Made by a program: the position numbers and the translations under genes. Below the pieces are notes generated by a model. That model ran no database searches. It saw only the letters and a program-made list of their open reading frames with translations, and was not told where the DNA came from. A DNA stretch of 63,377 nucleotides, the filler included, from Octopus bimaculoides (taxonomy: Eukaryota): the NCBI RefSeq assembly GCF_001194135.2. It is 4 parts of 4 records of this genome, joined end to end, with 100 filler letters (N's around TTAATTAATTAA, not from the genome) between each part and the next. Parts side by side here need not be neighbours in the genome. Positions count along the whole stretch, not along the records: positions 1 to 20,287 come from NC_068996.1; 3 more parts are not named here. One strand, 5' to 3'. Positions 1 to 63,377 of this stretch are shown here, in pieces. Each line of letters opens with the position of its first letter. Positions within the stretch are counted from its first letter, which is position 1.

Positions 1-308
1 GGCCTTCGTAGGATTTTTGAGCGAGATCGTTGCCAGTGCCCCTGGACTGGCTCTTGTGCGGGTGGCACATAAAATACACCATTTTGAGCGTGGCTGTTGC
101 CAGTACCTCCTGACTGGCTTTCATGCGAGTGACACGTAAAAGCACCCACTACACTCTCTGAGTGGTTGGCATTAGGAAGAGCATCCAGCTGTAGAAACTC
201 TGCCAAATCAGATTGGAGGCTGGTGTTGCCATCCGGTTTCACCAGTCCTCTGTCCAATCGTCCAACCCATGCTAGCATGGAAAGCGGATGTTAAACGATG
301 ATGATGAT
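1..308 (+). mobile_element. RTE-type tail retroposon (family R), ends in (GAT)n
   Basis: GGTTGGCATTAGGAAG.GCATCCAGCTGTAGAAAC...GTTAAACGATGATGAT, shared with four other copies. Confidence 0.8.
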
Positions 309-2551
309 ATATATAACTAAATCCAGTTATTGAACCATGGCAATGCAGAGGCCCCATCTTCATGTGTTTTAGTCAATTATAAGTAATAAAAAAAGTGTTG
401 AATGATACTGTAAATGATAGTAATGTTCTCTATCGCTGATCCCTCTTAGATTACTAAGCAGATGAACATTTACCATCTTCCTAGGTAGTATATTCTTTAC
501 TTTCTCTATGCAGCCAAACCTGATAATCTACAAATTATGTTGAGCTGTTCACTCACAACATTACCATTGCTGTACAAGTGAAGAAGCCTTTCTGTAAAAA
601 AACTTGAAATCAGTTAGTAATCACCCACTACAGCAATGCTTGCAAGATAAGCATCAGAAAGCAAAAGATTCCATCATGCATCGGGTGGCTTGTAAGTTTT
701 TTTTTGCTTCCCTAATTGCAGTTTGGACTTCTGGTACCTAACTGAGAGAATTTCTTTTAACTTTGCCAAACCTCTAAACACTCTTATTTGCCACATTGCA
801 AGTGAAAAAACCTTATAAATGTAGCAGTTTTACAGATAAATTCACATTTGCTGCCCATTTTGTTTTCATATTTACACTGCACAAATACATCCCAAAATGT
901 CTTCTTCACAGCCCTTCCTCTTCATCATCTGCAATTCACTCTTTACCACAGTTTCTCTGCAGGAATTCATCCTTCACAGGTGTATGCCAAACATGAACCA
1001 ACCAACCCAAGAGTTTCACCAGTGAAGGAAAAAGCATATATATGGTTAGCTGTGAGAATCCTTCTCAGATGTCGCTCTACCATCATAAAAAGGAAAAACA
1101 TATTGTATAAAAACTCTTGTTACACAATATGAATAAGATAGGGGTGGGGTTGATTCTCTTTGATTACAAGTTTGCTCAATCAAAATTAACATGGGGCTTG
1201 ACAAAAACAACAGCAACTCTGACCAATTTATGATTGCTTGTACAGACCATAGGTACCACACCCACTTTTCTGCAAAGAATAATAAAAAAAAAAATTTTAA
1301 GAATATGGGAAATCATGGTGACACTTGACAACTTTGTTGGGTGTTTTCAACTCTGTAAAGCTTTTTTCTTGAGCTGTGACAACTGATATGCCAACACACT
1401 TGGAAGTGGCTTGAGGTAAACACTGTTTTTTTTTTTTTTTTTTTTTTTTTTTGTGGATTGCCATAGATTTCAGGAAAATTCTTCCAAACAAATTTCTTTG
1501 TGCCAAACACTTGTGATCTGGTAGTGGATTTGGTAGACAAAAACTGAAATGAAAACGAAACCTCTGTTATATGTTTGTATGTGTGTGTGTTTAGTCTGCC
1601 ACATTTCTATTTGAAAGTCACAACATTCTTGCTGTGTTCCTGTTGGCATTTCTATTGTCCATGTATAGTCTGCTCACTTTGTGCCTTCAAAGTCACATTG
1701 AAGAAGAGATCTCTTACTTGTAAAACTGAACTGAGTTGGCACCAGGAAGGTCATCTGACTGTAAATGCAAAGAGTGTCTCAGTATAATTTTTATCTCTTG
1801 CTAGCATGGGAAAGTGATGCAAAAATGAACTAATGATTGATCTGGTTGCAAAGCCAGGTGAAATGACCACAAGCAGTTCTAAGAGGGATAAACCTTTCGT
1901 ACGAAAATGATTAGTTTTTAATGATAATGGAAAGGATTGCAAATAAAACACAGATATCATGTTTTCACCTTCAGATCAGTGTTGGGTAAACTAAAAGTTG
2001 AATGTCATATCTGAATATTAGTGTATGTGAGGAACAGCATCGATTCTTTGGACGCATAATTAAAAACACAATTGTTTGAGTCTTTGTTTAAACTTTTCTC
2101 TTTTTCTTATAATTTCTTATAATAATTTCAAATATACATTTGCTTACTGCTATGTATGTCTGTTCGCACATACACACACACATTTCATTATTCTTTTACT
2201 GGTTTCATTGGACTAGGGCTGTGCTTGTTCATCACTTTTGACAATTCTAGTCTAGTACTTAGTTTATCAATTTTATTTATCAAACTGCTAAGTTACAACA
2301 TGTAAAAGGACACAACACCAGTTAATTAGCATAAATATAAACACACATACTTGGAGTGCATGTTTCTAAGAAGCCTTGAAAACACCAGGTAATATAAACA
2401 GACAAGACTCAATACAACTATAAAGTCTAAATATTTATTCAAACAAAATGCTAGTACCTGATTTTGAAGTATGGACAGCAGCAGCTCCATAGAAATTTGA
2501 GGAGCCATTTTGAAGTCACCTTGTATTTCATTTGAATAAAATATATAGAGA

Positions 2552-2725
2552 GGCGCAGGAGTGGCTGTGCGGTAAGTAGCTTGCTTACCAACCACATGGT
2601 TCCAGGTTCAGTCCCTCTGTGTGGCACCTTGGGCAAGTGTCTTCTACTATAGCCTCGGCCCAACCAAAGCCTTGTGAGTGGATTTGGTAGATAGAAACTG
2701 AAAGAAGCCCGTTGTGCATATGTAT
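2552..2725 (+). mobile_element. tRNA-derived CORE-like SINE (family A), 5' half
   Basis: A/B-box-like head plus GGCACCTTGGGCAAGTGTCTTC CORE-like motif. Confidence 0.8.
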
Positions 2726-3152
2726 AAACCCCAACCTAAAATAGTGTTGCCACTCTGTTCAGAGAAACCTTTATAATTATATCCATGTATAATGCTTACG
2801 CCTTCCCTTTCCTTAGAAGTGATTGCCCCTTATACTATAAGCACTAGATAAGAGACAATAAAATCAGAGACAGTTAGAATTCTACCTAGAACTAATTACT
2901 AGCCTGCTAGCCTTGGCTATGTCAAGATGGATTTTTATGTATTCTTCTTCCCACTTGGATTTTAAATGTTGCCACAATTATAATATGTCTATTCTACTGT
3001 AATTTTCTACATTTTTGTGCAGCTGAATATTGCTCTACATATTGCATTTAATGTAATGCTTGCATTGCTTAAATAAATGGAGTAGCATGAAACGGGTGTA
3101 CTGCAGTCATCTTTAAAATCTGTGTTGCTTATTTTGATTTATATATATATAT

Positions 3153-3500
3153 ATCATCATCATCATCATCATCGTTTAACGTCCACTTTCCATGCTAGCA
3201 TGGGTTGGACGATTTGACTGAGGACTGGTGCAACTGGATGGCTACACCAGGCTCCAATCTAATTTGGTAGAGTTTCTACAGCTGGATGCCTTTCCTAACG
3301 CCAACCACTCAGAGAGTGTAGTGGGTGCTTTTACGTGTCACCCGCACGAAAACGGCCACGTTTGGAATGGTGTCTTTTATGTGCCACCCGCACAAGAGCC
3401 AGTCTAGGGGCACTGGCAACAATCTCGCTCGAAAATCCTACAAGGCCAGTCAGGCGGTACTGGCAACGGTCACGCTCAGGATGGTACATCTTATGTGCCA
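3153..3500 (-). mobile_element. Family R retroposon
   Basis: (CAT)n-CGTTTAACGTCC... reverse copy. Confidence 0.8.
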
Positions 3501-4479
3501 NNNNNNNNNNNNNNNNNNNNNNNNNNNNNNNNNNNNNNNNNNNNNNNNNNNNNNNNNNNNNNNNNNNNNNNNNNNNNNNNNNNNNNNNNNNNNNNNNNNN
3601 NNNNNNNNNNNNNNNNNNNNNNNNNNNNNNNNNNNNNNNNNNNNNNNNNNNNNNNNNNNNNNNNNNNNNNNNNNNNNNNNNNNNNNNNNNNNNNNNNNNN
3701 NNNNNNNNNNNNNNNNNNNNNNNNNNNNNNNNNNNNNNNNNNNNNNNNNNNNNNNNNNNNNNNNNNNNNNNNNNNNNNNNNNNNNNNNNNNNNNNNNNNN
3801 NNNNNNNNNNNNNNNNNNNNNNNNNNNNNNNNNNNNNNNNNNNNNNNNNNNNNNNNNNNNNNNNNNNNNNNNNNNNNNNNNNNNNNNNNNNNNNNNNNNN
3901 NNNNNNNNNNNNNNNNNNNNNNNNNNNNNNNNNNNNNNNNNNNNNNNNNNNNNNNNNNNNNNNNNNNNNNNNNNNNNNNNNNNNNNNNNNNNNNNNNNNN
4001 NNNNNNNNNNNNNNNTATAATATAGATTTAATCAAAAGATTAAATGTGGTACTTAAAATGTTTGAGGCACCAGAATTTGGTAGGGTAAAAAAAACAAAAA
4101 CAAAATCAAGAGATTTGGTGAATAAAATTTGAAGATAAGTAACAAAAATTCAATAGCTTATAGCAGTATGTACGTTTCGTACAAGCTCCATTTATTCATG
4201 TAGTGAGAACACCACAGAATGTACAATGAAAATGTACTCCTCAGCTGCATAATGGAATTTCATTTTAGAAAGACATTTTGAAGATGTTTGCAAAAAACAA
4301 AAGTAAGAGAAGAAAACATACCATCTCGACTATGCTGCGGTTCAGCAGATTATATATATATATTAATGGCGTGTAGGGATACTGTATTTCGTTATGCAAT
4401 CATAATATCTTATAATGTATTTTAAACATTTTTATAAGCCAAAACTGTGTTCTATTGCATTAGCAGTGCTATTACAATA

Positions 4480-4748
4480 CTTGTTAAGGATATCTCTACC
4501 AATTTTCTGTAGAAATTGTATTCAGCACTGATTTGGCTATTTAAGCAAGAGTTTGCAGATGACTAATGGGTTGGATGTGGTGCTGACGAAGGAACAAAAA
4601 CTCCTGAAATATGTCATATAAGCCCATTGCCCATTTTTTATCTCCGGTTTCATTGCTGTTTATGTCAAGAGCCTCAAACACGAAACATAACACAATCAGA
4701 GGCTGGATATAATTTTTACTGAAAATCTGTAGAGATAACCTTAACAAG
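4480..4748. repeat. 47-bp inverted repeats enclosing the family 2 hammerhead
   Basis: 4480-4526 versus the reverse complement of 4702-4748: 40/47 identical. Confidence 0.85.
4583..4620 (+). ncRNA. Hammerhead-like motif, family 2
   Basis: CTGACGA-AGGA..TCCT-GAAA-TATGTCATATA. Distal stem I AATGGGT/GCCCATT. Proximal stem I is degenerate. Confidence 0.6.
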
Positions 4749-4776
4749 TGGTATATATATATATATATATATATAT

Positions 4777-5097
4777 AATTCAATAATAGGATAAAGTCTT
4801 TGTAAGAATTTATCAAGTAGTTAGCATGAAAAAACCTCATAAGGGAAAACTCCATCATTTATTCCCTATAAATATATATATTTATATAAGGGCATTACTA
4901 TACATAAATGCCTCATGTTAAGAGGGACTCTAAAGTCAAACTACCATAATAAACATATTTTTACCGAACGCGAGGGATGGCAACTCTCAAAGCTAGCCCC
5001 CTAAAAGCTGACTGAATGGTAGATCATGATTTCGTAATTAATGCAGTAATCTGCATCTTTTACTCATCAGTACATGTATGGTCAAGACATAAAAATA
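4777..5097 (-). repeat. Partial inverted copy 1 of the ~490-bp hammerhead repeat (runs into gap)
   Basis: Reverse complement matches the unit from TATTTTTATGTCTTGACC through CCTATTATTGAATTAT. Confidence 0.88.
5019..5073 (-). ncRNA. Type I hammerhead ribozyme, family 1, copy 1
   Basis: Reverse complement reads GTA CTGATGA GTAAAAGATGCAGATTACTGCATTAATTAC GAAA TCATGATC TAC. Confidence 0.86.
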
Positions 5098-5785
5098 NNN
5101 NNNNNNNNNNNNNNNNNNNNNNNNNNNNNNNNNNNNNNNNNNNNNNNNNNNNNNNNNNNNNNNNNNNNNNNNNNNNNNNNNNNNNNNNNNNNNNNNNNNN
5201 NNNNNNNNNNNNNNNNNNNNNNNNNNNNNNNNNNNNNNNNNNNNNNNNNNNNNNNNNNNNNNNNNNNNNNNNNNNNNNNNNNNNNNNNNNNNNNNNNNNN
5301 NNNNNNNNNNNNNNNNNNNNNNNNNNNNNNNNNNNNNNNNNNNNNNNNNNNNNNNNNNNNNNNNNNNNNNNNNNNNNNNNNNNNNNNNNNNNNNNNNNNN
5401 NNNNNNNNNNNNNNNNNNNNNNNNNNNNNNNNNNNNNNNNNNNNNNNNNNNNNNNNNNNNNNNNNNNNNNNNNNNNNNNNNNNNNNNNNNNNNNNNNNNN
5501 NNNNNNNNNNNNNNNNNNNNNNNNNNNNNNNNNNNNNNNNNNNNNNNNNNNNNNNNNNNNNNNNNNNNNNNNNNNNNNNNNNNNNNNNNNNNNNNNNNNN
5601 NNNNNNNNNNNNNNNNNNNNNNNNNNNNNNNNNNNNNNNNNNNNNNNNNNNNNNNNNNNNNNNNNNNNNNNNNNNNNNNNNNNNNNNNNNNNNNNNNNNN
5701 NNNNNNNNNNNNNNNNNNNNNNNNNNNNNNNNNNNNNNNNNNAAAAGGAAATAAAAATAATTTCAGTTATCTCTCTCTCTTTCTT

Positions 5786-5818
<33 letters not shown>

Positions 5819-6837
5819 CGCACATACACACACACTGAAAAATAGATGGTGAAAACATCAATGTGTTAGGGGAGTGAAATTCCAAGGATTTCAGCACACC
5901 GGTGGCAGGCATCCATTTGGGGGAGCCATGCTTTTCACATGGGCAACTTTATGTGGCCTGCTCCCATGTGGGTAGTAGAAACGCTCTTTTTGTGTATGCT
6001 CCTCAGGACAGAACACGCAATGTTGTCTATAGCGAAGTTTTATAGACAAGTCTTCATTGCAGCTGATGTGGTTATAAACAATGATCCGGAAGCATTGGCC
6101 GGACATATTCTCAAACCATGGCAACATGACTTATGGACTCTTCCTCTATTTTATTGGACAATGCTGACTTCTCCAACAACAATGCTCACTCGGCTGATAT
6201 CAGTGATTGGCTAAGTTGCTCATAGAGTTAACCTAGAAGGGACAGGCCCCTTATTTTTTGGTTAAGGCTGTTGGTAAGTTTTCCTAAGTTACTCCAATCC
6301 AGATCTCCAATGCAAGCCTTCAGATCAACCTTCTCTTATGCAGATCTCTAATGCAACTTAAAAAAAAAAACAGTCAATGAGTGGAAATAACCGATAAACT
6401 AATTCCTTATGGGATTTTCCAATCAAATTGCCNNNNNNNNNNNNNNNNNNNNNNNNNNNNNNNNNNNNNNNNNNNNNNNNNNNNNNNNNNNNNNNNNNNN
6501 NNNNNNNNNNNNNNNNNNNNNNNNNNNNNNNNNNNNNNNNNNNNNNNNNNNNNNNNNNNNNNNNNNNNNNNNNNNNNNNNNNNNNNNNNNNGGGTTAGGG
6601 TTTTAGGGTAAGGGAATCAAGCCAACAAAATAGTTGAAAGAAAGGGCTTCCAAACAGTTGCTTCATTTCCTAGAAATAGCAGCCAAGTCTTCCTCAAATC
6701 AAACTCTACCATCATTTAGAAAATGTGCTACACAGTACATAGAAAATTACCGAAAAATTGTTGAACAGATTTTCACCAAATTTGGCAAAAATACTCATTG
6801 GGTGAGTGGTTTGAAACGAGATTATCTAAAACTCTAT

Positions 6838-7566
6838 CCCTAACCCTAACTCTAAAACCCTATCCTTAACCCTAAAACCCTAACCCTGACCCTAAAACCC
6901 TAACCCTAACCCGAACCCTAACCCTAAAACCCCAAAGCTAAAACCAGTACAAACGTACGAATGATGTCATAAATAACAGTACCGCCAATAGTTGTTGTTG
7001 ACAACGGCAGTAATTTTATTCAAGGGAAAAGATCCCATTACACAGCCAGAACATGTTGTTGACAAACCACAGCAGTAATTGTTTTCACTTCAATAGACGT
7101 CAGTGATTAGTTGAAATTACCAAAATATGACAACTTTTAACATGAAATAATTTGGAATATAGAAACTTTTCTTAACAAGGCTAAGAGAAAAAGATGTTTT
7201 ATATGACACATTCTACCAGTATCCCAAGTTTGAAAGTGTTTCGTTTGGAAACAAATGGTGTCCACCAAATCAGAAAGATCCAAACATCATTTCTCTTGGC
7301 ATTTTTAAGAAAATTCTTTATTTTCAAAGTTATTTCGTGTTAAAGTTGTCGTATTCCTGTAATTCCAACCAATCAATGACGTCTATTGAAGTGAAAACAA
7401 TTACTGCTGTTGTTTGTCAACAACAACTTCCGGCAGTGTATATTACATTTGTCACTGTTATGTATGACATCGTTTGTGCATTTGTACTGGTTTTAGCTTT
7501 AGGGTTTTAGGGTTAGAGTTCGGGTTTTAGAGTTAGGGTTAGGGTTTTAGGGTCAGGGTTAGGGTT
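6838..7566. mobile_element. ~730-bp imperfect palindrome (foldback element) with telomere-like termini
   Basis: Left arm (CCCTAA/CCCTAAAA)n-GCTAAAACCAGTACAAA...CACTTCAATAGACGTCA is mirrored by TGACGTCTATTGAAGTG...TTTGTACTGGTTTTAGC-(TTAGGG/TTTTAGGG)n. Confidence 0.8.
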
Positions 7567-7644
7567 TTTTTCAGCTACTATTTTCGGAAAGACATTTTTG
7601 CCCCCTTCCACTCCAATTTCTTTATTTTTCACATTTTTCCATAA

Positions 7645-7815
7645 CTCTAACCCTAAAATCCCAACCCTAACCCTAAAACCCCAACCCTAACCCTAAAACC
7701 CCAACCCTAATCCTAAAACCCTGACTTTAAAACCCTAACTCTAAAACCCTAACCCTAAAACCTTAATTTTAAAACCCTATCCCTAACCCTGACACTAAAA
7801 ACCCTAACCCTAACT
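7645..7815. repeat. Degenerate telomere-like CCCTAA/CCCTAAAA tract (resumes at 8197-8232)
   Basis: Direct reading of the sequence. Confidence 0.85.
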
Positions 7816-7816
7816 T

Positions 7817-8196
7817 GGTACTATTCAAGATGAGTGGTCCCAGTGCGCGCACTCACGCATCCGCCCTAGCGTGTTGTGACTAGTCGATCCTACGGCTACC
7901 TAGCGCGAGTGCCCGTCATGCACATGTATGAGGGTTTTTCTAAACAAAGTAAATAATTTTTTTACACTAGATGTGACACCAAAATACACCCTGGAAGAAT
8001 GTAAAACAACGTTTTAAGAGTAAGATGGGGAAGATTCAACAAAAAAGAATTATTTACTTTGTTTAAAAAAAATTATTTACTTTGTTTTAAAAAAAAACCC
8101 TCATACATGTTTTGCACATACGCGCTAGATAGTAGTTGTAGGATCGACTAGCTAGCGCGGATGCGTGCACTGGGACCACTCTTCTTGAATAGTACC
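7817..8196. mobile_element. Merlin-related MITE/deletion derivative
   Basis: TIRs GGTACTATTCAAG..GAGTGGTCCCAGTGC / GCACTGGGACCACTC..CTTGAATAGTACC. Internal 7967-8040 is nearly identical to 8537-8608 of the adjacent transposase fragment. Confidence 0.75.
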
Positions 8197-8279
8197 CCCT
8201 AACCCTAAAACCCTAACCCCAACCCTAACACTAAAGACATAGTCTTTCAAAATCTACTGTTGTTCAATGATATCAGTAC

Positions 8280-8585
8280 TTGAGGGACATTACAAGTAAT
8301 TATCTTTTGCATAACCCCTACCAAATTGGTGGACTTGGGCACATCATAGAAATAGATGAATCTATGATGTTCAAATACAACGGAAGATGGGATAGAGAGG
8401 ATAAAAATAGGTTTTTACTCTTTGTACCTGACCGTTCTTCTGAAACTCTTCTACCACTTATTAAAAAATTTATCAAACCAGGGACGACTATATGTTCTGA
8501 TTGTTGGAGTGCGTCGTACAATGGGATTACTGAAATAGATGTGACACCAAAATACACCCTGGAAGAACGTAAAACCACGTTTTAA
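8280..8585 (+). pseudogene. Merlin (IS1016/IS1595-like) DDE transposase fragment
   Basis: IGGLGHIIEIDES...VPDRSSETLLPLIKKFIKPGTTICSDCW matches the Merlin GGxG.VEIDES and DRSAxTL..I...I.PGT.I.SD.W motifs. Internally deleted. Confidence 0.85.
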
Positions 8586-9939
8586 GAGTAAGATGGGCAA
8601 GATTCAACCCAAAAAAAATTAGGCATAACTACAGGGTTTTACCCCCCAGACTTTGAGAGGTCATAACTTTCAGAAAAATGAATTTTTTNNNNNNNNNNNN
8701 NNNNNNNNNNNNNNNNNNNNNNNNNNNNNNNNNNNNNNNNNNNNNNNNNNNNNNNNNNNNNNNNNNNNNNNNNNNNNNNNNNNNNNNNNNNNNNNNNNNN
8801 NNNNNNNNNNNNNNNNNNNNNNNNNNNNNNNNNNNNNNNNNNNNNNNNNNNNNNNNNNNNNNNNNNNNNNNNNNNNNNNNNNNNNNNNNNNNNNNNNNNN
8901 NNNNNNNNNNNNNNNNNNNNNNNNNNNNNNNNNNNNNNNNNNNNNNNNNNNNNNNNNNNNNNNNNNNNNNNNNNNNNNNNNNNNNNNNNNNNNNNNNNNN
9001 NNNNNNNNNNNNNNNNNNNNNNNNNNNNNNNNNNNNNNNNNNNNNNNNNNNNNNNNNNNNNNNNNNNNNNNNNNNNNNNNNNNNNNNNNNNNNNNNNNNN
9101 NNNNNNNNNNNNNNNNNNNNNNNNNNNNNNNNNNNNNNNNNNNNNNNNNNNNNNNNNNNNNNNNNNNNNNNNNNNNNNNNNNNNNNNNNNNNNNNNNNNN
9201 NNNNNNNNNNNNNNNNNNNNNNNNNNNNNNNNNNNNNNNNNNNNNNNNNNNNNNNNNNNNNNNNNNNNNNNNNNNNNNNNNNNNNNNNNNNNNNNNNNNN
9301 NNNNNNNNNNNNNNNNNNNNNNNNNNNNNNNNNNNNNNNNNNNNNNNNNNNNNNNNNNNNNNNNNNNNNNNNNNNNNNNNNNNNNNNNNNNNNNNNNNNN
9401 NNNNNNNNNNNNNNNNNNNNNNNNNNNNNNNNNNNNNNNNNNNNNNNNNNNNNNNNNNNNNNNNNNNNTTTTGTTTTTTTCTCTTTAAAGGTGGTTATGT
9501 TATTTTGTTGGGATTAATCCACCTTTAAAGTGAAAAAAACAAAACCGACGTATACGACTGGTATGTAAAATATATAGATGTGTATAGGCATGCACACAAA
9601 CATACGCATGTACACAGATGCATACGCGCACACATGTGCACGCACATACATGCATACATACATACATGCATACATACATACATACATACATACATACATA
9701 CATACATACATACATACACACGTACGTATATATCATGAACTAACTGTTACTTTCTCAGATGCAGCACAGAATTTTGTCAGTGAACAGGTCGCGGTCTCAA
9801 AGCGACGAAAATATTTTGGCGAATTAAATTCAAATATTGAAGTGAATCTAACGGGTTTTGTGTGTTATTTTAAATGGCTTATAAACACCTTCCACGCTGC
9901 AATTGTTTTCGTTCCAGCACACGATCTCAGATCAGGTCA

Positions 9940-10063
9940 CTTGTTTTGCGCATGACGTGCACTCGCGCTAGGTAGTTGTAGAATCGACTAGTCACGACTC
10001 GCTAGTGCAGATGCGCGAGTGTGCGAATGAGTGCAACGGGACCACCCTTCTCGAATAGTTACC
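9940..10063. mobile_element. Right terminal region of a Merlin-family element
   Basis: GCGCTAGGTAGTTGTAGAATCGACTAG...GGGACCACCCTTCTCGAATAGTTACC is homologous to the TIR at 8120-8196. Confidence 0.65.
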
Positions 10064-10068
10064 CATGC

Positions 10069-10561
10069 AGTATTCGTCTGGTATGTTGATTTTTTTTGTT
10101 TATTTTTATGTGTCTTGACCATACATATACTGATGAGTAAAGGGTGCATATTACTGCACTGATTACGAAATCATGATCTACCATTCAGTCAGCTTTTAGG
10201 GGGCTAGCTTTGAGAGTTGCCATCCCTCGCATTCGGTAAAAATATGTTTATTATGGTAGTTTGACTTTAGAGTCCCTCTTAACATAAGGCATTTATGTAT
10301 AGTAATGCCCTTATATAAATAAACATATTTATAGGGAATAAATGATAGATTTTTCCCTTATGAGGTTTTTTCACGCCAACCACTTGATAAATTCTCACAA
10401 AGACTTTATCCTATTATTGAATTATAAATATAATCAGAATATATTCAGTGCTGAATTTTATTCTAAAAAAACACATGTATCGAGATGCAATTCGAAAAGC
10501 CAGCCTCTTACATAGATATATAAGGATAAACAATTTTCTATGTACTAGGCCGAATACATGG
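10069..10561 (+). repeat. ~490-bp hammerhead-containing repeat unit (retrozyme-like), copy 2
   Basis: Near-identical to 13252-13729 and 13730-14075. No long ORF. Confidence 0.9.
10127..10181 (+). ncRNA. Type I hammerhead ribozyme, family 1, copy 2
   Basis: ATA-CTGATGA-GTAA..GTGCA/TGCAC..TTAC-GAAA-TCATGATC-TAC. One stem I pair is mutated (ATA instead of GTA). Confidence 0.8.
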
Positions 10562-10700
10562 GAATCACTGTTACTTCTGTCTTTGAATGAAGAAGGTGTA
10601 AGTTTGTTTTGCCTGTTAGTTGCTTTGGTGAGGGATTGTTTTGTTTGTTGTGTGCTGCTTTGCGGCAGTGTAGTTGTGCTTTCTCTCTTTGAGAGTTAGT

Positions 10701-12059
10701 ATGGCTAATAAAAGTAGAAGGAATTCCTTTTACTCAGACCTTTTACTCCTCATCATCTGAGGTGGAGTTGTTAAGGACTGTTGAGGCTATAGACAGGGAA
10801 CTAGAAAAGAGGAGGTTCGCAGATGTCACCCGAGAAGAAGATGACAATGTGATAATTGATATGGAGAAATACAAGAAGCTGTTGAGTCGAGACGGTTACA
10901 CCGTACAAGTGACCCCTCCGCTCGAAACAACAAAACTGATAAAAGGAAGAACAATAATGTATAAGACTTATTCAATCAAGGAAAGGAAAATAGATCATAT
11001 GACAACGGAACAAGTGGAGAAGATGCTGAAGCCAATCTGGCAAGAAATAACATATCTTGCCAGAGGGCCGAAATTTGGGCAAATTGAAGTTAGATTCAAA
11101 AACGAAAACACGGCGAAGAAGCACGCGGCAACACCACTGAAGGATGAAGTGTTAGTACTTCTACCCACGTACCTGGGACAGAGAGCGACTCGGGTAAGGG
11201 TAGAAAGAATACCACCAGAAATTGACGTAGCCTGGATAGCAGCTGCTGTCTTGGCTGAAACTGAAGGAAAAATAGTGGTGCTCCAGGCAACTAAGACGAA
11301 AAGTGCAAATTGGAAAGGCCAAATATTAAACATGATAGTTCAAGTGAGGCAATAGAAGAGATGGTGGAAACAGTAACTATGGATGAAGTTGTAATGAATG
11401 TAAGAGTGGTGGGCAGGATACCGCGCTGTTTCAAATGTGGTCAGAAGGGCCACATAAAAGCAAAATGCCCTCTGCCAGATAAAAAAGTGGAGGAAGTGCA
11501 AGAAGAAAGCAGTAAGGAGAAGACGCAGGAGAGGCCCCGGGAAGAACAGGAGGAGGAGGAATTGGTTTCAGAAAAAGAGGAAGAATGGGAAAAGAGAAGG
11601 AAGAGGAAAAAGGCAAGTCCAACACACAAAGAACTTCACCCGACAACTACCCAAGGCCCACCCATACCCTCTCTATTCCACTCTTGCCCTGCAGACACTA
11701 AGCCTTCCCATTCCCTTCCATCACAAAAACAAAAGTAAAGAGTACATACAGACAATGCCTCAAAAATCTCCTCCTCCAGATGTTTTGCGTGTATAATTCA
11801 TGACAAAGACTTGTTTGCAGAGGCTTTCAAATGGGAAAACACGGTGCATGTTGGTGCGGAAGGTGTGAGTGGTCTGGTGCTACTATTAATGGCACAGCAA
11901 AGGATGGCTATAGAGAGACATAATGTGGATTATGAAATGTGGGAAGTTGACTCCGATAAGGAGAAGCTGTTACAGTTTGTTCAGTCTGAAGAACTGATAG
12001 AGAGATTTGGGTTGGATATAATTGAGTATAGGGGAAAGGAAGCAAGTGGTGTTGCCTGA
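10701..12059 (+). pseudogene. Frameshifted ORF1/gag-like protein with CX2CX4HX4C zinc knuckle
   Basis: ATG at 10701, then frames 10762-11355, 11310-11738 (VRVVGRIPRCFKCGQKGHIKAKC plus E/K-rich tail) and 11811-12059. About three frameshifts. Confidence 0.75.
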
Positions 12060-12111
12060 TGGGGTGGGTAGCACCATTTTCATCTTTACATTTATCCATC
12101 TTTCATTATAT

Positions 12112-13122
12112 TGTAGTGAAACCTCTCTCTCGGGTATTTATTTACGAATGATAACGTAGTGGCTAACATCTAGCTTTCGGCCGCTTGGACCCTTGTGTCC
12201 ATCTCCCTGATTGGCCCTTATTTGTGCGGCATTTGTCTCCAGTTCTGTTTCGTGCCAGGGTGAACATCAACCAATCGTGGCCTTCTGTTAAGGTCACGTG
12301 AGAGAGTGTTTTTTTCTGCTGTTTCTTGAGCCCCTTTTTATCTATAAATAGTCCTGCTTCATCTATGCCAGTTTGTCTTCAATTTCAGACCTCTTACAGC
12401 TCTGGTCGTTTGACCACACACCAACCAGCCGGTTTCCAGCGACGACGTCAACACCACCGATCTACTGTCTACTACGATGTCATCGCCAGTGCCAACAACA
12501 CCACCAGAGTATACGCTACCAACAGCAAACGCGGTTCCTTCTCAACACTGTTTGTGTGGATTGCTTCCACCTCGAAAATAACAGCCAGAACAACCTGCGA
12601 GAATCTTCTGTATTCAAGTAACCAGTCACAGCATCAACACTCAACTTCACACACAACATGTGACACCTCAGCTCTGCTATTTGGCCATGACTTCTTGTGT
12701 ACGGACATTCTACCTACTGTGTAACTCTTCTATGAACTGGTGTTTCTCTATCTTTGTGTTCAGGACTCTTATAGTCTGTTACAGACTCTTATTCCATGTA
12801 CTGTATTTCTCATTCACATACACACACATATTATTGTATACACACTCTTGTACATGAAGGTCTGTCTTATGTATTATATTACTTATACTGCCGCATGCAT
12901 GCACACACAGACACACAGTTCACTATGCTAATAAACTTACTCTTTATATATATCTAACGGTTGTGTCTCTGTCTCTCACTTTCCTTGCTGGCACTTGCTC
13001 GCATTTCACATGCGAGCCCTCTTATGTCATATTATATGTTTTGTGTCGACCGTGCGACACGTTAAAAGGAGCCTGCTTCCATACGTTGCCATTCTCCTTG
13101 GTTCGCACGGTTGTTCTCTACA
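12112..13122 (+). mobile_element. Solo LTR (Gypsy-like), 1011 bp
   Basis: TGTAG...CTACA termini, 4-bp TSD ATAT (12108-12111 and 13123-13126), TATAAATA at 12343, AATAAA at 12930. Confidence 0.85.
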
Positions 13123-13296
13123 ATATCATATGTTTTTATATATTTTATATTTTATTTTAATTGTACATTCTTTATGTTTCCCCAATGTAATTGCATGTCC
13201 CTCTTTGTCGGCCCCTCGTGGGTAATAAAGAAATATATGCTGAATACATGGAGTGTTCGTCTGGTATGTTTATTTTTATGTGTCTTGACCATACAT

Positions 13297-13351
13297 GTAC
13301 TGATGAGTAAAAGATGCAGATTACTGCATTAATTACGAAATCATGATCTAC
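13297..13351 (+). ncRNA. Type I hammerhead ribozyme, family 1, copy 3
   Basis: GTA-CTGATGA-GTAA AAG ATGCAG ATTA CTGCAT TAA TTAC-GAAA-TCATGATC^TAC. Full core, stems I-III, AUC cleavage triplet. Confidence 0.88.
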
Positions 13352-13786
13352 CGTTCAGTCAGCTTTTAGGGGGCTAGCTTTGAGAGCTGCCATCCCTCGC
13401 ATTCGGTAAAAATATGTTTATTATGGTAGTTTGACTTTAGAGTCCCTCTTAACATGAGGCATTTATGTATAGTAATGCCCTTATATAAATAAACATATTT
13501 ATAGGGAATAAATGATAGATTTTTCCCTTATGAGGTTTTTTCACGCCAACCACTTGATAAATTCTCACAAAGACTTTATCCTATTATTGAATTATAAATA
13601 TAATCAGAATATATTCAGTGCTGAATTTTATTCTAAAAAAACTCATATCGAGATGCAATTCGAAAAGCCCGCCTGTTACATAGATATATAGGGATAAACA
13701 ATTTTCTATGTACTAGGCTGAATACATGGAGTGTTCGTCTGGTATGTTGATTTTTTTTTGTTTATTTTTGTGTCTTGACCATACGT

Positions 13787-13841
13787 GTACTGATGAGTAA
13801 AGGGTGCATATTACTGCATTAATTACGAAATCATGATCTAC
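13787..13841 (+). ncRNA. Type I hammerhead ribozyme, family 1, copy 4
   Basis: Same core exactly 490 nt after copy 3. Inner stem II is GTGCA/TGCAT (G-U pair). Confidence 0.88.
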
Positions 13842-14422
13842 CTTTCAGTCAGCTTTTAGGGGGCTAGCTTTGAGAGATGCATTTCCTCGCGTTCGGTAAA
13901 AATGTGTTTATTATAGTAGTTTGACTTTAGAGTCCCTCTTAGCATGAGACATTTATGTATAGTAATGCCCTTATATAAATAAATATATTTATAGGGAATA
14001 AATGATGGAGTTTTCCATTATGAGGTTTTTTCACGCTAACCACTTGATAAATTCTCACAAAGACTTTATCCTATTNNNNNNNNNNNNNNNNNNNNNNNNN
14101 NNNNNNNNNNNNNNNNNNNNNNNNNNNNNNNNNNNNNNNNNNNNNNNNNNNNNNNNNNNNNNNNNNNNNNNNNNNNNNNNNNNNNNNNNNNNNNNNNNNN
14201 NNNNNNNNNNNNNNNNNNNNNNNNNNNNNNNNNNNNNNNNNNNNNNNNNNNNNNNNNNNNNNNNNNNNNNNNNNNNNNNNNNNNNNNNNNNNNNNNNNNN
14301 NNNNNNNNNNNNNNNNNNNNNNNNNNNNNNNNNNNNNNNNNNNNNNNNNNNNNNNNNNNNNNNNNNNNNNNNNNNNNNNNNNNNNNNNNNNNNNNNNNNN
14401 NNNNNNNNNNNNNNNNNNNTAT

Positions 14423-14720
14423 ATCATTATCATCATTTAACATCTGTCTTCCATGCATGCATGGGTAGGACGGTTGACAGGCGCCCGCCAAGTAGAAGAC
14501 TAACCCAGGCTACTGTGTCTGTTTTGGCAGGGTTTTTATGGCTTGATACCTTTCCTAACACCAACCACGCTGTAGAGTAGAGTGAGTGCTTTTTACATGG
14601 CACAAGCACAGGCAAGGTCAATTTTGGCATGATTTTTGCATCTGGATGCTCTTTCAAATGCCAACCACTTTACAATGTGGACTAAATGCTTTTTATGTGG
14701 CACCAGTACTGGTAGAGTCA
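14423..14720 (-). mobile_element. Family R retroposon, diverged
   Basis: CATCATTTAACATCTG...TTCCTAACACCAACCAC. Confidence 0.6.
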
Positions 14721-14924
14721 CCAAGTAACTTGCAAAACGAGGAATTTTGAGATGGGTGGGAGCATTTGAGGAGGGGAACTTGTGTCAGATGTTAAAAGGT
14801 TAGTGTGACAGAGAGATAGAGAGGCAGAAAAAGATATCAACATCAACATCGTTTAATGTCTGCCTTCAATACTAACATGGGTGGGCACACAGACAAAGTG
14901 CAAATTACACTAAAATTACATGAC

Positions 14925-15410
14925 TGAACAGTCCCATTCACCAGTACTGACAAAATTTCATCTGTCAGTATTATTTGTGCTTTTTGTAGCATTCAACATG
15001 TATATAAGATGTTTTCTATGGATGATTATTGCCACTTATGACACTGAGAACAACAAATCCAAATTAAATTAGATGCAAAAATTAATATGCTTCCATCAGT
15101 AATAGCTAATTGATACATGGCCCACTGATTTTTTTGCGACATCACTGACTGTTTAGTCAGTGATAAAGTGCATCTGTTCAACAAGTTTCAATCTTGCATT
15201 TAATGGTAGGGTCTCTATTGCTGATGAGGCACAAATTTTCTGAAATCAGGTAATACAACAATCCCATCTGCCAGTGCTGATGAAATTTCATTTACTGACA
15301 TAATCTGTGCTTTTTAGCACTCAACATCTATACAAGATGATTTCCCTGAATGATTACCACAGCTTTTAGCATTGAAAACAACAAATCCAAATTAAGTTGT
15401 ATGTGCAAAT
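14925..15410. repeat. Old diverged direct duplication (period about 330)
   Basis: TGTGCTTTT..AGCA.TCAACAT.TATA.AAGATG and AACAACAAATCCAA recur. Confidence 0.6.
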
Positions 15411-15696
15411 CAATCATCATCATCATCATCATCATTTAACGTCTGTTGTCCATGGTGTTAATTTGCTTCAGCTTTATATTACACTAGCAGAGGCACCCGG
15501 AGTTGCTCGGGAATGAAATTGTTGCTTATATACTTGAAGAAAAAAAGGCAAAATATGCTGTATAGAAATTTGAGGACATTCTGTAGATGGACTCTCAGAT
15601 GAATGATGGCTGGGCGCCTCTCATGAATGGGGAAAATTGAAGATGTGCCAAAAAGCCTCATTGGTACTTGGAAACTTTTACGAAAATTAAAATGGG

Positions 15697-15983
15697 GATC
15701 GTTGCCAGTGCCCCTGGACTGGCTCTTGTGCGGGTGGCACATAAAATACACCATTTCGAGCGTGGCCGTTGCCAGTACCGCCTGACTGGTCTTCGTGCGG
15801 GTGACACNNNNNNNNNNNNNNNNNNNNNNNNNNNNNNNNNNNNNNNNNNNNNNNNNNNNNNNNNNNNNNNNNNNNNNNNNNNNNNNNNNNAGTGTTGCCA
15901 TCCGGTTTCACCAGTCTTCAGTCAAATCATCCAACCCATGCTAGCATGGAAAGCAGACGTTAAACGATGATGATGATGATGAT
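15697..15983 (+). mobile_element. Family R retroposon
   Basis: Near-identical to 1-308 across a gap. Confidence 0.8.
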
Positions 15984-16169
15984 TAAATGAAAAAAAATGA
16001 TTTACGTGAATATCCTCAGAAGAGTAATTGAAATAAATGGCGATTGTGGAGCCCCCCCCCCCAACGCACCTACGCACGCGCACACGCATACACACGTGTG
16101 TCTTTGTAAATATGTTTGTATACATAATCCCAAAACGAAGGTGAGTGTGTGTGAAAGAATGCTGGAGAT

Positions 16170-19100
16170 CTTAACATATGCATGTGTGTATGTAGGTGTG
16201 AAGGTGTGAAAATGTGGGGATGGGAATTGGCCAGTGCTGGTGTGTGCGTGGTGGTGTATTGTGATGTGATGTGTTGTGTGATATGGTGTAGTGTGGTGTG
16301 GCATGGTTTGATATAATGGTGTTGGGAGGTGGGGGAGGCGAGAGAGGGGAAAGCATGGGTGCAGTGTGGGGATTGATTTAGGGGTATGTGGGTAGGTAGA
16401 GGTTGAGGTAGAGGTGGAGTATGTGGGAGAGGGTGTAGGGGTGGGTTGTTAGGGATGGGGTGTAAGGGATGGGGTGTGAGGGATGGGATGGGAAGGAATG
16501 GGAAAGTGGGGTAGGAGTGTGTAGGGGTGGACTTATGAGGGAGGGTTGAGGAGGAAGGGGAAGGTGGGTATGGGAGGAGGGAGAAGGAAGAAGGGAGGGG
16601 AGAAAGAGAGGAGTGGAGAGAGAAAGAGAGCAGGAGAGGAGAGGTGGGTGGGAGAAAGTAGGAGGGAGGGGAGAGGGGGAGAGAGGCAAGGGAGATGGGG
16701 AGAGAGAGGCAAGGGAGAGGNNNNNNNNNNNNNNNNNNNNNNNNNNNNNNNNNNNNNNNNNNNNNNNNNNNNNNNNNNNNNNNNNNNNNNNNNNNNNNNN
16801 NNNNNNNNNNNNNNNNNNNNNNNNNNNNNNNNNNNNNNNNNNNNNNNNNNNNNNNNNNNNNNNNNNNNNNNNNNNNNNNNNNNNNNNNNNNNNNNNNNNN
16901 NNNNNNNNNNNNNNNNNNNNNNNNNNNNNNNNNNNNNNNNNNNNNNNNNNNNNNNNNNNNNNNNNNNNNNNNNNNNNNNNNNNNNNNNNNNNNNNNNNNN
17001 NNNNNNNNNNNNNNNNNNNNNNNNNNNNNNNNNNNNNNNNNNNNNNNNNNNNNNNNNNNNNNNNNNNNNNNNNNNNNNNNNNNNNNNNNNNNNNNNNNNN
17101 NNNNNNNNNNNNNNNNNNNNNNNNNNNNNNNNNNNNNNNNNNNNNNNNNNNNNNNNNNNNNNNNNNNNNNNNNNNNNNNNNNNNNNNNNNNNNNNNNNNN
17201 NNNNNNNNNNNNNNNNNNNNNNNNNNNNNNNNNNNNNNNNNNNNNNNNNNNNNNNNNNNNNNNNNNNNNNNNNNNNNNNNNNNNNNNNNNNNNNNNNNNN
17301 NNNNNNNNNNNNNNNNNNNNNNNNNNNNNNNNNNNNNNNNNNNNNNNNNNNNNNNNNNNNNNNNNNNNNNNNNNNNNNNNNNNNNNNNNNNNNNNNNNNN
17401 NNNNNNNNNNNNNNNNNNNNNNNNNNNNNNNNNNNNNNNNNNNNNNNNNNNNNNNNNNNNNNNNNNNNNNNNNNNNNNNNNNNNNNNNNNNNNNNNNNNN
17501 NNNNNNNNNNNNNNNNNNNNNNNNNNNNNNNNNNNNNNNNNNNNNNNNNNNNNNNNNNNNNNNNNNAGGGGAAAAGGGAGGCGGGAGATGGCAGGGCGGG
17601 TTCGGGGGAGAGAGCAGATGCACGGTCTATGGAATGTGCTCTGGCAAGGGTGGTGTGGATGGTGGTGAGGGGATATCCCCATAGGATGAAGTGGCGAGCC
17701 ATAAGTTGAGACTGAGTCTCAAGGTCATGGTTGTCACTACAGAGCCTGCGTAGACGGAAGAATTGGGAATAGGGGACGGAAAGCTTGGTATGTTTAGGGT
17801 GGGAGGAGGTGAAGTTGAGATAAGAGTGTGAGTCTGTGTGTTTGTAGTGGATGGAGGTGGTAAGAGTGGAGTGATGAATGCTGACCGAAATGTCAAGAAA
17901 GGAGACAGAGGTGTCAGAGATAATGCAGGAGAAGTGGAGGGCAGGATGGAAGGATTTGGCAAAAGAGAGGAACGAATCTAGATGTTCGTGGGAGAGTGAG
18001 GTGGCACCGATACAGTCATCAATATAATGGCCATATAGTTCGGGAGTAGGACCAGTGAAACTTGAGAATATTTGCACCTCAACATACCCAATGAATAGGT
18101 TCGCATAGTTGAGGCCCATTCTCGTTCCCATTGGCCACTCCCGAGAACTGTTGGTAGAAATCACTCGTGAACGAGAAGCAGTTGAGTGAAAGGACAAGTT
18201 TGGCCAGACGAACGAGTGTGGAGGTGTCGGGTTGTGGGTTGGGTCGGAGGTCAAGGAAATGTTTAAGTGCATGCAGCCCTTTGTCGTGAGGGATCACCGT
18301 GTAGAAGCTCTGGATGTTGAGGGTGAAAAGAAGCTTAGAAGGGCCAGGAGGGAAGGAAAAAGAGTTTGAACAAATGAAGCGCGTGTTGGTGTCATGGATG
18401 TGAGAAGGGAAAGAAGCCACTAGGAGGGTAAGGACACAGTCAAGGTAATTGGAGATAAGCTTGGTGGGGCAGTTACAGGATTGTTAGGTTTGTGGATCTT
18501 GGGGAAGAAGTAAATGGTNNNNNNNNNNNNNNNNNNNNNNNNNNNNNNNNNNNNNNNNNNNNNNNNNNNNNNNNNNNNNNNNNNNNNNNNNNNNNNNNNN
18601 NNNNNNNNNNNNNNNNNNNNNNNNNNNNNNNNNNNNNNNNNNNNNNNNNNNNNNNNNNNNNNNNNNNNNNNNNNNNNNNNNNNNNNNNNNNNNNNNNNNN
18701 NNNNNNNNNNNNNNNNNNNNNNNNNNNNNNNNNNNNNNNNNNNNNNNNNNNNNNNNNNNNNNNNNNNNNNNNNNNNNNNNNNNNNNNNNNNNNNNNNNNN
18801 NNNNNNNNNNNNNNNNNNNNNNNNNNNNNNNNNNNNNNNNNNNNNNNNNNNNNNNNNNNNNNNNNNNNNNNNNNNNNNNNNNNNNNNNNNNNNNNNNNNN
18901 NNNNNNNNNNNNNNNNNNNNNNNNNNNNNNNNNNNNNNNNNNNNNNNNNNNNNNNNNNNNNNNNNNNNNNNNNNNNNNNNNNNNNNNNNNNNNNNNNNNN
19001 NNNNNNNNNNNNNNNNNNNNNNNNNNNNNNNNNNNNNNNNNNNNNNNNNNNNNNNNNNNNNNNNNNNNNNNNNNNNNNNNNNNNNNNNNNNNNNNNNNNN

Positions 19101-20110
19101 NNNNNNNNNNNNNNNNNNNNNNNNNNNNNNNNNNNNNNNNNNNNNNNNNNNNNNNNNNNNNNNNNNNNNNNNNNNNNNNNNNNNNNNNNNNNNNNNNNNN
19201 NNNNNNNNNNNNNNNNNNNNNNNNNNNNNNNNNNNNNNNNNNNNNNNNNNNNNNNNNNNNNNNNNNNNNNNNNNNNNNNNNNNNNNNNNNNNNNNNNNNN
19301 NNNNNNNNNNNNNNNNNNNNNNNNNNNNNNNNNNNNNNNNNNNNNNNNNNNNNNNNNNNNNNNNNNNNNNNNNNNNNNNNNNNNNNNNNNNNNNNNNNNN
19401 NNNNNNNNNNNNNNNNNNGTAGGTGGGTTTAGCATATCAGGGAGGGAGAAGGGTAGTGGAGGGGTTGGGGTAGTGGCATCGGGTGTGATGGAATGTAGGA
19501 GTGAGTGAAGTTTGCAAAGTTTAGTGTCGGCAAGAAATTTATGAAAGAGATAATTTAAATGAATGATAAAGCGCAGTGTTGTGAGCATGGGATGGTGACA
19601 GAGAGGAGAAAAAGCTGGAGGGATAAGGCGGTCGATGGTATGAATTTTAGAGAGATTGGAGCGAATGGTGGCACGCATAAGGCGGTAGGAGGTGGTGCTG
19701 AGTATGGGTAGGATGGTGGTAGCAGAGTGGAGAGTGGGGTGGAAATGGAGGCAGTGATGTAAGCAGCAACTGAGAAGTGAAATATGAGTAATGAGAGTTG
19801 GATAGTTGGAAAGATCTGTAGTCTGGCATGATGGTAAGAGAAAAAAAAAGAAAAAAGGAGGAGAAAAAAGGAAAAAAGCGTGAGAAGAAAATATATGCGA
19901 GGTGGGAGGAAAAAAAAAAACAAAACAGAGAAAGAAACGAGGAAGATGGGACAATAGAGAGAAAAGGGGGAGTAAGTGAGAGGAGAGGACGAGAGGAGAA
20001 AAGAAATGGAGGGAGAGGGAGACAAAGTAACAGGTGCAGATTAGAGGAAACAGATTAAGAACATCCAGAGTACGAAGAGGCAGTAAGTAAAGGAAAGGAA
20101 AGAAAATATA
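16170..20110 (-). mobile_element. Penelope-like retroelement (degraded, gapped)
   Basis: RT motifs PMGTRMGLNYANLFIG, YGHYIDDC, SFLDISV, IHYKHTDSHSYLNFTSSHP, SVPYSQFFRLRRLCS at 17570-18520, with a frameshift near 18135. N-terminal part at 19420-19850. Confidence 0.88.
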
Positions 20111-20287
20111 ATAATTAATTCGTTTTATTGGCCACAAGGGCTAATATCAATTAAAAACATATAAGGACAAAAGCAGGACGAAGGTTACAAAAGGTTTTGT
20201 CCGAAAAGGTAGGAAAGTTCGTCTAAACAGAGGAAAGAAAACGGAGAAAGATATAATAAATAAATAGATAAATAAATAAATAGAACT

Positions 20288-20387
20288 NNNNNNNNNNNNN
20301 NNNNNNNNNNNNNNNNNNNNNNNNNNNNNNNTTAATTAATTAANNNNNNNNNNNNNNNNNNNNNNNNNNNNNNNNNNNNNNNNNNNN
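20288..20387. other. Synthetic scaffolding spacer 44N+TTAATTAATTAA+44N
   Basis: The identical 100-bp construct recurs at 43021-43120 and 58119-58218. Confidence 0.9.
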
Positions 20388-20783
20388 AAAAAGTGCCAAA
20401 AAAGAAAAATGTTGTGAAAGACAGACAGACAGACAGTTGGTGTGGATGAGGGTCTTGGTTGGGGAGGCACAAAGAAAATCCTAAAAATTTGTTGGAAGCC
20501 AAATATTGTATTTTTGTTACTGAAACAATCAATACACCAACAACAACAATGAAAAAGAAAAAAAAAACAGAACATTAAGAAATAACTTTTATTATTTTAT
20601 TTTATTTATTAAGTTTTGATTGTATGCTCTATTTGAAGGTGTCAGTAAAACAGAAAATAAATATTTGATTTATTGTCGGTGACGACAAGTTCTGCTTTGC
20701 CAAAATACATTATTGGTAAATCTTATTGACCTGTAGAGTGAAACAGTAGCATCAGAATGAAGGCAGCTTTTGTTTTACATACT

Positions 20784-21035
20784 GTCAGAAATAGCAGCCA
20801 AATCTCGTGCAAATTAAAGACACATTTGTTTGCAGATTTTGTTTCACATAGTTGTTTGACCTGTTAGAAATAGCAGCCAAATCTTGTGAAAATTGAAGGC
20901 ATATTTGACTGACTGTCTTTAATTTGCAGATTTTGTTTCACATAGTTGTTTGACCTGTTAGAAATAGCAGCCAAATCTTGTGAAAATTGAAGGCATATTT
21001 GACTGACTGTCTTTAATTTGCAGATTTTCTTTCAC
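20784..21035. repeat. Tandem ~94-bp repeat, about 3 units
   Basis: GTTAGAAATAGCAGCCAAATCT at 20863 and 20957, with a variant at 20784. Confidence 0.85.
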
Positions 21036-21835
21036 ATATATATCCAGCTCTTTCGAAATCTGTGATTTATGTGTATCTATGTAGACGTATATGTGTATGT
21101 ATATATGAACATCTATATGTGTGTGTGTGTGTGTGTGTATTGCTGATAAAACAAGTATTAAGTATAATTTAAGGTTGATTTATTGATTAGCCTCCCCCAA
21201 TAAATTTATGGCTTTGTGCCCAAGTGAAAAAGATCTATATTATTATTACTATTATAAGTAGTAGTAGTAGTGGGTGGGGAGGGNNNNNNNNNNNNNNNNN
21301 NNNNNNNNNNNNNNNNNNNNNNNNNNNNNNNNNNNNNNNNNNNNNNNNNNNNNNNNNNNNNNNNNNNNNNNNNNNNNNNNNNNNNNNNNNNNNNNNNNNN
21401 NNNNNNNNNNNNNNNNNNNNNNNNNNNNNNNNNNNNNNNNNNNNNNNNNNNNNNNNNNNNNNNNNNNNNNNNNNNNNNNNNNNNNNNNNNNNNNNNNNNN
21501 NNNNNNNNNNNNNNNNNNNNNNNNNNNNNNNNNNNNNNNNNNNNNNNNNNNNNNNNNNNNNNNNNNNNNNNNNNNNNNNNNNNNNNNNNNNNNNNNNNNN
21601 NNNNNNNNNNNNNNNNNNNNNNNNNNNNNNNNNNNNNNNNNNNNNNNNNNNNNNNNNNNNNNNNNNNNNNNNNNNNNNNNNNNNNNNNNNNNNNNNNNNN
21701 NNNNNNNNNNNNNNNNNNNNNNNNNNNNNNNNNNNNNNNNNNNNNNNNNNNNNNNNNNNNNNNNNNNNNNNNNNNNNNNNNNNNNNNNNNNNNNNNNNNN
21801 NNNNNNNNNNNNNNNNNNNNNNNNNNNNNNNNNNN

Positions 21836-22520
21836 TTTTCTTCCTTTCAGGGTCGAAATAAATGCCAGTTACGCACTGGAGTCGATATAATTGACTAACC
21901 CCATTCCCCCCCCCCCCAAAATTTTCAAGGCCTTGTGCCTACAGTAGAAATAATAATGATAATTATTATTATTATTGTTAAGGTGACAGACAAGCTGTTA
22001 GAATTGTTAGCATATTGGACGAAATGCTTTGCGGCATTTCATCTGTTTTTATATTCCGAGTTCAAGTTCTGCTGAGCTTCACTTTGTTCCTCATTCTTCT
22101 GGGGTTGATAAAATAAATACCAGTTGAAGACTGGGGACGATGTGATCGACTTACCCCTTCCCCCAAAATTGCTGGTTTTGTGCCAAAATTTGAACCCATT
22201 ATTATTGTTACTATTATTGTTACTATTATTATTATTATTATAGATAATATTAGGACTGCTATGACTCCTCAAATTTTGAACCCGTTGAAAATACTGAAAT
22301 ATCGTTCAGCAAATTTAATTATGGCACTCTTCTTTATTATCATTATTATTATTATTATTATTATTATGATTGTTATGGCAGTGAACTAGCAGGATTGTTG
22401 CTGTGCCGGTCAGAAGGTCAGAATGTTTAGTGGCATTTCATTCTGTCTTTACGTTCTGCTTTCAAATTTCGCTGAGGTCAGTTTTGCCTTTCATCCTTTC
22501 AGGGTCAACGAAATAAAGTC
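21836..22520 (+). mobile_element. Cluster of three diverged family B SINEs separated by (ATT)n
   Basis: GAGGTC.ACTTTGCCTTTCATCCTTTC.GGG central block recurs. Confidence 0.7.
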
Positions 22521-22678
22521 ACGGTCAGATGAATAACATTTTACACTTACCAAATTGAATTTTATCTTCATCGTTTATTTGTTTCAGTCTTTGGACTGCG
22601 GCCATGCTGCAGCACTGCAATAATTTGTCAAATTATATAATTTAACTTGATTTTTTTTCTTCCCCCCCCCCCCTCCAG

Positions 22679-22813
22679 ATGGAAAGTAAATTTACGGCCG
22701 AAATGGAAGAGCACAAGTTGAAGCTGGATAAAGAATACGACCTTCTTAAAGTTAATTTTAGTAAAGAATTAGAGAGGCTTGGTATAAAACATGCTCAGGA
22801 GTTAGAGAAACGG
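22679..22813 (+). CDS. tao: TAO kinase (TAOK1-like) internal coding exon, coiled-coil region
   Basis: Polypyrimidine tract + CAG acceptor, GTAAGT donor, 135 nt. MESKFTAEMEEHKLKLDKEYDLLKVNFSKELERLGIKHAQELEKR resembles TAOK1 LENKLKAEMDEHRLRLDK as recalled. Confidence 0.93.
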
Positions 22814-35352: not shown

Positions 35353-36668
35353 CCCATTACCTATTTTTCTCTTTTCGATTACATTATCTATATAGACATA
35401 TTCGTATACTCCTCATATGTATGAACCACACTAAGATGATGTTAGCTTATGCTATCATTTCCCAAAAACAACTATGTTAACATCTTTCCACTTAGAGGGT
35501 CTTTCTCATTAATTTTCTTTGCGCATATTTGTGTGTGTGTGTGTGTGTAGCAACATGCTCATTCATTGGTTTTTATTTTTTTCTATTTTTGAAACTTCCA
35601 TTGCTATTTTCAATTTAAATTAATAAAAGAAATTAAAATAAAAAATTCCATCAACCTTTTACGGTTTGCTTTCCAACTCAAATGAAACTTGGTTCTGTCC
35701 AGTTGTTAACGATGTGAACTCCAAAGTAGAGAGTCGAGAGTCAACCTATGCTCAGGTGTTGGGAATTGTTATTTTAAACGCATAAGCATTGCTTTCACAA
35801 CAAGGAATCAGCCTTTTTTTTTGTAATCATAGTCATTTTTAAAAAATATATTTTCTTTTATTTTATAATAAAACATACTGCCAGAGTTAGGCATGTTAAT
35901 CCCACCATAAAAAATTTTAATCTTATTTTCTCTTTGTTAAGGCTTTTTATTTTTTGTAAATGCAAGGGGTGCTGGGTAGGAGGTATTTTTTAATTATTTT
36001 TTCATCTTTTTTTCTAAATAATTTTTTCCACATTCTATGGTNNNNNNNNNNNNNNNNNNNNNNNNNNNNNNNNNNNNNNNNNNNNNNNNNNNNNNNNNNN
36101 NNNNNNNNNNNNNNNNNNNNNNNNNNNNNNNNNNNNNNNNNNNNNNNNNNNNNNNNNNNNNNNNNNNNNNNNNNNNNNNNNNNNNNNNNNNNNNNNNNNN
36201 NNNNNNNNNNNNNNNNNNNNNNNNNNNNNNNNNNNNNNNNNNNNNNNNNNNNNNNNNNNNNNNNNNNNNNNNNNNNNNNNNNNNNNNNNNNNNNNNNNNN
36301 NNNNNNNNNNNNNNNNNNNNNNNNNNNNNNNNNNNNNNNNNNNNNNNNNNNNNNNNNNNNNNNNNNNNNNNNNNNNNNNNNNNNNNNNNNNNNNNNNNNN
36401 NNNNNNNNNNNNNNNNNNNNNNNNNNNNNNNNNNNNNNNNNNNNNNNNNNNNNNNNNNNNNNNNNNNNNNNNNNNNNNNNNNNNNNNNNNNNNNNNNNNN
36501 NNNNNNNNNNNNNNNNNNNNNNNNNNNNNNNNNNNNNNNNNNNNNNNNNNNNNNNNNNNNNNNNNNNNNNNNNNNNNNNCTCTCTCTCCTCCGTTGTAAA
36601 TAACTTCTGTTAACAACCCACATATATTGTTTTGACTCTGAAGGAATCAGCCTTATTTTAATTAGCTG

Positions 36669-36705
<37 letters not shown>

Positions 36706-37057
36706 TTTTTTTTTCCAATATTTTTTTAAACTTTAAAATAAAGAATTTTTTTTTTTAAAAAGACAATAAAAATACATATAAAAAAAAGAAAACCAATCGC
36801 ATATTGAAAATGTAGAATTATTTGAGTATTTTACAATAAAATGAAAGAAACATGAACAAGTTTCATTATTGAGTTACTAAAAAAAAATAAAATTTGTTTG
36901 TATATTTTTACTGTCGACTAACAAAACTCTATGACCCCTTATTAATGGAGTTCCCTATTATTTCTGTCATTGCAAATATTCTGTCTATCTATCTGCCTTT
37001 CTTTCTCTACTTCATGTTTAGTCTTATTTCTCATATCTTCAGTTATGTTTAATTTAA

Positions 37058-37385
37058 CCCTTTACCATTCAGGTTACTCATTGTTTATTTCTAAAATGAC
37101 ACTGTAGCATAGGTGTGAGAGGCCAGATAAAGCAGGTAGAATATTTAGGCTGGATATGGCAGGTTTAAATGCCAAAGCATTAACCCTTTAGCATTCAGAT
37201 TACCATACCAACACTTATTTATTCACATTGTTTTGAATTAATCCAATATAATCTTGTAGCTTTGAGATTCTAACGATGCGATTGCTTAATTTTTTTTTTT
37301 TTTAGAATGACATAAAAGAATAGGTGTGAGAGGCTGAATCTGCCTAGTTTGAACATTTTGGGCAGAGATATGGTTGGCTTAGATC
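37058..37385. mobile_element. Two tandem piggyBac-like MITE copies sharing a TTAA
   Basis: TTAA|CCCTTTA at 37054 and 37180. Confidence 0.6.
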
Positions 37386-37597
37386 CTGAGAAGCAGCTAA
37401 TTAACTGTAACAAGAACATATCATTTTAATGAAAATCCAGCTTCTAGAAGTAACAAAGAATCCCTAACACTCCTCCTATCCGCCCTTGCCACACCCCTGA
37501 AATAGTTCCAGCAGTTTCCATTATATTTTCTCTTGATGTATGAATCAGAGATCTCTGGATGAACCCAAACTGCTCTGCAACTTTAATACTATTATTA

Positions 37598-37628
<31 letters not shown>

Positions 37629-40600
37629 AAGGTGGTGAGTTGGCAGAATCATTAGCACGCCAGGCTAAATGCTTTGCGGTATTTTATCTGTCGTTACGTT
37701 CCAAGTTCAAATTCTGTTGAGGTTGACTTTGCCTTTCATCCTTTCAGGGTCGATGAATTAAGCACCAGTGAAACACTGGGGTCGATGTAATTGATTGGTC
37801 CCCCTCCCCACAAATATGAGGCCTTGTGCTTATAATAGAAAGGATTATTAACAATCAAAGGTGGCTAGCTTATAGAATCATTAATGTGGCATTTCTTCAG
37901 ACTGTTTGTGTTCTGAGTTCATATCCCACCGAGGTCAACTTTGCTTTACATTCTTTGGGAAGTTGATGAAACAAAGCAGCAGTCAAGTACTCCCTATCAA
38001 TGTAGCTGACTTCCCCTCCCCTCAAAACATCAGGCCTTCTGCCTACNNNNNNNNNNNNNNNNNNNNNNNNNNNNNNNNNNNNNNNNNNNNNNNNNNNNNN
38101 NNNNNNNNNNNNNNNNNNNNNNNNNNNNNNNNNNNNNNNNNNNNNNNNNNNNNNNNNNNNNNNNNNNNNNNNNNNNNNNNNNNNNNNNNNNNNNNNNNNN
38201 NNNNNNNNNNNNNNNNNNNNNNNNNNNNNNNNNNNNNNNNNNNNNNNNNNNNNNNNNNNNNNNNNNNNNNNNNNNNNNNNNNNNNNNNNNNNNNNNNNNN
38301 NNNNNNNNNNNNNNNNNNNNNNNNNNNNNNNNNNNNNNNNNNNNNNNNNNNNNNNNNNNNNNNNNNNNNNNNNNNNNNNNNNNNNNNNNNNNNNNNNNNN
38401 NNNNNNNNNNNNNNNNNNNNNNNNNNNNNNNNNNNNNNNNNNNNNNNNNNNNNNNNNNNNNNNNNNNNNNNNNNNNNNNNNNNNNNNNNNNNNNNNNNNN
38501 NNNNNNNNNNNNNNNNNNNNNNNNNNNNNNNNNNNNNNNNNNNNNNNNNNNNNNNNNNNNNNNNNNNNNNNNNNNNNNNNNNNNNNNNNNNNNNNNNNNN
38601 NNNNNNNNNNNNNNNNNNNNNNNNNNNNNTTTTTGTTATGTTTTCAATTTGGATCTGCAAAAAAAATACAAACAAAAAAACAAGTGAAAAACCACATTAA
38701 AAAAAATACACCAAGCCTCAGCCGTGTGAATTGGTTGCCTTTTGTCCGATGCCATCCTTGTAACACAAAGCAAAAAAAAAAAAACAACAAACAAAACTCT
38801 TTTATTATTGAGAATGTTTTCATTTGATCTATTGATGCAGCAATTGAAACGCTGTGTGTGTGTGTTTGTGTGTATGTGTGTGTGTGTGTGTGTGTGTGCG
38901 TGTGCAGTTCTTTATATATAAAGGAGTTGTTTCCACGGTGACAACATTTTCTTCACCATTATATGGTGCTAGCCTCTCTGTTATGTCTACTTCGTGTGTG
39001 TGTGTATGTGTGTGTTAGCTTAATCCCAACACCTCCACTAAATTGTCTTTTAGCTTCTTTTCTAATTCTATTCTCTCAAATATACATTTTTAGCCATTTC
39101 ACCATATATATTTAGTATCCAATTCTGTTTTTTTTTTTTTTTCTTCCTCTGTTTTTCCGGAGGCTATTGGGTCTTTTGATAGAACATAGCTTCTTGATTG
39201 AAACTTGTGAAAAAAAATACAATAACATGCATACACACACACACACACACACACTCTTGGCCTTGAAGTCACAAAGGTGTTTCAATATTTTGTAATTCAT
39301 TTATGTTCTGTTCAAAAATTTATAATTCCTTAACATCATATACAGTACATATATTATTTGTGTGTGTGTGCATATATAAGAAATAAATGTATGCTAGATG
39401 TGAAAAAACCCTAATTAAAACAAATAAAAAATTTCAAACCTCTTTGTGACTTTTGGAGCACTCTGTGTGTTTATACATACATACATATTCACACACACAC
39501 GTCATGCTAAACAGCTAATCTATCATTAGGTTTTGACAAAAACAGCAGATGCAAAGACAGATAAACATGCTTGTACGACTGTATGTACCGATGTATATGT
39601 GAGAGGGTTTTTTTTGCATTACAAAATAGAAATCACATTTTTTCTAAAAAAAAAAACAAAGCAAAAATAACAAAATTGTTTTTTTTAAATGCTGTATATT
39701 TAATTTTAAAGCTGATTGCAGGACATATTTTGCATGTTTTGAGATGCTGACCATGATGTGGTAAGACGGTTAATATTACATTCCAGAGCCACCGTTGGGA
39801 TTTCAAAGCTGTTTGTGTGATTGTCGTTGAAGGAGATGGAGCTAATGCAAACGCTCATAACAAATTCAATTAATTAAACTGCATAATAATAATAATGATG
39901 ATGATGATGATGATAATGATAATAATATTTATTTTATTTTTGTAAGTGTGTGGCTGTTGCCAGTATTGTGTGTATTTAGGATGTTGATAATGATGATGAT
40001 GATGATGATAAATGGGGCCAAGTGATGCTTGTTACACTTGTGTTATGGTCTGGAATGGAAAGATTGATGTATTTTCTCGCAGACTGTGTAGCTTCAGAGG
40101 AACTAAAGAAAGAAGAAGAAAAAAAATAAAATAAAATAACAGAAGAAAAAAAAAAACCAACAACTTTCAAACCAGTTTGGCAGTTTCCTTTACGATCTTC
40201 GTGCTTGTAGAGCATTCCTTCTAGCATGTTCTTTGAGATGGAATTCACAGACAGCAAAAATAAAAAAAAGAATCTTTGAATGAAACCAAGTCTATGGACT
40301 TTAAAGAAATTTCCCTGCATTCATCAGAGGTATTTAAAAATGAAATTTCAAAACATGCTTACAATTTATAATATAGTTGTTACTATTTTATTTTAGTTCT
40401 CTCAGCCTCTTGTTTCAAACCATTGAAATAAAATAAAATTAAAAAATAATAATGATAAAAAAAAAAAAAATAATACGTCGGAAATGAAATTTGAGTTGCT
40501 GTAGTTCCCATTGTGTATCAATATGATGCTAGTGTACTTAAATAATAATAATAATAATAATAAAAAAACAAAAAACAAACTTTTTAACATTTGGCTCAAT

Positions 40601-42237
40601 TTGCAGCTCTCGAGAAGAATGGTTAAAGATAGTGATTTCTGTTCAGTTTCCTTTCTGTGAAATTACAATTTATCAACTTAGGAAGGGGAAATGAAAGACA
40701 GTTTGATTACAAAAAAATTTTTAAATAAAAAAATTTAAAAAAACCCTCACTAATCTGGTTCCAAATTTATGTGGAGTGTAAGAATAAAAAACGAAGAAAA
40801 ATATCTGCTGTTTTCTTCAAATTATGCAGAGGATTGTTTCTTTATTATTTTCTTTTTCCTTCGTATTTTTACTGAAATTTCTGCTTTCAGTTAATTTACT
40901 TTTTTGTTTTATTTACAAGTCAGCAAGTCTTTCCTATCTCAATATTTTCTTTCAATCTTGTGACTTTTAACCAAAAAAAGGGGGGAATAAATAAATAAAT
41001 AAATAAAATGATGCAGTAAGGGAGATAACTGTTGCTTTCAGAATTTCAGTGTCACCATGCCACAGACCTCGTTTGGTTATAAAATGTTTATAAATTTGGA
41101 AATTCTGTAAATTTTAAAAGCCATCCATAACGTTTTTCTCTTTTACCCTGAAGGCAACACTGTTCTAGTTCACATGCTCAATGATTCTACCCTGTTATTC
41201 TGACAGGGCATTACTTTTCTACACATCCCACCCCCCACATACACACATAAACCATAAAGACCTTTTTTTTTTTTAACTCAAAGTGTTTTACAGTTTCATT
41301 TGATATTCTGTTAAAAGTTCTGTTTGTTCAAAAATACCCTATGCTTCACACATTGGTTCATTTGGGTTTGCAGTCTCCTTCTGCATCTTCCATTTTATTT
41401 TTGTTCAACACACACACACACACACACACACACANNNNNNNNNNNNNNNNNNNNNNNNNNNNNNNNNNNNNNNNNNNNNNNNNNNNNNNNNNNNNNNNNN
41501 NNNNNNNNNNNNNNNNNNNNNNNNNNNNNNNNNNNNNNNNNNNNNNNNNNNNNNNNNNNNNNNNNNNNNNNNNNNNNNNNNNNNNNNNNNNNNNNNNNNN
41601 NNNNNNNNNNNNNNNNNNNNNNNNNNNNNNNNNNNNNNNNNNNNNNNNNNNNNNNNNNNNNNNNNNNNNNNNNNNNNNNATTAGATTTCCTTGCAATTAA
41701 ACAGAATGCAGTGTGACCCCATGCAATACGTGGCATCACTAGTGAGTTCCAGTGACAGGATGTGGCAGTTAACATGTTAATTTGAAATTCGGTTAAAAGT
41801 TTTGTTTGTTCAATGATCCCGTATATTTAACACAATAGGTTCGTTAAGTTTCATGTGCAGTCTCCTCCTCCAGCGTTTTTATAATTTTGGTATTAAATAG
41901 CCTCAGATATTTCCAATATATTCGTTAAGCAACCAACTTGAATTGTGCAAACTGTGTGATTGAACTAGGGGGAAAAAAATTTAAAAAATCTTGGCTGATT
42001 GCTGTTTTAAAGGAAATATTGTTGTGAATGTATAACTTGTTGGACTTCCAAAAGAAATCTTTAAACTGCCCTGTTCTACCCACCCAAATCCGTGTCTCTT
42101 TCGAGAACTTGCCTTTTTTCATGTGCAACCAGGCCACCTGAAGTATCAGGCTACAAGAAAATCACTCCAGTCCACATGTATGACAAACAGCACAGAAATT
42201 GCCAGAAGGGTTTCTGTTTGTTTTTTGGTAAAAGTTC

Positions 42238-42545
42238 ACCCTTCAGCATTCAGGTTGCTCTGTCGAATGTAATGCTTATTTGTTCAATGCAGAACCATCT
42301 TATCGTTTTCAATTAATCCTGGATTATCTCATAGCTTTGAGATTTCAATGATGAGATTGTTTGTTTTTAGAATGGCATTGTAGGGTAACTGAGAGGCTGG
42401 AGCTAACCAGTTCAAACCTGAAACCAAGAATATTTGGGCTGGTTACAGATAATCCAACTGTTTAGCATTCAAATTACTCTGTCAAATGTAATGCTTCCTT
42501 ATTCACATTGTTTTCAATTAATCAGGCTTGGAGATTTTGATGTGT
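42238..42545. mobile_element. Degraded copies of the same piggyBac-like MITE
   Basis: CCCTTCAGCATTCAGGTTGCTCTGTCGAATGTAATGC... and TTTAGCATTCAAATTACTCTGTCAAATG... Confidence 0.5.
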
Positions 42546-42975
42546 AAAGAAAGCACTCTTAATTGAATATTTATAGGACAGAGCTACTTTGAGGTATTTC
42601 AATCCCATATGTGCAGGGCCTTTCAAACCAGACTTACACATTGAATGTGGCCATTGGACAAACAATGTTGTAGTCTAAACTCTCCGTTCAACTAAGATAG
42701 ATTAATTAATATGAACTGTAATGAAGCAACAAATTTGTTGTGTGTGTTTTATATATAAATGTATATATATATGAAAATATAAACTGCCATAAGATGATGA
42801 TGAAGAAGTTCCTTGTATGAGGGCAGGTCTTTCAGTTATGTTTTATGGATGAAAGGTTTCTGGGGGTTTTTTTGTTTGTTTTTCTTTTTAAATGTTTCCT
42901 GTATACTTAAAGTGTCTGCTTTTAGTTTAGAGACATTGACCAACCTTTCAAATGGAAGCTGACAAACAACAATAA

Positions 42976-43018
<43 letters not shown>

Positions 43019-43120
43019 TANNNNNNNNNNNNNNNNNNNNNNNNNNNNNNNNNNNNNNNNNNNNTTAATTAATTAANNNNNNNNNNNNNNNNNNNNNNNN
43101 NNNNNNNNNNNNNNNNNNNN

Positions 43121-43170
<50 letters not shown>

Positions 43171-44136
43171 ACGCACGCGTTCGTGTGTTTGTGCGTGCGT
43201 GCGTGTATGTGTAGCGGGGGAGGGTCCGATGGTTAGTCATGCGAACTACGTAACCAGCTCAGTACAGGAGTGAGTAGATGCTGGGTTAAAATATACATCA
43301 TGGATAAACCACGTTTCGATAGCTTGAAATGGAGTTCGTACCAACTATTTTCTCTTTCACATTTCACACTCTGTAGTTGCTATAGTTATTAATATCCAAA
43401 CACTATCCGTTTACCCTTATAAAACTTTATGTTAGTCATAAAACTATTCATATTTCCAATGAGACATTTTATGATCCTTAACACCAACAATTTGTAAAGA
43501 AAGGTAAACAATCACTGATGTGTCTCCAACAAAATACGAAACTAACCGTTTCAGCTCCTCACTCCAGTCTTTAAAATACGTCATTCAATATAACGTTCTT
43601 CGTATTCTAGGTGTTGCCCTTATATGGAAATAACACGCAGAAGGTAGCGGCTATAGAAGTAGAAATAAGAGGGAAAAGAAATAGAGAAGTATGATTGGTA
43701 GGAGGTGGAGACTGAGGTGAATCATTTGTGGTTATTATATAAGAGAAGGGTGGCGGTCTGGCAGAAACGTTAGCGCGCCGGGCAAAACGCTTAACGGCAT
43801 TTCGTCCGCTTTTACGTTCTTAGTTCAAATTCCGCCGAGGTCGACTTTGCCTTTCATCCTTTCGGGGTCGATTAAATAAGTACAATTGAATACTGGAGTC
43901 GATGCAATCAACTTGCCCCCTCCCACGTAATTGCTGGCCTTGTGCAAAAGATTTGAACTCATTATATAACAAGAGAAGCAATAGTAACATTAGGAGACAA
44001 GGCGGCGAGCTGGCAGAAACGTTAGCACGCTGGGCGAAATGGTTAGCGGTATTTCGTCTGCCGTTACGTTCTGTGTTCAANNNNNNNNNNGAACTCATTA
44101 TATAACAAGAGAAGCAATAGTAACATTAGGAGACAA

Positions 44137-44385
44137 GGCGGCGAGCTGGCAGAAACGTTAGCACGCTGGGCGAAATGGTTAGCGGTATTTCGTCTGCCGT
44201 TACGTTCTGTGTTCAAATTCCGCCGAGGTCGACTTTGCCTTTCACCTTTCGGGGTCGATAAATTAAGTACCAGTCGATAAATTAAGTACCAGTTGAGCAC
44301 TGGGGTCGATATAATCGACTTAATCCCTTTGTCTGTCCTTGTTCGTCCCCTCTATGTTTAGCCCCTTGTGGGCAATAAAGAAATA
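44137..44385 (+). mobile_element. tRNA-derived SINE (family B), young copy with 18-bp TSD
   Basis: GGCGGCGAGCTGGCAGAA head, GTTCAAATTCC B-box, tail GCCCCTTGTGGGCAATAAAG. TSD AGTAACATTAGGAGACAA at 44119-44136 and 44386-44403. Confidence 0.9.
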
Positions 44386-45319
44386 AGTAACATTAGGAGA
44401 CAATGAGAGAAGAAGGAAGAAGAAGTCGTTCCGTATGAAATAGTGTAACATTTTTAGCGTGACCAAGCAACCAACAACGAATATTAATTATAGTTCGATA
44501 GATATTATTAGTGAATCTATCAATAGCTATTATTAGTGTGTCTATCGACTTATCAATGGGTGAATATGTTCCTGTTGTGTTTCTTGTGTTGTGTTTTTGT
44601 TGTTGTTGTTGTTTAACCCTAAGCAGCTCGGGTCTAGCAAACCCATGATTAAAATCGTCCTGGCCGTGCTGATCCGGTCATGCAATACGCCCAGGACTGC
44701 ATTATCTTGTGCGGCTTTCCAATAAAACACTTACAAGGGCTGTGAGTCAGTACATGTTCGTCCTCTTTCTCTCCCTTCCTCTCTCACTCTCCCCCCTCTC
44801 TCAACGCGCGTGTGCTTCGTCAAAAATGGAGTTGCCAATGTACAGATGTCCTATTACATAACACATCTCTAATAGCAGTTGGATAATGTTAAATACGAAC
44901 CTGCAAATAAAGCAAGAGGGTGCGGTTATTAAAGCTTTCAGGTTTAGCAGGGTTGGGTGGTCGTGTTTGACAGGACTCGGTGCCGAACCATCCTCTTCTA
45001 AATAAACATACATTTAATGCCATTTTCATACTCTGCAACAATGGATTTTCCTACTTCGTAGTTGCACACGTACATAAACTCACAGCAACACATACATAAC
45101 ACACACACACACGCACACACACACACACACACGTATATGCACATGCGCACGCACACACGCACACATACACACACACAAATAAACATACATGTATTTCGGG
45201 TTTCGGGTGTATATGTTTGTACAAATACTCACACATACATATTAACAGATATATTATACACGTATAAATGCATACGTACAAAATATACATACATGTATAT
45301 ATACATGCGTACACAAGTA

Positions 45320-45359
<40 letters not shown>

Positions 45360-45401
45360 TGTATGTATGTACATGTATAGATATATGTTCATATACTGTA
45401 C

Positions 45402-45436
<35 letters not shown>

Positions 45437-45941
45437 GCATATACGCATTCACATACATACATACATGCATACACACACGAGAGTTGTAAAGTATATTGAA
45501 ATATGTTACATAACGTAAATATATAGAAATCCATATGTTGGACAGGGTGGAGAAATATGTTTATTATATCAAAAGTTGACAGTCTATAACTGAATTTCAT
45601 CAGAGAATGGGCTGTTCACACATACACACACGTTCACACACACAGAGGCGCATACACACACGCATAAACACATATATATTTATACTCAGGCTCATATATC
45701 ATATATCAGCTCAATCAAGGCTAACCTAGGGTTAAAGAATTAGAAATAACGCTGACACTTTGACCAAATTCAGGGAATTTTGTAACCTTGATAACAACCA
45801 CCCTCCCACCAACCCATCCATCCATCCATCCATCCATCCATCCATACATACATACATACATACATCCATAGTCCTCACTTGTAATCTAAGATGATTTGCT
45901 AGGCTGTACCATGCTTTCGCTAATTGTTTTAGGTGCGCATA

Positions 45942-46343
45942 TACTCTTTTATTCTTATACTTGTTTCAGTCATTTGACTGTGACCATGCTGGAGCACCGC
46001 CTTTATTCGAGCGAATCGACCCCAGGACTTATTCTTTGTAAGCCTAGTACTTATTCTATCGGTCTCTTTTGCCGAACCGCTAAGTTACGGGGACGTAGAC
46101 ACACCAGCATCGGTTGTCAAGCGATGTTGGGGGGACAAACACAGACACACATACATACATATATATATACATATATATACGACGGGTTTCTTTCAGTTTC
46201 CGTCTACCAAATCCACTCATAAGGCTTTGGTCGGCCCGAAGCTATAGTAGAAGACACTTGCCCAAGGTGCCACGCAGTGGGACTGAACCCGGAACCTTGT
46301 GGTTCGTAAGCAAGTTACTTACCACACAGCCACTCCTACGCCT
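45942..46343 (-). mobile_element. Family A SINE, full length
   Basis: Head, CORE-like block, internal microsatellite, tail CAGTCAAATGACTGAAACAAG. Confidence 0.85.
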
Positions 46344-47004
46344 ATTGTCACGATCAGCTTGTTCCTTTCATCCTTGTTCGAGCATGTGACAGCTGGAGGA
46401 GAGAGGCCTTCATTGACACTGAGCTGCTAATTTTCTGCTAAATAGAGCCCCTTGTTGAAGTTTGTAACGCACCACCCTGTCTAGGAATCGAGCCCATTAC
46501 CGTTATGGTCGTGAGCTCAATATCTTAATCATTAGGCCACGCGCATTTACAGCCTTGATAACAAACTCGTTTAAATCTGTTGACCAAAACTCATTCAATA
46601 ATGAGCTAATGAATGAAAGGAGTATTTTATTACAAGAGGGTGTAGAATTTAGTGAGTATTTCACGTGGCCGTATTACAATACCGTCTGCAGAAAGGGTGG
46701 GGTTCTGTTACTTAAAAAAGGACGGAATCCATTTGGGAGAGCAAGATACTATTGTTGTTATGAATCATACATATGGCGATGAATAGACGAGGGTGGGGCG
46801 AGTGAAAATACAAAATAAAGTTTAAAAGAAAATCAAACAAGCACAACAAACGAAATAAATAAAATAATAAAATAAAATACTCCTTAGTGTGAAATGCATC
46901 AGATCTGAAATTCATTGAGAAGGCCTGTTGCTATTGCTATCAACTTTCTTGCAAGATATCTTTCTGTTTCTGTGACAAAATTGTTACTTTATATATATAT
47001 ATAT

Positions 47005-47765
47005 AAAGGGTGTCCCCAAAAATATATCCACACAATGGTTATAGAGTTAGTGTTTATTTCATTTTCAAAACTTAATAGATTAAAATTTTAATGCAGTTCT
47101 TTTATGAACGTCTGTTTTCAAACTGATGACAACGTTTCTAGTTCAGGCACTGCAGATAATACAAAGGAATAGAATCACAAACGTAAAGAAACGTTTCATC
47201 CCGTATTTGTTCTCGTTGTCATTCAATGGTCACTCATTTCATCGATTATTGTCGTTTTACGGTTTTCTACCGTAAATTTTATCTTCAAAGTATCCCATCA
47301 AAATATCTAGTAGCGTGAGGTCTGGAGGGCTCGGCGGATGTTCTACTAAGCCTCTTCGTCGAATCCAACTATTTAGCAAAATCGCATCAACATTTCATAC
47401 ATGGTAGTTTGGAGGTGCTCCTTCTTGTTGAAAATAAAACTCCATATCTTTAAATGCCCTCTTGAATGCTTTACATGGCAGTTTGTCGCAGAAAGTTCAA
47501 ATAAATGGGATCAGTCACTGTATTGTAAAAGAAAAAAAGTATGGTCCTCTGATGACAAACTGCACCATACTTTAGCTCCTAATGAATTAATGTTTCAGGG
47601 CCATCTAGGTGTGAACATCGGAATGTTAAAAGACCCGAAACGTCAATGGCCCTTGGAAGCATCACTGCTGATGTGTCTTGGTACTAAAAAGAATGATGCA
47701 TTGAATTGCCACAACAAATTTTCTTCGTTTCCAACACAAAATCTCCCAATATCCCAACATTATAA
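47005..47765 (-). mobile_element. Tc1/mariner-superfamily transposase remnant
   Basis: Minus strand ISSDAS...KVWCSLSS...FYFQQEGAPP...WIRRRGLVEHPPSPPDLTLLD...YFEDKIY. TIR-like AGGGTGTCCCCAAAA near 47006. Confidence 0.85.
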
Positions 47766-47769
47766 AGGT

Positions 47770-48200
47770 CCTGGCACCGATACAGTTGTCAATATAATGA
47801 CCATGCAGCTGTGGAATGGTTCCAGTGAACTGGGAAAATATTTACCCTTCAATGTGACTTACAAAGAATTTGACGTAATTGGGTCCCATCCTAGTTCCCA
47901 TAGCATACTCACTGAATTGTTTCTAAGATTCCCCAGAGAAAGAAAAGCAATTAAGGGTTAGGACGAGCTCGGCTAAGAGGAGGAGTGTAGTAGTACTAAT
48001 CACAGGTAGAGAACGGTGGTCTAGGAATTATTTAAGGGTTGACTGGACGTCTTGTGAGGGATAACGGTCTTGAGTAATTTAATGTTTGGGCCCTTAAGAC
48101 AGAAAAGAGAACGGGTTCAAGAGGTATAGGACATAGTTAGTGTCTAATGTGTGAGGGTTGCGCAGCAACGGAAGTTGATGATATGTTGACGTACGATGAT
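47770..48200 (-). mobile_element. Second Penelope-like RT fragment
   Basis: Minus strand reads YAMGTRMGPNYVKFFVSHIEG*IFSQFTGTIPQLHGHYIDNCIG. DNA is similar to 18001-18140. Confidence 0.8.
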
Positions 48201-48549
48201 AGAAGTTGTGTACGGCAGTTACAAGCGGAGACGAGGTAGGGCATCCTGGATTATCTGCATACACACACATACACACGCACGCACAAAGTGTAAGCGACAG
48301 GCTGCCAAGGAGTTTCTACTTACCAATTTCCTAAATTCACTCACATGCATTGAAACGCCCGGGCTTGTTGACGAATATACTTGACCAAGCAGCTATGCAG
48401 TTGGAGAGCCCAAAACCACGTAGTCACCAAGAGAATTTCTTAACCACACACAACCACGCCAGCACCTATACATACATATATACATGCACACATTTTACAC
48501 ACACACATATACACACATACACGTATATACAGTAATCTGTATTTGTGAA

Positions 48550-48665
48550 GGCGCATGGCTCAGTGGTTAGAGCGTCGAACTTACGATCGTAGGGTTGTGA
48601 GTTCGAATCCCGGACCGAGCTGCGTGTTGTGTTCTTGAGCAAGACACTTTATTTTACGTTGCTCC
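48550..48665 (+). mobile_element. tRNA-derived SINE (family C), 5' part
   Basis: TGGCTCAGTGG A-box and GTTCGAATCC B-box, then GTGTTCTTGAGCAAGACAC. No acceptor stem, so not a tRNA gene. Confidence 0.75.
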
Positions 48666-48684
48666 AAAAAAAAAAGAAAAAAAA

Positions 48685-48914
48685 GGTGGTGAGCTGGCAG
48701 AATCGTTAGCACGCCGGGCGAAATGCTTAGCGGTATTTCGTCTGCCGCTACGTTCTGAGTTCAAATTCTGCCGAGGTCGACTTTGCCTTTCATCCTTTCG
48801 GGGTTGATTAAATAAGTACCAGTTACACACTGGGGTCGATGTAATCGACTTAATCCCTTTGTCTGTCCTTGTTTGTCCCTTCTATGTTTAGCTTCTTGTG
48901 GGCAATAAAGAATT
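48685..48914 (+). mobile_element. Family B SINE, full length
   Basis: Near-identical to 44137-44385. Confidence 0.88.
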
Positions 48915-48921
48915 GTATATA

Positions 48922-49146
48922 CAGTAATCTCTAACCGTATCGCGGTTCATCTATCGCGGTTTATTATTTAAACTTACGTCGATTCCTCCGTGGTGTTGTT
49001 TTGCATTTATTGTTAAATAAATATATGCAAATTATGAAAATAGTAAAAAAAAAGATGTACGGTACAGTACTGTTTTTACTTCGTGGATTTTCACCTATCT
49101 CGGGGGGTTTCGGAACGTAACACACGTGATTGTCAAGGGGTTACTG
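48922..49146. mobile_element. Tigger/pogo-like MITE
   Basis: TA|CAGTAATCTCT ... AGGGGTTACTG|TA termini. Confidence 0.65.
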
Positions 49147-49170
49147 TATATTTGTATTTGTATGTATGAT

Positions 49171-49236
<66 letters not shown>

Positions 49237-50483
49237 CGTGTGTGTGTGTGTGTGTATGCATATATGTACGTATGAATGTATGTATGTATGTATGTATGAG
49301 AAATTATGATCGCCTCGAGTTTATATCATTTGTTCCTTACGTACATTTCACCATTGGCGTTACTTGCAACTACTGCATTCGATGATCCAAATTGCAACTA
49401 GAAGCTGGACGATAATAGATTGTAGGAACTCAATTACTATACTGGAATCAAACTGGATGATGACGATCAACGTGGAACTCTAAATTCAACAGCAACACTC
49501 GTACATCTAAATGTACACACAGCGTATACTATATAAATTATATATATATGTATAATACACATACACACACATATATATATATATATATGATTAATGAGAG
49601 AAACGGAAGATTGAAGATACGAGAATGTTTATTGATCACTACGTTTCGACCAATCTAGCTATATATATATATATATATATATATNNNNNNNNNNNNNNNN
49701 NNNNNNNNNNNNNNNNNNNNNNNNNNNNNNNNNNNNNNNNNNNNNNNNNNNNNNNNNNNNNNNNNNNNNNNNNNNNNNNNNNNNNNNNNNNNNNNNNNNN
49801 NNNNNNNNNNNNNNNNNNNNNNNNNNNNNNNNNNNNNNNNNNNNNNNNNNNNNNNNNNNNNNNNNNNNNNNNNNNNNNNNNNNNNNNNNNNNNNNNNNNN
49901 NNNNNNNNNNNNNNNNNNNNNNNNNNNNNNNNNNNNNNNNNNNNNNNNNNNNNNNNNNNNNNNNNNNNNNNNNNNNNNNNNNNNNNNNNNNNNNNNNNNN
50001 NNNNNNNNNNNNNNNNNNNNNNNNNNNNNNNNNNNNNNNNNNNNNNNNNNNNNNNNNNNNNNNNNNNNNNNNNNNNNNNNNNNNNNNNNNNNNNNNNNNN
50101 NNNNNNNNNNNNNNNNNNNNNNNNNNNNNNNNNNNNNNNNNNNNNNNNNNNNNNNNNNNNNNNNNNNNNNNNNNNNNNNNNNNNNNNNNNNNNNNNNNNN
50201 NNNNNNNCTTTCCTTCTTACTTTTTCTTTCTTTAGTTTATTTATTTATTCTTCCCTCCTTTCTTTCTTTCTTTCTTTCTTTCATAATTTCTCTTTCTTTC
50301 ATTATTCATTTATATATTTATTCTACTCTTTCTTTCCTTTTTCCCTTCTTTCCTTCGTTCTGCTCTGTTTTCCCATTCATTTCCTCTCACTTTCTTTTTA
50401 TTTTATTTTCTTCTTCCTTCCTATCTCCCGTTCTTTCCTTCATTCATTCTCTCTCTCTTCCCCTTCTCTTTCTTTCTTTCTAC

Positions 50484-50548
<65 letters not shown>

Positions 50549-51829
50549 TTTGCCCTTTCCTTTCTCTCCCTTACTTTCTTCCTTCCTCCCTTCTGTACTT
50601 TCTTCTCTCTTCTTTTTCTTTTACCTTCTTTATTTCTCTTTTTCACTCCCCGTTTTTTTTTTTACTTTTTTCTTCGGTCTTTCATTTTGTTTGTTATTCA
50701 CAATTCATTGTTTCTTTTTATAGCTTTTTTTGTAGTTTTCTTGTTGCTGTAGTTGCTATTGCAGCCATTGTTGTTGTTGTTGCTGTTGTCACTCCAGTTC
50801 CTGTACAGTTTCATATGTCATTCGAATTACTTATATCACAAGAGAGAGAAGTCTTCTTTAATATATTATCCGCTCCACAAGACAACAAGTAAATGCACAA
50901 ATAAATAAATGAAGACAAATAATCACACACACTCACATATATAATTGATATNNNNNNNNNNNNNNNNNNNNNNNNNNNNNNNNNNNNNNNNNNNNNNNNN
51001 NNNNNNNNNNNNNNNNNNNNNNNNNNNNNNNNNNNNNNNNNNNNNNNNNNNNNNNNNNNNNNNNNNNNNNNNNNNNNNNNNNNNNNNNNNNNNNNNNNNN
51101 NNNNNNNNNNNNNNNNNNNNNNNNNNNNNNNNNNNNNNNNNNNNNNNNNNNNNNNNNNNNNNNNNNNNNNNNNNNNNNNNNNNNNNNNNNNNNNNNNNNN
51201 NNNNNNNNNNNNNNNNNNNNNNNNNNNNNNNNNNNNNNNNNNNNNNNNNNNNNNNNNNNNNNNNNNNNNNNNNNNNNNNNNNNNNNNNNNNNNNNNNNNN
51301 NNNNNNNNNNNNNNNNNNNNNNNNNNNNNNNNNNNNNNNNNNNNNNNNNNNNNNNNNNNNNNNNNNNNNNNNNNNNNNNNNNNNNNNNNNNNNNNNNNNN
51401 NNNNNNNNNNNNNNNNNNNNNNNNNNNNNNNNNNNNNNNNNNNNNNNNNNNNNNNNNNNNNNNNNNNNNNNNNNNNNNNNNNNNNNNNNNNNNNNNNNNN
51501 NNNNNNNNNNNNNNNNNNNNNNNNNNNNNNNNNNNNNNNNNNNNNNNNNNNNNNNNNNNNNNNNNNNNNNNNNNNNNNNNNNNNNNNNNNNNNNNNNNNN
51601 NNNNNNNNNNNNNNNNNNNNNNNNNNNNNNNNNNNNNNNNNNNNNNNNNNNNNNNNNNNNNNNNNNNNNNNNNNNNNGTCCATATTATCAAGCCAGTGTA
51701 ATTTAATTTAATTCAGGATACTAGCTTGCTGCGCAGTCCCCACAAGAGAGAAAAACCAAATTAAATCTGCTGAATTTTTCAGTTTGTTTAAGAGCATTTT
51801 AGATCTAATGTAGTGATTTTTTTCTTTTG

Positions 51830-52256
51830 CTTTTTCTGACTAATCAACCTTTCCTCATCATATAAGACTTATATCTGATGTCTTTGTGAATAACATTTCT
51901 GACTGTTTCTTCTGACACCTGGAGATCTTTTGCAATTGGCCTCATGGACTTTCTGGGATCGTAATCAATTGTCTGTTGAACTTGCTGGATAAAATCACGT
52001 GTTCTGATGATTTCAGAGCATTTAGAATGATTTTTATGCTTTGATACTGGCGATACGTTTCCGTCTAGCTCCTTACAAACTTTGTAGACGAAAGAACTGG
52101 TAACTTTTAAAATTACAACAACAGCTTGCCTCTTAATTTCTAGAGTAAACTGAGCGTCTCCCATTATTATTTTCTGAAATAAAGATTATACAGAGTTAAC
52201 AAAAAATGCAGCAATGACCCCAAAAAGATATGTTCTCCAATACCTAACTCACCCTG
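51830..52256 (-). mobile_element. mariner-like (maT/DD37D-like) 5' end with HTH-coding fragment
   Basis: DPRKSMRPIAKDLQVSEETVRNVIHKDIRYKSYMMRKG. Terminus TA|CAGGGTGAG at 52258-52248. Confidence 0.75.
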
Positions 52257-53305
52257 TATATGTGTGTGCGCGTGTGTGCGTGTGCGCGTGTGCGTGTGTG
52301 TGCATGTGTGTGTGTGCATGTGTGTGTGTGCATGTGTGTGTCTGTGCGCGTGTATGTGTGTGACTGTGTGGTAAGAAGCTTGCTTCCCAACCACATGCGT
52401 CAGGGTTCAGTCTCACTGCGTGGCACCTTAGGCAAGTGTCTTCTACTATATCTTCAGGCCAGCCAACTATATCTAAGCAAATGAACTCTAAATACATTAA
52501 ACAACACTATAAAATATTCAGAACACTATTTCAAAATATTATCTCCCATCTCTTTGAGCATGTAAAAGACAAATTTAGGTGGAGAAAAATGGGTAAGAAA
52601 AGATAAGATAAATTTGCCTGTTCAATTCTGTAGGATTGCATTTGCAAAAAGACTCATACACATCAATATCCATCTCTAAACATCAGAAAGATCAGAAATG
52701 CGACAAATATTTGAAATATGTAGGTCAAATGAAAAAAAAAATCATGGAAAAATGGCACATGATATAAAATTAACGAAACTCAACTAAATTTTAAAACTCA
52801 ACATAAAACATTCTCTGTAGATTCTTCACGATCTTCCGGAATGGCTCTCTTCCTGATATATCCACACACCATGCAATTAAAGAGAGGAAATTATTGAAAT
52901 TAGGCACTGCTCATTTTGCCCCACTTTAGACATAATTTGTTTTGAAAATTGAAATTATCAAATGAGACATTAGTGTGGGGAAAAATTGACTAGGAATCTA
53001 ACAGACAAAATAATATTGATTGTTGAGCACCAGATATTTTATTAGCAGCCTAGATTACAATTGGATCTAAGATGAGGAAAAATTTCTTGAAAAACAAAAG
53101 TACCTGTCACCTGACTATGTTTCAAATCCTCAACTTCAACAACAACGGTGCTGACCAATTTTAACTCCAAAAGATGATGCAATATTACAAGATGATGATG
53201 CAATACTTGTAATGTAATGATTTCAAACATGCAGGGAGAAAATAACGAGAAATCGGAAATTATGATTTTGCCGCAGTTACCAATTTTGTCTCCTCACGCC
53301 TCTCT

Positions 53306-53345
<40 letters not shown>

Positions 53346-54628
53346 CACACAAATACACACACACACACACACACAANNNNNNNNNNNNNNNNNNNNNNNN
53401 NNNNNNNNNNNNNNNNNNNNNNNNNNNNNNNNNNNNNNNNNNNNNNNNNNNNNNNNNNNNNNNNNNNNNNNNNNNNNNNNNNNNNNNNNNNNNNNNNNNN
53501 NNNNNNNNNNNNNNNNNNNNNNNNNNNNNNNNNNNNNNNNNNNNNNNNNNNNNNNNNNNNNNNNNNNNNNNNNNNNNNNNNNNNNNNNNNNNNNNNNNNN
53601 NNNNNNNNNNNNNNNNNNNNNNNNNNNNNNNNNNNNNNNNNNNNNNNNNNNNNNNNNNNNNNNNNNNNNNNNNNNNNNNNNNNNNNNNNNNNNNNNNNNN
53701 NNNNNNNNNNNNNNNNNNNNNNNNNNNNNNNNNNNNNNNNNNNNNNNNNNNNNNNNNNNNNNNNNNNNNNNNNNNNNNNNNNNNNNNNNNNNNNNNNNNN
53801 NNNNNNNNNNNNNNNNNNNNNNNNNNNNNNNNNNNNNNNNNNNNNNNNNNNNNNNNNNNNNNNNNNNNNNNNNNNNNNNNNNNNNNNNNNNNNNNNNNNN
53901 NNNNNNNNNNNNNNNNNNNNNNNNNNNNNNNNNNNNNNNNNNNNNNNNNNNNNNNNNNNNNNNNNNNNNNNNNNNNNNNTATGTGCTGAGTTCAAATGCG
54001 ACCGTAGCAGACTTTGCCTTGCGTCCCTTCGAAGTCTATAAAATAATGTACCAGTTAAGATCTGAGATCAAAAATATCAACTAATCTTTCCCTACAAAAT
54101 TCCTGGTCCTTTGCCAAATTTTGAAACCGTTAAGGACGATGAGCGGGCAAAATGGTGTGTGTCAGAAAAATATGTTTTGCGATATTTGTTCTGGCTCTTT
54201 ACATTCTGTGTTCAACTTCTGCTGGGGTCAACCTTGCGTTTCATTCTTTCGTGGGATCAACTGAATATAGTACCAAGGACCGGGGCTGATTTAATTGACT
54301 AATACCGTCCCCCACAAAACTGCTGGCCTTGTGCTTCAATCAGAAACTAATATCGTTGTCGTTGATGTTGTAGTGATTGTGGATAACAAGCAGTTTATCA
54401 ACTGGTACTTATTTTATCGACCCCGAGATGATGAAAGGCAAAATTTGCCTCGGCATAATTTGAAGTCAGAACGTAACGATGGACGAAATACCGCTAAGCA
54501 CTTCGCCCAGCGTGCTATAACTATTCTGCCAGCCTATCACATTTCGGCTTATAATATTACATTTGAATTTGTTTTGTTTTTAAAGTCAATATAGATGCAG
54601 GCGTGGCTCTGTTTTTAAAGTCAATATA

Positions 54629-55197
54629 GGTGCAGGCGTGACTGTAAGTTAAAAACCTTGCTACCTAACCACATGGTTCCAGGTTCAGTCACTGCACGGT
54701 ACTTTGCGCAAGTGTCTTCTACTATAGCCTCGGGCCGACCAAAACCTCGTGAGTGGATTTGGTAGATAGAAACTGAAAGAAGCCTGTCGTATATATGTAT
54801 ATATACATACATATNNNNNNNNNNNNNNNNNNNNNNNNNNNNNNNNNNNNNNNNNNNNNNNNNNNNNNNNNNNNNNNNNNNNNNNNNNNNNNNNNNNNNN
54901 NNNNNNNNNNNNNNNNNNNNNNNNNNNNNNNNNNNNNNNNNNNNNNNNNNNNNNNNNNNNNNNNNNNNNNNNNNATATGTATGTGTATATGTCTTTGTGT
55001 TTGTCCCTCCCACCACCGCTTGACAACTGGTACTGGTACGCTTATGTCCCTGTAACTTAACGGTTCGGCAAAATAGACCGATAGAATAAGTACTAGGCTT
55101 TAAGAAATCCTGAGGTCGATTTGTTCAGCTAAAACCTTTCAGTGCGGTGCTCCAGCATTGCCGCAGTCAAAATAAGTGAAACAAAAAGAATAAAAGA
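54629..55197 (+). mobile_element. Family A SINE (gapped)
   Basis: Same blocks as 45942-46343. Confidence 0.8.
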
Positions 55198-55799
55198 ACT
55201 GAAATAACAGACAAAAATTCGAAAACGGAGAAAAAGAAGAGTTCTACAGTTGCACATATCAACTCCGCCTCTCCTTCCCCCCTTTTCTGCCCAGTACCCA
55301 TATCAAATTTTCCACAGCCCTCCAGGGCTTGAGAAGCACTGCTCTACCCAGTCACGTGGCATGCTAAAAATAGCAATCTAAGCTCCACTCACAATATTGG
55401 CTTACAACAACAAAAGAAAAAATAGAGAGAAACTAAAAATATAACATTATACTGGCTAATTTAATGTTTACAAAGGTGGGGTACACAGTGGTTGAAAATC
55501 TAAAAGGGTGGTCACTAACGGAATATTTTTGATCTCAATTTGATCGCTAGGTTGAGCCTGGATTAAACAGCTACAAATACAATGTTTTTTTCTCTCTTCT
55601 ACCCTTTACTTGTTTCACTCATTAGACTGCGGCCATGTTGGGGCTCAGTCAAACAAGTCAACGCCAGGACTTAGTTTTTAAACCTGGTACTTATTACGTC
55701 GGTCAGTTTTGCCGCACCGCTATAATAACCCAGGCATATTTTCCAGCAGTAGTGGCGGGGGACAAACATAACGCAAACAAACACAGATTTATACATATA

Positions 55800-55990
55800 T
55801 ATCTTTTGACCATGTAGCAGTCCACGTGCTTTTCTTCTCACTTTTCATTTCTTCCTCCTTTTCCTTCTCTCTGGCCTTCCACAATCTGATGAAGAGCAGT
55901 TCTTGAAACAGCATGTTTCTACTTTTAACTTCCCATCTGAACTTTCACCGAGCGTTAGACTAATCTATTCACTGTGTATGTTCATTTGAC
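55800..55990 (+). mobile_element. Possible Penelope-like terminal repeat remnant with degenerate hammerhead
   Basis: CT-rich tract, then CTGATGA-AGAGCAGTTCTT-GAAAC at 55886-55909. Stems are poorly paired. Confidence 0.35.
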
Positions 55991-58261
55991 TTTTGTTGTT
56001 CTTGTTTTTGTTTGTGCTCAATGATTAGAAAAAGAAAAATATTGAACGGTGACATGGATTCTCTTCGATTATAGATCTGCTCAATCCAGGCTGACCTGGG
56101 GTTAAACAACAACAACAACACCGACAATAACAAGAACGGTTTTTATTTAACTTCAAAAATCAAACACAATATTATTACAAGTTAATATTTGTTTTTCTGG
56201 CTCTACTCTCTCTTTCTAAAATATAGATCAGTTTGTATAAACGCCATATGGAAAATAATAGCTTATATTTCATTCGCCTTTATTATGAAATACGCCATAT
56301 TGGTCCTTGTTTACCATTTATCATATTCCTTGTTAAGTTTCAACAAACTGCCTTGTCAAAACGAGGTTTTATTTTCAGTTGAAATATAGTTTTTATAACA
56401 TCTGCGTTTGATTATTTCGCAAGAGAACCATTTCCAAGGATCGTATTTTTCAGAATATGTCAACTGGCTATTACTTTCTATTGTTTATGATTCTCTTTCT
56501 TCCTCTCTTTCTTTCTTTTTTTCTTTTTTCCTTAAAAAAATTTTTTTTTTGATTCTATACAACTAGGAAGTTATGTGTCAAGTAATAAAATAAGTTCTCA
56601 GGGAGCGGATGCCGCAAGCCCATTTCGATTCCCTTCACGGTGCGATTAACAACTTTGAGCAAATATCTTCTACCATATATTCAAATAGGAAGTTACGAGA
56701 TTCTACTAGCTCATATGTGGTAAGCTTATTTATCACGCCCCCCCCCCACACACAACAACTCTTGGTCCATCGATGGCTTTAGTAGGGGCTGCTTTGTTGT
56801 AAAGCATTTGGGGTAAGATCTATATTTTGAGGATGTCTCTCCATAACCCTTCGGTCACAGGATCCCTGAAAAAGTTCATAGGTCCCACCCTTTTCCTTTT
56901 GGCCATAAAAATGATTTTGAAAGACATACTTGTTTTGAGCCAATGAAGGAGCCTCTNNNNNNNNNNNNNNNNNNNNNNNNNNNNNNNNNNNNNNNNNNNN
57001 NNNNNNNNNNNNNNNNNNNNNNNNNNNNNNNNNNNNNNNNNNNNNNNNNNNNNNNNNNNNNNNNNNNNNNNNNNNNNNNNNNNNNNNNNNNNNNNNNNNN
57101 NNNNNNNNNNNNNNNNNNNNNNNNNNNNNNNNNNNNNNNNNNNNNNNNNNNNNNNNNNNNNNNNNNNNNNNNNNNNNNNNNNNNNNNNNNNNNNNNNNNN
57201 NNNNNNNNNNNNNNNNNNNNNNNNNNNNNNNNNNNNNNNNNNNNNNNNNNNNNNNNNNNNNNNNNNNNNNNNNNNNNNNNNNNNNNNNNNNNNNNNNNNN
57301 NNNNNNNNNNNNNNNNNNNNACCAGCGGCAGCAGTAGTTGCAGTAGCTGTGGCAGCGGTAGCAGCCGCAGCAGTAGCAACTACAACCACGACGGTAACAG
57401 GAATTTAGTTTGGAGTACAAGAAGGAAAAAAAGAAAGAAAGGAAGGAAGAAAGAGGCTTCGGTCGGCCCGAGGTTATAGTAGAAGACACTTACCCAAAGT
57501 GCCACGCAGTGGCAAGCTTCTTACCACACAACCACACCTGCAATAGAATAAGTACCAGAGTGCAACAACCTTATTATTAAGCCGCGTGCCTCTGAGATCA
57601 AGTCTCACCGACGCCAACTTTGTCATTTGTTCTTCCAGTGGTCGATAAAATCAAATGCTAGTCGAGAACTGAGGTCGATGATATTGACTAAACCCAGCCT
57701 TGTGCCTAAATTAGAAACACTCAAGCGCGCGCGCGGACACACAGAATCCTAGATGTGATTGTGGGGCTAACAAGTAGCTTCAGGGATGGGGTAAGTCGAT
57801 TACATCGACCCCAGTGTTAAACTGATTGCTTCTTTTATCGACCCTGAAATGTTGAAAGACAAAGTCTGCCTCGGCGGAATTTGAACTCAGAACGTAAAGA
57901 CGAACGAAATGCCGCTGAGCATTTTGCCCATCGTGATAACGATTCTGCCGGTCCACTGCCTTGGATGGCCATGGTTGGAATACCCGTGGTCTTCGATGTG
58001 TTCAATCACACTAAGCAGTAGCGGCACGACCACCACCACTACTAACAGCAAAAACATTAATCAATTATTCATTAACAGTTCGAGAATGATCCGAGATCAT
58101 AGTCCAATTTTTTAAAACNNNNNNNNNNNNNNNNNNNNNNNNNNNNNNNNNNNNNNNNNNNNTTAATTAATTAANNNNNNNNNNNNNNNNNNNNNNNNNN
58201 NNNNNNNNNNNNNNNNNNCAACACGAAATACCTCGAGTCTTTGGTCCTCACGGCGCAGAAC

Positions 58262-58492
58262 ATTGGCGTATATGTGTGTATATGTTTGTGTGTCTGTGTT
58301 TGTCCCCTCCAACATCGCTAGACAACCGATGCTGGTGTGTTTACGTCCCCCATAACTTAGCGATTCGGCTAAATAGACCGATAGAATAAGTACTAGGCTT
58401 ACAAAGAATAAGTCCTAAGGTCGATTAGCTCAACTAAAAGGCGTTGCTCCAGCATGGCCACAGTCAAATGACTGAAACAAGTAAAAAAGAGT
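58262..58492 (+). mobile_element. Family A SINE, 3' half
   Basis: GACAACCGATGCTGGTGTGTTTACGTCCCC...GACTGAAACAAGTAAAA. Confidence 0.8.
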
Positions 58493-58499
58493 ATGTGTG

Positions 58500-58548
<49 letters not shown>

Positions 58549-58560
58549 NNNNNNNNNNTG

Positions 58561-58622
<62 letters not shown>

Positions 58623-60031
58623 AGTGGAGGCGCAATGGCCCAGTGGTTAGGGCAGCGGACTCGCGGTCATAAGATAGCGGTTTCGACTCCCAGTGGCTCT
58701 GGCATGGGGATGGTGGCGAACCCTGCTGTACTCTCCACAACTTTCTCTCACATGTGCTCAGCCACTCCCACGTTAATTTCACGAGCAGGCTTTTCTGGAT
58801 CATATATATATATATATATATATATGTTAAATATATATGTGTGTGTTCTTAATATTTTTTCAGAGCAAGTTGTTTTACATCTATTACACTATTTTACTTT
58901 TGTTTCCTGGCTCCAGTGAACATTCTTGTCTCGGAACATTCACATTTTACACCTATTAGACTTTTTTTTTTTTTGAGCCCGGGTCAAACGCTTTAGTTTA
59001 ACCAAAATTTGTAATGAATCTACTCACTTTTCGGAGTAATTTCCCGCAGTAATATAACAAAATGAGGGAGGNNNNNNNNNNNNNNNNNNNNNNNNNNNNN
59101 NNNNNNNNNNNNNNNNNNNNNNNNNNNNNNNNNNNNNNNNNNNNNNNNNNNNNNNNNNNNNNNNNNNNNNNNNNNNNNNNNNNNNNNNNNNNNNNNNNNN
59201 NNNNNNNNNNNNNNNNNNNNNNNNNNNNNNNNNNNNNNNNNNNNNNNNNNNNNNNNNNNNNNNNNNNNNNNNNNNNNNNNNNNNNNNNNNNNNNNNNNNN
59301 NNNNNNNNNNNNNNNNNNNNNNNNNNNNNNNNNNNNNNNNNNNNNNNNNNNNNNNNNNNNNNNNNNNNNNNNNNNNNNNNNNNNNNNNNNNNNNNNNNNN
59401 NNNNNNNNNNNNNNNNNNNNNNNNNNNNNNNNNNNNNNNNNNNNNNNNNNNNNNNNNNNNNNNNNNNNNNNNNNNNNNNNNNNNNNNNNNNNNNNNNNNN
59501 NNNNNNNNNNNNNNNNNNNNNNNNNNNNNNNNNNNNNNNNNNNNNNNNNNNNNNNNNNNNNNNNNNNNNNNNNNNNNNNNNNNNNNNNNNNNNNNNNNNN
59601 NNNNNNNNNNNNNNNNNNNNNNNNNNNNNNNNNNNNNNNNNNNNNNNNNNNNNNNNNNNNNNNNNNNNNNNNNNNNNNNNNNNNNNNNNNNNNNNNNNNN
59701 NNNNNNNNNNNNNNNNNNNNNNNNNNNNNNNNNNNNNNNNNNNNNNNNNNNNNNNNNNNNNNNNNNNNNNNNNNNNNNNNNNNNNNNNNNNNNNNNNNNN
59801 NNNNNNNNNNNNNNNNNNNNNNNNNNNNNNNNNNNNNNNNNNNNNNNNNNNNNNNNNNNNNNNNNNNNNNNNNNNNNNNNNNNNNNNNNNNNNNNNNNNN
59901 NNNNNNNNNNNNNNNNNNNNNNNNNNNNNNNNNNNNNNNNNNNNNNNNNNNNNNNNNTGTAAACTAAAAACAAAAATAAAAATAACAAAACTTGCAGACA
60001 TCTTAAACATATTTACTCTATTGTTTTATAA

Positions 60032-60285
60032 GGTAATCTTCAAGTTTAGGGGGGTAAAAAAAGTAAATAAAAATATTCAAGGGAAATAACTGAACGACTT
60101 ACCAGTATAATCCGTTTTCTTCTAGCTGTTTATAAATAAATCACACCCTAACCCTAACGTCAATCAAATCACGTGTGTGATTTATTTATAAACAGAGATG
60201 TACGGAGAATACTGGTAAGACGTTCAGTTACTTCCCTTGAATATTTTTATTTATTTTTTTTATCCCCCTAAACTTGAAGATTACC
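60032..60285. mobile_element. Palindromic GGTAA-ended MITE (Merlin- or Mutator-like) with perfect 9-bp TSD
   Basis: About 110-bp arms GGTAATCTTCAAGTTTAGGGG... / ...CCCCTAAACTTGAAGATTACC. TSD GTTTTATAA at 60023-60031 and 60286-60294. CCCTAACCCTAAC lies in the loop. Confidence 0.9.
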
Positions 60286-60507
60286 GTTTTATAATTATTC
60301 ATATCGTATATCACAACATCATAAAATGGGCGAGTGCACACCACCTAACCCTAACAATTGTGCACAGTAGAAAAATCTGATTAAAAACAAGAATTTGCAA
60401 ACGATATTGTCGGGTTCCTCGTATCATTAATAACTGACTGGTAAAAGTAAATTACGCCCCCTTCTATCGTTCGACATGTTTGATATTCGAGAGTGCCCGT
60501 TTTCCGT

Positions 60508-60871
60508 TTACTCTTTTAATTGTTTCAGTCATTTGACTGTGGCCATGCTGGAGCATCGCCTTTAGTCGAGCAAATCGACCCCAGGGCTTATTATTTGGAA
60601 GCCTAGTACTTATTCTATCACTATCTTTTGCCGAACCGCTAATTTACGGGGACGTAAACACACCAGGGGGGGGGGAGACAAACACAGACACACAAACATA
60701 TATATATATATATATACATATATACGCCGGGTTTCTTTCAGTTTCCGTCTACCAAATCCACTCACAAGGCTTTGATCGGCCCGAGGCTATAGTAGAAGAC
60801 ACGTGCCCAAGGTGCCACGCAGTGGGACTGAACCCGGAACCATGTGGTTGGTAAACAAACTACTTACCACA
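60508..60871 (-). mobile_element. Family A SINE
   Basis: Near-identical to 45942-46343. Shorter fragments also at about 1503, 31670, 52358, 55606 and 57458. Confidence 0.85.
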
Positions 60872-61388
60872 NNNNNNNNNNNNNNNNNNNNNNNNNNNNN
60901 NNNNNNNNNNNNNNNNNNNNNNNNNNNNNNNNNNNNNNNNNNNNNNNNNNNNNNNNNNNNNNNNNNNNNNNNNNNNNNNNNNNNNNNNNNNNNNNNNNNN
61001 NNNNNNNNNNNNNNNNNNNNNNNNNNNNNNNNNNNNNNNNNNNNNNNNNNNNNNNNNNNNNNNNNNNNNNNNNNNNNNNNNNNNNNNNNNNNNNNNNNNN
61101 NNNNNNNNNNNNNNNNNNNNNNNNNNNNNNNNNNNNNNNNNNNNNNNNNNNNNNNNNNNNNNNNNNNNNNNNNNNNNNNNNNNNNNNNNNNNNNNNNNNN
61201 NNNNNNNNNNNNNNNNNNNNNNNNNNNNNNNNNNNNNNNNNNNNNNNNNNNNNNNNNNNNNNNNNNNNNNNNNNNNNNNNNNNNNNNNNNNNNNNNNNNN
61301 NNNNNNNNNNNNNNNNNNNNNNNNNNNNNNNNNNNNNNNNNNNNNNNNNNNNNNNNNNNNNNNNNNNNNNNNNNNNNNNNNNNNNNNC

Positions 61389-61625
61389 AGTATTTCTCCG
61401 ACGTTTTTGAAACATCATTACATAGTTTACATTCTGAAAAACATTTGTGAAAAATATCATCCATAAGTTACGAGAAAAGGGGAAAATAACAATTTTGTTA
61501 AAGGTTATAAATATAATCGTAATGTATAACCTCGAAAATGTATTGCTGCCAAATTTCATTTGAAAAAATATGCATTTTTCAGGAAGTAATGAGAAAACCA
61601 AAGTCGGGGTATAAGCTCCGGCTAG
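61389..61625 (+). mobile_element. Possible Helitron 3' end
   Basis: GC hairpin CGGGG-TATAAG-CTCCG immediately followed by GCTAG|T. Confidence 0.4.
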
Positions 61626-62108
61626 TCAGTAGCCAAAGAATCAACTCAAACCAGCAGTAACGTTCCTTGTCAGTTCTACTTTCAATTCTGACAGCTAATA
61701 CCATGACAGTGCCATATATTTTGCTTTTTTTCCCCCTAGACCCTTTATATAAGTCTTATTTAGTTTCACCTCTAGATCTAAGGTATTGTGCCTACGAGAG
61801 AACATCAGATACAAATAAACACAAGAGAAATTAGAACCAAAACAAAAAAAAAACTCAGTCAAAAATTGATTTCTTGCATAAACACCAGACAAACAAAACT
61901 GGGGAAATTATATAATCATATCGACCTCGTCAGTATTTAAGCGGTACGTATTTTGACAACTTCGCCAGAACTCAGTACGCAAAGAAACATAAACAAGGCA
62001 TAACATTTTGTTTAATCTCTTACACTTTAGTCATCCTCAGCTCTATAATCATTTATTTAAACAAGTTAATCTTTCATTATCCAATTTAGAATATCAAAAG
62101 TTCCTCAC

Positions 62109-62392
62109 TTGTTTTTCTTCGATCCTTCCATTATAGGTTGCACGTCAAACTTGGAATCAACTAAGGGTTCTTTAGAAATTGCTTTGGTATTTTCTGGACC
62201 AGTGTACTGTTTGATTTCATGAAGAATGTTTTTTTGATTTATGTAAATATTTCCTGGTGATTTACCTTCTTGAAGGAAGTTTTCGTGTATCAATTTTCGC
62301 AAAGAATAATAGAAAATAATTGCCAGGAGCAACACAAAGATAGTGGCCTTGATCATATTTGTTCTTACATGGGATAGTTGTTTATAACACAT
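62109..62392 (-). CDS. Candidate first coding exon of a type II (signal-anchor) membrane protein
   Basis: MCYKQLSHVRTNMIKATIFVLLLAIIFYYSLRK... has a short tail, a hydrophobic helix and a polar stem. The ORF ends at a donor-like AA|GTGAGG. No family motif recognised. Confidence 0.45.

Positions 62393-63377: not shown

What the first reader, a model, noticed from the sequence alone, without database searches (positions are those of the whole stretch)
10069..14075. Tandem ~490-nt non-coding repeat carrying a hammerhead ribozyme in every unit: a candidate cephalopod retrozyme/circRNA system
Seen: four copies (4777-5097 on -, 10069-10561, 13252-13729, 13730-14075+) each contain GTA-CUGAUGA-stemII-GAAA-UCAUGAUC^UAC. 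Stem I extends through an internal loop to UGAC/GUCA. Cleavage sites in copies 3 and 4 (after 13348 and 13838) are exactly 490 nt apart. Known: tandem repeats with type I hammerheads (non-LTR retrozymes, Penelope-associated hammerheads) occur in several metazoans and yield monomeric and circular RNAs. Inference: this is such an element. I cannot tell whether this family has been described in cephalopods.
Basis: partly seen in the sequence, partly recalled or inferred. Interest (0 to 1): 0.92.

Follow-up and report, generated by a model that had tools for sequence, protein, structure and literature searches.

The report
Hammerhead-ribozyme repeat (retrozyme) in octopus DNA
A ~490-base non-coding repeat in what is almost certainly octopus DNA carries a complete self-cutting hammerhead ribozyme in every copy. 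It looks like a new octopus member of the known animal "retrozymes", repeats that make small circular RNAs, rather than a new kind of system.

Summary
Four copies (93-97% identical) of an AT-rich, non-coding unit of about 480-493 nt lie at the stated coordinates. Each carries a type I hammerhead with an intact catalytic core, and the cleavage sites of copies B and C are exactly 490 nt apart. Three corrections apply. Only B and C are directly head-to-tail. Copy A is separated from B by a 2677-bp gag-like retroelement flanked by a 13-nt duplication of unit sequence, so the array once had at least three units. Copy A reads AUA instead of GUA, which breaks one of three proximal helix I pairs. Copies C and D both end in assembly gaps.

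No Rfam hammerhead model detects the motif, probably because helix II is long (30 nt) and proximal helix I is short. A stringent descriptor found none in 76 Mb of random sequence.

Helix III is two A-U pairs plus a CAUG loop inside the palindrome AUCAUGAU, so neighbouring units could cleave as a double hammerhead.

Homologues of the inserted gag-like gene are all from Octopus. A Penelope-like reverse transcriptase remnant lies about 3.5 kb away.

Verdict: a new (octopod) member of the metazoan non-LTR retrozymes. Activity and circular RNA are untested. Four copies give no statistical evidence of selection on the ribozyme.

The parts
10064..10561 (+). Repeat copy A, a full unit of about 493-498 nt. 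Its left edge abuts the right terminal inverted repeat of a DNA transposon that ends at 10063. It starts with CATGc, the last 5 nt of a preceding unit.
10114..10193 (+). Hammerhead domain of copy A. Predicted cleavage is after C10178. G2.3 is mutated to A, giving an A.C mismatch in the 3-bp proximal helix I.
10549..10561 (+). Left copy of the 13-nt duplication GCCGAATACATGG. It is the last 13 nt of the unit and reads as a target-site duplication of the insert.
   Evidence: sequence read directly
10562..13238 (+). A 2677-bp insertion that splits the array and is not part of the ribozyme repeat. It is a decayed retroelement or retrocopy with a frameshifted gag-like gene (RRM-like domain plus CCHC knuckle; ORFs 10762-11355 and 11310-11738). 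It has CCAAT/TATA-like motifs near 12210-12350 and AATAAA at 13224-13229, 9 nt before its end.
13239..13251 (+). Right copy of the 13-nt duplication GCTGAATACATGG.
13252..13729 (+). Repeat copy B, 478 nt. It lacks a 13-nt T-rich stretch present in A and C.
13284..13363 (+). Hammerhead domain of copy B. Order: helix I (5' strand), CUGAUGA at 13300-13306, helix II, GAAA, AUCAUGAU palindrome (helix III), C17 at 13348, helix I (3' strand).
13349..13838 (+). Predicted 490-nt monomer RNA running from one cleavage site to the next. GC is 32.9%. The circular minimum free energy is -111.4 kcal/mol, z = -2.3 against shuffles.
13730..14075 (+). Repeat copy C, directly head-to-tail with B and cut off by the assembly gap 14076-14419. 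Its hammerhead domain is 13774-13853 with cleavage after C13838.
4768..5097 (-). Repeat copy D, a partial unit in inverted orientation about 5 kb upstream of copy A. Its 5' side is lost in the gap 5098-5742 and its 3' side ends in (TA)n. Its hammerhead domain is 5007-5086 (-), with cleavage between 5022 and 5021.
17607..18518 (-). Remnant of a Penelope-like element (RT core plus HTH_animal region), frameshifted and bounded by N gaps. It is a candidate representative of the autonomous partner family and is not physically part of the repeat.

Best explanation
The ~480-493-nt unit is a non-autonomous, non-coding retroelement of the metazoan non-LTR retrozyme type, in an octopod genome.

Shown from sequence:
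- Each unit encodes a type I hammerhead. The order is helix I 5' strand, CUGAUGA, a long bipartite helix II, GAAA, a 2-bp helix III capped by CAUG, cleavage after C17, then helix I 3' strand.
- Units lie head-to-tail. B-C are contiguous, and A-B were contiguous before a later retroelement insertion.

Inferred from the published behaviour of such elements:
- Monomeric helix III is only two A-U pairs, but it sits in the 8-nt palindrome AUCAUGAU. Cleavage is therefore most likely efficient only when two ribozymes, from neighbouring units or two transcripts, pair into a double hammerhead, as in newt and axolotl repeats.
- Helix I brings the two ends of the monomer together. A host RtcB-type tRNA ligase closes it into a circle.
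- A reverse transcriptase of a Penelope-like element copies the circle by rolling-circle synthesis into multimeric cDNA. This integrates as a new tandem array.
For: - Four copies at 93-97% identity, each with a perfect 13-nt core and the same helices.
- A stringent descriptor found 0 matches in 76 Mb of random sequence.
- The B/C cleavage sites are 490 nt apart.
- The A-B gap is a 2677-bp insert flanked by a 13-nt duplication of unit sequence. Removing the insert and one duplicate reproduces the B/C junction.
- The distal helix II pair is G-C in A, A-U in B and D, and G.U in C.
- The double-hammerhead fold lies 5-8 kcal/mol above the cofold optimum. In B&C it is below the sum of the two monomer optima (-34.5 vs -30.4). 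The monomeric hammerhead fold lies about 8-11 kcal/mol above the monomer optimum.
- In the predicted fold of the linear monomer, the 5' and 3' ends pair through helix I.
- GC is 32.9%.
- No ORF over 59 aa lies wholly inside a unit, and a joined query of five unit ORFs had no protein homologue.
- A PLE RT remnant lies at 17607-18518 (-). Its relatives carry GIY-YIG, and one (L002) has a canonical type I hammerhead about 800 bp after its ORF.
- Literature: metazoan retrozymes, dimer-dependent hammerheads and RtcB circularisation (PMC7229834, PMC7761336); unit lengths of 51-972 bp and most families having at most 7 units (bioRxiv 10.64898/2026.07.22.740005).
Against: - No Rfam hammerhead family matches at any threshold. 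A canonical PLE-linked hammerhead in L002 scores 29.8 bits with the same tool.
- Proximal helix I has only 3 bp before a 7/6-nt internal loop, and copy A has lost one of them.
- Among these four copies the hammerhead domain is as variable as the rest of the unit: 8/80 against 22/233 columns, P=0.83. The invariant core has a 25% chance expectation.
- Covariation is not distinguishable from shuffles (257/500).
- The monomer is only modestly more stable than shuffles: z = -2.3 to -2.9, with 64% against 61% of bases paired.
- No transcript data are available.
- No further copies were found in any collection I could search.
- Only two units are physically contiguous, and both array ends are obscured by a transposon end on the left and an assembly gap on the right.
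Confidence: 0.7

Rival explanations
1. Fossil repeat. The unit descends from a retrozyme or PLE-derived hammerhead repeat, but the family, or at least these copies, is dead. It is not transcribed or no longer self-cleaves, and persists as ordinary decaying satellite-like DNA.
For: - Copies differ by 3-7%.
- Copy A has a helix I mismatch.
- The array has been invaded by another retroelement and abutted by a DNA transposon.
- The hammerhead domain is no better conserved than the rest of the unit.
- Helix I and helix II are atypical and Rfam gives no hit.
Against: - The 13 core nucleotides, G10.1-C11.1, A15.1-U16.1 and C17 are intact in all four copies.
- Three of four copies keep all helices.
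- One helix II pair shows a compensatory change.
- 3-7% divergence is well within the range of recently active repeat families.
Confidence: 0.22
2. Composite element. Copies A and B are pseudo-LTRs of one Penelope-like or LTR-retrozyme-like element whose internal part is the 2.7-kb gag-like region, rather than neighbours in an array split by an unrelated insertion.
For: - Direct repeats carrying a hammerhead flank an internal region with a CCHC gag-like ORF.
- PLEs form partial tandems with hammerheads in pseudo-LTRs, and one algal PLE type has a zf-CCHC ORF (PMC8557442).
Against: - The internal region has no RT or GIY-YIG.
- Its gag-like gene belongs to a family of 393 homologues, found alone or fused to unrelated host domains in Octopus gene models.
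- It is bounded by an exact 13-nt duplication of unit sequence and ends 9 nt after an AATAAA. This is what a retro-insertion with a target-site duplication looks like.
- B and C are joined directly, with no internal region.
- The ribozyme is type I, not the type III of LTR retrozymes.
Confidence: 0.05
3. Chance. An ordinary AT-rich dispersed repeat happens to contain a hammerhead-like string with no ribozyme ancestry.
For: - No Rfam support.
- All four occurrences are copies of one ancestral sequence, so they count as a single event.
- A relaxed descriptor also hits three unrelated weak sites in the window.
Against: - There were 0 matches to the stringent descriptor in 76 Mb of composition-matched random sequence.
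- The motif also has a second helix I segment, a 5-7-bp distal helix II and a palindromic helix III.
- It sits in a head-to-tail repeat of retrozyme size, in a genome with PLEs.
Confidence: 0.03

Closest known systems
Metazoan non-LTR retrozymes (Cervera & de la Pena, NAR 2020, PMC7229834), e.g. the ~350-390-bp Mytilus galloprovincialis repeats
   Same: - Type I hammerhead once per unit.
- Head-to-tail non-coding repeats of a few hundred bp.
- GC well below 45%.
- No LTR/PBS/PPT.
- Co-occurrence with Penelope-like elements.
- Mollusc host.
   Different: - The unit (478-493 nt) is longer than the 170-400 nt reported in that paper. It is within the 51-972 bp later reported for vertebrate families.
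- Helix II is a 30-nt bipartite hairpin.
- Proximal helix I has only 3 bp.
- Rfam models miss it.
- The predicted circle is only slightly more self-paired than random.
- Expression and circles were not tested.
Newt/axolotl satellite 2 hammerheads (HHR_Amex1/Amex2), which cleave as dimers
   Same: Weak helix III, here 2 bp capped by a palindromic tetraloop as described for HHR_Amex2. The palindrome allows an extended intermolecular helix III, that is a double hammerhead. The genomic arrangement is tandem.
   Different: Different phylum and unrelated unit sequence. Here the palindrome is 8 nt (AUCAUGAU). Dimer dependence is only predicted, not measured.
Minimal hammerheads in pseudo-LTRs of Penelope-like elements and Terminons (Cervera & de la Pena 2014; Lunse et al. 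2017; Arkhipova et al. 2017)
   Same: Type I topology, likely dimeric action, and association with PLE-containing genomes. A PLE RT remnant lies in the same window. Retrozymes have been proposed to be PLE derivatives (bioRxiv 10.64898/2026.07.22.740005).
   Different: - The unit is not attached to an RT/GIY-YIG ORF.
- Helix III is not reduced to the minimal form, and helices I and II have internal loops.
- No sequence similarity was found between the unit and the PLE remnant or the related PLE loci fetched.
Plant LTR retrozymes (Cervera et al. 2016, PMC4918200)
   Same: Non-autonomous, ribozyme-processed, circular-RNA-forming retroelements. The superficial layout 'repeat with hammerhead, internal region, repeat with hammerhead' at A-insert-B is also shared.
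   Different: Plant elements have type III hammerheads, true LTRs, PBS/PPT, 4-bp target duplications and GC above 55%. None of these applies here.

Membership tests
Metazoan non-LTR retrozyme | A type I hammerhead (helix I open, II and III closed) with an intact catalytic core in each repeat unit | tested here: met
   CUGAUGA, G10.1-C11.1, GAAA, A15.1-U16.1 and C17 are present in all 4 copies. There were 0 matches in 76 Mb of random sequence.
Metazoan non-LTR retrozyme | [quoted passage not shown] | tested here: met
   B-C are contiguous with cleavage sites 490 nt apart. A-B are contiguous once the TSD-flanked insert is removed. The array length is unknown because of the gap at 14076. TRF itself reported no array.
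Metazoan non-LTR retrozyme | Non-coding, low GC, no LTR/PBS/PPT | tested here: met
   GC is 32.9%. No ORF over 59 aa lies wholly within a unit. The tested unit ORFs have no homologues and are absent from the protein collection.
Metazoan non-LTR retrozyme | Highly self-paired monomer or circular RNA | tested here: inconclusive
   Linear z = -2.9. Circular z = -2.3, with 64% of bases paired against 61% in shuffles.
Metazoan non-LTR retrozyme | Self-cleavage and accumulation of linear and circular monomer RNA | not testable with these tools
   No transcriptome or bench data are available.
Metazoan non-LTR retrozyme | Co-occurrence with autonomous Penelope-like elements in the genome | tested here: met
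   An RT/HTH_animal remnant lies at 17607-18518 (-). Its relatives have GIY-YIG.
Rfam hammerhead families (RF00163 Hammerhead_1, RF02275 HH9 and others of clan CL00010) | Covariance-model score at or above the family's gathering threshold | tested here: not met
   There was no hammerhead hit at gathering or at E<=10, on the whole window or on 121 nt. The control hammerhead in L002 scored 29.8 bits, E=6e-6.
Dimer-dependent (double) hammerheads of amphibian satellite type | Weak helix III with a palindromic loop that allows an intermolecular helix III | tested here: met
   AUCAUGAU is an 8-nt palindrome, and the monomeric helix III is 2 A-U pairs plus CAUG. Dimer-dependent cleavage itself was not testable.
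PLE pseudo-LTR hammerhead | Ribozyme-bearing terminal repeat flanking an RT + GIY-YIG ORF | tested here: not met
   The region between A and B encodes only a frameshifted gag-like CCHC protein, with no RT or EN. B-C are joined without any internal region.
Plant LTR retrozyme | Type III hammerhead in LTRs, PBS/PPT, 4-bp TSD | tested here: not met
   The topology is type I. The duplication flanking the A-B insert is 13 nt and belongs to the insert.

The most novel reading that the evidence does not exclude
This is the first recognised cephalopod retrozyme. An octopus-lineage family would produce unusually large (~490-nt) circular RNAs through a dimer-dependent hammerhead. Its extended helix II and 3-bp proximal helix I put it outside current Rfam models, so standard annotation would have missed it.
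Probability: 0.4. Interest if true: 0.5.

Novelty: new member of a known kind. Interest (0 to 1): 0.35.

Why it matters
If the family is active, octopods join corals, mussels and amphibians as animals that make abundant ribozyme-derived circular RNAs. Octopus would then be a tractable system for asking what these RNAs do, including in neural tissue. It would also show that covariance-model annotation under-counts hammerheads whose helix II is extended. If it is a fossil, it is simply one more decayed repeat. Either way it extends a known class and does not open a new one.

Tried and rejected
- Rfam scans: I ran the whole window at gathering threshold, the whole window at E<=10, and a 121-nt slice. 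None gave a hammerhead hit. I do not treat this as disproof. The core is perfect, and the L002 control shows the tool does find canonical PLE-linked hammerheads.
- Exact-pattern scans for the ribozyme in metagenome, viral and prokaryote-genome collections gave 0 hits.
- Spurious unit ORFs as handles: I looked for more copies by exact look-up of five unit ORFs and by a separate joined query of five unit ORFs. Neither found anything.
- The first search with the gag-like ORF through the word index gave nothing. The index-free search found 393 homologues.
- Thermodynamic folding alone does not predict the active hammerhead. It prefers UGAU/AUCA pairing.
- Covariation and conservation tests on four copies are uninformative.
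- The relaxed descriptor hit three extra sites, at 4583-4611 (+), 4167-4244 (-) and 15221-15255 (+). I rejected them as probable noise because of poor helices and no Rfam support.
- I considered A-insert-B as an LTR-like composite element. I rejected it because of the 13-nt duplication, the terminal AATAAA and the absence of RT/EN.
- BLASTN of the unit and of the insert against the rest of the window and the fetched PLE loci found no extra copies.
Full report
**What is there**

The window is a gap-rich draft scaffold with eight N runs inside the piece. Repeat detection, alignment and BLASTN agree on four copies of one AT-rich unit:

| Copy | Coordinates | Strand | State |
|---|---|---|---|
| A | 10064-10561 | + | full unit |
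| B | 13252-13729 | + | full unit |
| C | 13730-14075 | + | cut by the gap 14076-14419 |
| D | 4768-5097 | - | 5' side lost in the gap 5098-5742; 3' side runs into (TA)n |

Pairwise identity is 92.6-96.7%. The unit is 478 nt in B and about 493 nt in A. The difference is mainly a 13-nt T-rich indel. Tandem Repeats Finder lists no ~490-nt array, because only B and C are contiguous.

**The ribozyme**

Each copy contains, in this order:
- helix I 5' strand (UUGAC, a 7-nt loop side, then GUA);
- CUGAUGA;
- helix II: GUAA/UUAC, an internal loop, then a 5-7-bp distal stem and loop, 30 nt in all;
- GAAA;
- U-CAUG-A-U, then C17;
- helix I 3' strand (UAC, a 6-nt loop side, then GUCAG).

This is the type I topology. 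All canonical positions are present: C3-A9, G10.1-C11.1, G12-A14, A15.1-U16.1 and H17=C. The four pattern matches end at 10178, 13348, 13838 and 5022 (-). Copy A reads AUA, not GUA, which puts an A.C mismatch in a helix of only three pairs.

**Is it chance?**

The four occurrences descend from one sequence, so they count once.
- A 'strict' descriptor occurred at least once in 3 of 300 dinucleotide shuffles of the window.
- A more demanding descriptor found nothing in 76 million strand-bases of composition-matched Markov sequence. It required G10.1-C11.1, helix II of at least 4 bp, helix III of at least 2 bp and helix I of at least 3 bp.
- The real motif also has the distal helix I segment and a palindromic helix III.

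Chance is not a reasonable explanation.

**What does not support it**

- No Rfam hammerhead family matches. This holds at gathering threshold, at E<=10 on the window, and at E<=10 on a 121-nt slice. As a control, a canonical hammerhead I found downstream of a related Penelope-like ORF in locus L002 scores 29.8 bits (E=6e-6) against RF02275. The likely reasons for the miss are the 30-nt helix II and the short proximal helix I. I could not test this by trimming the sequence.
- Among the four copies the 80-nt hammerhead domain is as variable as the rest of the unit (8/80 against 22/233 columns, P=0.83). An invariant 13-nt core is expected by chance 25% of the time.
- One helix II pair is G-C, A-U or G.U in different copies, but the covariation measures equal their shuffled controls (257/500).
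- Conservation therefore neither supports nor refutes function here.

**Monomer or dimer?**

Helix III in cis is two A-U pairs closed by CAUG, and it sits in the 8-nt palindrome AUCAUGAU.
- Free-energy folding of a single domain prefers an inactive pairing of UGAU (in CUGAUGA) with AUCA. This puts the hammerhead fold about 8-11 kcal/mol above the optimum.
- A double hammerhead has an 8-bp intermolecular helix III and reciprocal helix I. It lies 5-8 kcal/mol above the cofold optimum. For B with C it is below the sum of the two monomer optima (-34.5 against -30.4 kcal/mol).
- The energy model ignores the tertiary structure of the core, so this is only suggestive. It does match the published behaviour of amphibian type I hammerheads with the same kind of helix III (PMC7229834).

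**The monomer RNA**

The 490-nt cleavage-to-cleavage RNA has 32.9% GC. Its predicted fold pairs the 5' and 3' ends through helix I. It is only modestly more stable than shuffles: z = -2.9 linear, z = -2.3 circular, with 64% of bases paired against 61%. It has no ORF above 59 aa wholly inside a unit. A joined query of five unit ORFs found no protein homologue, and none of the five unit ORFs tested by exact look-up is in the protein collection.

**The 2.7 kb between A and B**

Copy A ends ...GCCGAATACATGG at 10561. The sequence 13239-13251 is GCTGAATACATGG, followed by the normal start of a unit. Deleting 10562-13238 and one 13-mer reproduces the B/C junction.

The intervening 2677 bp ends 9 nt after an AATAAA. 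It carries a gag-like gene broken by frameshifts (ORFs 10762-11355 and 11310-11738, the latter with a CCHC knuckle).

An index-free search found 393 homologues. One Octopus bimaculoides protein, A0A0L8G4Z0, spans both window ORFs at 82% and 74% identity, which confirms a single disrupted gene. In gene models the domain occurs alone or fused to unrelated host domains such as WD40, LDL-receptor class A and C2H2. That pattern is typical of a mobile sequence.

I read this as a later retro-insertion with a 13-nt target-site duplication into an array that already had at least three units. The alternative is that A and B are pseudo-LTRs of one composite element. Three things argue against it: the duplication, the lack of RT or endonuclease, and the direct B-C junction.

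**Organism**

Nine of the ten homologues of the gag-like ORF that I looked up carry a source name. All nine are from Octopus bimaculoides, O. vulgaris or O. sinensis. The window is therefore from an octopod, most likely the genus Octopus. I could not confirm the species.

**Surroundings**

- The left edge of copy A abuts the right terminal inverted repeat of a DNA transposon that ends at 10063.
- The right edge of the array is in a gap.
- On the minus strand at 17607-18518 lies a frameshifted RT plus HTH_animal remnant. Its relatives end in a GIY-YIG nuclease, so it belongs to a canonical Penelope-like element.
- That remnant has no detectable DNA similarity to the unit.

**Mechanism**

Shown: the anatomy described above.

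Inferred from the literature on metazoan retrozymes (PMC7229834, PMC7761336, bioRxiv 10.64898/2026.07.22.740005):
1. The array is transcribed.
2. Paired hammerheads of neighbouring units cut the transcript into ~490-nt monomers.
3. A host RtcB-type ligase circularises the monomers.
4. A PLE enzyme reverse-transcribes the circle by rolling-circle synthesis, and tandem cDNA integrates.

Copy D ends in a (TA)n tract at a point where the unit itself reads UAUAAAUAUAA. This is compatible with priming at an AT microsatellite, as reported for some PLEs (PMC8557442), but that is speculation.

**Comparison and novelty**

The element meets every sequence-testable criterion of metazoan non-LTR retrozymes. 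It fails the criteria of PLE pseudo-LTRs and of plant LTR retrozymes.

In the searchable library I found no description of retrozymes in cephalopods. The only mention is a count of 235 Rfam Hammerhead_1 hits in the giant squid genome paper (PMC6962438).

It is a new member of a known kind, with a somewhat unusual ribozyme periphery.

Noticed in passing
window 17607-18518 (-): Remnant of a Penelope-like element: RT core and HTH_animal region, 50-61% identical to the PLE proteins aligned to it (best database hit 75%). It has a frameshift near 18112-18131 and is bounded by N gaps. The expected GIY-YIG part would fall in the gap 16721-17566.
   Followed up: yes
window 10562-13238 (+): A 2677-bp retro-insertion with a 13-nt target-site duplication. 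It carries a frameshifted gag-like gene (RRM-like domain plus CCHC knuckle). Of the ten homologues looked up, the nine that carry a name are all from Octopus species. In Octopus gene models the family is often fused to unrelated host domains, which suggests transposable-element contamination of annotations.
   Followed up: yes
window 6826-6932, 7489-7568, 7642-7813, 8197-8232: Interstitial telomere-like arrays (AACCCT/TTAGGG with a 20-nt period that includes AAAA) in inverted orientation around a large palindrome (arms 7039-7137 and 7342-7440).
   Followed up: no
window 7817-8196 and 9947-10063: A 380-bp element with 42-nt terminal inverted repeats (GGTACTATTCAAGA...) is inserted in the telomere-like array. 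A second copy of its right end terminates at 10063, directly against hammerhead copy A.
   Followed up: partly
window 8280-8585 (+): ORF fragment matching the IS1595/ISXO2-like (Merlin-type) DDE transposase domain at 26.1 bits, just under the Pfam cut-off of 27.
   Followed up: partly
window 8-308, 3131-3500 (-), 15697-15988: Three copies (about 90-94% identical) of a SINE-like dispersed repeat associated with a (CAT)n/(ATG)n tract.
   Followed up: no
window 4583-4611 (+), 4167-4244 (-), 15221-15255 (+): Three further hits to a relaxed hammerhead descriptor, against 0.11 expected per shuffled window. One lacks helix III, like minimal PLE hammerheads. All have poor helices; Rfam, run over 4120-4660 only, supports neither of the first two, and the third was not rescanned. 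They are probably noise, but two lie within 600 bp of copy D.
   Followed up: partly
locus L002 7977-8012 (+): A canonical type I hammerhead (Rfam HH9, 29.8 bits) lies about 800 bp downstream of a PLE RT/GIY-YIG ORF in an unrelated ENA contig. I used it as a positive control.
   Followed up: yes
window 14983-15414: A ~328-bp tandem duplication at 76% identity, of unknown nature.
   Followed up: no
window 16000-16720 and 19420-20137: Long purine-rich (GGGAGA-type) low-complexity tracts on the plus strand, with GC skew up to +0.7.
   Followed up: no
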